DNA from: Candidatus Hecatellales archaeon
GTDB taxonomy: Archaea > Thermoproteota > Bathyarchaeia > Hecatellales > Hecatellaceae
Direction of reading: 5' to 3'
DNA: 64,000 bases
Assembly (NCBI GenBank): GCA_003661965.1
Contig: QMXD01000002.1
Location: forward strand, 2,377 to 66,376
The translations under genes were made by a program, and so were the position numbers. This document shows positions 1-64,000 of the stretch, piece by piece. The notes under the pieces were generated by a model. The model was not told the DNA's origin. It did not search any database and saw only the letters and a program-made list of their open reading frames with translations. The first letter of the stretch is position 1. Each line of letters begins with the position of its first letter.

Positions 1-554
1 ACCTTATACCCATCAACCAAAACATCGTTAGGCCACTTAATCTTAGCGTTTAAACCATAAAGCCTCCTAACAGTTTTTGCAACAGCAACACTAGTGGTTA
101 AAGTTATTCTTTGAGCATATTGGGGTGGAAGATTAGGTCTTAAAACTATTGAAAGCCAAACACCACCCAAAGGTGAAACCCATTCACGTCCAATTCTCCC
201 CCTACCCCTAGTTTGTTTTTCAGCAACAACAACAGTTCCCTCAACACAATCTTGAACAGCAAGTTTTTTTGCAATCTCCTGGGTTGAGGTTACCTCCTTA
301 AAACAAAAAATTTTACAGCCAAGAATTTTTGACTTTAACCCGCTACCAATTTCGAAGGGTGATAGGATGTCTGGTGTTTCTATAAGCCTATAACCAACCT
401 TTGGTTTTGCCTCAATCCTATAGCCTCCCCTTTTTAAAGCCTCTATATGTTTCCAAACCGCTGTTCTTGAAACCTCAGCCTTTTTTGCTAAATCTTCACC
501 AGAAACATATTTTTTACTCTTTTTTAGTATGCTAAGAATTTTTGTTTTCGTCAA
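1..554 (-). CDS. birA: Biotin--[acetyl-CoA-carboxylase] ligase / biotin operon repressor BirA, N-terminal ~184 aa (C-terminus beyond window start)
   Basis: Minus-strand frame reads LTKTKILSILKKSKKYVSGEDLAKKAEVSRTAVWKHIEALKRGGYRIE... (HTH), then ...GRIGREWVSPLGGVWLSI... and KWPNDV (biotin-ligase motifs). Probable TTG start at 554..552, preceded by an in-frame TAA. Not in the ORF track because it runs off the window edge. Confidence 0.7.
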   Translation of the reverse strand, partial: MTKTKILSILKKSKKYVSGEDLAKKAEVSRTAVWKHIEALKRGGYRIEAKPKVGYRLIETPDILSPFEIGSGLKSKILGCKIFCFKEVTSTQEIAKKLAVQDCVEGTVVVAEKQTRGRGRIGREWVSPLGGVWLSIVLRPNLPPQYAQRITLTTSVAVAKTVRRLYGLNAKIKWPNDVLVDGYK

Positions 555-649
555 ACGTTAACCCCTAAAAAGCTGCAAGTTAACATTTTTTCCACTCTAA
601 AATAGTAAACGTTTTTAAGGTATAAGTTTATTCCAAAAATAAACTAGAA

Positions 650-1234
650 ATGGCTTTTGAAGAGGCGAAAAATTTAGGGAAGATTAAGTTGATACCTAAA
701 GAAGCTAAAACTGGAAAAGTTAACAGTAGGTTTGCTGAAGATGTGATTAATAGAGGCTCAATATTTTTTCCAAGAAAAGACATGGAAACTTTAAAGGCTT
801 GTATGCAATGTGGAGTTTGTGTTGGAGGATGTCCATCTGGTAGGAGAACTGCTTGGCGTATTAGAAGAATATTTTTGAAGGTTTTAAGGGGTTTTGAGGA
901 TGATGCCTTAAAAGATGAAAGCCTATGGGAATGTACAACCTGCTACACATGCCAAGAAAGATGTTTAAGAAAAGTTATGACAACAGATATTGTTAGAATT
1001 TTAAGAAACCTTGCTGTTGAAAAAGGCTATATGAACGAAAACCATGTTAGGGTTTGTATGCTTCTTTTTAAATATGGGCATGCTGTACCAATAAACGAAA
1101 AAATTAAAACAGTAAGAAAAGAGCTTGGTTTAGATGAAATCCCCCCAACAGTCCACAAGTATCCTGAAGCCTTAAACGAGGTTTCTCTTCTTGTTAAAGA
1201 AACAGGTTTTAGGTTAAAAGTTGAAAGGAGCTAA
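650..1234 (+). CDS. hdrC: Heterodisulfide reductase subunit C-like 4Fe-4S ferredoxin (HdrC)
   Basis: Two CxxCxxCxxxCP motifs (CMQCGVCVGGCP, CTTCYTCQERC). It sits immediately upstream of, and overlapping, an HdrB-like gene. Confidence 0.75.
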   Translation: MAFEEAKNLGKIKLIPKEAKTGKVNSRFAEDVINRGSIFFPRKDMETLKACMQCGVCVGGCPSGRRTAWRIRRIFLKVLRGFEDDALKDESLWECTTCYTCQERCLRKVMTTDIVRILRNLAVEKGYMNENHVRVCMLLFKYGHAVPINEKIKTVRKELGLDEIPPTVHKYPEALNEVSLLVKETGFRLKVERS

Positions 1235-1238
1235 AAAG

Positions 1239-2126
1239 ATGAAAGCCTATGCATATTTTCTTGGCTGTATAACACCAAACAGGTATCCAGGAATAGAATA
1301 TTCAACAATAGAGGTTTTTAGACTTTTTGGGGTTGAGCTTAAACCTATGCATGGAACCTCATGTTGTCCAGCTCCAGGTGTTTTCGGCTCTTTTGACCTA
1401 TGGAATTGGCTTGTTTTAGCTGCTAGAAACCTAAGTATAGCTGAGGATATGGGTTTAGATGTAACGGTTACATGTAACGGTTGTTATGCGACACTTCAAG
1501 AAGCAAACCATATGCTTCAACATGATGTGGGGTTAAAAGAGAAGGTTAATAGTCTTCTTGGGAAGGTGAATAGGGTTTATAGGGGGACTATTAAGGTTAT
1601 CCATGTTACAGAAATTTTGTATGATGTTGTTGGGTTGGAAACGATAAAAGATAGGGTTGTAAAACCTTTAAAGGATGTTAGGGTTGCAGTCCACTATGGA
1701 TGCCATTTTCTTAAGCCAAGCGATATTAGAGGTCATGGTTCACCTGAAAACCCAACCATGCTTGATGAGCTTGTTGAGGTTTTAGGTGCTGAAAGTGTGG
1801 AATATAAGGATAAGCTTATGTGTTGTGGTGCTGGTGGGGGTGTAAGAGCTGGAAGACCTGAAACAGCCCTAGAAATAACAAGGGAAAAGGTTGAGGCTAT
1901 GCTTGATGCTGGAGCTGATTGTGTTGTAACACCATGTGCCTTCTGCCATCTACAGTTTGATAGGGGGCAGGCGGAACTAACAGCAAAAACGAAACATGAA
2001 TACGATTTACCGGTTGTTTTTATAACCCAGCTTTTAGGTTTGGCTTTAGGTTTACCCCCTGAAAGGCTTGGACTACTAAAAAATGAGACTAGGTCTGATA
2101 GGCTTCTAGGTAAGCTTAACTTTTAG
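1239..2126 (+). CDS. hdrB: Heterodisulfide reductase subunit B (HdrB), two CCG domains
   Basis: CCG-domain motifs (SCCPAPG...; MCCGAGGGVRAGRPE; PCAFCHLQFD). An RBS-like aggagc lies upstream of the ATG at 1239. The track ORF from 1221 overlaps hdrC, so the ATG at 1239 is preferred. Confidence 0.8.
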   Translation: MKAYAYFLGCITPNRYPGIEYSTIEVFRLFGVELKPMHGTSCCPAPGVFGSFDLWNWLVLAARNLSIAEDMGLDVTVTCNGCYATLQEANHMLQHDVGLKEKVNSLLGKVNRVYRGTIKVIHVTEILYDVVGLETIKDRVVKPLKDVRVAVHYGCHFLKPSDIRGHGSPENPTMLDELVEVLGAESVEYKDKLMCCGAGGGVRAGRPETALEITREKVEAMLDAGADCVVTPCAFCHLQFDRGQAELTAKTKHEYDLPVVFITQLLGLALGLPPERLGLLKNETRSDRLLGKLNF

Positions 2127-2133
2127 CCTTAAC

Positions 2134-2775
2134 CTATTCAAACTCTAAAACTTTTCCAACACCACATTTTACATGTTTCTCAGGAAAAATTTTTTCTATC
2201 TCTTTTTTGGCTACCGTGCAATGGCATGGGCAAACCAAGGATACCTTTTCTAAAGCCTTATAGTTTCTAAACCCGTGAAAACCACCAATAACCCCGTAAA
2301 CCTCACCAAATTTTGAGGCTTCCCCTATAATGTTTTCTAAGCCTGGATGGGAGCATCCTGTAACCAAAACTAAGCCTTTACCTGTTTTAACAAGGAGAGA
2401 CTGTTCTATGTTCATTAGCTCCCCCAAAATATAGGTATCCTCAGATAGCCTAATAGGGTTTTTAACCCTAACAGTTTTTACTCCCATAATTTCTGTTGGG
2501 AAGCATTGTGGAACATAAAGTGTAACGTTTGGGTTTACCCTAAGAAAATCTGCTAATCCACCAGTATGGTCTAGGTGTGGATGGGAAATAACAACAACAT
2601 CTATGTTTTTGGGTGATATTTCAAGTTTTTTCATGTTGTGGAAAAGTATTGAGGGGTCGTAGCCTGTGTCAAACAAAATTTTTAGGGTTTTGGTTTCAAC
2701 TAGACAGGAGAAACCCCAATCTGGTTTTAGGTCTTCCCTTAGGGAAACATTATCGTAGATAACGGTTAGCTTCAA
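2134..2775 (-). CDS. MBL-fold metallo-hydrolase (COG1237-like; this family is annotated in methanogens as a dihydropterin-RFAP synthase of H4MPT biosynthesis)
   Basis: HxHxDH motif (ISHPHLDHTGG), a C-terminal GCSHPG..GFHG and CPCHC. The COG1237 assignment is from memory of that family. Confidence 0.5.
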   Translation of the reverse strand: MKLTVIYDNVSLREDLKPDWGFSCLVETKTLKILFDTGYDPSILFHNMKKLEISPKNIDVVVISHPHLDHTGGLADFLRVNPNVTLYVPQCFPTEIMGVKTVRVKNPIRLSEDTYILGELMNIEQSLLVKTGKGLVLVTGCSHPGLENIIGEASKFGEVYGVIGGFHGFRNYKALEKVSLVCPCHCTVAKKEIEKIFPEKHVKCGVGKVLEFE

Positions 2776-2865
2776 AACTTTTACCTCCTACAGAAGATAA
2801 ACATTTTTTAGTCGTATAGAAAAAACGTTTTATATGCTAAAAATCTTCCCATAAAACGTTTCCAC

Positions 2866-3438
2866 TCATATGGGGAGTGAAATTTTCTTTTTAGCCTTTC
2901 TTTTTACCTCAACACCACAAACCGGACAAACTTTTTCTGGTGGCTGGATAGAAAATTTTCTTTTACAACCTGGACAATACCAAACCCATCTAACCCTACT
3001 TTTTATACTTCCAACTAGTGAAGCATAGTTTATTTTAAGGTGGCTTGCAACGTTTTGGATTGAATAATCGTCTGTTATGATTGTTGGATTAAACTTTTTA
3101 TTTTTTAATTCTAGGGCTAAAGCCAAAACACTTAAATCTGTTTTTGAAAGTTTAGGTTTATCTCCAGTCTTTCTTGAACATTTTTCCACTAGGTCTAAAA
3201 ACTCTTTTTTTGGGGGGATAATTGCTAGTTTTTTAAGGTTAACAGCCACCGAATACTTAATTTGAAGCCAAAAACTACTAATTTCACCAACAACCTCTGG
3301 TGTTGTAAAAAGTTTTAGGTTTGTGTAGAAGGGGTCTAAACCCATTATAAAGGCTGAACTATCCAAAACCAAAACCTTTTCTTTCGCTCTAGACATAACA
3401 ACCAAAACCTTGTGAAGACAAGATTTATTTACTAACAT
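2866..3438 (-). CDS. nob1: Endoribonuclease Nob1 (PIN domain plus C-terminal zinc ribbon)
   Basis: PIN-like N-terminus (VLVLDSSAFI...ITDDYSIQNVA) and a C-terminal CPGCKRKF....CPVCG zinc ribbon, which is the archaeal Nob1 architecture. The true start may be the internal M (MSRAKEK...). Confidence 0.65.
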   Translation of the reverse strand: MLVNKSCLHKVLVVMSRAKEKVLVLDSSAFIMGLDPFYTNLKLFTTPEVVGEISSFWLQIKYSVAVNLKKLAIIPPKKEFLDLVEKCSRKTGDKPKLSKTDLSVLALALELKNKKFNPTIITDDYSIQNVASHLKINYASLVGSIKSRVRWVWYCPGCKRKFSIQPPEKVCPVCGVEVKRKAKKKISLPI

Positions 3439-3522
3439 GTGAATGGCTTAATTTAAGGGGTCTCTAAAATAAATTTAGGGTTAACCCTTACTAATGTTTC
3501 TGGCAGGTAAGGAGAGCAAAAC

Positions 3523-4347
3523 TTGTTTAGAAAGGTTGTGGTTGTTTCAAGGGTGGACCGTGAAGACGCTGTTAAGCTTTCAAGCCAGATAATAGACTTT
3601 ATTCGTGGGAAAGGTTTAACTGTAACTCCTGAAAACCGGTTAGCATCAAAACTTGGGGTTGAGGGTGAATCTTTAAACAGGGTTAAGGGAGACCTTGTGG
3701 TTGTTGTTGGTGGAGATGGAACAGTTTTATGGACTATCCATAACATGGCTACCCAAATACCCCTGTTTGTTATCAAGTTTGGTAGGGTTGGCTTTTTTGC
3801 GGATGTAACTCCTGAGGAGGCTTTTTCAGCCCTAGAAAAAGTTTTTCATGGTAACTATATGCTTGAAGAATGTTTAATGCTTAAAACAAGTCTAGACCTA
3901 CCTGAAGCCTTAAACGAGGTTAGGATAGGAACTCTTGTTCCCCAGCAAATGGTTGATATAAGTGTTTTTGTTGAGGGTGAAAGGGTTGCTAAGGATAGGG
4001 TTGATGCTATTGTTGTTGCAACCCCTGTAGGCTCCTCTGCCTATGCTTTAAGTGCAGGTGCAAACATAGTTGACCCAAACCTTGAAGCGTTTCTTATTGT
4101 TCCAATATGTCCTCTCTCCTCAAATTTTAAGCCACATGTTATCCCTACAAACTTTACAGTTACCATTAAACCTGAAAGCCAAACAGAATACCTTGTTTTG
4201 GTTGATGGTCAGATTAAAAAAACTTTTACCCAACCCTTAACGATTAAAATATGGAAGTCTGAAAGGAAAACTGTTTTTGTAAGAACAAGAAAAAACTTTT
4301 ATGAGAGGTTAAGAAGAAGACTTAATGTTTCTTGTGTAGACTTTTAA
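3523..4347 (+). CDS. nadK: NAD(+) kinase
   Basis: GGDGT motif (VVVVGGDGTVLW), an NE/D...G..P...SSAYALSAGA signature and a TTG start. The length of ~274 aa is typical. Confidence 0.8.
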   Translation: MFRKVVVVSRVDREDAVKLSSQIIDFIRGKGLTVTPENRLASKLGVEGESLNRVKGDLVVVVGGDGTVLWTIHNMATQIPLFVIKFGRVGFFADVTPEEAFSALEKVFHGNYMLEECLMLKTSLDLPEALNEVRIGTLVPQQMVDISVFVEGERVAKDRVDAIVVATPVGSSAYALSAGANIVDPNLEAFLIVPICPLSSNFKPHVIPTNFTVTIKPESQTEYLVLVDGQIKKTFTQPLTIKIWKSERKTVFVRTRKNFYERLRRRLNVSCVDF

Positions 4348-4400
4348 GAAAAAAATTTAATTAGGCTTGGGTTTAACCTTAAAATTTAAAGTGAGAAAAA

Positions 4401-4796
4401 ATGAGTAAGCCTGTTGATGTCGGCTCAATAAAAGAGGGTCAATATATAGTTATAGACAATGAGCCATGTAGGGTTGTTGAATGTGAAAAGTCTAAACCTG
4501 GAAAACATGGCTCTGCAAAAGCTAGGATTGTGGCTATAGGTGTTTTTGACAACGTTAAAAGAAGTATAGTAAGCCCTGTAGACTCAAAAATAGATGTTCC
4601 AATAATCGAGAAGAAAACAGGTCAGGTGATTTCAATATCTCCAACAAGTGTTCAGTTAATGGATTTAGAAACCTATGAAACCTTTGAAACATCAATACCA
4701 AGCGAGGAGGAGATAAAGTCTAAGCTTTCAAACGGTGTTGAGGTTGAGTATTGGAAGATTCTTGGGAGGGTTAAGATAGTTAGGGTTAAGGGGTAG
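4401..4796 (+). CDS. eif5a: Translation initiation factor 5A (aIF-5A), hypusine-containing
   Basis: Hypusination loop [13 protein letters not shown]. The length is 131 aa. It is immediately followed by deoxyhypusine synthase. Confidence 0.85.
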
Positions 4797-4844
4797 GTTA
4801 GCATTCCAAAAAGGAAAAACCCTCAAACAAACCATGTTAAACAG

Positions 4845-5750
4845 ATGGAGGTTTCCCCAAACATTAGTGTGTCAAAGCTTGTTAAAGAGATGGGTTTGTG
4901 TGGTGTTTTAGGTGCTGGAAGGGTTGCTAAAGCCTCAGAAATTCTAAAGGAAATGTTTTTTAACCCAGATTACACGGTTTATATTTCTTTGGCAGGACCT
5001 GTTGTTGCTGGTGGTTTAAGAAACATTGTTTCTAGGCTTATAGCAGAAAAACTTGTTGATGTTGTTGTTAGTAATGGGGGAAACCTAACCCACGACCTAA
5101 TAGAGGCTTTAGGGTTTAAACATTTACGTGGTGAAAACCATCCAAACGATGTTAACCTAAACAAGAAAAAAATCGGTAGGATTGGAGATGTTTATGTTAA
5201 ACAAAACGCTTTCCAAACACTTGAAAAAGAAGTTTATAGGATGCTTGATAGGCTTATAAAAGAACATGGGGAAACAAAAATTTTTCCTGTTTATAGGGTT
5301 CTTGAAGCTTTTGGGTTTATGGTTAAAGACGAAAACTCTATTTTGGCTTTAGCCTCAAAAATGGGTGTTCCTGTTTTTTCACCCGGCATCTACGACTCTA
5401 TGCTTGGCTACCATTTATGGACTTATGGGAGGCTTAAAGGCTTAAAATTTGATTTTTCACTCGACATGGAAAAAATGGCTGAAACTGTTTTTAAGTCAAA
5501 AAAGATTGGTGCTATTATTTTGGGTGGGGGGCTTCCAAAACATTTTGTTTTGGGTGCAAGCATGTTAAAAGGTGGGGTTGATGCTGCAATCCAAATCACC
5601 ATGGATAGACCTGAAACAGGAAGTCTTTCAGGAGCACCCTTAGAGGAGGCAATTTCATGGGGGAAGGCTAAAGCTAAAAGTAGACTTGTTAACGTTATCG
5701 GAGACTACACTGTTCTTTTCCCCTTAATTGTGGCTTCGGTTTTTAGCTAG
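4845..5750 (+). CDS. dys: Deoxyhypusine synthase
   Basis: 301 aa with GG..N..H and a glycine-rich NAD-binding segment typical of DHS, in synteny with aIF5A. The assignment is by overall similarity, recalled from memory. Confidence 0.7.
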   Translation: MEVSPNISVSKLVKEMGLCGVLGAGRVAKASEILKEMFFNPDYTVYISLAGPVVAGGLRNIVSRLIAEKLVDVVVSNGGNLTHDLIEALGFKHLRGENHPNDVNLNKKKIGRIGDVYVKQNAFQTLEKEVYRMLDRLIKEHGETKIFPVYRVLEAFGFMVKDENSILALASKMGVPVFSPGIYDSMLGYHLWTYGRLKGLKFDFSLDMEKMAETVFKSKKIGAIILGGGLPKHFVLGASMLKGGVDAAIQITMDRPETGSLSGAPLEEAISWGKAKAKSRLVNVIGDYTVLFPLIVASVFS

Positions 5751-5780
5751 CCTTAAACATGAGAAGAAGAATAATATTTT

Positions 5781-7133
5781 TTGGGTAGGCTGGGAAAAAC
5801 AGTGACACTTGAAAAGCTTAGCTCAACCCTTCAAGAATCCCTAAAAAAGATTCTTAGGCTTAGTATAGTTGATGAGGCAACTGTAAAAGAGCTTGTTAAA
5901 GATATTCAAAGAGCCCTACTCCAATCCGATGTAAACGTTCAGCTTGTTCTTAACCTATCAAAAAAAATTGAGGATAGAGCCTTACACGAAAAAATTCCTC
6001 CAGGTTTTTCAAGAAAAGAACATTTAATAAAAATTGTTTATGATGAGTTAACAAGTTTTCTTGGTGAAAAACCAGCTAAACTTCCTGTTGAACCTGGAAA
6101 AACAAACGTTTTAATGCTTGTAGGGATTCAAGGTTCAGGTAAAACAACAACAACCATTAAAATAGCAAGGTTTTTGAGGAAAAGAGGGATAAGGTCTGCT
6201 GTTGTTTGTGCTGACACCTATAGACCAGGAGCCTACGCCCAGCTTAAACAGCTAGCAAACCTTGCAGGTATACCTGTTTATGGGGATGAGTCTCTTAAGG
6301 ATCCTGTAAAAATAGCGTTGGAGGGTGTTAAAAGGTTTAGGGAGGAAGGTTATGAGGCAATAATTGTTGATACTGCTGGAAGACATAAAGACGAGAAAAG
6401 TTTGATAGGGGAGATGAAGGTTTTAGCTGAAACAGTTAAGCCAGACCATATAATGCTTGTTGTTGATGGGACGATAGGTCAGCAAGCTATGGTTCAGGCT
6501 AAAGCCTTTAACGAGGCTACAAGAATAGGCTCTATAGTTGTAACAAAGCTTGATGGTTCAGCACGTGGTGGTGGGGCTCTTTCAGCTGTGGCTGCTGTAA
6601 ACGCTCCGATAACCTTCATAGGGACTGGTGAAAAAATTGAGGATATTGAGCTTTTTGACCCTCCAAGGTTTGTTGGACGTTTGCTTGGGATGGGTGACCT
6701 TAAATGGCTTATTGAAAAGGCAAAAGAGGCTGAAATAACGGTTTCGGAGAAGAAGGTTAAATCTATTTTGAGTGGAAAGTTTACTTTGGAAGACCTTTAT
6801 GAGGAGATTGAAAGGATTAGGAAGCTTGGCTCCCTAGGAAAAATTCTTAAAATGATTCCTGGTTTTGGTTTACCGTTGGATGATTCTATGCTTAAGCTTA
6901 CAGAGGAGAGGATGGAGGGTTGGAAAGCCATAATCCAGTCTATGACAAAGGAGGAACGTGAAAACCCAAAAATTTTGAATGCTTCAAGGATTAGAAGGAT
7001 TGCAAGAGGTTCTGGGAGAAGCGAAAAAGAGGTTAAGGAGCTTATCCAACATTTTGAGACAACCAAAAAAATGTTAAAAACCCTAAAAAGAAGACATCTC
7101 CCAGTTAAAATGTTTGGTAAAGAAATGTTTTAG
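5781..7133 (+). CDS. srp54: Signal recognition particle protein SRP54
   Basis: N-domain plus GTPase (GIQGSGKTTTTIKIARFL; DTAGRH; TKLDG) and a C-terminal Met-rich M-domain. The track start at 5781 is TTG. The GTG at 5802 (MTLEKLSSTLQESLKKI) matches canonical SRP54 N-termini better. Confidence 0.9.
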   Translation: MGRLGKTVTLEKLSSTLQESLKKILRLSIVDEATVKELVKDIQRALLQSDVNVQLVLNLSKKIEDRALHEKIPPGFSRKEHLIKIVYDELTSFLGEKPAKLPVEPGKTNVLMLVGIQGSGKTTTTIKIARFLRKRGIRSAVVCADTYRPGAYAQLKQLANLAGIPVYGDESLKDPVKIALEGVKRFREEGYEAIIVDTAGRHKDEKSLIGEMKVLAETVKPDHIMLVVDGTIGQQAMVQAKAFNEATRIGSIVVTKLDGSARGGGALSAVAAVNAPITFIGTGEKIEDIELFDPPRFVGRLLGMGDLKWLIEKAKEAEITVSEKKVKSILSGKFTLEDLYEEIERIRKLGSLGKILKMIPGFGLPLDDSMLKLTEERMEGWKAIIQSMTKEERENPKILNASRIRRIARGSGRSEKEVKELIQHFETTKKMLKTLKRRHLPVKMFGKEMF

Positions 7134-7135
7134 GG

Positions 7136-7516
7136 TTGATTAGGTTGGCTTCCCCATCAAGAATCCCCATAAAAATTTTTGTTGAGGATGTTGGTGAAAG
7201 TAGAGGTGAGCTTATCCTTTTTCTCGCACCAAAAACAGTTAACATGATAGTTAAAGCTTTACCCTTAGAAGGTAAAATAGTAAAACTTGAAGGTGAAATC
7301 TATTTTTTAACCCCAATCAAAACTGGTGTTGAAAAAGGTAAGGATACAGTTGAACCTGGAACAATAGCATATTGGCCTCAGGCAAACGCAATCTGTATTT
7401 TTTATGAGGGAATGAGGCTTTATGGTAAAGTGAATATTATTGGAAAAATTTTGGAAAACCTTGAGGTTTTTAGGGAGGCTAAAAATAGTGGCATAATTAG
7501 GGTTGAAAAAGGGTGA
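7136..7516 (+). CDS. Cyclophilin-like fold protein (DUF369/Cyclophil_like family), function unknown
   Basis: 126 aa. The IAYWPQANAICIFY...GKVNIIGKI motif is reminiscent of small archaeal cyclophilin-like proteins. The gene is tightly coupled to srp54 with a 2-bp gap. The start is a TTG. Confidence 0.4.
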   Translation: MIRLASPSRIPIKIFVEDVGESRGELILFLAPKTVNMIVKALPLEGKIVKLEGEIYFLTPIKTGVEKGKDTVEPGTIAYWPQANAICIFYEGMRLYGKVNIIGKILENLEVFREAKNSGIIRVEKG

Positions 7517-7519
7517 TGT

Positions 7520-7849
7520 TTAGGCTGCTGAAACTGTTGGCTTATAGATTTTTATGCGTTTACATCCTGTAACTAGGCTTACAATTCCTCTTCTTCTAAG
7601 CTCCTCAAGAAAATCTTTGGCTACGCTAACACGAACCCCATAGGTTGAAGCGATGGTTGAGGGTGTTATTGCCTTCATTTTTACAAGTTGGTTTAGAAGC
7701 TCTTTATCGTCAAAGGCTGGAAGCCCAACCTTTAAAACCTTTTTTTCAACAACAGTTTTAGCTTTTCTTTTTGCAGCTCTTTCTCTCTCCTCTCTTAGTC
7801 TTTGAGCCTTTTCCATTGCACTTATACTTTTCCTCTTCTGACCACCCAA
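7520..7849 (-). CDS. rps25e: 30S ribosomal protein S25e
   Basis: Basic N-terminus followed by a winged-helix segment (LLNQLVKMKAITPSTIASTYGVRVSVAKDFLEELRRRGIV), characteristic of eS25. Confidence 0.7.
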   Translation of the reverse strand: MGGQKRKSISAMEKAQRLREERERAAKRKAKTVVEKKVLKVGLPAFDDKELLNQLVKMKAITPSTIASTYGVRVSVAKDFLEELRRRGIVSLVTGCKRIKIYKPTVSAA

Positions 7850-7999
7850 AAGAAAACCTCCACATATAGTCTAAAAACGGGGATTATTTTAAGGTTATGC
7901 GTCCACAACAAAAAAATTTTGAGTTTAAGCTTGAAAAAAATAAATAAAACAATTAATATCTTAAAAAATTCAACTTCCCTTTTAGGATTGCCCTCGGTA

Positions 8000-8155
8000 A
8001 TGAAAATTATTACTGTTAAGCTTCCAGACGCCCTAGTCCAAGGAATGGATGAGCTTGTTAGGGCAGGTATGTATCCAAGTCGAAGTGCCATAGTTAGAGC
8101 GGCTGTTAGAGACCTTCTAAAAAACGAGCTTTGGCAACAGCAAAACCAAAGGTAA
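8000..8155 (+). CDS. Ribbon-helix-helix (CopG/NikR-like) DNA-binding protein, 51 aa
   Basis: MKIITVKLPDALVQGMDELVRAGMYPSRSAIVRAAVRDLL is a canonical RHH beta-strand plus two helices. The track ORF from 7802 carries an implausible N-terminal extension across an AT-rich promoter, so the ATG at 8000 was chosen. Confidence 0.6.
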   Translation: MKIITVKLPDALVQGMDELVRAGMYPSRSAIVRAAVRDLLKNELWQQQNQR

Positions 8156-8164
8156 AATGACTGT

Positions 8165-8908
8165 TTAACCGTATAACATTCTTATTCTTTCAGCCTCTTT
8201 TATAGGGTTTTTTGCGTTAATGATCTTTCTTCCAACAATTAGAAAGCTTGAACCCATTTTTAATGCTTTTTCAGCTTTTCCACCTTGAACACCTATCCCA
8301 GGAGAATAGATTGGAATTTTTTCTCCAAGAACCTTTTTTATTTCACCTATTTTTCTTGGTTTTGTTGCACCTACAACAACACCATCAACCTTCCATCTTA
8401 AACTTTTTTCAGCAAAAAGAATGTATTGGGGTTTTGGCTTCCCCCCATCTAAAACCTTCCTCTCATAAAACTCTTTAGCACCTTTATGGCTCATGTAGAC
8501 AACGGTTATGACTCCCTTCCCGTTTTTATGGGCTAAGCTAAGAACAGGTTTTAATCCATCCTCAAAACCTATTATAGGGTTTACTGTTAAAGCATCAAAA
8601 CCTGCCCTAAAATAGTTTTTAGCTATTATAAGGTTTGTCGAACCAATATCGTTTATTTTACAATCCATTATGGCTGGAAGCCCAAACCTATGAATAAAAC
8701 CAACAATTTTTTTAACCCCATCAAAAAGACCTAAGGGAAGAACAAGATGCCTATTAATCTTTACCGCACAAATAAGGTTTGAGAGGTTTTCAAGCAAACT
8801 AAAACTTTTTCTTAAAAGTTTTTCCCTACTAGCCTCTACAAGGTCTAAAGCTAAAACTATCCTTGACCTATTTTTTTCTGAAGCCTTCCCAATTTTATCC
8901 TTAAACAT
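8165..8908 (-). CDS. pyrF: Orotidine 5'-phosphate decarboxylase (OMPDC-fold; PyrF more likely than 3-hexulose-6-P synthase)
   Basis: LALDL..., KINRHL, and a D-x-K-x-x-D-I-G-S-T motif (MDCKINDIGSTN) typical of OMP decarboxylase. Confidence 0.6.
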   Translation of the reverse strand: MFKDKIGKASEKNRSRIVLALDLVEASREKLLRKSFSLLENLSNLICAVKINRHLVLPLGLFDGVKKIVGFIHRFGLPAIMDCKINDIGSTNLIIAKNYFRAGFDALTVNPIIGFEDGLKPVLSLAHKNGKGVITVVYMSHKGAKEFYERKVLDGGKPKPQYILFAEKSLRWKVDGVVVGATKPRKIGEIKKVLGEKIPIYSPGIGVQGGKAEKALKMGSSFLIVGRKIINAKNPIKEAERIRMLYG

Positions 8909-8931
8909 TCCTATCCCTTTAACCTATAAAG

Positions 8932-9630
8932 CTAATCTGGGAAAAGTGGCATCTCCTTTACATCCACAATTTTTGCATAAAAAAACTTTGTGTCAGCAGT
9001 GTTTTTACAGTATTCCACGTTTTCACCACCAATTTTTGATGTATTATATCTTATGAAGGGTTCAAGTGGAGGGTTCCTCTCCCTAACATAGAAAAAGACC
9101 GGTAAAGCATTAGCCTCATAATAACGTTCAAAAGGAATACAAACCCCAAGAATATACCTCCTATCCTTTTTAAACCTCCAAATAGGGAAAGAAGTATACT
9201 CCTTTATAGAAACAAGGTATAAAAGCCTAACCATAGACTTAATCCCATCAAGCTCTATCCCAATAGGCTTTTTAAAGTTTGGAGGCTTTTTTTCAAAAGC
9301 ATCCTGAAAAATTTTTGGAGGCTTTTTTAAATTAATTATTGGAGCATAAGTATACCTTGTATCCTCAACGTTATCCGTAAACAAAAACTCCTCCCTCTCC
9401 AAATCACTTTTATAAGCCAAAAACGAGCCTAAACTACCCTTCACCCTTATATAGGCAAAAATAGGCAAATCACCCTTCCAAGAAACATAAACAGAAAAAG
9501 CTCCAAGAAACCTTTTACCATCATGTTTAAAATACCAAAGAAGCGGAGGATTATCCGTTAAAGCCAAAGCAAACCTAGAAAAACTTTCAATGTTTTTTAT
9601 ACTCAACAAAATTGGTGGTTTAGGCTTCAT
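8932..9630 (-). CDS. Hypothetical protein, 232 aa, no recognisable motif
   Basis: Long uninterrupted ORF with ordinary composition. It is divergent from the DUF72 gene across the repeat-containing intergenic region. Confidence 0.45.
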   Translation of the reverse strand: MKPKPPILLSIKNIESFSRFALALTDNPPLLWYFKHDGKRFLGAFSVYVSWKGDLPIFAYIRVKGSLGSFLAYKSDLEREEFLFTDNVEDTRYTYAPIINLKKPPKIFQDAFEKKPPNFKKPIGIELDGIKSMVRLLYLVSIKEYTSFPIWRFKKDRRYILGVCIPFERYYEANALPVFFYVRERNPPLEPFIRYNTSKIGGENVEYCKNTADTKFFYAKIVDVKEMPLFPD

Positions 9631-9716
9631 CCCCTACCACAAACACCCTAAAAACAATTAAACCCATCTACCTATATGAAGATTAAACCCCCACCAAACC
9701 TCAAATAAACCAGTTT

Positions 9717-9756
9717 AAAACATGTAATGCAGTGCAATGCACTGTAATGCACACCC
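9717..9756 (+). repeat. Copy 1 of a conserved ~38-bp intergenic element (AAAACATGTAATGCAGTGCAATGCACTGTAATGCACACCC)
   Basis: Near-identical to the minus-strand copy at 47054..47090 and ~80% identical to 26711..26749. It contains the near-palindrome CAGTGCA-A-TGCACTG flanked by TAATGCA direct repeats. It lies 59 bp upstream of the DUF72 start. Confidence 0.85.
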
Positions 9757-9814
9757 TCTAAACCAAAAATCTTTAGTTTTATTCCCCACAAATCTAGAAT
9801 CTAGAGGGTTAAAC

Positions 9815-10732
9815 ATGCCCATAAAAATTGGGTGTTGTGGTTTTCCAGTTTCAAAAACAAAGTATTATAGGGAGCTTCCACTTGTCGAGATTAACTCAAC
9901 CTTCTACAATTATCCAAAACAGTCTATCCTGTTAAAATGGAGAAGGGAGGCTCCTGAAAACTTTGAGTTTACCGTTAAAGCCCATCAGGACATAAGCCAT
10001 ACACATAGGTTTAACCCAAACAACGAATGTATTAAAGCCTTAAACCTAATGGTTGAAATATGTAAAACCCTAAACTCAAAAATACTTTTAATCCAAACAC
10101 CAGCCTCCTTCAAACCTGAAGAATCAAACCTTAAAAAAGTTAAAGAATTTTTTGGGAAAATAGGTAAACATAAAATTTTTTGGGTTTGGGAAACAAGAGG
10201 AGATGAATGGTTTAAACCAGAAACCAAAAAAACCCTAAAAAAAATTTTTGATGAGTATGGGATAATCCACTGTACAGACCCTTTTATCAGCCAACCAGCC
10301 AGAGTTGGAGAAATAGCATATTTTAGGCTTCATGGTTTAGGTAAACGCCTATACTACTACCAGTATTCTGATGATGAACTTAAAAAACTGCTAGAAACGG
10401 TTAAAAAGTTTAACAAAAAACGTGAGGTTTATGTCCTATTTAACAATTTAACAATGTTTACCGATGCCTTAAGGTTTAAAAGTCTTGTTGAAAAAGGGGA
10501 ACTCCCAAGCCTAACAGGATGTTTCGGCTTAGAATCCTTTAAAAAGGTTGTTGAAAAAACAAAATTTCCAACCTCAAAACCAAAACTTCTTAAGATGCAT
10601 GGGTGGAAGCTTTTCGACCTTAAACATGGGAAACAAATATTGGTGGAATCTGTTTTAGAGCAGATACCCACAAAAACCTACAATAGTCTTGATGAGCTTC
10701 TTAGTGAGGCTAAAAAAGTTTTGGGAGGTTAA
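9815..10732 (+). CDS. DUF72 (UPF0759/YecE-like) family protein
   Basis: MPIKIGCCGFPVSKTKYY...EINSTFYNYP...W...PENFEFTVKAHQDISH matches the DUF72 signature. The track start at 9737 lies inside the repeat element and is rejected. An ATG is present at 9815. Confidence 0.6.
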   Translation: MPIKIGCCGFPVSKTKYYRELPLVEINSTFYNYPKQSILLKWRREAPENFEFTVKAHQDISHTHRFNPNNECIKALNLMVEICKTLNSKILLIQTPASFKPEESNLKKVKEFFGKIGKHKIFWVWETRGDEWFKPETKKTLKKIFDEYGIIHCTDPFISQPARVGEIAYFRLHGLGKRLYYYQYSDDELKKLLETVKKFNKKREVYVLFNNLTMFTDALRFKSLVEKGELPSLTGCFGLESFKKVVEKTKFPTSKPKLLKMHGWKLFDLKHGKQILVESVLEQIPTKTYNSLDELLSEAKKVLGG

Positions 10733-10968
10733 GCTGAAATTAAGGTTACAGTCCTAATAATTCCTGGAATCTTACGCATCATCGTCACAATTTCATCCAA
10801 CTCTTTAAGTGTTGGTGTTTCAAGTCTTGCAACAACATCATACTCCCCATAAACAGTTTTAGCCTCAGTAACACCCTTAATCTTTTCAAGAGCTGTTTTT
10901 ACCTCAGACTCCTTACCAATCTCGGTAACTATTAAAACATAGATTACCACTGGCAAACCAAACACCAC
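10729..10968 (-). CDS. Stand-alone Lrp/AsnC ligand-binding (RAM) domain protein
   Basis: 79 aa with a beta-alpha-beta-beta-alpha-beta pattern (VIYVLIVTEIGKESEVKTALEKIKGVTEAKTVYGEYDVVARLETPTLKELDEIV) typical of AsnC C-terminal domains. Confidence 0.6.
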   Translation of the reverse strand: MVFGLPVVIYVLIVTEIGKESEVKTALEKIKGVTEAKTVYGEYDVVARLETPTLKELDEIVTMMRKIPGIIRTVTLISA

Positions 10969-10982
10969 TAACGCTAACTTAA

Positions 10983-12215
10983 ATGTTTATGTCTGTTTTA
11001 AATTTTACTACAATAAAAAGTTTTTTAAAGCAAAACCTAGCAGAAAAGTTTAAATCTAAAATTTTCTTCTTCAAAAGAAGGGCTTCACCTTTTCCAGTAG
11101 GTAACCTTAAACCAGAAAAAAAGGCTGTTTTAGCCTTAGCAGACGGAACAACTATTGTTGGTTATGGTTTTGGGGCTACTGGTAAAACCTCTGGCGAGGT
11201 TGTTTTTAACACAGGTATGGTTGGCTATGTTGAATCTATAACAGACCCCTCCTACAATGGTCAAATTCTGGTTCAAACCTACCCACTCATAGGTAATTAT
11301 GGGGTTTGCCCAGAACATTTTGAGTCTGGCGGTCCCAAAATAAGGGGGTATGTGGTTAGGGAGCTTTGTGTTGAACCCAGCCATTGGACCTCAAAAAAAA
11401 CCTTGGATGAGTGGCTTAAAGAAAACGGTGTTCCAGCCATTTACGGTGTTGATACAAGAATGCTTACAAAAAAGCTTAGGATTTTTGGGGTTATGCTTGG
11501 TGTTCTCCACGTTTATCCTCCCGGGGAGGAGCCTAACCTAGAGGAGATTAAAGAGGAGATTAAATATGTTCCAGACCCAAACCAGACAGATTTGGCTAGA
11601 GAGGTTTCAACAAGAAAAATTGTTAGATATGAAACCGACGGAAAATATAGGGTTGTGTTGGTGGATTGTGGAGTAAAAAAAAGTATAATAAGAAACCTTT
11701 TAGCTAGAAAGGTTAACGTTGTTCAGGTTCCAATAGACACCACAACAGATAAAATTCTTTCAGAAAAACCTGACGGAATAGTTTTATCAAACGGTCCTGG
11801 AAACCCAAAAATGGTTCCATACCTCATAAAAACGGTTAAACAGCTATTAGAGGTTAAAATCCCTGTTTTTGGTATATGTTTAGGCTGTCAGGTTTTGGCT
11901 TTAGCTCTTGGAGGAGACACCTATAAGCTAAAGTTTGGTCATAGGGGTCAAAACCATCCAGCAATAGACCTAAAAACCCAAAGATGCTATATTACAAGCC
12001 AAAACCATGGTTACGCTATAAATCCAGACTCCCTACCAGAAGATGTTGAAGTAACCTTTCTAAACGCAAACGATAAAACTGTTGAAGGTATAAAACATAA
12101 AAAACTACCTTTTACCGCTGTCCAATTTCATCCTGAGGCTGCTCCAGGACCTGTAGATACAGACTTTCTTTTTGACCTGTTTTTAAGGGATATGGAAAAG
12201 TTTAGGGGAGGTTAA
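10983..12215 (+). CDS. carA: Carbamoyl-phosphate synthase small (glutamine amidotransferase) subunit
   Basis: CarA N-domain (AVLALADGTTIVGYGFGATG...GEVVFNTGMVGY), GATase with GICLGCQ and HGY..N, and the FHPEA motif. The first ~40 codons translate an AT-rich promoter-like stretch, so the true start is uncertain. Confidence 0.85.
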   Translation: MFMSVLNFTTIKSFLKQNLAEKFKSKIFFFKRRASPFPVGNLKPEKKAVLALADGTTIVGYGFGATGKTSGEVVFNTGMVGYVESITDPSYNGQILVQTYPLIGNYGVCPEHFESGGPKIRGYVVRELCVEPSHWTSKKTLDEWLKENGVPAIYGVDTRMLTKKLRIFGVMLGVLHVYPPGEEPNLEEIKEEIKYVPDPNQTDLAREVSTRKIVRYETDGKYRVVLVDCGVKKSIIRNLLARKVNVVQVPIDTTTDKILSEKPDGIVLSNGPGNPKMVPYLIKTVKQLLEVKIPVFGICLGCQVLALALGGDTYKLKFGHRGQNHPAIDLKTQRCYITSQNHGYAINPDSLPEDVEVTFLNANDKTVEGIKHKKLPFTAVQFHPEAAPGPVDTDFLFDLFLRDMEKFRGG

Positions 12216-12220
12216 AGGGT

Positions 12221-15200
12221 TTGGCTTCCCGTAGGGAAACTGTTAAAAGGGTTTTGGTTGTTGGGAGTGGTGGTATAGTTATCGGTCAGGCTGCAGAATT
12301 TGATTATAGCGGCTCCCAAGCCTTAAAAGCCTTACGTGAAGAGGGAATAGAAACAATACTTGTAAACCCTAACGTTGCAACAATTCAAACAAGTTTAAGG
12401 ATGGCTGACAAGGTTTACCTTGAACCTGCTGTTCCAAACATTGTTGCTGAAATTATTAGAAAGGAAAAACCTGATGGGATTCTGCTTAGCTTTGGAGGGC
12501 AAACAGCGCTTAATGTTGGGGTTGAGCTTAAACGTATGGGTGTTTTGGAAAGTGAGGATGTTAAGGTTCTTGGAACATCAATAGAGACTATAGAGGCTAC
12601 AGAGGATAGAGACCTTTTCCGTAAAGCAATGTTGGAGGCGAACGTTCCAATCCCCCCAAGCCAAGCAGCCTACTCGCTTACAGAGTCTCTTAGGATAGCT
12701 GAAGAAATAGGTTATCCTGTGATTGTTAGGGTTGCGTATACGCTTGGTGGTGGAGGTTCAGGTGTAGCCTATAATGAGGCTGAGTTAAGAGACCTTGTTC
12801 CAAAAGCTTTAGAGCTTAGTCCAGCCCATCAAGTCCTTATTGAAAAGTATCTTGGAAACTGGAAGGAGATAGAGTATGAGGTTATGCGTGACTCTGCTGA
12901 CAACACGATTACCGTTGCTGCACTAGAAAACTTTGACCCTCTAGGTATCCACACAGGAGACAGTATTGTTGTCGCTCCAACCCAAACCCTAACAAACCGT
13001 GAATACCATATGCTAAGAAGTGCTTCTCTAAGAGTTATCCGTAGCCTAAAGGTTGTTGGTGAATGTAACATCCAGTTTGGGCTTGACCCCCAAAGCGAAA
13101 ACTATGTTGTTATTGAGGTTAATGCAAGAATGTCTAGGTCTAGTGCTTTAGCCTCAAAAGCTACGGGGTATCCCTTAGCCTACATAGCTGCTAAACTTGC
13201 TTTAGGTTATACTCTTCCAGAGCTTATAAACAAGGTTACAGGTGTAACAACAGCATGTTTTGAGCCTGCGTTAGACTATGTTGTTGTAAAGATTCCAAGA
13301 TGGGATTTTCAAAAGTTTCCAGGACCTGTAGACCCCCATCTTGGTTCTCAAATGAAGTCTGTTGGGGAGGTTATGGCTATTGCACGTTCTTTTGAGGAGG
13401 CTCTTCAAAAAGCAATTAGATGTCTTGAGGTTGGGAAGATTGGGCTTGTGGCAAACCCAAACCATCAATATGAGTTTTTGTCTGATGATAGGGTTAAGGA
13501 GCTGCTTAAAAATCCTACGGATGAAAGAATATTTATTATTGCTGAGGCTATTAGAAGAGGTTTTTCCATCCAAGAGATTAATAGGCTTACAGGGATTGAC
13601 TGCTGGTTTCTTTACAAGATAAGAAACATAGTTGAAATGGAAAAGGTTTTAAGAAATCTGTCTTTGGAGGATAAGGATGCCTCGGAAATCATACGTAAAG
13701 CAAAAATGCTTGGTTTTTCTGATAGGCAGATAGCCCTATGTATGGGTTTGGATGAAGATGAGGTTAGAGCTTTCAGGAAAAAGTTTGGAATAAAACCCTC
13801 ATTCAAAATTATTGATACTATGGCTGCTGAGTGGGCTTCAAAAACAAACTACTGTTATTTAACCTACGGTGACACCGAGGATGATGTTGATTTTTCACCC
13901 AAAAAGAAGGTTCTTATTCTTGGTGCAGGATGTATAAGGATAGGTAGCAGTGTAGAATTTGACTATTGTACAATGAATACTGCTTGGTCTTTAAAGGAGG
14001 AAGGAATAGATGAAATAATAGTTTTAAATAACAACCCTGAAACAGTTTCAACAGACTATGATATGTCGGATAAGCTTTACTTTGAAGAGATAACTCTTGA
14101 AAGGGTTCTTGACATAGTTGAAGCTGAAAATCCTTTAGGTGTTGTGGTTAACGTTGGAGGTCAAACACCAAACAACCTAGCCTTACCACTAAAAAAGCAT
14201 GGAGTTAAACTTTTAGGAACCCTAGCTGAAAACATTGATAGGGCTGAGGATAGGGCAAAGTTTAGCTCTCTTCTTGACAAGCTTAAGATTCCCCAGCCAC
14301 CATGGAACAATGTAACAAGCCTAGAGTCAGCTAAAGAGTTTGCTAGGAAGGTTGGTTATCCTGTCCTAGTTAGACCCTCCTATGTTCTTTCAGGAGCGGC
14401 TATGAGGGTTGCAACAACAGAAAAAGAGCTTCTTGAATATATAGAGAGGGCTACAAAAATTTCTCCAGAGCATCCTGTTGTTATAAGTAAGTTTATTGAG
14501 GATGCTAAGGAGGTTGAGGTTGATGCTGTTTCTGATGGTGAGGATGTTTTGATAGGTGCCATAATTGAGCATGTTGAGCTTGCTGGAACCCATAGTGGAG
14601 ATGCAACAATGATTATCCCGCCACAAACCCTAACCAAGGAGGAAATAGAAAAAATTGAAGACTATACGGTAAAAATAGCTAAAGAAATTCAGGTTATAGG
14701 ACCTTTTAACATCCAGTTTCTTGTTAAAAACGGTGAAGTTTACATTATTGAGCTTAACCTTAGAGCAAGCCGAAGTATGCCCTACACAAGCAAATGTACA
14801 GGTGTTCCCTTAATCTATATTGGTGGAAAAGTTATGATGGGAAAACGAATCAGAGAGTTTAAGGATAGCATTATAAACAGTAGGAGTATAAGCCACTTTG
14901 GTGTTAAAACCCCAACATTTTCCTTCCTTAGACTTAAGGGTGCAGACCCACTTTTAGGTGTAGAAATGACTTCAACAGGTGAGGTTGCATGTTTAGACTA
15001 TACGGTTGAGGGTGCAATGTTAAAAGCTTTTTTGGCTTCAGGGTTAAACTTCCCAGACCAGAAAAAATTCATCCTTATCACCGTTAGAAAAGAGGATAGA
15101 AAAACAGCCCTTGAAATTGCTAAAGATATTCAGGCTATGGGTTACCCGATACTTGCCACAGGTGGAACAGCAAAATTCCTTCAAGAACATGGAATAGAGG

Positions 15201-15487
15201 TTCTTGGGCTTGGTAAAATAAGTGATGGTATTAGAAGCATACCAAAAATGATTTCAGCTGGAGATATTGGACTTGTTATAAACACACCAACACCAACCAA
15301 AGAAAAAACGATAGACGACAGCTACATCATCAGACGTACAGCTGTAGAGTTTTCTGTTCCTGTTTTAACAAGGATAGAGACAAGTAAAGCCTTTATTAGA
15401 GCCTTAAAAGAGAAAGGTAGAACAGCCTTCCAAGTAAAATCTTTAAACGAGTATCATAAGGAGAATCCTTGGCTAAAATACATCTAA
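12221..15487 (+). CDS. carB: Carbamoyl-phosphate synthase large subunit
   Basis: 1088 aa with two ATP-grasp halves (VLVVGSGGIVIGQAAEFDYSGSQA...; KVLILGAGCIRIGSSVEFDYC) and a C-terminal MGS-like domain. The start is a TTG at 12221, 5 bp after the carA stop. Confidence 0.95.
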   Translation: MASRRETVKRVLVVGSGGIVIGQAAEFDYSGSQALKALREEGIETILVNPNVATIQTSLRMADKVYLEPAVPNIVAEIIRKEKPDGILLSFGGQTALNVGVELKRMGVLESEDVKVLGTSIETIEATEDRDLFRKAMLEANVPIPPSQAAYSLTESLRIAEEIGYPVIVRVAYTLGGGGSGVAYNEAELRDLVPKALELSPAHQVLIEKYLGNWKEIEYEVMRDSADNTITVAALENFDPLGIHTGDSIVVAPTQTLTNREYHMLRSASLRVIRSLKVVGECNIQFGLDPQSENYVVIEVNARMSRSSALASKATGYPLAYIAAKLALGYTLPELINKVTGVTTACFEPALDYVVVKIPRWDFQKFPGPVDPHLGSQMKSVGEVMAIARSFEEALQKAIRCLEVGKIGLVANPNHQYEFLSDDRVKELLKNPTDERIFIIAEAIRRGFSIQEINRLTGIDCWFLYKIRNIVEMEKVLRNLSLEDKDASEIIRKAKMLGFSDRQIALCMGLDEDEVRAFRKKFGIKPSFKIIDTMAAEWASKTNYCYLTYGDTEDDVDFSPKKKVLILGAGCIRIGSSVEFDYCTMNTAWSLKEEGIDEIIVLNNNPETVSTDYDMSDKLYFEEITLERVLDIVEAENPLGVVVNVGGQTPNNLALPLKKHGVKLLGTLAENIDRAEDRAKFSSLLDKLKIPQPPWNNVTSLESAKEFARKVGYPVLVRPSYVLSGAAMRVATTEKELLEYIERATKISPEHPVVISKFIEDAKEVEVDAVSDGEDVLIGAIIEHVELAGTHSGDATMIIPPQTLTKEEIEKIEDYTVKIAKEIQVIGPFNIQFLVKNGEVYIIELNLRASRSMPYTSKCTGVPLIYIGGKVMMGKRIREFKDSIINSRSISHFGVKTPTFSFLRLKGADPLLGVEMTSTGEVACLDYTVEGAMLKAFLASGLNFPDQKKFILITVRKEDRKTALEIAKDIQAMGYPILATGGTAKFLQEHGIEVLGLGKISDGIRSIPKMISAGDIGLVINTPTPTKEKTIDDSYIIRRTAVEFSVPVLTRIETSKAFIRALKEKGRTAFQVKSLNEYHKENPWLKYI

Positions 15488-15506
15488 AATAAGCAAAAAT
15501 TTTTGT

Positions 15507-16115
15507 TTAAAGAGCCATCTTTAAAAAGTATTGGTGTAACCTTCTATCCTCTGTAAGCTCTGGGTGAAAAGCTGCCACCAGAAGATTTTCCTCCTGCGCA
15601 GCAACAATTTTCCCCTCAAACTCAGCTAAAACTTTGGTTTTACCCCAAACCTTTTCTATGACTGGGGCTCGAATAAAAACAGCTGGAAAAGGTTTTTCAC
15701 CCAGAACAGGAATATTTAGGTCAACCTCAAAAGACTCTCTTTGTCTTCCGAAAGCGTTTCTAACAACCTTTATATCCATCAACCCCAACAATGGCTGTCT
15801 AACAACACCAACCTTTAAATCATAAACCTCCTTCGCAAGCAAAATAAGACCAGCACAAGTGCCAAAGATAGGTGTTCCATCCTTAGCCTTCCTAACAATC
15901 TCATCCATTAAACCTCTTTCCTTAGCAACCCTACCAATTGTTGTGCTTTCCCCACCTGGAATTATTAACGCATCAACCTCTTTAAGCTGGTTTAGGTTTT
16001 TAACGGTTTCACATACACCATTAATCCCCATAATTTTTAGAGTATCGTTTACAACTTCAACATGCTCAGAAACAGCTCCCTGAACCCCTAAAACACCTAC
16101 CCTAAGACTTTTCAA
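15507..16115 (-). CDS. pdxT: Pyridoxal 5'-phosphate synthase glutaminase subunit
   Basis: Class I GATase with VGVLGVQGAVSEH, GTCAG and HPE. It is directly downstream of pdxS. Confidence 0.9.
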   Translation of the reverse strand: MKSLRVGVLGVQGAVSEHVEVVNDTLKIMGINGVCETVKNLNQLKEVDALIIPGGESTTIGRVAKERGLMDEIVRKAKDGTPIFGTCAGLILLAKEVYDLKVGVVRQPLLGLMDIKVVRNAFGRQRESFEVDLNIPVLGEKPFPAVFIRAPVIEKVWGKTKVLAEFEGKIVAAQEENLLVAAFHPELTEDRRLHQYFLKMAL

Positions 16116-16120
16116 GACTT

Positions 16121-17047
16121 CTACAAGCCTCTAAACTGCATAAGCTGTTCAGGCTTTAAAGTTTTAATATCAACACCAACCATAGACTTTTTCTCAGTAA
16201 CCATCCTTGAAGCCTCAGCAACCACCGTAGGGTCTTCCCAATGGGTTGTAGCTAAAACTATTGCTTTACCCCTCTCCAAGGGATCCTCAGACTTAAAAAT
16301 TCCTGAGCCTACAAAAATTCCGTCTGCACCAAGCCACATCATTAAAGCTGCATCTGCAGGTGTTGCTATACCACCAGCAGCAAAATTAACCACAGGTAAT
16401 CTTCCAAGTTTAGCTGTCTCCTTTACAAGCTCAAAAGGAACCTTATATTCTCTCGCAACATCAAGCAACTGTTCATCGTTTGCTTTTTGAAGCTCCCTAA
16501 TTTTCCCCATAACAGCCTTCATATGTTTTACAGCCTCAGCAACATTCCCAGTTCCAGCCTCACCTTTAGTTCTAATCATAGCTGCACCCTCAGCTATACG
16601 TCTTAAGGCTTCCCCAAGGTCTCTTGCACCATTAACAAATGGAACCGTAAACTCCCACTTGTTAATATGGTGATGCTCATCAGCCGGGGTTAAAACCTCA
16701 CTTTCATCTATCATGTCAACCCCTATACTCTCCAAAACTTTTGCCTCCATATAGTGTCCTATCCTACATTTAGCCATAACAGGTATGGTAATATGGTCCA
16801 TAACCTCCTCAATAATTTTAATGTCACACATCCTTGCAACTCCACCAGCCTTTCTAACGTCTGCTGGAAGCTTATCCAAAACCATGACAGCAACAGCCCC
16901 AGCATCCTCAGCGATTTGTGCCTGTTCAACGTTTGTAACATCCATGATAACTCCGCCTTTCTGCATTTTTGCAAAACCACGTTTTAAGACTACTGTACCA
17001 TGAACAGGTTTTTGTCTTAGCCTAATCTGGGTGAAGGTTTCTTCCAT
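16121..17047 (-). CDS. pdxS: Pyridoxal 5'-phosphate synthase lyase subunit
   Basis: [34 protein letters not shown] is the canonical PdxS N-terminus. The internal ATG at 17047 was chosen. The track ORF extends to 17098 with a hydrophobic, junk-like extension. Confidence 0.9.
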
Positions 17048-17246
17048 GAAAAACACCACTAAAAAGTAAAGCGAAGAAGAATAAAAACTTTTTAGCATTT
17101 AAATTTAGAGAAAAATTTTTTGTTTCTATGTTAGACTACTTTTTCTTTTTTGTTGATTTCTTCTTTTTTGTTGATTTTCCTTTAGCCATTTTCTTTCATC
17201 CCCCAACAATAAAAAATTAGACTTTTCTATTTAAAATTTTTTTGTT

Positions 17247-17546
17247 TTAAAGCCTTCTCTTTCCGCCTCTATGAGTATGGGGGCTAACCATCAACCTTAC
17301 CGACTGATAATTCTTTTTACCAATCCAGCTTGAAAGAACAACCCTACCGTTTATCCTCTCCCTAAACGAGGGATAGCTAACTATTAGAGCAATTCTTCCG
17401 TTTTCAGGTTTATAGGAAAGAATTTTTGCATGGTGTTTTAGTCTACCTAAAAGCCTATAAAACTCAGATTTACCTATCGTGGGGATAATTTCCTTCCAAA
17501 CTTCTATTTTCTCTCTTATTCTTTTTATCGTATGTTTTTTTGGCAT
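17247..17546 (-). CDS. Hypothetical small basic protein, 99 aa
   Basis: ORF MPKKHTIKRIREKIEVWKEIIPTIGKSEFYRLLG... with no motif I can place. Confidence 0.35.
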   Translation of the reverse strand: MPKKHTIKRIREKIEVWKEIIPTIGKSEFYRLLGRLKHHAKILSYKPENGRIALIVSYPSFRERINGRVVLSSWIGKKNYQSVRLMVSPHTHRGGKRRL

Positions 17547-17702
17547 GGTGTCAACTACTTATTAGGTTTTAAACTATATAAACTGGTATTTAACACACAT
17601 AAAATATTTTAAACCAGCAAACTAACCAAAAAATTTAAAAGTGTAATGTTAGAGTAGTATAGGAAGGATTTTCGTAAAACAGTTTTTTGAGGTTCGTTTG
17701 CC

Positions 17703-18869
17703 TTGAAAGATTTGGCTGAAAGAGGAAAACTTATCGAAAGACCTGCTCACAGAGCCATAAGAGACTATGCTGCAAAACTAGGATACCGTGACCTAATATA
17801 TTTAAATGTAGGTGAACCTGACTTTTCAACACCAAAAAACATAGTTAATGCTGCAAAAAAAGCGATGGAAAAAGGTTTTACCCATTATACCGAGGAAAGA
17901 GGTCTTGTTAAGCTTAGGGAAAGTTTAGCATCAAAAATAAGGGCGGAAAGAAAGGTTGAAGTTGAAAAGGATGGGATTCTTATAACCAATGGGAGCGCTG
18001 AGGCAATATTCATTGCCTTAATGAGTTTAATCAATCCTGGTGATGAGGTTATTCTTTTTAAACCATATTATCCACCCTATCTTTCCTGTGTTAGGATAGC
18101 TGGAGGCAAACCTGTATTTATCCCCTTCAACACTGAAACTTTAACACCAAACATTGAAGCCTTAAAAGAGGTTGTAAACGAAAAAACTAAGGCTATCATT
18201 GTTAATAGTCCATGTAACCCTTCAGGTGTTGTCTACGATAAAGATGTTTTAAAGACTATCGCCGAAATTGCGGTAGATAAAGATCTATACGTCTTATCTG
18301 ACGAGGTATATGACAGGTTCATCTATAATGGAAGCTTTTACAGCATCTCCTCCTTCGACAAAAACCTTGAAAGAACAATCATTATTAACAGTTTTTCAAA
18401 AACCTATGCTATGACAGGTTGGAGGATAGGCTATCTCGCAGGAAACAAGGAGCTTGTTTCAAACATCCTTAAAATGAGAGGTGCTGTAAACGTTTGTGTA
18501 AACGCAATCTCACAAATAGCTGCCTTAGAAGCCCTAAAAAAGTCTTCCGAAAAACATGTTAAAAAAATGTTGGCTGAATATGCTAAAAGAAGAAAGTTTG
18601 TTTTGGATATGCTTTCCAAGGTTCCTGAGCTTAAATGTCCAAAACCAGATGGAGCATTCTATATTTTTCCTAATGTTTCAGCTATAGAAAAGGATTCTTT
18701 AAAGTTTACGATGTATCTGTTGGAGAAGGCTCATGTGGTTGTAAGTCCTGGAAACTCTTTCGGCTCCAACGAACATATAAGAATATCCTATTCATGTTCA
18801 ATGGAAAACCTGAGAAAAGCCTTTAACAGGATAGTTAAGGCTGTTAAAGAGTATAAGGCTAAAACATAA
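17703..18869 (+). CDS. Class I/II PLP-dependent aminotransferase (aspartate aminotransferase-like)
   Basis: YLNVGEPDFSTP, NSPCNPSG, and the PLP-lysine region SFSKTYAMTGWRIGY. The start is a TTG. Confidence 0.85.
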   Translation: MKDLAERGKLIERPAHRAIRDYAAKLGYRDLIYLNVGEPDFSTPKNIVNAAKKAMEKGFTHYTEERGLVKLRESLASKIRAERKVEVEKDGILITNGSAEAIFIALMSLINPGDEVILFKPYYPPYLSCVRIAGGKPVFIPFNTETLTPNIEALKEVVNEKTKAIIVNSPCNPSGVVYDKDVLKTIAEIAVDKDLYVLSDEVYDRFIYNGSFYSISSFDKNLERTIIINSFSKTYAMTGWRIGYLAGNKELVSNILKMRGAVNVCVNAISQIAALEALKKSSEKHVKKMLAEYAKRRKFVLDMLSKVPELKCPKPDGAFYIFPNVSAIEKDSLKFTMYLLEKAHVVVSPGNSFGSNEHIRISYSCSMENLRKAFNRIVKAVKEYKAKT

Positions 18870-18899
18870 AATTTTTTACTGTGGGAGGTTAGATTAAAA

Positions 18900-19472
18900 A
18901 TCAGAAGAATTCTAGTTCTTAACAACAGTAGTGAAACCTTAGATAAGCTTGTTAACTTCCTTAAAAGCTTTAACGAGGTTAAAGTTGACGTTAAAAAACC
19001 TGGAGAGATTCTTCAACCCAACAACTATCATGGAGTAGTTATTTCAGGTGGTTTTCTCCCAAACGAAAGATACAGAGAGCTTCTTATCTGGTATAAGAAT
19101 TTTCTTAGTGAGGTTCAATGTCCAGTTTTGGGGATATGTTTAGGGCTTAGAATATTTGGCTATTGTTATGGTGCTAGGATAAGAAAAATGGAGAAGGAGG
19201 AAAACGGGATAGTAAAAATATTTTTCCATAGGGAGTATCCTCTTGCCCCTGGAAGAAAAGAGTTAACGGTTTATGAAACCCACCTATACGAGCTTATTTC
19301 TACTGGTGAATATCTTGAAAACTATGGTAGTTCAACTGTATGCAGAATTCAGGCGGTAAAACATAAAAGTAAACCTCATTATGCTGTTCAGTTTCATCCT
19401 GAAGTTGGTGAAAACAACGAGGGACCGCTTATCCTAGAAAATTTTGTTAGGCTTTGTGTAAAACAGTCATAA
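18900..19472 (+). CDS. guaAA: Class I glutamine amidotransferase, GMP synthase subunit A (GuaA-A)-like, with an atypical start
   Basis: GICLG... and a C-terminus IQAVKHKSKPHYAVQFHPEVGENNEGPLILENFV that closely resembles archaeal GuaA-A. The reading frame is open back to 18870 with no ATG/GTG/TTG. A strong SD (GGGAGGT, 18883..18889) sits 10 nt before the ATC at 18900. The track shows only the C-terminal 114 aa from the ATG at 19128. Confidence 0.55.
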   Translation: MRRILVLNNSSETLDKLVNFLKSFNEVKVDVKKPGEILQPNNYHGVVISGGFLPNERYRELLIWYKNFLSEVQCPVLGICLGLRIFGYCYGARIRKMEKEENGIVKIFFHREYPLAPGRKELTVYETHLYELISTGEYLENYGSSTVCRIQAVKHKSKPHYAVQFHPEVGENNEGPLILENFVRLCVKQS

Positions 19473-19538
19473 TAGTTTCTATAAGTTTTAGACAAGCTTA
19501 AAGGTTTTTAGGTAGAATTTAGGTTAGGTGGTTTTCTT

Positions 19539-20309
19539 TTGGAGGTTATTGTGGAAAACTCTGATGTTCTACTCTACCTTGATAATAAAAGAAAGTATTT
19601 GGTTAAGGCTAGAAAAGGAGAAGTTCTTCATACACATAAAGGGTTTATTAGGGTTGATAACCTAATAGGTAAACCTTTTGGAGTTAAGATTAAAAGTAGT
19701 ATGGATGTTGAGTTTGTTGCATTAAAACCAACCCTAAAAGACTATCTGCAAAAAATCGCTAGAAAAACCCAAATAATCTATCCAAAGGATGCTGGGTTAA
19801 TCCTCCTATACACAAACATAGGTCCAGGTTCAAGGGTTGTTGAGGGTGGAACTGGGAGTGGTGCTTTAGCAGGTTTGCTTGCCTCATATGTAAAGCCAGA
19901 TGGGAAAGTTTACAGTTATGAGACAAGAGAAGAATTCTTAAAAACAGCTGAAAAAAACCTTAGAAGGATGGGTATTTCAGAATTTATTGTTTTAAAGAAG
20001 GCTGACCTAACCCAAGGTATAGAGGAAAAAGATGTTGATGCTGTTGTGCTTGACATGCCAACCCCATGGCTTGTTGTCCCCCACGCATACAACGCACTAA
20101 AAAATACGGGCACCCTAGCCTCCTTCAGCCCTACAATAGAGCAAGTTATAAAAACCGTTGAAGCTATGCGTAAAAACGGGTTTTTAAACATAGAAACCTT
20201 TGAATGTTTGGTTAGAAGGTATCAGGTTGAGGCTGGCAAAACAAGACCTGAAACTTTAACAGTAAGCCATACAGGCTACTTAACCTTTGGTAGAAAGTTT
20301 CTTCTTTAA
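19539..20309 (+). CDS. trmI: tRNA (adenine57/58-N1)-methyltransferase TrmI (Gcd14 family)
   Basis: SAM-MTase motif VVEGGTGSGALAGLLA with a TrmI-like N-terminal domain. The start is TTG at 19539 or GTG at 19551, the latter 5 nt after GGAGGT. Confidence 0.75.
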   Translation: MEVIVENSDVLLYLDNKRKYLVKARKGEVLHTHKGFIRVDNLIGKPFGVKIKSSMDVEFVALKPTLKDYLQKIARKTQIIYPKDAGLILLYTNIGPGSRVVEGGTGSGALAGLLASYVKPDGKVYSYETREEFLKTAEKNLRRMGISEFIVLKKADLTQGIEEKDVDAVVLDMPTPWLVVPHAYNALKNTGTLASFSPTIEQVIKTVEAMRKNGFLNIETFECLVRRYQVEAGKTRPETLTVSHTGYLTFGRKFLL

Positions 20310-20316
20310 GCCTAAC

Positions 20317-20841
20317 CTACTTTTCCCCATACCTATTTACAAAAAGAATTTCCTCAAGACTTTTTCTTGGTTTTGCTGTTAGTGTTTCAGCAGGGAAACC
20401 TAGCGAAATAATAGAGACTAAAAATTTTTCTTTTGGCACATTAAGAATCTCCTTAATTTTTTCCTCATAAACACCACCGTAAACTCCAAGCCAACATGCA
20501 CCCAAACCTAAGGCGTGAGCTGCTAAAAGCATGTTTTGAGCTGCAGCAGCCCCATCCTCCACAGCATGGTTTGAGGTTTTAGGGTCTGTTACAACAGCAA
20601 TCCCACATGCAGCATCAGCCAAAAACCTTCCAGAGGGAAAGACTTCAGCAATTTTACGTTTTATTTCCTCATCCTTTAAAACTATAAAATTCCATAGTTG
20701 ACTGTTTTTAGCTGAGGGTGCCCATCTACCAGCCTCTAAAACCTTTAACAAAACTTCTTCTGGTATGGGTTCTTTACGGTATCTTCTAATACTTCTCCTA
20801 GTTTTTATGGCTTCAAACACATCCAACCTATAACCATCCAA
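20317..20841 (-). CDS. Nitroreductase family protein (FMN-dependent)
   Basis: VFEAIKTRRSIRRY...APSAKNSQLWNFIV signature. The start was moved to the TTG at 20841 so that the gene begins after the atpE stop. The track ORF from 20874 overlaps atpE by 26 nt. Confidence 0.75.
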   Translation of the reverse strand: MDGYRLDVFEAIKTRRSIRRYRKEPIPEEVLLKVLEAGRWAPSAKNSQLWNFIVLKDEEIKRKIAEVFPSGRFLADAACGIAVVTDPKTSNHAVEDGAAAAQNMLLAAHALGLGACWLGVYGGVYEEKIKEILNVPKEKFLVSIISLGFPAETLTAKPRKSLEEILFVNRYGEK

Positions 20842-20848
20842 AAAAAGT

Positions 20849-21454
20849 TTATTCGGCAAAAAGAATTTTTGCAATCTCCTTTTTTATAGCTTTCTCAGCA
20901 GCAGCAACTCTAGCCTCAAAAGTTTCATCAATCCTTATCTTTCCATCCAAGGTTTCAAGAATACATCCTCCAACAGTGTTTATCGGAGTGTTATCCACAG
21001 TTATTTTTAGGTTTGATGGAAGCTTAAGGTTTTTAAGAATCTCGTTTTTACGTTTAAGGTCTTTACTGTTCAGTCTTACCCTAACCTCAGCCTCCCCAAG
21101 TTGGAGTGCTGTTGTCTCAATAATGGAGCAGAGACTTTTAATATAAGCCTCACTCTCAACAGTTTTTTCAAGCTTTTTTAAGGCTTCTTGGAAAGCTTTC
21201 CCAATTAGGTTGTTTTTCTCCTCTAACATTTTTATTGATGCTACACGTCTAGCCTCACTAAGCCTTCTTCCCTCCAAAGTTTTTATCTCTTCTAGGGCTT
21301 TTGCTTTTACCGTTTCAGCCTCCTTTTCAGCCTCAACCTTTACCTTCTCAATTTTTTCTTTCGCCTCTTTTTCAGCTTCCTCTATCCTTCTTTTAGCCTC
21401 AGCCTGAGCTTCAGCCAAAATTTCTTCTCCAATCTTTGGGATTAGGGTGCTCAT
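20849..21454 (-). CDS. atpE: A-type (V-type) ATP synthase subunit E
   Basis: Coiled-coil E/K-rich N-terminus and a C-terminal ...VGGCILETLDGKIRIDETFEARV... matching subunit E. Confidence 0.8.
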   Translation of the reverse strand: MSTLIPKIGEEILAEAQAEAKRRIEEAEKEAKEKIEKVKVEAEKEAETVKAKALEEIKTLEGRRLSEARRVASIKMLEEKNNLIGKAFQEALKKLEKTVESEAYIKSLCSIIETTALQLGEAEVRVRLNSKDLKRKNEILKNLKLPSNLKITVDNTPINTVGGCILETLDGKIRIDETFEARVAAAEKAIKKEIAKILFAE

Positions 21455-21774
21455 GGTTTAACCCCCAAAACAACCTCAATTATCCTATCTACAGCCTTAC
21501 CCATATTTTTGGAAGACTTTTTCTTAAGCTCATTAATTTTAGCCTCATTTTCTTTTTGAATCTCCTTTACCTTTTTTTCAACCTCTTTTTCAGCCTTTTT
21601 TACCATTTCCTCACTTTCACTTTTTGCTTTTTCAATAACCTCACGTTTAACCTTTTCAGCCTCAGCCTCAGCATCAACAACAATTTTTCTAGCCTTAGCT
21701 TCAGCCTCCTCTATTATTTTGCGTGCCTCCTCCTCTATCTCACGTATTTTTTTGATTACTTCAACCGATGACAA
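21451..21774 (-). CDS. atpH: A-type ATP synthase subunit H
   Basis: 107-aa E/K/A-rich coiled coil (IEEAEAKARKIVVDAEAEAEKVKREVIEKAK...) immediately upstream of atpE with a 4-nt overlap. Confidence 0.7.
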   Translation of the reverse strand: MSSVEVIKKIREIEEEARKIIEEAEAKARKIVVDAEAEAEKVKREVIEKAKSESEEMVKKAEKEVEKKVKEIQKENEAKINELKKKSSKNMGKAVDRIIEVVLGVKP

Positions 21775-21856
21775 GCCTCACCGCCACTAAAACCTCAAAT
21801 CCTAAATTAAACATTTTTGAGGTTAGTTCACTATATAAATACTTCCACCAACCAGC

Positions 21857-23137
21857 CTACATAAAATCCTGAAGACTTAAACTTTTCTTGGATGGTTTTC
21901 CAGTTTCCTCTTTTTTCTCGTCTATGATGAGTTTCCCATATACACCATCATATCCAGGTTCAACCTTCACCCTATCCTCCCTAACATCCACTATCACCTT
22001 TGCAGCCTCCTTCCCAACAACCTCAGCAATCTCCTCAAACCTTGCCTCAAGCAAAACCTTATACTCGTTCCCAAACCTGTTTACAAGCCTACCGTAAACC
22101 TCCCATGTTTTCCTGTTTGATGGGCTTCCAAAACCAAAAACCCATGCTAAAATCTCAGATAAAGGTAAAAGATGAACATAGCCAGGTCTGTTTGGAGGTT
22201 TATATCCTTCAGGTCTGTCAGCCAACTCTTCAACCCTCTCCTCAACACCCTTAGTCATCCTCCTACCACATACGGGGCATATTCCCCCATGTTTTATAGC
22301 CTCAGATGCTGGCATAGAAACACCACAACCTCTATGTCCAGTCCAATGGTATTTTCCGTAGGCAGGGTTTACCTCTACCGTAAAAAGAATTTTTTCAGGG
22401 TTTCCAGACCTAACAGCCTCAACAATCTCACGATAACTAAAATTTTTAACCTCTAAAACGTTTGCCTCCCTTCCAAGTCTCCAAGGCCAATAGCTATGGC
22501 TGTCGGAGTTTGATATTATTGTTACTTTGTCAAGTTCACTGATTCTCCAGTTCATTGGTGGGTCTGAGGATAGTCCTGTTTCTAAAGCAAAAATTTTGTT
22601 TGATTTGTCTTGGTAGCATTCTTTTAGGCTGTTAAATCCGCTAAAGGCTCCAAAAAGACTAAACCATGGTGTCCATGCGTGGGCTGGGAAAACAACGTTT
22701 TCTTTTGACACTTCTAGGGTTACTTCAACAAGTTCTGGTGGTGTTGTTTTTAGGGTTGGTCTTCCATCAGCCTCTAAAGAGCCGTATTTGGCTAAAACCT
22801 CGTTAACCTGTTCTGCTGTTTCAAGGGATGGTGTCCATATTACATGGTGTATTCTTTTTGTTTTTCCCTCATAGTCAAAAACGGTGTTGACCTCTGTTGT
22901 TACCATAAAAAAGACTTTAGAATCTTTTTGGTTTCTGACAACATATAATCCACTATCGTTAAACTCAGCAAGGTTTTCTTTTAACTCTTTAAGCCATAAC
23001 GGATGGGTAAAATCTCCTGTTCCAACAACGTTTAACCCTTTAATTTGGGCGTAGTAGGCTATGTTTTTAACGTTCATATCTTGGCTTGTAGCCCTACTAT
23101 ACCTTGAATGGAGGTGGGCATCCATAAAAACCCTCAA
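21857..23137 (-). CDS. endoQ: Endonuclease Q (PHP-domain plus zinc-finger DNA repair nuclease for deaminated bases)
   Basis: N-terminal PHP motifs (MDAHLHSRYSRATS; GLNVVGTGDFTHPLW; HHVIW; PAHAWTPWFSLFG; SNSDSHS), a CPVCG zinc finger, and a length of ~426 aa, all matching EndoQ architecture. Confidence 0.65.
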   Translation of the reverse strand: MRVFMDAHLHSRYSRATSQDMNVKNIAYYAQIKGLNVVGTGDFTHPLWLKELKENLAEFNDSGLYVVRNQKDSKVFFMVTTEVNTVFDYEGKTKRIHHVIWTPSLETAEQVNEVLAKYGSLEADGRPTLKTTPPELVEVTLEVSKENVVFPAHAWTPWFSLFGAFSGFNSLKECYQDKSNKIFALETGLSSDPPMNWRISELDKVTIISNSDSHSYWPWRLGREANVLEVKNFSYREIVEAVRSGNPEKILFTVEVNPAYGKYHWTGHRGCGVSMPASEAIKHGGICPVCGRRMTKGVEERVEELADRPEGYKPPNRPGYVHLLPLSEILAWVFGFGSPSNRKTWEVYGRLVNRFGNEYKVLLEARFEEIAEVVGKEAAKVIVDVREDRVKVEPGYDGVYGKLIIDEKKEETGKPSKKSLSLQDFM

Positions 23138-23179
23138 ACCTAAAACACCAAACCCAAGAAAAAAGGGAGAATAATAAAG

Positions 23180-24505
23180 CTAAAAATTTTTAGATTCTTC
23201 GTCTACCAAAACCAAAATTAAAACTAAACCCACAAAAGAAACAGCAAGAATAAGGTTTAGGGTAACATCTGTTAAAGCTAAAGGTTGAATTTGGCTGGAG
23301 GTAACCTCAAACTCCACAGTTTTAACATTCTCCCCATTCACCTTAAAAATAAAGGTGTAGTGTCCAGGCCTAAGAAACCCTAAATTATAGGTTGAGGATT
23401 CTACAGTTATTACTTGGATTGCTGGTCCCTCCCAAGCTTCAACTTTTGCATCCACACTAAACACAGAGTTTTCTTTTTTAAGTGTTCCCCAGTCAACATG
23501 AAAATCTCCACTTTTAAAGGTTATGGAAACCTTAGCTAGGGTTTCTCCGTTTTTGGTTTTTTCTATGGATATTTTAACTTGTTCTGGGTTTGGCTTGTAT
23601 AGGGTCCATTTCCAAGCCTTAAGAAGGAGGTCTTCTTTGAGGTTTTGGAGGCTTCCCCTATAGGTGATAACTGAAAACCTTATGGTTTGGTTTGGCTGGA
23701 ATAGGTTTGCTATTCTTTTGTCTGCTTCAGCAACAACTTTTAACGGTATAATTTTGTTTCTCATTACCACCATGTAGTTGTTGGCTGGTAGGGTTGCTGG
23801 AAACCTTATCCTATCACTTGTTAAAAGAAAAACTGTGATGCTGGTTTTTCCTTTGGCTATAGAGGAAATTTTTAGTGGGAAGTATGCCTCCTTAGAGTCG
23901 AATTTATACATTAAAGGTTTAACTGTTTTAATGTTTTCTCCAACGTTTACAAGGTCAAAAACAAAATATTCAAATCCACGTTTAGTGTAGTCGTTAACAA
24001 GGCTTAAAACCTTCTCAAGGTTTGGTTTTGGAAGCCCATGTTTCCCTGTAAAATCTTCAACCCAACGAATAAAGTCTTTTGTATCCTTAACCCTAACCAC
24101 CGTAACATCATGAACACCTATCTTCTCATGGAAAACTACCTCTACACCCTCAACACCAGCTAAACCCTTCCCATAAACAACCCTTTTAGACCTAAAATAC
24201 CTTAACAAAACATCAAAAGACTTGGGTGAAGCCTCCTCAATTTCTGGTTTTGAGGGTAGGGGGAGAACCTCTAAAACAGGAGTTTTACCCTTAAGGGTTT
24301 TTAAATCAACCGAAAGAATAAGAATCTCCTTTTCACCGTTCCATGCAACTATAGCTTTTTGGCTTGGCTCATAGATTGGTATGTCACCTATTGGAATAAC
24401 ACCCTTATCAGCATAGGCTAAAAAACATGTTTGGCTAAGCAGGAAAACTGAAAATATTAACGTTAGTAGAAGCTTTTTTGTCAAGCTTTTCAACCAAGTT
24501 AACAT
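23180..24505 (-). CDS. Exported hypothetical protein with N-terminal signal peptide and C-terminal transmembrane anchor
   Basis: N-terminus LTLIFSVFLLSQTCFLAYA (signal-like) and a C-terminal hydrophobic helix LNLILAVSFVGLVLILVLV followed by DEESKNF. No catalytic motif was recognised. Confidence 0.5.
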   Translation of the reverse strand: MLTWLKSLTKKLLLTLIFSVFLLSQTCFLAYADKGVIPIGDIPIYEPSQKAIVAWNGEKEILILSVDLKTLKGKTPVLEVLPLPSKPEIEEASPKSFDVLLRYFRSKRVVYGKGLAGVEGVEVVFHEKIGVHDVTVVRVKDTKDFIRWVEDFTGKHGLPKPNLEKVLSLVNDYTKRGFEYFVFDLVNVGENIKTVKPLMYKFDSKEAYFPLKISSIAKGKTSITVFLLTSDRIRFPATLPANNYMVVMRNKIIPLKVVAEADKRIANLFQPNQTIRFSVITYRGSLQNLKEDLLLKAWKWTLYKPNPEQVKISIEKTKNGETLAKVSITFKSGDFHVDWGTLKKENSVFSVDAKVEAWEGPAIQVITVESSTYNLGFLRPGHYTFIFKVNGENVKTVEFEVTSSQIQPLALTDVTLNLILAVSFVGLVLILVLVDEESKNF

Positions 24506-24585
24506 AGCTTGGCTTGTATCCTATTAATCTTTTGAAAATGTTCGATAAAAACCGAACAGTCTAACAAAACACTAAAATTTTTTCT

Positions 24586-25734
24586 TTGGTAAATACTTAT
24601 GCTAGGTTATTAAAGATGGGTTTAGGAGACTATGTAAAAGAAATTAAAAACTGTCTTGAATGTTACGCATGCCACGAGGTTTGTCCAACCTATCTAACAA
24701 CAAAAAACGATTTTCACTCTCCAACCTCAAGACTTAAAGTTGCTAAAACCATTTTAGCGGATGAACCAATCCAAGAATGGATGGTTGAATCATCCTATTT
24801 TTGCACCCAGTGTGAGGCATGTGAAAAGGTTTGCCCCTCAAACATAAGAATTTCAAAGATTGTTGGTGAAGTTAGGGTTGAGCTTTTTAAGAGGGGTTTT
24901 GCACCTCTTGAACCCCATAAAAAAATTTTGGATTCTATCCTAAAAAACCAAAATTCTGTTGGTGGGGCTCCTGAAAAAAGGTGGGATTGGCTTCCTGAAC
25001 AATACAAGCAAAAGTTTGAAAACAACTCTTCAACCATGTTTTTTGTTGGCTGTCTTGCATCCTATCTAACAAGGGATGCTGCAATTTCAACTGTAAAGGT
25101 TTTAGAAAAGGTTGGAGTTGATTTTAGGCTTGTTAAAGATGAGGGTTGTTGTGGTGCTCCCTTCATAAACTTTGGTGACATGGAGAACGCTGAAAAAACC
25201 GTTAAAGAAAAACTTGACCTATTCGATGATTTAGGAGTAAAAAGGGTTTTGGTTATTTGTGCTGGATGCTACCGAACCTTTAAAGAATTCTACCCAAAAA
25301 TTTCTGGAGAAAACAAGGTTAAGTTTCAGCATGTGGTTGAGGTTTTAGATGAGCTTTATAGGAATGGAAAACTAAAAATGGGTAAATCTAAAAAAACCTT
25401 TATCTACCATGACCCATGCCATCTTGGAAGACTTTTTGGGGTTTATGAGGAGCCTAGAAGACTTTTAAAGGCTGCTGGAAACCTTGTAGAATTCGACGAG
25501 AATAGGGAAAACGTTTTTTGTTGTGGCGCAGATTCGGGTGTTAGAGCAGCCTTTAAAGACCCCTCAGTCCAAATGGCTCTAAAAAGGGTTAATGAAGCAT
25601 CAAAAAAGGCTGACATTTTAACAACAGCATGCTCCTTTTGTCTTTTCAACCTTAACTATGCATCAATAAAGTCTGGTAGAAAGCTTCCGGTAAAATATTT
25701 GACAGAAATAGTTTTGGAGGCTTTGGAAGACTAA
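24586..25734 (+). CDS. HdrD/GlcF-like iron-sulfur protein (two 4Fe-4S ferredoxin motifs plus two CCG domains)
   Basis: CLECYACHEVCP and CTQCEACEKVCP, then CCG motifs (EGCCGAPF; VFCCGADSGVRAAF; CSFCLFNL). The start is TTG at 24586, with an alternative ATG at 24616. Confidence 0.75.
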   Translation: MVNTYARLLKMGLGDYVKEIKNCLECYACHEVCPTYLTTKNDFHSPTSRLKVAKTILADEPIQEWMVESSYFCTQCEACEKVCPSNIRISKIVGEVRVELFKRGFAPLEPHKKILDSILKNQNSVGGAPEKRWDWLPEQYKQKFENNSSTMFFVGCLASYLTRDAAISTVKVLEKVGVDFRLVKDEGCCGAPFINFGDMENAEKTVKEKLDLFDDLGVKRVLVICAGCYRTFKEFYPKISGENKVKFQHVVEVLDELYRNGKLKMGKSKKTFIYHDPCHLGRLFGVYEEPRRLLKAAGNLVEFDENRENVFCCGADSGVRAAFKDPSVQMALKRVNEASKKADILTTACSFCLFNLNYASIKSGRKLPVKYLTEIVLEALED

Positions 25735-26720
25735 TGGTGGAAAATCTGATTGAAGACAAAAAACTTTTAAAATCAAAGTTTCTTGGAGCTTTGGTTGGAA
25801 CCGCTGTAGGTGACGCTTTAGGTATGCCTTTTGAAGGCTACGACCCAAAATATATCCAGTCAAGGTATGGAGAAGTTAAAGATATGTTTCCCGGTAAACT
25901 TCCAGCAGGCTCCTATACCGATGATACTGAAATGATGATTGGGGTTGCGGAGTCGCTTATTGAAAATTGTGGGTTTAACGGTGAACACATGGCTAAAACA
26001 TTCATAAAAAATTTTAATTCAAGTAGAGGTTATGGTTTTGGTGTTCAAATAGTTTTAAAGCTAATATCAGAAGGGGAATCATGGGAAAACGCTGCTGAAA
26101 ATCTTTTTGGCGGTATAGGCTCCTATGGGAATGGGGCTGCTATGAGGATTGCACCAGTAAGCATATTCTACTACGACAATTTTGATGAGCTTATAAAAAT
26201 AGCTGTTAAAACCGCAAAAATAACCCATACCCATCCACTTGGGGTTGAAGGTGCTGTTCTTCAAGCCTACGCTATAGCTTTAGCCTTAAACCAGCATCCA
26301 CTAAAAAACCTAAACATAGAAAACTTTTTACAATCCCTCCAAAACCTTGCCAAAAGCGAAACCTACAAAAACAAAATCAAAAAAATAAAAATTTTACTCA
26401 ACAAAAAAACAAGCAAATGGGAAGTTATTTTTTTGCTTGGAAACGGAATAGAAGCCTTTAACTCCGTCCCAACAGCAATCTACTCCTTCCTAGCCAACCA
26501 TAAAAACTTTGAGGATGCCGTAACCTACGCAGTAAACCTAGGTGTAGACACAGACACCATAGGAGCCATGACAGGAGCAATAAGCGGAGCCTACCACGGA
26601 TTTGAAGCCATACCAAAAAAATGGCTAAACAAACTTGAAAACCTAAACCACATAAAAAACCTAGCCGAAAAAATATGGGAAATCAAAACAACCCAAACAC
26701 AGCCTAAACCAAACATATAA
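25734..26720 (+). CDS. ADP-ribosylglycohydrolase family protein (DraG/ARH-like)
   Basis: LGALVGTAVGDALGMPFEG, SYTDDTEMM and LGVDTDTIGAMTGAISGAYHG are the ARH metal-binding motifs. Its ATG overlaps the upstream stop (TAATG). Confidence 0.75.
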   Translation: MVENLIEDKKLLKSKFLGALVGTAVGDALGMPFEGYDPKYIQSRYGEVKDMFPGKLPAGSYTDDTEMMIGVAESLIENCGFNGEHMAKTFIKNFNSSRGYGFGVQIVLKLISEGESWENAAENLFGGIGSYGNGAAMRIAPVSIFYYDNFDELIKIAVKTAKITHTHPLGVEGAVLQAYAIALALNQHPLKNLNIENFLQSLQNLAKSETYKNKIKKIKILLNKKTSKWEVIFLLGNGIEAFNSVPTAIYSFLANHKNFEDAVTYAVNLGVDTDTIGAMTGAISGAYHGFEAIPKKWLNKLENLNHIKNLAEKIWEIKTTQTQPKPNI

Positions 26721-26749
26721 TGCACTACACCGCAGTGTAATGCACAGCC
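26711..26749 (+). repeat. Copy 2 of the conserved intergenic element (AAACATATAATGCACTACACCGCAGTGTAATGCACAGCC)
   Basis: ~32/39 identical to copy 1. It lies 81 bp upstream of the hdrC2 start and is followed by a 7-bp inverted repeat TTATCCT-N10-AGGATAA (26750..26773). Confidence 0.75.
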
Positions 26750-26829
26750 TTATCCTAGCCTCCCACAGGATAAAACATCAAACCAACAAAAGTTTTAAGT
26801 TTTGGCTTCAGAAATTTAAAATATAAAAT

Positions 26830-27255
26830 TTGTTTGGTTTGGCTGATGTGGAAAGGTGTGTTTTGGTGGTTTTAGAGGACCGAAAACTCCTAGAGAAAAT
26901 TAAGGAGCTTAGCGGTATAGATCTTAGTGTTTGTATGCAGTGTGGTATATGTTCTGGAAGCTGTCCTGCAGTCGACCAGATGGATATAACACCAAGAATG
27001 ATGGTTAGACTTATCCAGCTTGGACGTGAAAAAGAGGTTTTAGATTCTAAGGCTATGTGGATTTGTCTTTCATGTTTTACCTGTTATGCTCGTTGTCCAC
27101 GTGAAATAGATTTTGCTAAGCTTGGTGAAGCCTTAAGACAGGTAAGACTTAGAAAAGGTTTAGACTATATCCGTATCTCAGAAATCCCTGAAGAAGAGTT
27201 TAAAAAGCTTCCTCAAATAGCCCTTGTAAGCTGTTTCCGTAAATTCACCTCCTAA
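26830..27255 (+). CDS. hdrC: HdrC-like 4Fe-4S ferredoxin (second copy)
   Basis: CMQCGICSGSCP and CLSCFTCYARCP motifs. The start is a TTG. Confidence 0.75.
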   Translation: MFGLADVERCVLVVLEDRKLLEKIKELSGIDLSVCMQCGICSGSCPAVDQMDITPRMMVRLIQLGREKEVLDSKAMWICLSCFTCYARCPREIDFAKLGEALRQVRLRKGLDYIRISEIPEEEFKKLPQIALVSCFRKFTS

Positions 27256-27258
27256 AGG

Positions 27259-28164
27259 GTGAAAACTTTGAAAATTCCATATTATCCAGGTTGCACCCTA
27301 AAAACCTCAGCCAAAAACCTTGAGGTTTCAGCCTTAGAGTCTGCTAAGGTTTTAGGTGTAGAGCTTGTTGAACTTCCAAGATGGAATTGTTGTGGTGCTG
27401 TTTTTTCTATGGCTACCGACGACCTAATACATCAGCTTGCCCCGATAAGAAACCTTATAAGAGTTCAGGAGATGAATGAGAAGGGTATTGTTGAAAACGA
27501 GAATCGTGTTGTGGTTTTATGTTCAATGTGTTTTAACACCCTAAAAAGAAGTAACATGTTTGTAAAGGAGGATAAGGAGAGACTAGAAAAAATTAACAAT
27601 TTTTTGTCTGATACCGAGGAGCCATATCAGGGAAACATTGAGGTTATCCACTTTTTGGAGCTTTTAAAAAACGATATAGGATTTGATAGGGTGGCTGAAA
27701 AGGTAAAAAAACCTTTAAAAAACCTTAAGATTGCACCGTATTATGGCTGTCTACTTTTAAGACCTGAGGAAATCGCCATAGACAACCCTCAATCACCAAA
27801 AGTTCTTGAGAATCTTCTTGAGGCTTTAGGTGCTACTGTTGTTGACACCCAGTTTAAAACTAGGTGTTGTGGAAGCTATCAGACGGTTAACCGTAAAGAG
27901 CTTGTTGCTGAACTTGCATATGACATCCTTAACCAAGTAAAGATTAGTGGTGCTGATTGTGTTGTTACAAGCTGTCCTCTTTGCATGTTTAATCTTGACA
28001 CTAGACAGGAGGAGGTTAAAAAGGCTCACCCAGAATTTAAAACAATTCCAGTTTTCTACTTTACCCAGCTTATGGCTTTAGCCTTTGATTTAGGAGAAAG
28101 CTTTTATAGGTTTGATTTAAACTATGTGAATCCGAAACCGTTACTATCTGAAAAAATCTTTTAA
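27259..28164 (+). CDS. hdrB: HdrB-like CCG-domain protein (second copy)
   Basis: YPGCTL...NCCGAVFS...; RCCGSYQ; SCPLCMFNLD. The start is GTG at 27259, 4 bp after the hdrC2 stop. Confidence 0.8.
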   Translation: MKTLKIPYYPGCTLKTSAKNLEVSALESAKVLGVELVELPRWNCCGAVFSMATDDLIHQLAPIRNLIRVQEMNEKGIVENENRVVVLCSMCFNTLKRSNMFVKEDKERLEKINNFLSDTEEPYQGNIEVIHFLELLKNDIGFDRVAEKVKKPLKNLKIAPYYGCLLLRPEEIAIDNPQSPKVLENLLEALGATVVDTQFKTRCCGSYQTVNRKELVAELAYDILNQVKISGADCVVTSCPLCMFNLDTRQEEVKKAHPEFKTIPVFYFTQLMALAFDLGESFYRFDLNYVNPKPLLSEKIF

Positions 28165-28215
28165 AGACCTAGAAAATGTTAAGGTTAGTTTGGAAATAGC
28201 CTTTTATGTGTTAGG

Positions 28216-29013
28216 ATGGGTGGGAAGTTGGTGGAAAAAACTCTGGAAGAAAAAACCTCAGAAAGGTTCTTGGATATTATGGAGAGAATAAAAGAGTCAA
28301 ACAAGTCTGTCACCACTGGTATTGATGAGAAGGAGATTAAACATTGGGTAACAATCTACATTATGGGTAAAGCTTACAAGGTTCCAGCAGACCTAACACT
28401 TATGCAGGCAATGGAGTTTGCTGGTTACAGGTTTATTAGGGGAGCAGGTTGTAGAGCAGGATTTTGTGGGGCATGCGCAACAATCTACAGGAAAAAGGGT
28501 GAATATAAGCTTAGAACAGCCTTAGCATGTCAAACAAGAGTTGAGGATGGAATGTATCTTGTACAGATACCTTTTGCTCCAGCAGAAAAACCTGTTTACA
28601 ACCTTGACAAGGAGGGTGGGGGTTTAGATGTTGTTTTTAAACATTTTCCAGAGGTTGCTAGATGTGTCTCCTGTAACACATGCACCAAAGCATGCCCCCA
28701 AACCTTAGAAGTTATGGATTGTATTCAGGCAATTCTTCGTGGAGATTTTAAGTTTGCAGCTGAAAACTCCTTTGACTGTATTCAGTGTGGCTTATGTTCA
28801 ATTAGATGTCCAGCTGAAATAATTCATTATCACCTTTTCCAGATGGTTAGAAGAATTCATGGAAAGTTTGGTGTCCCCCCAGAACCAAACCTAGAAAAAA
28901 GAATTAAAGAGATAGAAGAGGGAAAGTTTAACGAAGAATTTGAAAAGCTCCTTAAACTCAGCCCAGAGGAGCTTAAAGAAATCTACAGGAAGAGAGAAAT
29001 AAAGCTTGACTAG
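28216..29013 (+). CDS. Succinate dehydrogenase/fumarate reductase iron-sulfur subunit-like protein (2Fe-2S plus two 4Fe-4S)
   Basis: 2Fe-2S segment CRAGFCGACA, 4Fe-4S CVSCNTCTKACP and CIQCGLCSIRCP. This is the SdhB/FrdB/TfrB N-domain architecture. Confidence 0.7.
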   Translation: MGGKLVEKTLEEKTSERFLDIMERIKESNKSVTTGIDEKEIKHWVTIYIMGKAYKVPADLTLMQAMEFAGYRFIRGAGCRAGFCGACATIYRKKGEYKLRTALACQTRVEDGMYLVQIPFAPAEKPVYNLDKEGGGLDVVFKHFPEVARCVSCNTCTKACPQTLEVMDCIQAILRGDFKFAAENSFDCIQCGLCSIRCPAEIIHYHLFQMVRRIHGKFGVPPEPNLEKRIKEIEEGKFNEEFEKLLKLSPEELKEIYRKREIKLD

Positions 29014-29033
29014 TCTTTTGGAGGTGAATAGTA

Positions 29034-30692
29034 ATGTCTGAACTAAAATTTATTGAAGGATACCCGGAATACATGTATAAGCTTATAGAAATTGTTCATG
29101 AGACAAGAAGCGCTAGACTAAAAGAAAAACCACGTTTTATGACTCTTGAGGAAAGAGAGGAAGTATTAAAAATACATCCAGACTATGCTCCTGGAGGTAA
29201 AAGAGAAATTAGGATTGGACCTAACAAGGGGGATGTAGCCCCAAACGAGGTTGTAGATCTGCTTGAAGCTTACCCCCTTATTAACCCAAACGAGATAGAC
29301 CTAAACAATGTTGACTATGAGCCTGACATACTTATAATAGGTGGAGGTTTAGCAGGCACAACAGCCGCCTTATGGGCTAACGATAACGGTATCCCTGCAG
29401 AAAATATTTTACTTGTTACAAAGCTTAGACATGGAGACTCTAACTCCGTTATGGCTCAGGGTGGAACTCAGGCTGCTGATAGACCTGACGACTCCCCAAT
29501 AATCCACTTTATCGATACGATGGGTGGAGGACATTTTGCTAATAAGCCTGATGTTGTTAGAGCTCTTGTTGAAGATGCTCCAAGCATTATTAAGTGGCTG
29601 GTTGAGCTTGGAGCGATGTTTGATAGGGATGAAAACGGATACTTCTTAGAGCTTTCTGGTGGAGGTGCTTCAAGAAGAAGAATGCATGCTGCTGGAGACT
29701 ATACAGGGCTTGAGGAGATGAGGGTTGTTAGAGATGAGTTTAGGAATAGGGGTATCCCATGTCTTGAGTTTAACCCTGCTATAGAGCTTCTTACGGATAA
29801 TGATGGAAAAGTTGTAGGTGCGGTTTTATGGAATATGGAAACAAGAGAGTATAAGATTGTTAAGGCTAAAGCAACAATACTTGCAACAGGAGGTTTTGGA
29901 AGACTCCATATTAGAGGTTTCCCAACAACAAACCATTATGGAGCCACGTGTGACGGTGTTGTTTTAGCCTACAGGGCTGGAGCAAAACTTAGAGATATGG
30001 ATACAGTCCAATACCATCCTACAGGTGCAGCCTACCCACAACAGATAATAGGTCTTCTTCTAACCGAAAAGTTAAGAACTGCTGGTGCTCAAGTTGTAAA
30101 CGTTGATGGTGAAGCTTTCGTTAACCCTCTTGAACCTAGGGATGTTGAAGCATCAGCAATCATAAGAGAATGCTACATAAGAAACAAGGGAATCACAACA
30201 CCAACAGGAATTAGAGGTGTATGGTTAGATATTCCAATGATAGACTTGGTTAGAGGTGAAGGCTCAATAAAAAAGCTTTTCCCAGGTATGGTTAGAATGT
30301 ATAACAGGTTTGGAATAAACATAACAAAAAATCCTGTGCTTGTTTTTCCAACACTCCACTACCAAAACGGTGGTGTTGAAACAGACCCCTACGGTCAAAC
30401 AAACGTTAAAGGGTTGTTTGTTGCTGGTGAAGTTTCCGGAGGAGTTCATGGGAAGAATAGGCTTATGGGAAACTCAACCCTAGACTGCTTGGTTTTTGGT
30501 AGGAGAGCAGGAATAACAGCTGCAAACTATGTTAAAAGCGGAGTAAAAATTGGTAAATTAACCCTAAACCATGTGGAAAAATATGTTAAAGAGCTTGAAA
30601 ACACTGGAATAAAAACGAGTAGAAGGTCTCCGATTCTCCTACCAGACTATAGGGGGAAGGCAGTTCTAGCCAGAATGATTGATGTCTTCTAG
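29034..30692 (+). CDS. Fumarate reductase/succinate dehydrogenase flavoprotein-like FAD-binding subunit with ~95-aa N-terminal extension
   Basis: ILIIGGGLAG (FAD Rossmann), RHGDSNSVMAQGG (His at the covalent-FAD position), HYQNGG and RLMGNSTLDCLVFGRRAG, which are SdhA/FrdA/NadB-family signatures. The N-terminal 95 aa precede the Rossmann motif and have no counterpart I recognise. Confidence 0.7.
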   Translation: MSELKFIEGYPEYMYKLIEIVHETRSARLKEKPRFMTLEEREEVLKIHPDYAPGGKREIRIGPNKGDVAPNEVVDLLEAYPLINPNEIDLNNVDYEPDILIIGGGLAGTTAALWANDNGIPAENILLVTKLRHGDSNSVMAQGGTQAADRPDDSPIIHFIDTMGGGHFANKPDVVRALVEDAPSIIKWLVELGAMFDRDENGYFLELSGGGASRRRMHAAGDYTGLEEMRVVRDEFRNRGIPCLEFNPAIELLTDNDGKVVGAVLWNMETREYKIVKAKATILATGGFGRLHIRGFPTTNHYGATCDGVVLAYRAGAKLRDMDTVQYHPTGAAYPQQIIGLLLTEKLRTAGAQVVNVDGEAFVNPLEPRDVEASAIIRECYIRNKGITTPTGIRGVWLDIPMIDLVRGEGSIKKLFPGMVRMYNRFGINITKNPVLVFPTLHYQNGGVETDPYGQTNVKGLFVAGEVSGGVHGKNRLMGNSTLDCLVFGRRAGITAANYVKSGVKIGKLTLNHVEKYVKELENTGIKTSRRSPILLPDYRGKAVLARMIDVF

Positions 30693-30697
30693 TAGGG

Positions 30698-31351
30698 CTA
30701 ATCTTTTATCTCTTTAAGAATTTGCTCTATACTTTTTTCAACCTCACCTATACTTTTGTTTCCATCAACATCAACAAGAATCCCCTTTTTACGGTAATAT
30801 TCAATTAAAGGTTTTGTTTGCTCCAAGTAAACTTTTAGTCTTCTTTTTATGGCTTCCTCCCTATCATCATCCCTCTGATAAAGCTCACCACCACACTTAT
30901 CACACCTACCCTGAACCTTTGGAGGGTTAAAAATCAAATGGTAAACAGCACCACAAACCCTGCAAACTCTTCTATTTGAAAGCCTCCTAATAATTTCCTC
31001 CTCACCAACCTCAAGGTTTATTACAGCATCAACCTTTCTATTAAGCCTCTCCAAAATCCTATCTAAAACCTCAGCCTGAAAAACCGTTCTTGGAAAACCA
31101 TCCAAAAGAAAACCTTTTTCACAGTCAGACTGTTTTAGTCTTTCCTCAACAACCCTAACAACTATATCGTCAGGAACAAGCTCACCTTTATCCATATACT
31201 CCTTAACCTTAAAACCAAGCTCAGTCTTTTTTGCAGCAGCCTCACGAAACATATCCCCTGTTGAAATATGTGGAATACCCATTTTTTTGGCTATTCTTTC
31301 AGCCTGAGTTCCTTTACCTGCTCCTGGAGGACCAAAAAGTATAAGATGCAT
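30698..31351 (-). CDS. adk: Adenylate kinase, bacterial-type long form with zinc-ribbon LID
   Basis: MHLILFGPPGAGKGTQ P-loop; LID CRVCGAVYHLIFNPPKVQGRCDKCGGELYQRDDD with four Cys. The track ORF extends 22 codons upstream of MHLILFG. The ATG at 31351 was chosen. Confidence 0.85.
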   Translation of the reverse strand: MHLILFGPPGAGKGTQAERIAKKMGIPHISTGDMFREAAAKKTELGFKVKEYMDKGELVPDDIVVRVVEERLKQSDCEKGFLLDGFPRTVFQAEVLDRILERLNRKVDAVINLEVGEEEIIRRLSNRRVCRVCGAVYHLIFNPPKVQGRCDKCGGELYQRDDDREEAIKRRLKVYLEQTKPLIEYYRKKGILVDVDGNKSIGEVEKSIEQILKEIKD

Positions 31352-31758
31352 TTTTAGCCACCCTTTTTTCGCCTTTATTGTGGTTAGGTCGGACCTTTCA
31401 AGCTTCCTCATCCACATGTCAGAATAGCCTTTCCCTCATCCCCTTTTATACGTATCCCAAATAGGGGAAATAACTGTTTCCATGGTTACCTTTAAAAGTC
31501 TTTTTGTCTAACCGAAAAGAGCAAAAGGTGGCATTGGTTAGCCAATCAGTAAAGCTTGCTAGGAATGTTGGTATAACAACAAGATGGATTCTACTTCAAA
31601 GACTTAAACAAAAAACTTTTTGAAGAATTAAAAGACCAATTTGAGACTGTGTTAAACCAAGAAAAATTTTTAGATGCTATACATGAGGGATTTAAAGGTT
31701 GGAAACAAAATCTAAAAACTAAAATTATTTAGTTAGGAGTATGTTTTAAGATAGTAGG

Positions 31759-31846
31759 GCGGCGGTGGCCGAGTCAGGTCAAAGGCGGAGGACTCAAGAT
31801 CCTCTCCCGTAGGGGTTCGCAGGTTCAAATCCTGCCCGCCGCACCA
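31759..31846 (+). tRNA. tRNA-Leu (anticodon CAA), class II, genomically encoded CCA
   Basis: Manual fold: acceptor GCGGCGG/CCGCCGC, anticodon stem GAGGA/TCCTC with loop CTCAAGA, long variable arm, T-arm GCAGG-TTCAAAT-CCTGC, discriminator A then CCA. Confidence 0.85.
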
Positions 31847-31848
31847 TT

Positions 31849-31862
31849 CCTCTTTTTTGGAA
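31849..31862 (+). terminator. Oligo-T stretch (TTCCTCTTTTTTGG) immediately 3' of tRNA-Leu
   Basis: Archaeal transcription terminates at oligo-dT tracts. A T6 run lies 3-14 nt after the tRNA 3' end. Confidence 0.35.
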
Positions 31863-31948
31863 GGTTTAAACAGACTTTAGACTTCTGCTTTTACTGTTAA
31901 CTTTATTAATGTTATCTGGGGATATGATAGGTTGTTGAAGGGAATTTT

Positions 31949-32350
31949 ATGGGTGAAGATTTAACTGAGAGACAGAAGGCTCTTAAGGAGAGATTCATTA
32001 AGGAGAGAGGGTATTGGTCTGAGGGTCTTTGGGGTGAGGTTCTTAAGCTAGACCCTGACTTTTTTGAAGCCTACCTAAATTTTTCAGCTGTACCATGGAA
32101 AAAGGGTGTTCTTCCACCAAAGGTTAAGGAGCTTATCTATATAGCCATCGACGCTTCAACAACCCACCTGTATGAGCCTGGTCTTAGACAACATATTCGG
32201 AACGCCTTAAAATATGGTGCAACCAAGGAGGAGATTATGGAGGTTTTTGAGCTTGTGAGTGTTCTTGGAATTCACACATGCACTTTGGGTGTTCCTGTGT
32301 TGGTTGAAGAAGTTAAAAGGTTTGAGGAGGAAAAGAAGGGGAAAACCTAA
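31949..32350 (+). CDS. Carboxymuconolactone decarboxylase (AhpD-like) family protein
   Basis: 133 aa. The pattern is the same as CMD-family proteins (…FFEAYLNF…KELIYIAIDASTTHLY…). Assignment is by fold-family resemblance. Confidence 0.5.
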   Translation: MGEDLTERQKALKERFIKERGYWSEGLWGEVLKLDPDFFEAYLNFSAVPWKKGVLPPKVKELIYIAIDASTTHLYEPGLRQHIRNALKYGATKEEIMEVFELVSVLGIHTCTLGVPVLVEEVKRFEEEKKGKT

Positions 32351-32387
32351 TCTAACATACCTCTTTTTATTTTTGTTGACATAAAAA

Positions 32388-33212
32388 ATGGTGGGTATAA
32401 ATTTAGAGAGGATTGTTAAGAAGGTTGTAGAGGATTTAAAGGATAAAGGAAGGGTTGCTGTTGCTTTTTCTGGTGGTGTTGATTCTGCTGTTGTTACAGC
32501 TTTAGCCTATAAAGCCTTAGCTGAAAACTCTTTAGCTGTAACCATAGATTCTCCTTTACTTCCCTCAGGAGAACTTTTTGACGCAAAAAAGGTTGCGAAA
32601 AGTGTTGGAATAAAACATTTGGTTGTTAAGTTTGATGAGTTTAAGATTTCTAGATTTGCAGAAAACCCGTTAAACCGTTGTTACCTATGCAAAAAACACC
32701 GTTTTATTTTTTTAAAAAAGTTTTTGGAGAGGAGGGGGTTTAAAGTTATTGTTGATGGGACGAGTTTAAGCGACCTAAAAGAGTATCGTCCAGGGGTTTT
32801 TGCCTTAAAAGAGGAGGGAATTTATAGTCCACTTTTAAAGCATAAGATAGATAAAAATTTAGCAAGAAAAATTGCGGTTTTTCTTGGGCTTCCAAACCAT
32901 GATAAACCACCTAATACATGTTTAGCTACAAGGTTCCCCTACGGTTGTAAGTTAACCCCGGAAAAGCTAAAACGTGTGGATAAAGCTGAAAAATATCTTC
33001 GTGAACGTTTTGGTGTTAGGGTTGTTAGGGTTAGAGACCATGATGGGTTAGCAAGAATAGAGGTTGGAAAAAAGGATTTTAGGCTTCTTCTAAAAAGGGA
33101 AGCTATGGATAAAATTTCTGTTAGATTTAAAAAGCTTGGTTTTAGGTTTGTAACCTTAGACCTTGAAGGGTATAGGTTTGGAAGTTTTGATAGAGTAGCC
33201 TTAAAACGTTAA
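32388..33212 (+). CDS. PP-loop ATP pyrophosphatase, LarE/TIGR00268 family
   Basis: PP-loop VAFSGGVDSAV, conserved CYLCK, and a length of ~274 aa. Confidence 0.65.
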   Translation: MVGINLERIVKKVVEDLKDKGRVAVAFSGGVDSAVVTALAYKALAENSLAVTIDSPLLPSGELFDAKKVAKSVGIKHLVVKFDEFKISRFAENPLNRCYLCKKHRFIFLKKFLERRGFKVIVDGTSLSDLKEYRPGVFALKEEGIYSPLLKHKIDKNLARKIAVFLGLPNHDKPPNTCLATRFPYGCKLTPEKLKRVDKAEKYLRERFGVRVVRVRDHDGLARIEVGKKDFRLLLKREAMDKISVRFKKLGFRFVTLDLEGYRFGSFDRVALKR

Positions 33213-34345
33213 CCATAAGCTTTTATTATCTGGTAGGTTGTGGTTCTTTCTGCAGGAATTCTTCCAGCATCTTTAATTACTCTCACTATTTCTTCTACAG
33301 GAAGGTTTTGACCTGTGGTTGCCCCAGCAGCCCTAGAAATATTTTCCTCCATCAGAGTTCCACCAAAATCGTTTGCGCCAGCATTTAAGGCTACCTGAGC
33401 AAACTTTACCCCAAGCTTAACCCATGAAACCTGAATATTATCTATTAAACCGTTAAAAAATATTCTTGAAACAGCATACATTTTTAGGTCTTCAAAGCCT
33501 GTTGCTCCAGGTTTTGATTTCCCCTCCAAATAGATTGGGGTGTTCCAATGGACAAAGGTTAATGGGACAAACTCTGTAAAGCCATGTGTTTCCCTCTGGA
33601 TTTCTTTTAGCATGGATAGGTGGACTGCCCAATCTTCAGGTTTATCTATATGTCCATACATGATGGTTGAGGTTGAAGGTATACCAAGCCTATGTGCAGT
33701 TTTAACGGTTTCAACCCACTCTTTACAGGTTATCTTTTTAGGGCAAATTTCTCTTCTAACCTCATCAACCAAAATTTCAGCTGAGGTTCCAGGGATACTT
33801 CCAAGCCCAGCCTCCTTTAACATTTTTAAAGTTTCTTTTACGGTTAACCCTGCTTTACGGCTACCATAAACAATTTCCATGGGTGAAAATCCATGGATAT
33901 GGATTTTTGGTGTATAAGCCTTAATACTTTTAACGATTTCCTCGTAGTAGTAGGCGTCGATTTTTGGGTGAAGCCCCCCCTGAACACAAACCTCCGTTGC
34001 TCCCATAAGCCAAGCCTCTTTAGCCTTTAACCCTACCTCTTCAGGTTTTAGCAGGTAGGCTTCAGGGTCCCCTATTTTTTTGCTGAAAGCACAAAAGCCA
34101 CAGTCGTTATAGCATACGTTTGTAAAGTTTATGTTTCTGTTACAAACATAGGTAACTATGTCTCCAACCTTTTTACGTCTTAACCAGTCAGCAACAAGAA
34201 TTAAAGCTTGAAAATCCAGGTTTTTTGTTTTAAAAAGTTCTAGGGCTTCCCCTCTAGAAACCTCTTTTCCATCTAGGGCTTTATCTAAAATTTTTGCAAC
34301 TATAGGGTCTAAAGCCTTAAAAAACTCCTCTTTAAATGTCTCCAT
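33209..34345 (-). CDS. cofH: FO synthase subunit CofH (radical SAM; F420 chromophore biosynthesis)
   Basis: Radical-SAM motif NFTNVCYNDCGFCAF (the CofH/MqnC-like CxxxCxFCAF variant). It is adjacent to and overlapping cofG. Confidence 0.8.
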   Translation of the reverse strand: METFKEEFFKALDPIVAKILDKALDGKEVSRGEALELFKTKNLDFQALILVADWLRRKKVGDIVTYVCNRNINFTNVCYNDCGFCAFSKKIGDPEAYLLKPEEVGLKAKEAWLMGATEVCVQGGLHPKIDAYYYEEIVKSIKAYTPKIHIHGFSPMEIVYGSRKAGLTVKETLKMLKEAGLGSIPGTSAEILVDEVRREICPKKITCKEWVETVKTAHRLGIPSTSTIMYGHIDKPEDWAVHLSMLKEIQRETHGFTEFVPLTFVHWNTPIYLEGKSKPGATGFEDLKMYAVSRIFFNGLIDNIQVSWVKLGVKFAQVALNAGANDFGGTLMEENISRAAGATTGQNLPVEEIVRVIKDAGRIPAERTTTYQIIKAYG

Positions 34346-35579
34346 TTTTCACGTAACCTTCCGAATCAACCCTCTCAAAAACCGTATCCTTAAATTTTTC
34401 CGGAATAAACCAAGGTTTTTCTTTTACATATTCTGGGTAAATAGGTAAACGTTGCTTTAAAACAAACCCACAATTTTGGGTGATTTCTTTTAACTCGTAA
34501 AGTTTAGGCCAAGGTTTTTCTGGGTTTATATGGTCTGGGGTTATGGGTGAAACTCCACCCCAATCGTTTATTCCAGCGTAGGGGAGTAGGTCTATTATGG
34601 GTTTTGTTAGGTTTGGTGGAACCTGAATATTCATGTTTGAACCAAAAAATATTCTTGCAACAGCAACTGTTTTAAGTAGGGTAAACCATGAGGGTTCAGG
34701 ATGGTTTTCCATTGGTGTGCCTTTTTTAGCCATAAAAGGCTGAATAATAATTTCTTGTAGATGCTGATATTTTTCATGAATTTCTCTTAAAACGTTAAAA
34801 GAGTCTATAATTTCTTCTGGTGTTTCACCAATACCAAGCAGAATCCCTGTGGTAAAAGCTATATTTAGTTTTCCAGCATTCTCTATTGTTTCTAAACGTA
34901 TTTTTGGGTTTTTCCCAGGACTAAACTCATGCGGTCCACCTTTTTCGCAAAGTCTACTGCTAACGTTTTCAAGCATCAAGCCTAAGCTTAGGTTAACCTC
35001 TCTTAAATCCCTTAAATCTTCGATGGTTAAAACTCCAGGGTTGCTGTGGGGTAGGAGTCCTGTTTTTTCAAAAACGGTTTTACACATGTCGTATAGGTAT
35101 TCTATGGTTGTGTTGTAGCCTAACCTTTTTAGCTGGATTTTTGCTTCCCCGTATTTTTCTTCAGGTTTTTCTCCTAATGTGAAGAGAGCCTCGTTACATC
35201 CCATTTTTTTTCCTTTTTCAGCTATTTCTAAAACTTGTTTGGGGGTTAGAAAACCAGCCTTTTTGTTTGAGGGTTCTAGTCGAAAACCACAATATTTACA
35301 TGCGTTTCTACATAGGTTTGTTAACGGTATAAAAACCTTTTTTGAGAAACTTACTTTATCTTTTTTCCCCTTAAACTTTAGGAGGTTTGCTGTAGCCATT
35401 AAAACTGGTAGATGTTTAAAGTCTAGGTTTATTAGCTGATATGCCTCTTCAACGTTTATCTTTTTTCCTTCTAAGGCTTTAGCTAAAATTTCGCCTATGT
35501 TAGCTTCAAAGTCACCAATAGTCGGTTTTTGCTTGTCTTCTAAATCCTTTTTAAGGTTTTGAAGGTTTAGTTTTCCCAC
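34332..35579 (-). CDS. cofG: FO synthase subunit CofG (radical SAM)
   Basis: LTNLCRNACKYCGF, the CofG-type CxxxCxYC motif. The length is 415 aa. Confidence 0.8.
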   Translation of the reverse strand: MGKLNLQNLKKDLEDKQKPTIGDFEANIGEILAKALEGKKINVEEAYQLINLDFKHLPVLMATANLLKFKGKKDKVSFSKKVFIPLTNLCRNACKYCGFRLEPSNKKAGFLTPKQVLEIAEKGKKMGCNEALFTLGEKPEEKYGEAKIQLKRLGYNTTIEYLYDMCKTVFEKTGLLPHSNPGVLTIEDLRDLREVNLSLGLMLENVSSRLCEKGGPHEFSPGKNPKIRLETIENAGKLNIAFTTGILLGIGETPEEIIDSFNVLREIHEKYQHLQEIIIQPFMAKKGTPMENHPEPSWFTLLKTVAVARIFFGSNMNIQVPPNLTKPIIDLLPYAGINDWGGVSPITPDHINPEKPWPKLYELKEITQNCGFVLKQRLPIYPEYVKEKPWFIPEKFKDTVFERVDSEGYVKNGDI

Positions 35580-35580
35580 T

Positions 35581-36246
35581 TTAACCCTTCCTTTTATAGG
35601 TTAAAACTAGGTCTTCTCCAGCTTTTTCCACCTTAACAAGTTTAAGCTTTAATCCTTCTCTCACCCTTGTATATCCCTCACCCTCCACAAGTGTTATGGC
35701 TTTTTTTCCTCCAACAATAACTGGGGCTATTGCAACCCTAACCTCGTCAACAAGGTTTGCTTTAACCATACCCCAGTTAAGGTTTCCCCCACCCTCAACC
35801 ATAAGTGTTTTAATTTTCATTCTCCAAAGTTTTTTAAGTAAAAGTTTTAGGTTAACTTTTCTCCCTGAACCCGAAACAACAATTTTTGCTCCTGCCTTTT
35901 TTAGGGCTTTAAGCTTCTTTTTTGATGCTTTACTTGTAACAGCAATAACTATCCTATCGTTTCCCCTATACTTGAATATGTTTGCGTTTACAGGTGTTCT
36001 GGCTAAACTGTCAACAACTATTTTTGTTAAAGGGTTTTTACGTGGATGTTTTACCCTTAGCTTAGGATTATCGGTTAAAATTGTTCCTATACCAACCATT
36101 AAACCATCAACCTTTGCTCTAAGCCTATGAACCCTCCTCCAATCTTCCGGGCTTGAAATTTCAGAGTCACGAGTTTTTGTTGCAATTTTTCCGTCAAGAG
36201 TCATAGCAGCGTTTAAAATTACGTAGGGTCTATTTTCTATTTTCAA
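35581..36246 (-). CDS. 2,5-diamino-6-ribosylamino-4(3H)-pyrimidinone 5'-phosphate reductase (archaeal riboflavin pathway, DHFR-like)
   Basis: ILNAAMTLDGKIATKTRDSEISSPEDW...LMVGIGTILTDNPKLRV...GGGNLNW matches the RibD-C/ArfC-like reductase domain. Confidence 0.7.
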   Translation of the reverse strand: MKIENRPYVILNAAMTLDGKIATKTRDSEISSPEDWRRVHRLRAKVDGLMVGIGTILTDNPKLRVKHPRKNPLTKIVVDSLARTPVNANIFKYRGNDRIVIAVTSKASKKKLKALKKAGAKIVVSGSGRKVNLKLLLKKLWRMKIKTLMVEGGGNLNWGMVKANLVDEVRVAIAPVIVGGKKAITLVEGEGYTRVREGLKLKLVKVEKAGEDLVLTYKRKG

Positions 36247-36250
36247 AGTT

Positions 36251-37504
36251 TTATCCCTTCAACAATCCAACCCTATCTAAAACTTTTTTTCCCTCAACTA
36301 AAACTATTTTTATGTTTTCAGGTCTACCCCTAACTATCAAAGAGGCTAAAATGTTATGGGAAAAAGCCAAATTATCCATGGTAAAATCTATAAAGACTAG
36401 GTTTGCAAGTTTTCCCTCCTCTATTGAGCCTACCTTATCCTCTAAACCAAGAATTTTTGCACCGTTTATGGTTGCCATCCTAAAAATCTCCTCTAAAGGT
36501 ATGGGTGGAAAACTTTTTTCAAAAATGTTTGCAAGATTTAAAATGTAACTCATCTCCTCAAACATGTTTGGCTGATTAACCATAACATTATCAGAACCTA
36601 AAGCCACAGTAACCCCCATACCCAACATTTTTTTGATTGGTGGAAAACCTAAGCCAAGCTTAAGATTTGACCTAGGACAAACAACAACACCAACCTTCGC
36701 CTCCACAACCTCTTTAAGGTCTTCATCTGTTGGATGGGTAAGATGAACAAGAAAATCTGCCTTTAAAAGTTTAACAGCCCTATAAACCTCACTATAATCC
36801 GTTCTCCTCCTCGATATTTCTTGGGTGGCTGGATGTTCAGCAACATGGGTTGCTATAAGCTTTTTACCCTTAAAAATACTTGAAAACTGTTTAAGAGCCT
36901 TATCCGTATACTCGTTTGGACTGCTTAACCCAATTCCATCAGCAAACCTAAAAATCTTATAGGTTTCCTTTAAGGCTTGACCTGAAAGAGGCTTCAAATT
37001 TTTTTCTAGGTCTTCTTCATCCATATAGTAGTTTGGTCTACCCAGAATTATCGGCTGAATTCTAAAACCTTCTAAGGCTTCCCTTAAAACTTTAATACCT
37101 TTAACCCCACCCTCCCTAAAATCAGCAAAAGTTGTTATCCCTAAGGCTAACATATCTCTTAGGGTCGACCTTATTCCACGAATAAGAGTTTTCCTGCTGG
37201 TTTTTCTAAGAAACCTATGTTTTAAACCGTTTGGAGGTTTCATAAGGCTTAAAAGATCCTGTCCAAAACCAAGCTCTTTTGCAGCGGAATCTCCAAGATG
37301 AATATGTGTGTTAACAAATCCTGGTATAACAAGAAAACCTTTTCCATCTATTCTTTTTGATGTTGAACCTTTAAACCTTCCAGAACCAACCTCAACAATT
37401 TTTTCTCCATCAACAGCAACATACCCATTCCTAATAATCTTCATTTCTCTACCTGCAACAACCATTATCCTCTCAAAAACCCTCATTCCAACTTCAAAAC
37501 ACAA
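36251..37504 (-). CDS. Amidohydrolase-family metal-dependent hydrolase/deaminase
   Basis: HxH metal motif in GFVNTHIHLGDS and later His/Asp positions. The length is ~400 aa. The true start is probably an internal Met (MRVFERI or MVVAGREMKII). Confidence 0.6.
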   Translation of the reverse strand: MCFEVGMRVFERIMVVAGREMKIIRNGYVAVDGEKIVEVGSGRFKGSTSKRIDGKGFLVIPGFVNTHIHLGDSAAKELGFGQDLLSLMKPPNGLKHRFLRKTSRKTLIRGIRSTLRDMLALGITTFADFREGGVKGIKVLREALEGFRIQPIILGRPNYYMDEEDLEKNLKPLSGQALKETYKIFRFADGIGLSSPNEYTDKALKQFSSIFKGKKLIATHVAEHPATQEISRRRTDYSEVYRAVKLLKADFLVHLTHPTDEDLKEVVEAKVGVVVCPRSNLKLGLGFPPIKKMLGMGVTVALGSDNVMVNQPNMFEEMSYILNLANIFEKSFPPIPLEEIFRMATINGAKILGLEDKVGSIEEGKLANLVFIDFTMDNLAFSHNILASLIVRGRPENIKIVLVEGKKVLDRVGLLKG

Positions 37505-37547
37505 AAAAATCTACCTGTTTAAACCTTTATTTTCCCCTATAAACTAA

Positions 37548-38585
<1,038 letters not shown>

Positions 38586-38600
38586 AAATATTTTTAGTGA

Positions 38601-38675
38601 TGGGCCGGGCCGGATTTGAACCGGCGACCTTTCGGTTATCAGCCGAACGCTCTAACCAGGCTGAGCCACCGGCCC
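38601..38675 (-). tRNA. tRNA-Ile (anticodon GAU), no encoded CCA
   Basis: The reverse complement folds as GGGCCGG acceptor, D-arm GCTC/GAGC, anticodon stem TTCGG/CCGAA with loop CTGATAA, and T-arm GCCGG-TTCAAAT-CCGGC. Confidence 0.85.
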
Positions 38676-38742
38676 GCTTTTTGTCTTCTAAAATTATCCT
38701 TCATTTGGTTTGTTTTTAAAGTTTTGTTTTAAGGTTTTGAGG

Positions 38743-40284
38743 TTAGATTACGTTTTCTTCTATGGTTGACTGTTTGATTTGTAGGTGTGTTTTCCTGTTT
38801 TTGTTTTCTGGTTTATGTTCGTCTAGGTATTCTTTGTAGTCGAATATTTTTATTGGGACTGCAAAATGGATTTTTGGCTGGGAAACTAGTAGGGCTTCAC
38901 CAACATCCAACATTTTTAGTTCTGTGTCTGAGTATTCTAGGTATGGGGTGTTTTCTGAAAGATAGTTTCTGTCGTCTTTTAGGGTTGTTTTAAGTATTAT
39001 TTTTGTCCATAGTTCTGCAAAAACATCCTTGTTTATTCCTGATGGTCTTGGGGTTACAGCGTTTAATCCAACCTTATATTTTCTGTAGGTTAAGGCTATA
39101 TCAGAAAAAATTGTGTCTTTTTCAGCTAAAAACTTGTGTGCTTCTTCAAGGGTTATAAGTAGGTAGGGTAGTCTTCTCCAAGAGTTAAAATCTTTACGCC
39201 AAAGCTCCCTATAATATTCAACAACCCTACCTGCAACCCAACATACAACCTGTCTTTGGGTTTCTTCACGTAAACCTGAAATGTCAACAAGAACAGTCTT
39301 ATTTTTTGTTAATGCATCTATAACGGAATAGGTAAAATCATAGTCAACATCAACAAATATTTTTTCGTTTAAACTTGAAAGTTTTCTTAGTAGTGCTTCA
39401 ACAACACCTTTTTGTCTTGTTGGTGTATGTCTAATAACACCATCAACATCCTCACTCTCATAGATTTCTAGGGTTTTTGTTATCCAGTCTGGTGAGCCTA
39501 TCCTATTGTAAAGCTTTTCTGCGTAGTGTTGCTGGGGGCTTGTAAGGTCTGGAAGAAGAAAACTTAAGCTTTTTGGTGTAAGTTTTCTTAACCCTATCTG
39601 CATTACCCCATAAGGAACCTTTTTTTCAGGTTTTTCCGTCCCAAAATATACAAGGTTTTCCTGTGCATATGGGTGGTCAGCTAAACCTTTCCCTATCTCC
39701 TTTCCTGTTAAAAGTTCTCCAGCAAAATCAAAAATTAAGCCTACAGCCTCTCCCCCTGTAAACATTATTGATGCGTTTAAAACAAGTTCAGCGTTTGTTT
39801 TACCTGAACCTATCTGTCCAACTATAGCCATCATCCTAGGAATATTTTTAACATCTAACCCAACAGTCTTTTTTGTTACAACACCACCAGAACGTAAATA
39901 GCCTATTTCAAGCTGACCTGAAATTTTTAATGTTTCATAGTCGGTTTCATCAAGAGTTTCAACAATCCAACCGTAGTCTGGGTTTAAGGTTGGCGCTCTA
40001 ACAACACCATCCACATCCCTTTCAAGAAAAACCACAGCCTCAATATACCGGTATTGGGAATACGGTCCAACTGTCCTCATAGAACCCTTTAAATCTTGAA
40101 GTTCAGGGACTTCTTCAAGTGTTGATTTACTTCCAGCATCTGTTATTCTTGAATAGTAAATTTTGGATGAGTTTTCTCCACGAATCTTTATAAGTTGTCC
40201 GTAGCTTACAGACTCGTTGCTGGTTGCAACAAGTATAACTCTGTCTCCCTTGCTTTGTTTAACCTTCCCTATCTCCCTACCCAA
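38743..40284 (-). CDS. herA: HerA-family ATPase/helicase (DUF87)
   Basis: N-terminal HAS-barrel-like segment, Walker A MAIVGQIGSGKTN, Walker B LLITLEEAHKF, and a C-terminal ...RPSGINKDVFAELWTKIILKTT... typical of HerA. Confidence 0.7.
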   Translation of the reverse strand: MGREIGKVKQSKGDRVILVATSNESVSYGQLIKIRGENSSKIYYSRITDAGSKSTLEEVPELQDLKGSMRTVGPYSQYRYIEAVVFLERDVDGVVRAPTLNPDYGWIVETLDETDYETLKISGQLEIGYLRSGGVVTKKTVGLDVKNIPRMMAIVGQIGSGKTNAELVLNASIMFTGGEAVGLIFDFAGELLTGKEIGKGLADHPYAQENLVYFGTEKPEKKVPYGVMQIGLRKLTPKSLSFLLPDLTSPQQHYAEKLYNRIGSPDWITKTLEIYESEDVDGVIRHTPTRQKGVVEALLRKLSSLNEKIFVDVDYDFTYSVIDALTKNKTVLVDISGLREETQRQVVCWVAGRVVEYYRELWRKDFNSWRRLPYLLITLEEAHKFLAEKDTIFSDIALTYRKYKVGLNAVTPRPSGINKDVFAELWTKIILKTTLKDDRNYLSENTPYLEYSDTELKMLDVGEALLVSQPKIHFAVPIKIFDYKEYLDEHKPENKNRKTHLQIKQSTIEENVI

Positions 40285-40287
40285 AAC

Positions 40288-41346
40288 CTATTCACCTTCA
40301 ATATCTTCTATCATGTCAAAGTCGTAGGTTAAACCAAGCAAATGTTTTCTAAAACCAGCAACATCAGACTCCCTAAGAAGAAACTCAAGCAAACCTTCTC
40401 TATCTAAATTTAGTTGAACAAGCTCAAAATACTCTAAAAGTTTTGCTCTAGGTATTCTTGTTCTTTCATGAGCTAAAAACAGTGGAGCAGGATAACCGTT
40501 GCATCTTGCATCCATCGATAAACCTGCAAGCTCGGATAGAATTTCAGCAAGATATTTTTTTCCTTTTTCCACAAGATAATCCATAATATCACATCGGAAA
40601 ACTCTTGGACTTAAAGGTGAAAGTTTAACACATGTAACATCCCCATAAAGGTTTTTTCTGTTTGCAGCCTCAAGTATTGGATGGTAAAACCAGCATTTCC
40701 CAAGTTTACCTTCCCTTTGAAGTTTTAACCCGTAAAGGTTTATGGTTGTAAGTAAATCCCTATTTTTTTCGTCATGAAGGTTTGGAGAGTTTTTAGGTAT
40801 CATTAAAAGCTTTATTTTCTTCTTTAAACATGCCTGATAAAGCTCCACAGAATAGCTGCTTCCACCTCTCATACCAAAAAATGCTGCTCCATCCATCAAA
40901 CAAAAATCTTCGCTATCAAGTTTTTTAACAAGCTTTATAGCCATCTCACTTTCATACTCTCTAAGCTTGGTCCAAATCCTATATTTTCTTTCGTTTATGG
41001 GGGCTATGGTGGAAAAAATATGGTCTTGGTATCCCTCCTCTGAAACCACCCATCTCCCATTCAAATTTTCTACGATAACGTAGGCGCAACGGCTAACCCC
41101 TATACGCCAATTGTTTCCCCTCATTAAAGGATAGGATGAAGCATCAACCGAAAGAAATTTTACTTGGGCTTCCTTAGGATTTATCTCTAAAAACCTTGAA
41201 GGATAAATTTCATCTGCTATAAAGGGTTCCTCAACCTGAATTTTTTCGTTGCTGTATCCCTTCTCAATATACCTTTTTACCTCTTCGATACACTTTTTTA
41301 GGTCTAGCTCCACCTTTAACCCCAAAAGATTTTTAGGGTAAACCAT
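40288..41346 (-). CDS. nurA: NurA-domain 5'-3' nuclease
   Basis: FLSVDASSYPL...IGVSRCAYVIV and a later LMDGAAFFG resemble the NurA catalytic motifs. The gene is immediately upstream of herA with a 3-bp gap. Confidence 0.6.
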   Translation of the reverse strand: MVYPKNLLGLKVELDLKKCIEEVKRYIEKGYSNEKIQVEEPFIADEIYPSRFLEINPKEAQVKFLSVDASSYPLMRGNNWRIGVSRCAYVIVENLNGRWVVSEEGYQDHIFSTIAPINERKYRIWTKLREYESEMAIKLVKKLDSEDFCLMDGAAFFGMRGGSSYSVELYQACLKKKIKLLMIPKNSPNLHDEKNRDLLTTINLYGLKLQREGKLGKCWFYHPILEAANRKNLYGDVTCVKLSPLSPRVFRCDIMDYLVEKGKKYLAEILSELAGLSMDARCNGYPAPLFLAHERTRIPRAKLLEYFELVQLNLDREGLLEFLLRESDVAGFRKHLLGLTYDFDMIEDIEGE

Positions 41347-41429
41347 TATTTAAGGAAGAGAGGCTAGTAAAAGTATTTTATTTCTCGTAAAGAAAACTAT
41401 TAAGAAGATAGGTTAAGGGTGGATGACCT

Positions 41430-42059
41430 ATGAAGATAATGATTCTTTCAGATTTTCATGGTGTGGCAAGGTTTGCAGAAAAAATGAGGGATTTAGCTGT
41501 TTCACAAAAGTTTGATTGTATAGTTGTTTGTGGAGACCTAACAGACCTTGGACCCGTCAAGGTTGCACGTCAAATAATAGGAACCCTATCAGAGTCAAAG
41601 CTTCCAGTTTTATACGTTCCTGGAAACATGGACCCTAGAAACCTTGTGGACGAGTTGGATTCGGGTTTCCATGTTCATGGTAGGGGGAAGATTATTGGTG
41701 ATGTTGGTTTTGTTGGTGCAGGCTCCTACAGTAACCTTAAGGGTTTGCTTGAGCAAGGATTAAAAAGTTTGGTTAAAACTCCTAGGTTTCTTGTTTTTGT
41801 AACCCATGTTCCACCAAAGGGGACTAAGGTTGATTTGGCTTGGGATGGTTCCCATATTGGAAGTTTGGAGGTTAGGGAGGCTGTTGAAAAGTATAAGCCA
41901 AACCTTGTTGTTTGCGGTCATGTTCATGAGGCTAGAGGTGTTGATAGGATAGGTGAATCTGTTGTTTGTAATCCCGGACCTGCCTACAACGGTTTTTATG
42001 CTGAGGTTTTTTTGGATGAAAAGGTTAAGGTTAAACTTTTAAGCCTTAAAACTGTTTAA
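41430..42059 (+). CDS. Metallophosphoesterase (calcineurin-like, YfcE/MJ0936-type)
   Basis: MKIMILSDFHG, CGDLTD, GNMD and CGHVHE are metallophosphatase motifs. At 209 aa it is too small for Mre11. Confidence 0.7.
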   Translation: MKIMILSDFHGVARFAEKMRDLAVSQKFDCIVVCGDLTDLGPVKVARQIIGTLSESKLPVLYVPGNMDPRNLVDELDSGFHVHGRGKIIGDVGFVGAGSYSNLKGLLEQGLKSLVKTPRFLVFVTHVPPKGTKVDLAWDGSHIGSLEVREAVEKYKPNLVVCGHVHEARGVDRIGESVVCNPGPAYNGFYAEVFLDEKVKVKLLSLKTV

Positions 42060-42222
42060 GGTTTTTGGTGGGTGTGGTTATGCTGTTGAATAGGATTAGG
42101 GTTACACCATAATCCAGCAGTTAGCCTTAGCCTATATAGGTGAACGTGTTTTAGGTTTACCAAAATCCTATTAGCCTAACCTAAGGTTACATTTTTAATT
42201 TAGAACTGTTTTTGAAATATTC

Positions 42223-43029
42223 ATGGAGTTGTTTTTTCTTGGAACTGGTGGTGGACGTTTCTCAATAATAACCCAAAAAAGAAGAACTGGTGGAATTAGA
42301 ATAATCCATGATAAGCTAAACATACATTTGGATCCTGGACCTGGAGCCCTAATTTATTCTCTTGAGAAAAACATGGATCCTAGAAAGATAAACATGGTTA
42401 TGGTTTCTCATTCACATCCAGACCATTATACTGATGCTGAAATTCTTATTGAGGCTATGACTGGTGGTGCCCTAAAAAAGTCTGGAACCCTTATTTGTGC
42501 AAAAAGTGTAACCGTTGGAAACGATGTTTGCGGTCCCTCAATATCAAAATACCATAAAAGTCTTCCAAGGGAGGTTGTTGAGTTGGAGGCTGGTGGAAAA
42601 TATGTTTCTGACGCTGTTAAAATTGAGGCTGTTAAATCTATCCATTATGACCCTGACACTATAGGGTTTAAGTTAACGTTTTCGGATGGAAAAACTTTGG
42701 GTTATACTTCGGATACAGAATATTTTGAGGGTTTGGGGGAAGCCTATAAAAACGTTGACCTTCTTGTTTTGTGTGTTATAAGACCTAGAGGTATGCCTCT
42801 TAAATGGCATATGTGTATTGATGATGCTGTTAAGGTTGTTGGGGAGGCTAAACCTAAAAAGGCTATTTTAACCCATTTTGGTATGAGGATGATTCTTAAC
42901 ACAACACCAGAGGTTGAAGCAAAATATGTTGAGGAGCAGACAGGTATACCTACTATTGCGGCTTATGATGGGATGGTGTTTAGGGTGAAGAGGGGGGAAA
43001 GAAAAAAAGATTTAACAAGCTTTCTTTAA
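42223..43029 (+). CDS. MBL-fold metallo-hydrolase
   Basis: LGTGGG...VMVSHSHPDHYTD...; 268 aa. Confidence 0.6.
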   Translation: MELFFLGTGGGRFSIITQKRRTGGIRIIHDKLNIHLDPGPGALIYSLEKNMDPRKINMVMVSHSHPDHYTDAEILIEAMTGGALKKSGTLICAKSVTVGNDVCGPSISKYHKSLPREVVELEAGGKYVSDAVKIEAVKSIHYDPDTIGFKLTFSDGKTLGYTSDTEYFEGLGEAYKNVDLLVLCVIRPRGMPLKWHMCIDDAVKVVGEAKPKKAILTHFGMRMILNTTPEVEAKYVEEQTGIPTIAAYDGMVFRVKRGERKKDLTSFL

Positions 43030-43086
43030 AATTTAAAACTTAAGTTTGGCTGACCTAAAGTTTTGTTGGAGGCTTAAGCTTTAACC

Positions 43087-45492
43087 TTGAAGTTTAAACC
43101 GAAAATCGCTGATAAAAGATGGGATCCGAAGAAGGAGCAGGAGATTTTTGAGGAGTGGTTAAACAAGAAAATTTATAGGGTTAACAAGTTTTCCGCAAAG
43201 CCAATCTACAGTATTGATACTCCTCCACCTTATGCTTCTGGTAGGTGGCATGTTGGTGGTGCAACTCATTATGCTCAGATAGATATGGTTGCAAGATATA
43301 AGCGTATGAAGGGTTATGAGGTTCTTTTTTCTTTTGGTATAGACCGAAACGGTTTACCTGTTGAGGTTGAGGTTGAAAAAAGGTATGGTATAACAGCCCA
43401 TAAAACTTCTAGGGAGAAGTTTATTAGGCTGTGTAAAGAGTTTCTTGACCAAGTTGAAAATGAGATTGTTAATACTGCTAAAAGGCTTGGGATGAGCTGT
43501 GACTTTGAAAACATGTATAGGACTGATAGCCCAGAATATAGGAGGATAACCCAAGAAACCTTTATCGAGCTTTGGAATAAAGGCTTAATATATTCTGATA
43601 ATAGACCTACAAACTGGTGTCCTGTCTGCCAAACAACTATTGCTGATGCTGAACTTGAATATGTGGCTGAGGAGACAAACCTATACTATATAAGGTTTAG
43701 GGTTGAGGAAGGTGGAGAAATAGTTATAGCAACAACAAGACCTGAGCTTTTATGCACATGTAGGATGGTTATCTATCATCCTGAAGATGAAAGGTATAAG
43801 CATCTTGAGGGGAAACATGCTGTTGTCCCTATCTACGGTCAAAAAGTTCCTATCAAAGCCAACAGTTATGCTAAACCAGGGTTTGGAACAGGAATAGCTA
43901 TGATATGTTCCTTTGGAGACTATACCGACATCAGAATTTTTAGGGAGTTAAACCTCAAACCCACGATTGCAATAACAAAGGATGGGACGATGAATGAGGT
44001 TGCAGGACCATATATGGGTTTAACCGTTAAGGAGGCTAGAGAAAAAATAGTTGAGGATTTGGAGAGGGATGGTTTACTTGTTAAAAAGGAAAAAATCAAG
44101 CATAACACTCCTGTTTGTTGGAGGTCTAAAAATCCTGTCGAATTTATTTTTATGGAGGAATATTATCTTAAACAGCTTCCATTTATTGAAAACCTAAGAA
44201 AGGTTATTGACCAGATAGAGTTTTATCCTCCAGAATCAAAACAGCTTTTGTTAAACTGGGTAAACTCTATTACTGTGGATTGGCCTATCTCAAGAAGAAG
44301 GTTTTATGGGACTGAAATCCCCATCTGGTATTGTGCTAAATGTGGAAAACCTTATCTTCCACCACCAGGACGATATTATCAGCCTTGGAGGGAAAAACCT
44401 CCAACCGAAAAATGTGAGTGTGGCTCTAAAGATTTTGTAGGTGAAACTAGAACCTTTGACACATGGATGGATTCAAGTATAAGCCAACTCTACATTTTGG
44501 GTTATAAGAGGGATAAAGAGTTTTTTGAGAAGGCTTTCCCATGTAGTTTAAGACCTCAAGGGATGGATATTGTTAGAACATGGTTATATTATTCTATTCT
44601 TAGAACCTACCAGCTTCTTTCAGCACCAGCCTTTAAACATGTAAGAATTTCAGGTATGGGTTTGGATGAGCATGGGGAGGCTATGCATAAGTCTAAAGGA
44701 AACATTATTTGGCCTGAACCATACCTAGAAAAGTATGGTGCTGATGCTTTTAGGCTTTGGGGTGCTTCTGAGGCTAAGCTAGGCTCAAACTATAGGTTTA
44801 GCACCGAAAGACTTGAGGGATGTTTCCGTTTTCTTACAAAGCTTTGGAATGTTTCAAGGTTTATTTCTTCTTTCCCTGTAGAGGTGGAAAACTATAGTTT
44901 AACTCCAACAGATAGGATGATTTTAAACGAGCTTTATAGGCTTGTTGTAGAATGTGAAAAGGGTTATGAGGAGATGGATTTTTTTATTCCAGCAAACGCC
45001 ATCAGAGAGTTTGTTTGGAATGTTTTTGCAGACCATTATGTTGAGGCTGTTAAGGCAAGAGCCTACAACACGGATGGAAGTTTTCATGGGGAGGAGCAGG
45101 CTGGAGCATGGTATACCCTCCACCTATGCCTTAAAACAATTCTTAAGCTTCTTGCTCCAATATGTCCATTTATAACTGAGGCTATTTGGAAACAAGTTTA
45201 CTCTGAAAACTCAATCCATCTGGAAAGTTTCCCGGAGCCTAAAAGGGAATGGTTAAGTGAGTATGGTGGGTTTATCAGCCAATTTATGGGGTTTAACTCT
45301 ACTGTTTGGAGGTATAAAAAGAGCAGGGGGATGGCTTTAAACCAAAAGCTTAGCCTTGTTTATGCACCAAAAGTTTTAGAGCCTTTTAGCCTAGACCTAA
45401 AAGCCATGCATAAAATTGAAAACCTATCCTTTGAAACACCAAAAGAAACCGAGAAACTTGAAAAATTTGGTGATGCGTATTTTAGGCTTTAG
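43087..45492 (+). CDS. valS: Class I aminoacyl-tRNA synthetase of the Val/Ile/Leu group, most likely valyl-tRNA synthetase
   Basis: PPPYASGRWHVGGATHY (HIGH-region), RYKRMKGYEVLF, WCPVCQTTIADAELEY, ATTRPELL, GTGIAMICSFGD (editing domain), MHKSKGN (KMSKS-region). 801 aa, TTG start. Confidence 0.65.
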   Translation: MKFKPKIADKRWDPKKEQEIFEEWLNKKIYRVNKFSAKPIYSIDTPPPYASGRWHVGGATHYAQIDMVARYKRMKGYEVLFSFGIDRNGLPVEVEVEKRYGITAHKTSREKFIRLCKEFLDQVENEIVNTAKRLGMSCDFENMYRTDSPEYRRITQETFIELWNKGLIYSDNRPTNWCPVCQTTIADAELEYVAEETNLYYIRFRVEEGGEIVIATTRPELLCTCRMVIYHPEDERYKHLEGKHAVVPIYGQKVPIKANSYAKPGFGTGIAMICSFGDYTDIRIFRELNLKPTIAITKDGTMNEVAGPYMGLTVKEAREKIVEDLERDGLLVKKEKIKHNTPVCWRSKNPVEFIFMEEYYLKQLPFIENLRKVIDQIEFYPPESKQLLLNWVNSITVDWPISRRRFYGTEIPIWYCAKCGKPYLPPPGRYYQPWREKPPTEKCECGSKDFVGETRTFDTWMDSSISQLYILGYKRDKEFFEKAFPCSLRPQGMDIVRTWLYYSILRTYQLLSAPAFKHVRISGMGLDEHGEAMHKSKGNIIWPEPYLEKYGADAFRLWGASEAKLGSNYRFSTERLEGCFRFLTKLWNVSRFISSFPVEVENYSLTPTDRMILNELYRLVVECEKGYEEMDFFIPANAIREFVWNVFADHYVEAVKARAYNTDGSFHGEEQAGAWYTLHLCLKTILKLLAPICPFITEAIWKQVYSENSIHLESFPEPKREWLSEYGGFISQFMGFNSTVWRYKKSRGMALNQKLSLVYAPKVLEPFSLDLKAMHKIENLSFETPKETEKLEKFGDAYFRL

Positions 45493-46984
45493 CTTTAAGT
45501 TGGAGAAGCCTGTTTAACCCGTTAATCATAGCTTCAACACTTGCAAGCACAATATCAGGTTTTGCTGCTCTTGCAGAAACAATTTTTCCATCAGCATCCT
45601 CAACCTTAACAACAACCTCAGCCACAGCATCTGAGCCTCCAGTTAAAGCTTCAAGCCTAAACTCTTTTAACCTAACGTTTATCAGTCTATCAGTAATTTT
45701 TTGAATAGCCTTTATTGCAGCATCAACAGGTCCAACACCAGTTTCTGAGGAGACATATTCTTTTCCCTCAAGAATTAGTTTAACTGAGGCTGTTGGAATT
45801 ACACCACTACCAGTAACAACTGTTAAATCTTTTAGGTCAACTATTTTTGGTTTTTCAACTGTTTTTCCGCAGATTAGGCTTGCTATGGATATTAGGTCTG
45901 TTGTTGTCACAAGCTTACCCTGGTCACCAAACTCTTTAACCTTTTGAAGAATTTGTTTAAGCTGTTCTTCTGTTGGTTTAAATCCAAGTTCTTCAATCTC
46001 CTTTTTTAAGCCATGGGTTCCAGCATGTTTTCCAGCCACCAAAATAGATTTTCTTCCAACAAGTTCTGGGGTTATAGGTTCATAGGTTAGAGGCATTTCA
46101 ACAACTCCACGGGTATGGATTCCAGACTCATGGGCAAAAGCATTTTCACCAACGATAGGCTTGTTTGGAGGAATCATTACACCTGTAAGCTTTGATACAA
46201 GTTTTGAGGTTTCATAGATAAGGTTTGTTTTAATCTTAACTTTTTCCCTGTAAAGCGAATATAAAGCCATAACAACCTCTTCAAGTGAAGCGTTTCCAGC
46301 TCTTTCCCCAATACCGTTAACGGTAACATGAACTTGGGTTGCTCCAGCCTCAACACCAGCAAGCGAGTTGGCAACAGCTAAACCAAAATCGTTGTGGCAG
46401 TGGACACTTATCGGAACCTTAACATGTTTTTTAATTTCACCTATAAGTAAACCCATCCTTTTAGGTGTCATAACACCAACAGTGTCAGGGACGTTTATCC
46501 TGTCAGCTCCAGCCTCAACGGCCCTCCTATAAGCCTCTACTAGAAAAGGGATTTCTGTTCTTGTAGCATCTTCAGCTGAAAACTCAACAGTTACTCCGTG
46601 GCTTTTAGTGTATTCAACCCATCTAGAAATTTTTTCTAGGACTTCTTCTTTGGTTAGGCGGAGTTTATGTTTAAGGTGGAGTTGTGAGGTTGCAATAAAA
46701 ACATGAACACTATCAACATCACATTTTAAGGCTGCATCTATATCTTCTTTTGTTGTTCTTGCTAAACCACAAATTTCAGCTTTAAGCCCCTCTTTTACAA
46801 TAAGCCTAACAGCTTCAACTTCCCCTTTTGAGGCTATAGGGAAACCTGCCTCAATAACATCAACCCCAAGCTTGTCAAGCTGTTTTGCTATTGTAAGTTT
46901 GTCTTCTGGTGTTAAAGCCACACCCGGAGTTTGTTCTCCATCCCTAAGGGTTGTGTCAAATATTCTAATGTGGTTTTGGCTCAT
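45482..46984 (-). CDS. leuA: 2-isopropylmalate synthase / (R)-citramalate synthase family (LeuA/CimA)
   Basis: IFDTTLRDGEQTPGVAL, HCHNDFGLAVANSLAGVEAGA, and a C-terminal LeuA regulatory domain. It is divergent from leuB. Confidence 0.8.
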   Translation of the reverse strand: MSQNHIRIFDTTLRDGEQTPGVALTPEDKLTIAKQLDKLGVDVIEAGFPIASKGEVEAVRLIVKEGLKAEICGLARTTKEDIDAALKCDVDSVHVFIATSQLHLKHKLRLTKEEVLEKISRWVEYTKSHGVTVEFSAEDATRTEIPFLVEAYRRAVEAGADRINVPDTVGVMTPKRMGLLIGEIKKHVKVPISVHCHNDFGLAVANSLAGVEAGATQVHVTVNGIGERAGNASLEEVVMALYSLYREKVKIKTNLIYETSKLVSKLTGVMIPPNKPIVGENAFAHESGIHTRGVVEMPLTYEPITPELVGRKSILVAGKHAGTHGLKKEIEELGFKPTEEQLKQILQKVKEFGDQGKLVTTTDLISIASLICGKTVEKPKIVDLKDLTVVTGSGVIPTASVKLILEGKEYVSSETGVGPVDAAIKAIQKITDRLINVRLKEFRLEALTGGSDAVAEVVVKVEDADGKIVSARAAKPDIVLASVEAMINGLNRLLQLKAKA

Positions 46985-47053
46985 GACGTATAGTTGATTG
47001 TTGGTTGTTGCTTAAATAGTTTTTATTTTACTCTGAATTTTTAGTGTTTTTGA

Positions 47054-47090
47054 GGGGCATTACACTGCATTGCACTGCATTACATGTTTT
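47054..47090 (-). repeat. Copy 3 of the conserved intergenic element, minus orientation
   Basis: The reverse complement AAAACATGTAATGCAGTGCAATGCAGTGTAATGCCCC matches copy 1 at ~33/34 positions over the core. It lies 70 bp upstream of the leuA start in the element's orientation. Confidence 0.85.
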
Positions 47091-47176
47091 AAAGAGGGTT
47101 TGTTTTACAGGAAATTTTAATTTTTGGTTTAAACATAAGTTTAAGGTGTGTGTTTTTAGATACTTTAGGTTAGGTT

Positions 47177-48325
47177 TTGGGTTTGGTGGGAAGTTTGACC
47201 TATAGGATTGCTGTAATTCCTGGGGATGGTGTTGGTCCTGAGGTTATTCGTGAGGGTTTAAAGGTTTTGGATTCTGTGGCTGAGGTTTACAATGTAAAGT
47301 TTGATTTTAGGTTTTATCCTTATGGTGGTGGTTATTATCTTAAGACTGGTGAGGTTCTTCCTGATGAGGCTTTAAAAGAGATTGGGGGGATGGATGCTAT
47401 CTATTTTGGGGCTGTTGGTCATCCTGAGGTTCCTCCTGGTGTTTTGGAGAGGGGTTTACTTTTAAAGCTTAGGTTTTATTTTGACCAGTATGTGAATCTT
47501 AGACCTGTAACCTTGTATCCTGGTGTTGAAACTCCGCTTAAGGGTAAGGGTTCTCAAGACATTAATTTTTATGTTGTTAGGGAGAATACTGAAGATTTTT
47601 ATGTTGGTTTGGGTTGTAGGTTTAGGTCTGATAGGTATAAGGCTAACTTAAACGTTAAACGTAGACTTTATAGTTTAAGGTTTAACGTTGAAACTTTGGC
47701 TGATAAACCTGAAGAGTTAGCCTACCAGATTGGTGTTATTACAAGGAGGGGTGCTGAAAGGGTTATACGTTATGCTTTCGACTTTTGTAGGAGGAGAGGC
47801 TTAAAACGTGTATCCTCTGTTGATAAGGCAAATGTGCTTAGCGAAATTTATGGTCTTTGGCGTGATGTTTTTAACGAGGTTTCAAAAGATTATCCTGAAA
47901 TTGAAACAGAGTTTACTTTTGTTGATGCTATGGCTATGTGGTTTGTTAAAAACCCTGAAAGGTTTCAGGTTGTTGTAGCACCAAACATGTTTGGAGATAT
48001 TTTAACAGATTTAGGTGCAATAATTCAAGGTGGGATGGGTTTAGCTCCAAGCGGAAACATAAACCCTGAAGGTGTCTCAATGTTTGAGCCTATCCACGGT
48101 TCAGCACCAAAATATGCTGGAAAAGGTTTAGCAAACCCTATCGCAGCAATTTTAGCTGGAAAACTTATGCTTGAACATTTTGGTGAGAATGAGGCTGCTC
48201 AGGCAATAGATAATGCTGTTAAAAAGGTTTTGGTTGAGGGAAAAGTTAGACCAAGAGACCTTGGAGGGAAAGCCTCAACCTCAGAGGTTGGTGATGCGGT
48301 AGCAGAAAAAATTTCTAAACAATAA
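47177..48325 (+). CDS. leuB: 3-isopropylmalate dehydrogenase family (isocitrate/isopropylmalate DH superfamily)
   Basis: RIAVIPGDGVGPEV and G..NLFGDILTDLGA, with a length of 382 aa. The start is probably the TTG at 47189 (MTYRIAVIPGDG). Confidence 0.75.
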   Translation: MGLVGSLTYRIAVIPGDGVGPEVIREGLKVLDSVAEVYNVKFDFRFYPYGGGYYLKTGEVLPDEALKEIGGMDAIYFGAVGHPEVPPGVLERGLLLKLRFYFDQYVNLRPVTLYPGVETPLKGKGSQDINFYVVRENTEDFYVGLGCRFRSDRYKANLNVKRRLYSLRFNVETLADKPEELAYQIGVITRRGAERVIRYAFDFCRRRGLKRVSSVDKANVLSEIYGLWRDVFNEVSKDYPEIETEFTFVDAMAMWFVKNPERFQVVVAPNMFGDILTDLGAIIQGGMGLAPSGNINPEGVSMFEPIHGSAPKYAGKGLANPIAAILAGKLMLEHFGENEAAQAIDNAVKKVLVEGKVRPRDLGGKASTSEVGDAVAEKISKQ

Positions 48326-48374
48326 AAATTTTTAACCTCAACAATTGGAAGATTTAACTTTTCTTAAAGGAGTG

Positions 48375-49094
48375 TTAAGCTTTTAAACCAAGATAAAGTT
48401 TTCCTATTTCCTTATCCTCAAGAATTTCTTTTGAAGAACCTTCCTTAACACATCTTCCATCCACAAGTATATAGCCTCTATCAGATACTGCTAAACCTTT
48501 TCTTGCATTCTGTTCAGCCATAAGTACAGAAATCCCAGAATCACATATCTCCCTAATATAGGATAAGACTTGGGATGCAGCTATAGGGGAGAGTGAGGCT
48601 GTTGGCTCGTCAAAAAGAAGAATTTTTGGCTTTAAAACCATAACCCTACCCAAAGCCAATATTTGTCTTTCTCCACCACTAAGGTTTCCTGCCCTCTCAT
48701 TTTTCTTCTGTCTCAAAACAGGAAACATATCGTAAACTTCTGATATGCTAGCCTTTACCTCATTCTTATCCTTTTTTGGGTATGCTCCAATCTCCAAGTT
48801 TTCTTCAACGGTTAAATTTGTAAAAACATTGTTGATTTGGGGAACATAACCTATACCCATTCTTATAAGCCTATCAGTTCTTAACCCTGTAATATCTTGG
48901 TTTTCATAAAGAATTTTTCCGTCAAAAAGCTTGGAAAAACCTAGAATACTTTTTATTAGGGTTGATTTTCCACTGCCATTTGGACCTACAATAACAACAA
49001 TCTCATTTTTTTTAAGTTCAACTGTTACCTTGTGAACCACAACAAGTTTACCGTATCCTGCAACAACATCTACTGCTTTAAGTATGGTTGACAT
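48375..49094 (-). CDS. livF: Branched-chain amino acid ABC transporter ATP-binding protein (LivF-like)
   Basis: Walker A GPNGSGKST, LSGGERQ, ILLFDEP. Confidence 0.8.
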   Translation of the reverse strand: MSTILKAVDVVAGYGKLVVVHKVTVELKKNEIVVIVGPNGSGKSTLIKSILGFSKLFDGKILYENQDITGLRTDRLIRMGIGYVPQINNVFTNLTVEENLEIGAYPKKDKNEVKASISEVYDMFPVLRQKKNERAGNLSGGERQILALGRVMVLKPKILLFDEPTASLSPIAASQVLSYIREICDSGISVLMAEQNARKGLAVSDRGYILVDGRCVKEGSSKEILEDKEIGKLYLGLKA

Positions 49095-49861
49095 TAGGCT
49101 TCACCCAAATAAACATCAACAACAACCTTATTTTTTACAACCTCCTCAGGTGGGCTTTCAGCTATTATTGAACCGTTATGCATAACATAAACCCAGTCAG
49201 CATGTTCAAGCAAAATTTCAATCCTATGTTCAATCGTGAAAAAGGTTAGGGAAAGCTCATCCCTAAGCTGTGTTATCTTCTCAAAAATTCTTCTTGCAAG
49301 AGTTGGATTTACACCAGCAGCAGGCTCATCCAAAAGAAGCATTTTAGGCTCAGTCATTAAAACTCTACCCAACTCTAAAAGCTTCATCTGCCCACCTGAA
49401 AGTTCGCTGGCAGGTTTATCTTTAAACCTATCCAACTCTATTATTTCAAGTATTTCAAGAGCTTTTTCAGCCAGTTTTTCCTCCTCCTCAGACCATCTAC
49501 GTTTTTTAAGGAAAACGTTTAAAATTTTGTCTCCAGGGTGGCTACGGCATGAAACCATCATGTTGTCAAGTACTGTTAGCTTTTGGAAGAGTCTTGGGGT
49601 TTGGAAGGTTCTTGCAAGACCTTTTTCATAAATCTTGTAGGGTGCTAACCCATCTATCCTTTCACCGTTAAAATAGATTTTTCCCCTTTCAGGCTTATAA
49701 ACCCCTGAAATAGTGTTAAAAAGTGTTGTTTTTCCTGAGCCGTTTGGACCTATTAAACCTGTAATACTGTTTTCTTTAACCGTAAGGGTTACATTATCTA
49801 CAGCCTTAAGACCTCCAAAACTTTTTGTCAGGTTTTCTGTTTTTAGGATCGTTTTTTCCAT
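49094..49861 (-). CDS. livG: Branched-chain amino acid ABC transporter ATP-binding protein (LivG-like)
   Basis: GPNGSGKTT, LSGGQMK, LLLDEPAAG. Confidence 0.8.
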   Translation of the reverse strand: MEKTILKTENLTKSFGGLKAVDNVTLTVKENSITGLIGPNGSGKTTLFNTISGVYKPERGKIYFNGERIDGLAPYKIYEKGLARTFQTPRLFQKLTVLDNMMVSCRSHPGDKILNVFLKKRRWSEEEEKLAEKALEILEIIELDRFKDKPASELSGGQMKLLELGRVLMTEPKMLLLDEPAAGVNPTLARRIFEKITQLRDELSLTFFTIEHRIEILLEHADWVYVMHNGSIIAESPPEEVVKNKVVVDVYLGEA

Positions 49862-50805
49862 TTCGATGCAACCTCTAAGGCTGGTGTTTTAACCTTACTT
49901 TCCCTAAATAAGCCTTGAGGTCTATACATCAATATAAGGATTATAAGGATTCCGATTATCATAACCCTTAGGTTGTGTGGGTCAACAGGAAGCAAAAGAT
50001 AGTCTTTAGCTATTCTTGCTCCTCTTTCTAGGGCTTGAACAAAAACAGCCCCTAAAATAACACCAAGATTGTTGGCTGGTCCTCCAAGAATAACCATCAT
50101 CCATACGGTAAAGGTGAGGATAGGTTCAAACGTGTAGGGGTCGATAAACCTTACATACTGGGAAAATAGGCTTCCTGAAACCCCAGCCATAGCTGAACCT
50201 AACGTAAACATTTGAGCCTTATACTTAAAAACGTCTTTCCCTAAAACTTGGGCTGCAAGCTCATCTTCCCTAATTGCTCTTATGGTTCTACCGTAGGGTG
50301 AGTTAACAACCCTTTGAGCTATAAAATAGCATATGGCTAAGGCAGCGTAAACTATTGTAAGCTGGATAAGCATCATGGTTTGGATTGGGACACCTGTAAT
50401 TGTTATGGCTGAGGGAACGGTTATACCTTGAACTCCTCCAGCAATCCACTCCTCATTTTTAAATATAAACCTTAAAATTTCCCCAAACGCCAAGGTTACG
50501 ATTGCAAGATAGTCTGCTTGAAGTTTTAAGGCTGGTAGGGATGCTACAAAACCTACAAAACCAGCAGCGAAGGTTGCTACGGTTATACATGCCAAATATG
50601 GGAAACCCATGTTAGCCAAAATTGAGGATGTGTAAGCTCCAACCATAAAAAACGCTACCTTACCAAAGTTTGCTAAACCTGTAAACCCATATTCAAGGTT
50701 TAAACTAACAGCCAAAATAGCAAATATACCTACAAAAACAGCCATGTCTAACACGTAGATTAAAGGCTCAGACAACCTTACCTCCCTCACCAAAAAGCCT
50801 TCCAA
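49843..50805 (-). CDS. livM: Branched-chain amino acid ABC transporter permease (LivM-like)
   Basis: Polytopic membrane protein, operonic with livGF. Confidence 0.7.
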   Translation of the reverse strand: MEGFLVREVRLSEPLIYVLDMAVFVGIFAILAVSLNLEYGFTGLANFGKVAFFMVGAYTSSILANMGFPYLACITVATFAAGFVGFVASLPALKLQADYLAIVTLAFGEILRFIFKNEEWIAGGVQGITVPSAITITGVPIQTMMLIQLTIVYAALAICYFIAQRVVNSPYGRTIRAIREDELAAQVLGKDVFKYKAQMFTLGSAMAGVSGSLFSQYVRFIDPYTFEPILTFTVWMMVILGGPANNLGVILGAVFVQALERGARIAKDYLLLPVDPHNLRVMIIGILIILILMYRPQGLFRESKVKTPALEVASKWKKRS

Positions 50806-51682
50806 AACCTGAAGGTTTAAGGATTAGAGTTAAAATTAGGATTAGGAAGGCTATAGCAAACTTATAGTCTGTTGAAAGCTTAAACATTACAAGAAAAACA
50901 ACACCAAAATTTTCAGCTAAACCTATAACGTAGGCTGCTATAAGCGCCCCATAAAAACTTCCTATACCACCCAAAATTACAACAGCAAAAGCTGGAAGCA
51001 GAATCTCCCAACCTATAAGGGGAACAAGCCTTGTATCCGCAGCCCTAAAAAGACCTCCAACCCCAGCTAAAGCAGCACCAACAATCCAAACAACCAAAGC
51101 TATTTTTTCAACATCAACACCAGAAGCCATAGCCAAATCAGGATTGTTTGCTGAAGCCCTTATAGCTTTTCCAAGCCTAGTCCTAGTTAACACTATATGC
51201 ATAACCCCAACCATAACTATGGCTGAAAGAATAAGAGCAACCCATAAACCTGTAATCCTAACAGGTCCAACATCAAAATAGGGCCAAACCATCCTAAAAG
51301 AAAGCTGTTCCCCACCCCAAACCTGCTTAATTAAATGTCTAACAAAAAAATCAAGCCCTATAGATGCAACCATCAAATGGATGATTGTTGCACCCCTATG
51401 GGTTAAAGGTCTAAAAACTAGGAGGTAGGATGCTGCTCCTAAGGCTGCTGAGGAAATAAAGGCTGCAATAAACGAGTAGGGAAAACCAAGTTTAAGCTGT
51501 TCAGCTATGGTGTAGCCTGCATAAGCCCCTAAAGCCATAAACTCTGCATGAGCAAAATTTGGGAATCTTGTTAAACCGTAGGTTAAGGTTAAACCTACAG
51601 CAGCAAGCAGGTATAGGCTACCTGTAACAGCCGAATTAAACAACACTTGAAGCCAATTAACAACAACCAAAAATAACACCAA
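50768..51682 (-). CDS. livH: Branched-chain amino acid ABC transporter permease (LivH-like)
   Basis: Polytopic membrane protein with ...GSLYLLAAVGLTLTYG... typical of LivH. Confidence 0.7.
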   Translation of the reverse strand: MVLFLVVVNWLQVLFNSAVTGSLYLLAAVGLTLTYGLTRFPNFAHAEFMALGAYAGYTIAEQLKLGFPYSFIAAFISSAALGAASYLLVFRPLTHRGATIIHLMVASIGLDFFVRHLIKQVWGGEQLSFRMVWPYFDVGPVRITGLWVALILSAIVMVGVMHIVLTRTRLGKAIRASANNPDLAMASGVDVEKIALVVWIVGAALAGVGGLFRAADTRLVPLIGWEILLPAFAVVILGGIGSFYGALIAAYVIGLAENFGVVFLVMFKLSTDYKFAIAFLILILTLILKPSGFGRLFGEGGKVV

Positions 51683-51707
51683 AAAAGGTTTTTATTGGGG
51701 TTTGGTT

Positions 51708-53051
51708 TTAAGGCCATCTTCCAATACCGACAAACTTATACTTTCCATCAACCTTTTCAACTTTCCATATCTCATAGAATTGGGTTAGCTGGTCTCCATT
51801 CTTGTCAAACATCTTATGTCCTGTTGCACCAATATAGTATTGGCTAACATATTGTAGGGCATCCTTAATCTTTGCACCATCATATTGTCCAGCGTAGGCT
51901 ATGGCTAAGGCTGCAAGCATTGTTGCATCGTAGGCTGTATCCTGATACATTGTTGGGGCTTTCCCATACTCCTTCTTAAAGCTTTCAGCAAACAGCTTGT
52001 AGGTTATCAGTCCAGTTGGAGCTATTGGTCTTGTTCCTATTACAGCTCTCTTCATAAACTCAGCAGCATCAGCAACCTTAAACATGGGTTCACCGTAAAC
52101 ACCCTCAGCAGCAATCCATTGAATATTGTCTAACCCCATCTCTAAAGCCTGTCTAAACATAACCTGTCCATCCTCATACCATCCAACATAAATTACAGCT
52201 TCAACACCAGCATCCTTAATCTGTGAAAGCTCTGTTCTAAAGTCCATTTTTGTTGGGTCGTATCTGATTGAAAGAACAATCTTGTCTCCAAGAACCTCTT
52301 TTGCTTTTTCCTCTATACCTATACCGTATGGGTTGTTTAAGACTAGGGTTGCAATCTTTGTAAATCCTTTCTTAAGAGCAGTATCTGCTAAGGCTTTTCC
52401 CTGTAAAGCATCACTTCCAACAGTTCTAAATATGTAGTCGTCTGGGAATTCTGTGGTTATTTTTGGTGAGGTGGCTGTAGGTGAAATTACAACAACCTTC
52501 CTCTCGTTTGCATATTTACCTATCGCCATAACCTCAGGGCTTGCCATAGGACCTATAACAACCTTACAACCATCAACCTCAACAAGCTTTTTAAAGGCTT
52601 CAAGAGCTGTTTTAGGGTCTGTAGCAGTATCCTCCACTATAAGTTCAACAGGTCTTCCAGCAATACCACCCTTCCTGTTAATCTCTTTTACAGCCAATTC
52701 AACACCAAGCTTAATCTTTTGACCCATAGGTCCTAGAAAACCGCTAAGACACATTAAAGAACCTATTTTTATCTTGTCTGGTAGGGTTGGACCCTTAGGT
52801 TTTCCAGCTTTAAGCCCCTCCTTGTATCCTGTCTCATATCCAGCCTTATACCCTTCACTTTTACCTTTCTCGTAGGCTTTTGCTCCACCAGCCATAACAC
52901 CCTTATCGTATCCAGCCTTATATCCTGCATCGTATCCTGCTGATTGTCCAGCAAAATAGCCTCCAACACCAGCAACAACAGCAACAACGATTATTAGGGC
53001 AACTAGGACAGCTGTTGTTTTTGTTGTGGCTGAAGAATTCATACCGGTCAC
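51708..53051 (-). CDS. ABC transporter substrate-binding protein, branched-chain amino acid (LivJ/K) family, with N-terminal membrane anchor and Gly/Tyr-rich linker
   Basis: N-terminal TM helix (AVLVALIIVVAVVAGVGGYFAG), then a repetitive GYDAGYKAGYDKG...GYKAGYETGYKEGLKAG linker, then a type-I periplasmic-binding-fold region (GPMASPEVMAIGKY...). Confidence 0.7.
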   Translation of the reverse strand: MTGMNSSATTKTTAVLVALIIVVAVVAGVGGYFAGQSAGYDAGYKAGYDKGVMAGGAKAYEKGKSEGYKAGYETGYKEGLKAGKPKGPTLPDKIKIGSLMCLSGFLGPMGQKIKLGVELAVKEINRKGGIAGRPVELIVEDTATDPKTALEAFKKLVEVDGCKVVIGPMASPEVMAIGKYANERKVVVISPTATSPKITTEFPDDYIFRTVGSDALQGKALADTALKKGFTKIATLVLNNPYGIGIEEKAKEVLGDKIVLSIRYDPTKMDFRTELSQIKDAGVEAVIYVGWYEDGQVMFRQALEMGLDNIQWIAAEGVYGEPMFKVADAAEFMKRAVIGTRPIAPTGLITYKLFAESFKKEYGKAPTMYQDTAYDATMLAALAIAYAGQYDGAKIKDALQYVSQYYIGATGHKMFDKNGDQLTQFYEIWKVEKVDGKYKFVGIGRWP

Positions 53052-53095
53052 CCTTTTTTATTTTTTCCAGAAGACCAACTATTTATTTCTATTGG

Positions 53096-53851
53096 TTAGA
53101 TTTCAGGGACCTCCTCCCTAAGAAAACCTATTATCTCTTCCCTGAACCTTATAAACTGGCTGCTAAGCTTGTTTCTAGGTCTCTCCAAGCCAATAAATAT
53201 CTCTTTTTTAACCTTTGCTGGTCTTCTTGTTAAAACAAGAACTCTGTCAGCTAGATAAACTGCCTCCTCAACATTATGGGTTACAAGTATGGTTGTCTTT
53301 TTTAGTTTTTCATGGATAGAGTAAAGCTCCTTATGCATTATCCATCTTGTTTGTGCATCTAGGTCTCCAAAAGGTTCATCCATCAAAATTATTGAGGGGT
53401 TTACAGCTAAAGCCCTTGCAATAGCAACCCTTTTACGCATCCCACCTGAAAGCTGATGTGGATAGTAAGATTTAAAGTTCTCCAAGCCGACAAGCCTAAC
53501 AACATCCTCCACAATTTTAGGGTTGTAGTTTCCCCTAACCTCCAAACCAAATTTTATGTTATCCCAAACATTCCTCCAAGGAAATAAGGCTTCCTCCTGA
53601 AAAACAAACCCTATCCTAATCTTTTTAGGGTTTGGTGTTTCACCTTCAACCCTAACCCTCCCAGAGGAGGGCTTTTCAAGTCCAGCTATAATCCTTAGTA
53701 AGGTTGTTTTCCCACATCCTGAAGGCCCAACAAAACATAAAAATTCTCCATCATAAACCTTAAAGGAAATGTTATCTAAAACCTGAAGCCTTTCACCGTT
53801 AGGGTTAACAAAAAACTTTGAAACTTTTTCAACCTCAACCTTATATTTCAT
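53096..53851 (-). CDS. ABC transporter ATP-binding protein, NitT/TauT (nitrate/sulfonate/bicarbonate) family
   Basis: GPSGCGKTT, LSGGMRKRVAIARAL, ILMDEPFGDLD. Confidence 0.8.
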   Translation of the reverse strand: MKYKVEVEKVSKFFVNPNGERLQVLDNISFKVYDGEFLCFVGPSGCGKTTLLRIIAGLEKPSSGRVRVEGETPNPKKIRIGFVFQEEALFPWRNVWDNIKFGLEVRGNYNPKIVEDVVRLVGLENFKSYYPHQLSGGMRKRVAIARALAVNPSIILMDEPFGDLDAQTRWIMHKELYSIHEKLKKTTILVTHNVEEAVYLADRVLVLTRRPAKVKKEIFIGLERPRNKLSSQFIRFREEIIGFLREEVPEI

Positions 53852-54666
53852 AGGGTTACCTCTCTACGCCACCTAAAAACTCTTTTTTCAACCCTTAGAA
53901 AGGTTTCATTCATAAGAAGCCCAATAATACCTATCAAAACCATACCAACAATCATACCTGAAACGTTTAAAAGTTCACCATATTTTAGGATTAGCCAGCC
54001 TAAACCAGCCATCTCCCCACCAATCATTTCAGCAGCAACAATACACATCCACCCAACACCCAAACCAATCCTCATACCTGCAAAAACCTCTGGTAAAGCA
54101 TTTGAAAAAACAGTTTTAACCACAATAGTTTTTTTATCAGCACCAAAAACCTTAGCAACATCGATAAGGGTAGGATTTACAGTTTGAACACCAGCCATAG
54201 TGTTAAGTAGGATAGGGAAAAAGGCTCCAAGCCAAATAATAAGCATATATCTAGCACAACCCGTTAAAAGAATTATTGCTAAAGGTATCCATGCGATTGG
54301 AGGTATAAACCTTAAAGGTTCAAGTATAGACCTAACAGAACCGTATGCCACCCTTTTTAAACCCATAACCAAACCTAAAGGTATACCTGTAACCACAGCT
54401 AAACCAAAACCTAAGAGTACACGTGAAACACTTGCAACAATATGGGTTGTTAGACTTATCCCTTCAACATCACCCTTTAAAAGCAGAATAAGAAAAGCCT
54501 CCCAAACATCTAGTGGGTTTGGAAAAAACGGTGAAGAAATGGTTATGGATAAAATTTCCCAGAGAAAAAGGAATATTGTGAGGGAAACAAAATTATTCAA
54601 AAACGTTTTATAACTTTTCCCCAAAAACTTTGAAGCCATATTTTTCCCTAACCTAAGATTTTTCAA
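53848..54666 (-). CDS. ABC transporter permease, NitT/TauT family
   Basis: Six-TM permease with the EAA-like region of binding-protein-dependent transporters. Confidence 0.7.
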   Translation of the reverse strand: MKNLRLGKNMASKFLGKSYKTFLNNFVSLTIFLFLWEILSITISSPFFPNPLDVWEAFLILLLKGDVEGISLTTHIVASVSRVLLGFGLAVVTGIPLGLVMGLKRVAYGSVRSILEPLRFIPPIAWIPLAIILLTGCARYMLIIWLGAFFPILLNTMAGVQTVNPTLIDVAKVFGADKKTIVVKTVFSNALPEVFAGMRIGLGVGWMCIVAAEMIGGEMAGLGWLILKYGELLNVSGMIVGMVLIGIIGLLMNETFLRVEKRVFRWRREVTL

Positions 54667-55636
54667 CCTCAGCTAGAAGTTTTGTGTTAACAAGGCTTTC
54701 CACAAACCTATCAACATCAGAAATATCTCTAGCAGAAACTTTTCCTTGTTCTATAAGGAAGGGAACAAAAATTTTTATGCTTTTAACGTTTACATGGTAA
54801 TCCCAAACCATCCTACCCCAACATTCATCAACAACGTTTAAGGGTTTCCCAGTCATCTCCGAAAAAATTTTTTTGGCTTCTTCAGGGTTTTCCCTAATAA
54901 ACCTCATAGCCTTAACATGAACCCTAACAAGCTTTTTAGCTATTTCAGGTTTTTCCTTTAAAAGCTTCCCAGAAACATAAAAAACACAACATTGATGGTT
55001 AGGTAGAATATCGTGAGAAGTATAAATTATATGTCCAATCTTTTTTATAACAGCCTCAGCACAAAAAGGCTCCCAATCAATATACGCATCAATTTCACCC
55101 CTCCCTAAAAGCAAAGGTAAATCTGAAAACTTGTAATGTTTAACATTCATCCTAAGATTAAACCTTTCTTCAACCATCCTAATCATACAGTCTTGAATAG
55201 ACCCTAAACCAGGTGTCCCCACAGTTTTTCCATCAAGCTCAAAAACGTTTTTTATCTCTGGTTTTGCCACTATAGCTGAACCTTCAAGGTTTGCTGAAGC
55301 CACCACAACAAGGTTTGCACCTTTTGCTTTTGCTATTATTGCAGGTACAATTCCAACATATCCAGCGTCAAGCTCACCAGCCTTAAAAGCCATCATTTCA
55401 GGCATACCGTAAAGATACTCCATTCTTACTGGTTTTATACCCTCCTCCTCATACCAACCCTTATAGTAGGCTACAAAAAAGGCTAAATGGTGAATGTCTG
55501 TGGAAATATAGCCTATCCTAACAGGAGTTAGCTTTTCAGCCTCCCTTTTAACCTCAAAAACCATAAAATATCCAAGAATGGAAAAAAGAAGTATACCTAT
55601 AGCTAGTCCAACCATAACCTTCCTTTTATCCAACAT
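54653..55636 (-). CDS. ABC transporter substrate-binding protein, NMT1/THI5-like (SsuA/TauA/NrtA family)
   Basis: N-terminal TM/signal anchor, then a periplasmic binding-protein type-II fold. It is operonic with the NitT/TauT permease and ATPase. Confidence 0.65.
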   Translation of the reverse strand: MLDKRKVMVGLAIGILLFSILGYFMVFEVKREAEKLTPVRIGYISTDIHHLAFFVAYYKGWYEEEGIKPVRMEYLYGMPEMMAFKAGELDAGYVGIVPAIIAKAKGANLVVVASANLEGSAIVAKPEIKNVFELDGKTVGTPGLGSIQDCMIRMVEERFNLRMNVKHYKFSDLPLLLGRGEIDAYIDWEPFCAEAVIKKIGHIIYTSHDILPNHQCCVFYVSGKLLKEKPEIAKKLVRVHVKAMRFIRENPEEAKKIFSEMTGKPLNVVDECWGRMVWDYHVNVKSIKIFVPFLIEQGKVSARDISDVDRFVESLVNTKLLAEVEKS

Positions 55637-55761
55637 TTTTCACCATAGGTGTTTTAACATGTTAGCTTAAAAATCTATTAGGGACAGCAAAATATATATT
55701 TTCCCCAATCTAGTATTCTTTACCGTCACTTTAAGGATAATTTTTATGAGATGATGTACAA

Positions 55762-56289
55762 TTGTGTGGTTGGGAACTTGTAAAAGCTGGTTTAACCTCA
55801 AACGAAGAATTCGCTAAAACCCTAAAAACTAAAATTAAACAGTTAGGTTTAACCGTGGGAGAGTTTAGCAAAAATTCTGGTATCCCTTTAAGCACCCTAA
55901 ACAAGATATTAGAAGAAAAACGTGACTTAAGACTTTCAACCTTTAGACAAATAGTTAAAACAGTTAGTAGAATTGAGGGTGGAGGTTTTAGTGAACCTTT
56001 TGTCGCTGTTATTGCTGCAAGAACAACCCTAGACGAAATTAAAACAAGAGTTATTCATACGGGTAAAATAAAAATACCAATCCGTGAATATTCAGCCATA
56101 ACCATTGAAGATGTCTTAAAGGCTGCTGTTAAAGCTGAAAAAGAGGGTGCAACAGTAATTGTTTGTGCACCCATAGTTAGTGAGCTTGTAAAAGACTTTG
56201 TAACCATACCAATAGTAACAATGCATATTTGTGAAGAAGACCTTATGGAGGCAATAAAAACAGCAGCCCAAAAAACAGTTAAAGCCTAA
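55762..56289 (+). CDS. Putative transcriptional regulator: N-terminal HTH (XRE-like) plus uncharacterised C-terminal domain
   Basis: LGLTVGEFSKNSGIPLSTLNKILEEKRDLRLSTFRQIV is a helix-turn-helix. The C-terminal ~100 aa are unassigned. Confidence 0.5.
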   Translation: MCGWELVKAGLTSNEEFAKTLKTKIKQLGLTVGEFSKNSGIPLSTLNKILEEKRDLRLSTFRQIVKTVSRIEGGGFSEPFVAVIAARTTLDEIKTRVIHTGKIKIPIREYSAITIEDVLKAAVKAEKEGATVIVCAPIVSELVKDFVTIPIVTMHICEEDLMEAIKTAAQKTVKA

Positions 56290-56345
56290 CCTTTAGAAGC
56301 AATCAATTTTCCACTTTTATTAACATTTATTTCTGCGGTTTGGTG

Positions 56346-58379
<2,034 letters not shown>

Positions 58380-58389
58380 AAAAAATTTT

Positions 58390-58465
58390 TGGTGGGCCGG
58401 GCAGGACTCGAACCTGCGACCAACGCCGTGTGAGGGCGTCGTCATAGCCTCTAGACCACCGGCCC
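58390..58465 (-). tRNA. tRNA-Val (anticodon CAC), encoded CCA
   Basis: The reverse complement is GGGCCGGTGGTCTAGAGGCTATGACGACGCCCTCACACGGCGTTGGTCGCAGGTTCGAGTCCTGCCCGGCCCACCA. The anticodon stem ACGCC/GGCGT and loop CTCACAC give CAC. Confidence 0.85.
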
Positions 58466-58547
58466 TAAAATAAAACCTAGCCTTTCCCCTTTATCTTCTA
58501 TAATCTTGGCTGTCTAAAAATTTTAGGGGTTAGATTGGAAAAAACTA

Positions 58548-58715
58548 TTACTTTTTAGCTCCAAGCTCTCTTTTTTTCCATCTAAGGTTTGTGCTTTTAC
58601 ATTTTCTACATTTCCAGGCTGTTGGAGCGTTTCTTGCTCCACATTTTCTACATATTTTATAGTATAGTCTATGTTGTTGGGCTAGGGTTCGTTTTAAAAA
58701 GTCTGTAACTGGCAA
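58548..58715 (-). CDS. rpl40e: 50S ribosomal protein L40e (C4 zinc-ribbon), ~55 aa, not in the ORF track
   Basis: Minus-strand translation M(TTG)PVTDFLKRTLAQQHRLYYKICRKCGARNAPTAWKCRKCKSTNLRWKKRELGAKK*. The CRKCGARN...CRKCKSTNLR pattern matches archaeal/eukaryotic L40e. Confidence 0.7.
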   Translation of the reverse strand: MPVTDFLKRTLAQQHRLYYKICRKCGARNAPTAWKCRKCKSTNLRWKKRELGAKK

Positions 58716-58766
58716 GGTTTTTAGCCTCTAACCTGTTTTCTTTCAGCCTTTTTTCTAAAATGTTTT

Positions 58767-59645
58767 CTAGCCTTTAAGTTTTTCTTTTAATATTTTTGCT
58801 ATGTCGAAGGGTGTTTCAGCAACAGAAACACCAGCAGCCTTAAACGCTTCAATTTTTGTTTGGGCTGTTCCAACCCTACCCATAATTATTGCTCCAGCAT
58901 GACCCATCCTTTTACCTGGGGGGGCTGTTCTACCAGCCACATAGGCAACAACAGGTTTAGGATACTTTACCTCTTCAACATATTTTGCCGCAAGCTCCTC
59001 GGCATTTCCACCAATCTCACCGATTAAAACAACAGCTCTAGTTTCTTTGTCATCTTTAAACATTTCCAAGACTTCAACAAAGTTTAATCCTGTAACAGGG
59101 TCTCCACCTAAACCTAAACATGTGCTTTGTCCAAACCCTATTTTGCTTATTTCCCATGCAACCTCATAGGTTAAAGTTCCGCTTCTTGAAGCAATACCGA
59201 TTATTCCAAGGGAAAACATGTGGTTTGGCATTATTCCAACCTTAACCTTCTCGTTTGGGTTTATTATTCCTGGTGTGTTTGGACCTATGATTGTTGCGTT
59301 TTCCATTTTTGCTTTTGCAATACACTCGATTGTGTCTTTTACCGGAATCCCCTCAGTAATAACAACTATTGTTTTTATACCTGCATCTAAAGCCTCTAAT
59401 ATTGCGTCTTTCGCAAAAGCTGCTGGAACAAAAATTATCGAGGTGTTTGCTTTCTCTTTTTGAACAGCCTCCTCAACGGTATCATATACAGGGATTCCTT
59501 GAATGGTTGTTCCACCTTTAGCTGGACTTGTTCCAGCAACAATTTTTGTTCCGTATTTAAGCATAAGCTCTGTATGGAAGCTTCCTTCTCTACCAGTTAT
59601 ACCTTGAACAACAACTCTTGTATCCTTTCCGACAATTATACCCAA
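58767..59645 (-). CDS. sucD: Succinyl-CoA synthetase alpha subunit
   Basis: CoA-binding and His-loop motifs (VQGITGREGSFH; GIASRSGTLTYE; MGHAGAII). Confidence 0.9.
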   Translation of the reverse strand: MGIIVGKDTRVVVQGITGREGSFHTELMLKYGTKIVAGTSPAKGGTTIQGIPVYDTVEEAVQKEKANTSIIFVPAAFAKDAILEALDAGIKTIVVITEGIPVKDTIECIAKAKMENATIIGPNTPGIINPNEKVKVGIMPNHMFSLGIIGIASRSGTLTYEVAWEISKIGFGQSTCLGLGGDPVTGLNFVEVLEMFKDDKETRAVVLIGEIGGNAEELAAKYVEEVKYPKPVVAYVAGRTAPPGKRMGHAGAIIMGRVGTAQTKIEAFKAAGVSVAETPFDIAKILKEKLKG

Positions 59646-59649
59646 CCCT

Positions 59650-60780
59650 TCACCCCCTAACCGTTTTTACAGCCTCCCTAACAGCCTCCTCAACATCCTT
59701 AAAAACGTTGATACCAGCATCCTCCAAAATTTTTCTACCTTCTTCCTCCCTTGTCCCAACAAGTCTTACAATAAGCGGTCTTTTAACACCTGTCTCCCTA
59801 AGAGCCTCAAGTATCCCTCTTGCAACCTCATCACATCTTGTTATACCACCAAGTATATTTACAAGCACAACCTTTACATCAGGTTTTGATAAAAGAATTT
59901 TTACACCCTCCTTAATAATTTCTGCTCTTGCACCACCACCAATATCCAAAAAGTTTGCAGGTTCTCCACCAAAAGTCTTAATTAGGTCCATTGTTGCCAT
60001 AGCTAAACCAGCACCGTTAACAAGACACCCAATGTTTCCTGTAAGGTCAACATAGGATAAACCATGTCTTCTGGCTTCAGCCTCTCTTTCGCCATACTCT
60101 AAAAATGCTCTTTCACTAAACTCTTTATGTCTAAAAAGTGCATCATCGTTAATTATTATTCTTGCATCAGCAGCCACAAAACTTCCATCCGAGATTTTAA
60201 CTAGAGGGTTTGACTCAACAAGTTCAGCATCATAATCCATAGTTATCTTGTAGAGGCTGTAAATTATGTTTGAGAAAGTTCTTAAATCTTTTCCACCAAA
60301 ACCAAGCTTTTTAACAATTTTTCTTGCATGAAACTCGGCAAACCCATAAAGAGGATCCACATTAAGCCTAACTATTTTTTCTGGAGATTTTTCTGCAACC
60401 TCCTCAATATCAACTCCACCCTCGGTTGATGCTAAAACAACATAGCTTCTAGCAGACCTATCAACAGTTACCGACGCATAATACTCATCAACAATATCAA
60501 GTTTTTCTTCAACAAGTAGGCTTTCAACCCTTAAACCTTTAATTAGGCTACCCAACATTTTTGAGGCTATCTGGTAGGCTTCTTCAGGGTTTGATGCAGG
60601 TTTAATGCCTCCAGCCTTCCCTCTTCCAGCCACAAGAATCTGAGACTTTAAAACAACGGGTTTTCCTATTTCTTTAGCAGCGCTTTCAGCATCTTTAGGT
60701 GTGGTTACAACCTTCCCTTTTGGTGTTGGAATACCATACTTTTGAAAAATGTTTTTTGCTTCAAACTCAAAAAGCTTCAC
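59650..60780 (-). CDS. sucC: Succinyl-CoA synthetase beta subunit (ATP-grasp)
   Basis: MKLFEFEAKNIFQKYGIPTP...VLKSQILVAGRGKAGG plus a C-terminal CoA-ligase domain. It is immediately upstream of sucD. Confidence 0.9.
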   Translation of the reverse strand: MKLFEFEAKNIFQKYGIPTPKGKVVTTPKDAESAAKEIGKPVVLKSQILVAGRGKAGGIKPASNPEEAYQIASKMLGSLIKGLRVESLLVEEKLDIVDEYYASVTVDRSARSYVVLASTEGGVDIEEVAEKSPEKIVRLNVDPLYGFAEFHARKIVKKLGFGGKDLRTFSNIIYSLYKITMDYDAELVESNPLVKISDGSFVAADARIIINDDALFRHKEFSERAFLEYGEREAEARRHGLSYVDLTGNIGCLVNGAGLAMATMDLIKTFGGEPANFLDIGGGARAEIIKEGVKILLSKPDVKVVLVNILGGITRCDEVARGILEALRETGVKRPLIVRLVGTREEEGRKILEDAGINVFKDVEEAVREAVKTVRG

Positions 60781-60936
60781 TTCCTGCTCTCCTCCCCTCT
60801 AACATTAAACTTTGGGTTAAACTTTAAAATATATAGTTAGGCTTAAGCTTTATTAAACCGTAACATACTTATCTTTGAATTGTATCAGTATTAGGTTGTC
60901 AGCAGGGAGTCAACAACAGCTACGGAGAACTGGAAA

Positions 60937-61209
60937 ATGTCTCAAACAAACAGTATCCTAGTTGGCAAAAAACCTGTAATGAACTATGTGTTAGCGGCTT
61001 TAACACTGTTCCAGACAGAGCCTGAAGTCTGTATTAAGGCTAGGGGTAGAGCGATTTCTAGGGCTGTTGATGTTGTTGAAATAGTTCGTAGACGTTTTCT
61101 TCAAGATGTGAAGGTTAAAGACATAAAGATAGGCACTGAACAGATAGCTTCTGAGGAAGGAGGGCTTCCAACAAACGTTAGCACTATTGAAATATTGCTT
61201 TCAAGGTAG
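60937..61209 (+). CDS. albA: DNA/RNA-binding chromatin protein Alba
   Basis: [19 protein letters not shown]...[24 protein letters not shown]...NVSTIEILL is the canonical Alba signature. Confidence 0.9.
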
Positions 61210-61300
61210 ATTATGGCTGTAGAGGTTAAGATAAACAAAAACCACATATTTTTTTAGTTGGGTAAGGCTTGTTATATTTATGCTGTTTAGGTGAAAATTC

Positions 61301-62044
61301 TTGCGTATAACTTTTGTGGGTTCCGGTGGAGTGGCTGTAACTAGGCAACGTTGTTGTGCATGTTTTTTGATAGATGAGGATATTTTGATAGATTGTGGGT
61401 CAGGTGCTGTTAAAAACCTTAGAAAGATGGGTGTAAACCTATCAAACATTAAAAAAATTCTCATATCCCACTATCATGCTGACCATATAAGCGACCTTGT
61501 TCCTTTGCTTTGGGCTTTGGAGCTTGAAGGGTATAGGGAGCCTATCGAAATAATGGGTTATGGGAGGATAGAAAAGGTTGTTAAAGGCATGTTAAAAACC
61601 ATGAAAACACCTGAATCCTACACTGTTTTTAACCTAAGGTTCACATCGCTTAGGGGAGGAGAAGAAATAGGTGAAATTAAATGTTTTTTAACCAAACATA
61701 AACCAAAAAATTTGGCTTACAGGATTGAAAGAAACGGTAAAAGTGTATGTTATAGTGGGGATACAAGGTTTTATAAGCCTCTTGCAAACTTCGCCTCAAA
61801 CTGTAACGTTTTAATCCATGATACAACCTTTCTTGACGAGCAGAAGGAGCTTGCCTCCCTAACAAACCATTCTACAGCCTCTCAGGCTGGGAAGATTGCT
61901 AGGATGGCTAATGTAGACATACTTGTTCTTACCCACTTTTTCCCAAACAACGTTGAAAACGAGGAGGAATATGTTAAACAAGCATCAAAAGAGTTTAAAG
62001 GTAAAATTATTCTTGCCAGAGACCTTCAAACCATAGAAATTTAG
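61301..62044 (+). CDS. MBL-fold metallo-hydrolase (RNase Z/ElaC-like short form)
   Basis: ILISHYHADHISDL; 247 aa; TTG start. Confidence 0.6.
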   Translation: MRITFVGSGGVAVTRQRCCACFLIDEDILIDCGSGAVKNLRKMGVNLSNIKKILISHYHADHISDLVPLLWALELEGYREPIEIMGYGRIEKVVKGMLKTMKTPESYTVFNLRFTSLRGGEEIGEIKCFLTKHKPKNLAYRIERNGKSVCYSGDTRFYKPLANFASNCNVLIHDTTFLDEQKELASLTNHSTASQAGKIARMANVDILVLTHFFPNNVENEEEYVKQASKEFKGKIILARDLQTIEI

Positions 62045-62084
62045 GTTACCATAAACTCTAAATATTCAACCATTCTTTTAACAT

Positions 62085-62624
62085 ATGACAATAATGTTAA
62101 CCAAAATATGTGCCGTAGACCTTAAAAGTGGTATATTATGTCCAAAATGTGAGGAAAAGGTTAGGTCTGGGGAAGTCTCCCAGCTAGACCTTAAAGTTGC
62201 AAAAATTTTGCTTGAACTTGAAAACAAGTATCCTGCACTTCAAACAGTATACTTCCATAAAGCCATAGAATCTGGAGACAACCTTGTCATCCTTGTTGAT
62301 AAAAGTGATGTTTCAAAAATCCTTAGCTATGGTGGGAAAATCCTACGTGAAATTTCTGAGAAGACTGGTAAAAGGAGGATAAGAATATTGGCTTACAACG
62401 ATGAGCCTAGACGTTTTCTTGAATACCTTTTTGCTCCAGCTTCAATCCTAACCATCAACAAGGTTTGGCTTCCAGACGGTTCTGAGGAGACAAAGGTTGT
62501 TATACCAAGAAAGGATATAAGAAAGCTTCCGAGCGATATTAACGTTTTAAAGGAGTTTGCAAAAAACATTATGGGTATGACTTTAAGGGTTGAGTTTGAA
62601 AGTCCAAGGTCAAGGGTTGTTTGA
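62085..62624 (+). CDS. nusA: Archaeal NusA-like transcription elongation factor (two KH domains) with N-terminal CxxC segment
   Basis: KH-like GxxG segments (SYGGKILREISEKTGKRRIRIL; AKNIMGMTLRVEF). The overall pattern is that of short archaeal NusA. The N-terminus has CPKCEEK. Confidence 0.55.
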   Translation: MTIMLTKICAVDLKSGILCPKCEEKVRSGEVSQLDLKVAKILLELENKYPALQTVYFHKAIESGDNLVILVDKSDVSKILSYGGKILREISEKTGKRRIRILAYNDEPRRFLEYLFAPASILTINKVWLPDGSEETKVVIPRKDIRKLPSDINVLKEFAKNIMGMTLRVEFESPRSRVV

Positions 62625-62721
62625 GGAGGCTTCCTCAGCAAAATTATTTATTTTAGCCTATACTAGGATTTGTTTAACACTGTAAAGCCTAACCGTTAAA
62701 CCATTGGAGGCTTTTTGTATA

Positions 62722-64000
62722 TGGATAAGCTTGAAGATTGGAGAAGAACCCATTTTTCAAGTGAAATAACCCCTAACCTTGACGGTCAAACTGTTACTGT
62801 TTTTGGATGGGTTCAAACAGTTAGAGACCTTGGAAAAATGAAGTTTATTGTTTTAAGTGACCGTGAAGGAGAAATCCAAATAACAGTTCCAGCTAAAACT
62901 GTAAGCCAAACGGTTTTTGAGAAGGTTAATGGATTAAAAAAACAGTCTGTTATAGGGGTTAGGGGGGTTGTTAAAAAAAGTGATAAAGCCCAACGTGGGG
63001 TTGAAATTTTCCCTGAAGAAATTAAAGTTTTAAATTATGCTAAACATCCACTTGCATTAGACCCTACAGGTAGGATACCAGCAGACCTTGATGTAAGACT
63101 TGATGCAAGAATTCTTGACCTTAGAAGACCTGAAAATAGGGCTATCTTTAGGATAAACCACCAAGTTTTATCCTCGATAAGAAAATTTTTTGAGATGCAA
63201 GGGTTTATAGAGGTTCAAACACCAAAAATAATAGCAACAGCAACAGAAGGGGGGGCTGCACTTTTCCCTGTCGTATATTTTGATAGGGAGGCTTTTCTTG
63301 CCCAAAGTCCCCAACTTTACAAGGAGCAGTTAACCTCTGTTTTTGAGAAGGTTTACGAGATTGCTCCGTTTTTTAGGGCTGAAGAGTCAAGAACAACAAG
63401 ACATACTGCAGAATTTATCTCTGTTGATATTGAGCAGGCTTTTGTTGATTGGAGGGATGTTGTAGAGCTTCTTGAAAACCTTATAGTTTTTGTTTTAAAA
63501 GAGGTAAAAGAAAAATGTCAAAAAGAGCTTGAAATCTTAAAACGTGAAATTAAGATTCCACCTCAACCCTTTCGACGCTACACCTACGACGAGGTTTTAA
63601 AGGTTTTAGAGAAAAAAGGTTTTCCTGTTAGTTGGGGGGAGGATATACCAACACCAGCCCTAAGAGCCTTAGGTGAAATTCACCGTGAAGAATACTATTT
63701 TATCGTTGACTGGCCCACAAAATCTAAACCTTTCTACATAAAACCTAGAGACGATAAACCTGAGGTTTGTGAGGCTTTTGACCTAATGTATAGCTGGATA
63801 GAGCTTGCTTCTGGAGGGACCAGAATCCATGATAAGGAGCTTTTGGTTAAAAGGTTGAGGGAGCAGGATTTAAACCCTGAAAGTTTTAGTTCCCATCTTA
63901 AGGTTTTTGATTGGGGTATGCCTCCTCATGCAGGTTGGGCTTTAGGTTTAGGTAGGTTTTTAATGGTTCTTACTGGGAGAGAAAACATACGTGAATGTGT
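62722..64000 (+). CDS. aspS: Aspartyl-tRNA synthetase (class II, archaeal/eukaryal type), N-terminal ~426 aa; continues beyond window end
   Basis: OB-fold anticodon-binding N-domain, class II motifs [16 protein letters not shown] (motif 2) and GGTRIHD..., and a C-terminal [14 protein letters not shown] (motif 3 region). The start is an ATG at 62722. Confidence 0.85.

Follow-up and report, generated by a model that had tools for sequence, protein, structure and literature searches.

A native NurA-HerA gene pair and a linked metallophosphoesterase gene in a Hecatellales archaeon

Results

Organization of the locus

The DNA analysed here, referred to as the window, is a 64-kb stretch from Candidatus Hecatellales archaeon, a member of an uncultured lineage (Bathyarchaeia, Thermoproteota). 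The part under study contains the following features:

38601..38675, minus strand: tRNA-Ile(GAU) (ARAGORN, anticodon GAT)
38743..40284, minus strand: herA, HerA/FtsK-superfamily ATPase, 513 aa (PF01935)
40288..41346, minus strand: nurA, NurA-family nuclease with an RNase-H fold, 352 aa as annotated (PF09376, AlphaFold model, Foldseek)
41347..41429, between the divergent genes: intergenic region with conserved, putative nurA promoter elements (six-region alignment)
41430..42059, plus strand: small metallophosphoesterase (MPE), 209 aa, PF14582, TT1561/aq_1956-like (Pfam)
42223..43029, plus strand: MBL-fold hydrolase, 268 aa, RNase Z/PhnP-like (PF12706)

The nurA gene lies upstream of herA at a spacing of 3 bp, and the herA stop is separated by 67 bp from the co-directional tRNA-Ile. 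The MPE gene is divergent from nurA, and the MBL hydrolase gene comes next after it. These coordinates, gaps and domain calls had been proposed in the original prediction for this DNA and all were reproduced from the open reading frame (ORF) list, ARAGORN and Pfam. The statement that no mre11 or rad50 lies beside the pair was likewise upheld across the 64-kb window, where neither a Mre11-like nor a Rad50-like protein was found by a Pfam scan of 28 of the 53 window ORFs of at least 150 aa and in the precomputed annotation of a 21.5-kb twin contig (L001). The MPE is the sole Metallophos match among the 28 scanned ORFs, and the only window ORFs longer than 600 aa encode carbamoyl-phosphate synthase (1088 aa) and a class-I aminoacyl-tRNA synthetase (aaRS; 801 aa). 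Additionally, a broad HerA profile gave no HerA-like ORF of the window besides herA itself.

HerA is a diverged relative of the Sulfolobus protein

HerA matched PF01935 with 49.8 bits (gathering score 23.2) over residues 126-347. The Walker A motif GSGKT (160-164) and the Walker B motif LEEAH (377-381) are at least 98% conserved among 120 orthologues and align with GSGKS and IEEAH of SsoHerA, and the protein is predicted to be a hexameric DNA translocase. Its closest solved structure is Sulfolobus solfataricus HerA (4D2I, E = 6e-23), with the sequence alignment beginning at residue 82 of the window protein, whereas defence HerAs matched at 3e-7 or weaker. Among NCBIfam models, HerA_Thermprot scored highest (93.3 bits), followed by CedD (71.5), euryarchaeal HerA (43.8) and antiphage HerA (24.9). 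Both repair-HerA equivalog models (NF040937 and NF040819) require far more, the cut-offs being 800 for the score of 93.3 and 970 for that of 43.8; judged by its sequence, the window HerA is a distant clade and not an equivalog of the characterised repair HerA. The original prediction had linked a core-repair role to grouping with canonical euryarchaeal repair HerA. The protein does group with canonical repair HerA rather than with the defence HerAs, but with the crenarchaeal and not the euryarchaeal one, and only distantly.

NurA retains the nuclease fold and active-site residues

The PF09376 score of NurA is marginal (24.4 bits against a gathering score of 21); a fold search confirmed the identity. 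The best Foldseek match of the AlphaFold model (pLDDT 87.3) in the PDB is SsoNurA (2YGK; E = 1.8e-11), which aligns over the full length in 352 columns, and further matches include TM1739, D. radiodurans NurA (E = 1e-5), PfNurA and EndoV. A NurA profile search of PDB sequences returned nothing significant (2YGK at E = 0.94). Six residues (D68, E132, D152, K185, Y285 and H293) do not vary among 20-21 orthologues, and the first five fit the active-site residues D58, E116, D133, K202 and Y298 of SsoNurA by order and spacing (PMC3326311).

Upstream of nurA, the TATA-like box CTTAAATA (41347-41354, minus strand) directly abuts the annotated ATG, and a second block, AATACTTTTAC (41367-41377, minus strand), lies within the nurA-MPE intergenic region. 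An alignment of six orthologous intergenic regions showed both to be invariant or nearly so, and the archaeal TATA-box consensus marks them as a putative nurA promoter. Because the box touches the ATG and the closest NurA orthologues begin 11 codons inside the annotated start, the true start is probably the GTG at 41313, which would give a protein of 341 aa.

The stand-alone pair is conserved across Bathyarchaeia

Five related genomes (L003-L007; HerA 60-88% identical) have the same block, aaRS-MBL-MPE followed divergently by NurA-HerA, and it is likewise kept at three further loci (L017-L019); the same neighbours are thus found in relatives, an outcome that had been proposed as one sign of a core-repair role. 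Among the best 120 HerA matches listed, identity ranges from 48 to 100% (orthologues at about 50%) and the names, wherever given, are those of the Bathyarchaeia group. The clade is compact, with five 50%-identity clusters scoring above 300 bits and the next scores below 170 bits. Members of other orders (L008 and L009) carry the orthologous pair next to cdc6/orc1 and PolD DP1/DP2.

The textbook archaeal arrangement is a herA-mre11-rad50-nurA operon, and the original prediction took it that herA and nurA are normally embedded with mre11 and rad50. This premise does not hold for Bathyarchaeia: neither mre11 nor rad50 was found at seven distinct relatives' loci with the pair (flanks of up to 10 kb per side where the contig allows). 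Since the pairs examined in class members lie without mre11 and rad50, the stand-alone arrangement is normal for this class. In a Thermoprotei MAG outgroup (L011) the pair also lies without mre11/rad50, among metabolic genes, and in a bacterial outgroup (L012) there is a NurA-HerA-SbcD-SbcC cluster; the nearest outgroups are therefore repair-type or stand-alone pairs. Furthermore, Bathyarchaeia hold several HerA-NurA paralogues, with two pairs in tandem at one locus (L068).

The MPE family is linked to two unrelated NurA-HerA pairs

The MPE matched PF14582, PF12850 and PF00149 with about 60-64 bits each, and its predicted metal-binding residues D8, H10, D36, N66, H126, H164 and H166 are invariant. 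The model is a single domain of 209 aa (pLDDT 96.9). In the fold ranking aq_1956 and TT1561 came out on top, followed by Rv0805 and GpdQ, and SbcD/Mre11 cores were interleaved from rank 8. The gene had been called a YfcE-type metallophosphoesterase too short for Mre11. It is a metallophosphoesterase, but the YfcE label is approximate, as the TIGR00040 score (46.9 bits) is below the cut-off of 56.25 and PF14582 proteins are closest. The exclusion of Mre11 proved sound, as the protein has neither capping nor Rad50-binding parts and no Mre11/SbcD NCBIfam match, and is accompanied by no Rad50.

All Hecatellales-type loci have the MPE gene divergent from nurA. In other Bathyarchaeia, at L014 and eight metagenome loci, a member of this family (about 40% identical) immediately follows another NurA-HerA pair. 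Here the gene is co-directional and 0-48 bp downstream of HerA, with starts sometimes overlapping. This second pair is about 23% identical to the window type, making it an unrelated pair, and its type-2 HerAs form one orthologous group (66-78% identical among themselves). The presence of one MPE family beside unrelated NurA-HerA pairs indicates two independent linkages. Of the MPE loci, 60 have over 500 bp of upstream sequence; HerA is the immediate neighbour in 10 of these, and the other 50 show no HerA. Two further loci of the family, L013 and L015, also have no HerA. On the basis of gene linkage, the MPE may be an accessory partner of NurA-HerA.

The MBL hydrolase matched PF12706 with 81.9 bits and has an intact HxHxDH motif. 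It scored 64 bits against RNase_Z TIGR02651 (cut-off 293), and its PDB relatives are RNase Z and TM1162. It adjoins the MPE gene in Hecatellales-type loci only. Since the aaRS is also conserved there, plain synteny suffices as an explanation. The compared loci gave no evidence that it belongs to a module, and as far as this evidence goes it is a lineage-specific neighbour. Thus, of the two hydrolases that had been considered relevant to the pair, the MPE gains some support from the second linkage and the MBL protein does not.

Composition and the tRNA neighbour

GC content is flat across the region. The GC3, codon-use likelihood and tetranucleotide z-scores of the four protein-coding genes fall within about 1.3 sd of the window gene set, and by tetranucleotide distance the region ranks 51st of 55 windows, among the least deviant. 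The comparison of GC and codon usage with the flanks that the original prediction proposed therefore gives four genes typical of the window and no island signature. In relatives, tRNA-Ile follows herA in L005 and L007 and is absent there in L003 and L004. The tRNA has herA on its 5' side and points its 3' end away from that gene, and no second copy of that 3' end (an att-like repeat) was found in the window; we treat tRNA-Ile as a plain neighbour and not as an integration site. Several PADLOC HerA models matched HerA, but over the C-terminal ATPase core only (about residues 326-469) and with at most 58 bits, the MPE matched the PADLOC defence candidate PDC-S10 (58 bits), and NurA and the MBL protein had no PADLOC match. 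Neither an integrase nor a Sir2 or DUF4297 effector was present in the 28 scanned ORFs or the annotated 21.5-kb twin contig.

Discussion

The results of this study lead us to conclude that the region very probably encodes a NurA-HerA helicase/nuclease machine that is native to a Hecatellales archaeon and has been passed on vertically. The data show what the two proteins are, their motifs and fold, a composition typical of the window, the kept gene order and the lack of mre11/rad50 close by, whereas we infer the mechanism, the role in repair and, tentatively, a part for the MPE. The motifs, folds and closest relatives of the two proteins support the DNA-end-processing (end-resection) module that had been suggested for this locus. 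If it works as the homologous Sulfolobus complex does, HerA would form a hexamer that drives duplex DNA into a dimer of NurA at the expense of ATP, and NurA would then degrade the strands; likely roles would be double-strand-break end resection and rescue of broken replication forks. The nurA and herA genes would be transcribed together from the conserved putative promoter and are probably translationally coupled, with tRNA-Ile merely downstream, and in this class the pair would work from a locus apart from any mre11/rad50. The divergent MPE may be an accessory end-processing enzyme, and the MBL hydrolase and the aaRS would be unrelated neighbours.

A stronger role for the neighbouring genes can be proposed, in which the genes make up a module of three or four components and the MPE, perhaps with the MBL protein, is a metallo-nuclease partner that functionally replaces Mre11(-Rad50). 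Consistent with this are the divergent MPE at every Hecatellales-type locus, the second linkage 0-48 bp downstream of a different HerA, the 10 of 60 loci at which HerA is the immediate neighbour, the fold common to Mre11/SbcD cores, and the observation that mre11/rad50 was seen near none of the Bathyarchaeia pairs examined. Furthermore, Sulfolobus Mre11 binds HerA and partners HerA-NurA (PMC2288612). Against it, the linkages amount to just two independent events, the type-2 HerAs being one orthologous group, and the orthologues of the window pair in L008 and L009 have no MPE nearby. The MPE has no capping or Rad50-binding region, resembles PF14582 proteins and cyclic-nucleotide or glycerophospho-diesterases more closely than Mre11, and belongs to a family that is commoner away from HerA. 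The MBL linkage, in turn, is confined to loci where an unrelated aaRS is conserved beside the MBL gene. We therefore consider such a module possible but doubtful. The same tentative standing is given to the more general hypothesis that the PF14582 MPE is a recurrent third subunit of Bathyarchaeia HerA-NurA machines, recruited independently to two unrelated pairs and supplying Mre11-like end-cleaning or 3'-5' nuclease activity without Mre11-Rad50.

It is important to realize that identity to the characterised proteins is about 25% for HerA and 18% for NurA, far under the NCBIfam equivalog cut-offs, so that orthology with the canonical repair pair is not established and the window pair could instead be a paralogue particular to this lineage that carries out another DNA transaction. 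Such a diverged paralogue would pump DNA for chromosome segregation, origin/terminus resolution or Ced-type import/export instead of end resection, as might be suggested by the second-best NCBIfam model, the DNA-translocating ATPase CedD, by the L008 and L009 orthologues between cdc6/orc1 and PolD, and by the several paralogous pairs in Bathyarchaeia. We regard this as improbable. NurA has intact catalytic residues, and its gene is strictly inherited together with herA at close spacing, which fits degradation-coupled translocation, no Ced-type membrane or pilus components were found among the flanking genes annotated or scanned, and the Sulfolobus repair HerA and NurA are still the best matches.

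It had also been suggested that the locus might be a small island for defence or genome maintenance. This reading, either as a HerA defence module or as an island inserted by tRNA-Ile, is largely refuted and highly improbable: a tRNA gene does adjoin herA, HerA and the MPE do match PADLOC models, and HerA-based defence systems do exist in the PDB (8xau, 8wiv and others), but those HerA matches are partial and NurA has none, effector and integrase genes are absent from the ORFs and twin contig surveyed, the composition is native and the tRNA 3' end unrepeated, and five genomes keep the block together with a housekeeping aaRS, in a class that conserves the pair throughout and places it at a replication-gene cluster in other orders.

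Together, the results supporting a native NurA-HerA machine indicate that in Bathyarchaeia the HerA-NurA pair stands alone, is conserved across the class, has diverged strongly from the Sulfolobus and Pyrococcus proteins and in some orders sits at a replication-gene cluster. The textbook operon does not fit this part of Thermoproteota. The pair itself is ordinary; what is new is an MPE family linked to two different HerA-NurA pairs, which provides a cheap, testable hypothesis on the role of the PF14582 family and on how resection might start without adjacent Mre11-Rad50.

Comparison with known systems

HerA-based defence systems (Sir2-HerA, DUF4297-HerA and the PADLOC HerA models) have the HerA ATPase core in common with the window protein. 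In contrast to these systems, the window locus gives partial, low-scoring matches, has no effector partner and is a conserved native locus.

The window MPE has the two-metal core fold and the motifs of the Mre11/SbcD proteins. At about 330-410 aa they are larger than its 209 aa, and they differ from it in having a capping domain, Rad50-binding helices, an adjacent Rad50 and an NCBIfam match; in the MPE fold search their cores rank under PF14582 proteins and phosphodiesterases. The top structure matches, TT1561 (1UF3) and aq_1956 (2YVT), belong to the same Pfam family PF14582 (E of about 1e-13, TM 0.75-0.82 on the query) at just 21-22% identity, and are themselves uncharacterised.

The best solved relatives of both window proteins are Sulfolobus/Saccharolobus HerA and NurA (4D2I and 2YGK). 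Similar to Sulfolobus HerA, the window HerA has Walker A and an IEEAH-type Walker B, and similar to SsoNurA, the window NurA has an RNase-H-like fold with D-E-D plus K/Y active-site residues. Hydrophobic residues lie by the conserved Tyr in both nucleases (L289, F290 and L291 in the window protein; I295 and F300 in SsoNurA, PMC3326311), and in both genomes nurA and herA are adjacent and co-directional. The pairs differ in sequence, with about 18-25% identity and NCBIfam scores (93 bits for HerA, 16.5 for NurA) far short of the equivalog cut-offs (800 and 400). They also differ in that nurA comes before herA in the window and mre11/rad50 is found neither in the operon nor elsewhere in the 64 kb.

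In gene arrangement, the window pair resembles the functional stand-alone nurA-herA duets found among metabolic genes in Thermus and Deinococcus (PMC5448004, PMC9960219). As in these duets (PDB 7F6D), nurA precedes herA at minimal spacing, with stop and start codons that touch or overlap in the duets and a 3-bp gap in the window; both kinds of locus lie among metabolic genes without mre11/rad50, have host-matching GC and keep their synteny within the lineage. In the fold search the window NurA is closer to SsoNurA than to D. radiodurans NurA (E = 1e-5). The Thermus and Deinococcus duets are bacterial acquisitions, whereas the window pair belongs to an archaeal, class-wide clade.

Results

Gene content of the locus

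The nurA and herA genes lie on the minus strand, with a small metallophosphoesterase (MPE) gene divergent from them and an MBL-fold hydrolase (MBL) gene beyond it. The spacings given in the original prediction, 67 bp from herA to tRNA-Ile and 3 bp from nurA to herA, were reproduced exactly by the ORF and tRNA coordinates, and the identities it gave to the four proteins agree with Pfam.

Features of the nurA-herA locus (window coordinates)
38601-38675, minus strand: tRNA-Ile(GAU), from the tRNA gene call
38743-40284, minus strand: herA, 513 aa; Pfam PF01935, 49.8 bits
40288-41346, minus strand: nurA, 352 aa as annotated; Pfam PF09376, 24.4 bits
41430-42059, plus strand: MPE, 209 aa; three metallophosphoesterase Pfam models
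42223-43029, plus strand: MBL, 268 aa; Pfam Lactamase_B_2

Pfam was run on 28 of the 53 window ORFs of at least 150 aa, and a twin contig with precomputed annotation was also used. With the exception of two poorly characterised ORFs, the 28 scanned ORFs belong to housekeeping and metabolism, including CarAB, SRP54, PdxS, deoxyhypusine synthase, succinyl-CoA synthetase, a branched-chain amino-acid ABC transporter, CofG/CofH, LeuA and a class-I aminoacyl-tRNA synthetase (aaRS). Neither mre11 nor rad50 was found among the scanned ORFs or on the annotated twin contig, which bears out their reported absence from the neighbourhood, and the window holds no second HerA-like ORF.

Several other features of the window were recorded. 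A 426-aa ORF without a Pfam family (21857-23137, minus strand) neighbours a 441-aa DUF2330 protein (23180-24505, minus strand). Directly past tRNA-Ile is an F420-themed cluster (33209-38585) with two radical-SAM genes of the CofG/CofH type (one with CofH_C), a RibD_C reductase, an amidohydrolase and a luciferase-like oxidoreductase of the F420-dependent type. A molybdopterin oxidoreductase gene (56698-58321, plus strand) appears broken: its Cys-ligand region is in a separate 60-aa ORF (56698-56880), and the 456-aa main ORF starts in another frame from profile position 143 and overlaps tRNA-Leu (58292-58380, minus strand) at its 3' end. The homologue in L007, the locus of a related genome, has 708 aa, and the break points either to a pseudogene or to a frameshift in the assembly.

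Identity of HerA and NurA

The grouping of HerA was judged by ranking model and PDB scores, as a proxy for a labelled tree. The closest solved structure is Sulfolobus solfataricus HerA (SsoHerA, PDB 4D2I; E 6e-23, aligned over residues 82-191 and 301-484), while structures of defence-system HerAs match at 3e-7 or weaker in the same PDB sequence comparison. The NCBIfam models rank in the order HerA_Thermprot (93 bits), CedD (71.5), euryarchaeal HerA (43.8) and antiphage HerA (at most 25), every score being far under its equivalog cut-off. Walker A (GSGKT) and Walker B (LEEAH) are each at least 98% conserved among the 120 HerA orthologues listed.

NurA barely exceeds the Pfam gathering score of 21, and neither single-sequence nor profile comparison of NurA with PDB sequences gave a significant match. 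Since sequence searches left its identity unsettled, it was settled by fold search. An AlphaFold model built from an alignment of 21 orthologues (pLDDT 87.3) had S. solfataricus NurA (SsoNurA, PDB 2YGK) as its top match over the full length (E 1.8e-11), ahead of EndoV and the Thermotoga, Deinococcus and Pyrococcus NurAs. Residues D68, E132, D152, K185, Y285 and H293 are invariant in the family. Because motifs and catalytic residues are kept, NurA and HerA both look active.

The conserved promoter-like motif AATACTTTTAC ... CTTAAATA precedes nurA in six of six genomes. The TATA-like box CTTAAATA, invariant in these genomes, abuts the annotated nurA ATG at 41346 (window 41313-41354), and in the closest orthologues NurA begins 11 codons later. 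Translation probably starts at the GTG at 41313, giving a protein of 341 aa and widening the divergent intergenic region to approximately 116 bp. A scan for sigma-70 promoters and terminators showed no enrichment, such a scan being uninformative for an archaeon.

Composition and synteny of the locus

A small defence or genome-maintenance island was among the readings proposed for this locus. GC is flat across the nurA-herA region, and none of the four genes departs by more than about 1.3 sd from the 53 genes of the window in GC, GC3 or synonymous-codon likelihood. By tetranucleotide distance, 38601-43029 comes 51st among 55 stretches of equal size and is thus less deviant than most; composition gave no island signal. 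Integration at tRNA-Ile was rejected, as no second copy of the tRNA 3' end was present in the window, where only the T-arms of other tRNAs matched, at 3 mismatches. Furthermore, herA is positioned on the 5' side of tRNA-Ile, and tRNA-targeting elements do not insert on that side.

The block aaRS-MBL-MPE, divergent from NurA-HerA, is kept in five related genomes (HerA 60-88% and NurA 38-59% identical), so that the synteny sought in relatives is present. In one, Hecatella orcuttiae, three small genes are inserted between MBL and aaRS; tRNA-Ile lies 3' of herA in two of the five. Together, the native composition, the lack of a tRNA repeat, the position of herA on the 5' side, the synteny and the conserved promoter-like motif lead to the conclusion that the locus is native and vertically inherited, and the proposal of an island or a defence locus is unsupported.

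Distribution of the pair

The window MPE is identical to a protein annotated in a 'Candidatus Hecatellales archaeon' MAG. HerA relatives were found in MAGs of Hecatellales and of other Bathyarchaeia, which assigns the window to an uncultured Bathyarchaeon (GTDB phylum Thermoproteota). The 120 HerA homologues listed (48-100% identical) are of the Bathyarchaeia group wherever named. An exhaustive HMMER search with HerA over 1.84 billion representatives returned just five clusters at 50% identity that scored above 300 bits, with the next scores below 170 bits. Thus, the window-type HerA is a compact, class-specific clade. Its nearest outgroups among those examined are a stand-alone NurA-HerA pair amid metabolic genes in a Thermoprotei MAG and a bacterial NurA-HerA-SbcD-SbcC cluster, indicating that the clade groups with repair-type pairs.

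In two other Bathyarchaeia, L008 and L009 (HerA about 50% identical), NurA-HerA is flanked by cdc6/orc1 and the gene for the small PolD subunit on one side and by the gene for the large PolD subunit on the other, with neither MPE nor MBL adjoining and with mre11/rad50 absent. The regions spanning cdc6/orc1 with PolD DP1, NurA-HerA and PolD DP2 are L008 4388-19157 and L009 4953-20602. In both, a conserved 141-aa ORF without a Pfam family precedes the pair, and a gap of approximately 750-800 bp after cdc6, holding just one small called ORF, may harbour the replication origin.

Bacterial SbcC and SbcD queries found no archaeal Rad50 or Mre11 in any locus collected, a weak negative from single-sequence phmmer over limited flanks. 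A nurA-herA pair unlinked to mre11/rad50 is the rule in Bathyarchaeia and no anomaly; the expectation that these genes should stand beside the pair fails for this class, the L008 and L009 pairs also being without them. The literature searched held no survey of Rad50, Mre11, HerA and NurA across Bathyarchaeia. The metagenome locus L068 (124-5967) carries tandem HerA-NurA, a nitroreductase and NurA-HerA-MPE; these two pairs indicate that Bathyarchaeia carry multiple paralogous HerA-NurA pairs.

The neighbouring hydrolases

The HxHxDH motif of MBL is intact, and the protein resembles RNase Z and PhnP; its identity as a bona fide RNase Z was rejected, its score of 64 bits falling far below the RNase Z cut-off of 293. 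MBL adjoins MPE solely in loci of the window type, which also keep the unrelated aaRS gene, and no tie of MBL to a NurA-HerA module, as had been suggested, was seen.

MPE keeps all metal-ligand motifs of metallophosphoesterases. Its model (pLDDT 96.9) is closest in fold to the uncharacterised PF14582 proteins aq_1956 and TT1561, then to the phosphodiesterases Rv0805 and GpdQ, with SbcD/Mre11 cores interleaved from rank 8. A short Mre11 was rejected: MPE has no capping domain, no match to Mre11/SbcD models and no neighbouring Rad50, in line with the original prediction. The PADLOC single-gene defence candidate PDC-S10 matches the MPE family at 58-62 bits (window 41430-42059; L014 6001-6645), and the MPE match stands in a housekeeping context.

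In the Bathyarchaeales genome L014, an MPE-family member (40% identical) is directly downstream of NurA-HerA, with overlapping stop and start codons, and that pair shows essentially no sequence relationship to the window pair (at most about 23% identity). HerA and NurA profiles were run against the flanks of 80 metagenome loci sampled for the MPE family. HerA was the immediate upstream neighbour in 10 of the 60 loci having more than 500 bp upstream, three of the divergent window type and seven of a co-directional type-2 operon; most family members are located elsewhere, away from HerA. The type-2 HerAs are 66-78% identical to one another and thus represent a single orthologous operon. Overall, the MPE family shows two independent linkage events with two different HerA-NurA pairs.

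The type-2 order, NurA (approximately 400 aa), HerA (approximately 500-525 aa) and small MPE, occurs at L014 3291-6645 and L068 3171-6669 and in L039, L061, L066, L081, L090, L093 and L094 (Bathyarchaeales-type contigs), with genes closely spaced or overlapping. Type-2 HerA matches antiphage HerA models slightly better than repair models.

Discussion

Based on our results, we conclude that the NurA-HerA pair is a diverged member of the known NurA-HerA type. At the level of homology, the evidence supports the proposal of a DNA-end-resection module, with SsoHerA and SsoNurA as closest solved relatives and motifs kept. The 3-bp gap here and the overlaps in relatives suggest that nurA and herA are translationally coupled. 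By homology with the Sulfolobus complex, a HerA hexamer would translocate duplex DNA into a NurA dimer (PMC3326311, PMC5715905), whose narrow channel would admit the strands once unwound, to be degraded 5'-3' and endonucleolytically. This would yield recombinogenic ends or clear broken forks.

The two independent linkages to different HerA-NurA pairs are suggestive, from gene order, of MPE as a functional partner. If so, its most economical role would be processing of blocked or 3'-phosphate ends; alternatively, it could act as a 3'-5' nuclease in the manner of the Mre11 core. No description of this linkage was found in the literature searched, and we regard it as a modest lead worth following.

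Working stand-alone nurA-herA duets are known in Thermus and Deinococcus (PMC5448004, PMC9960219). The closest comparison is with Sulfolobus: the Walker B motif of SsoHerA has the same E-E-A-H form as LEEAH in the window HerA, and the residues of the window NurA match the catalytic D58/E116/D133 and the K202/Y298 pair of SsoNurA in order and spacing (PMC3326311).
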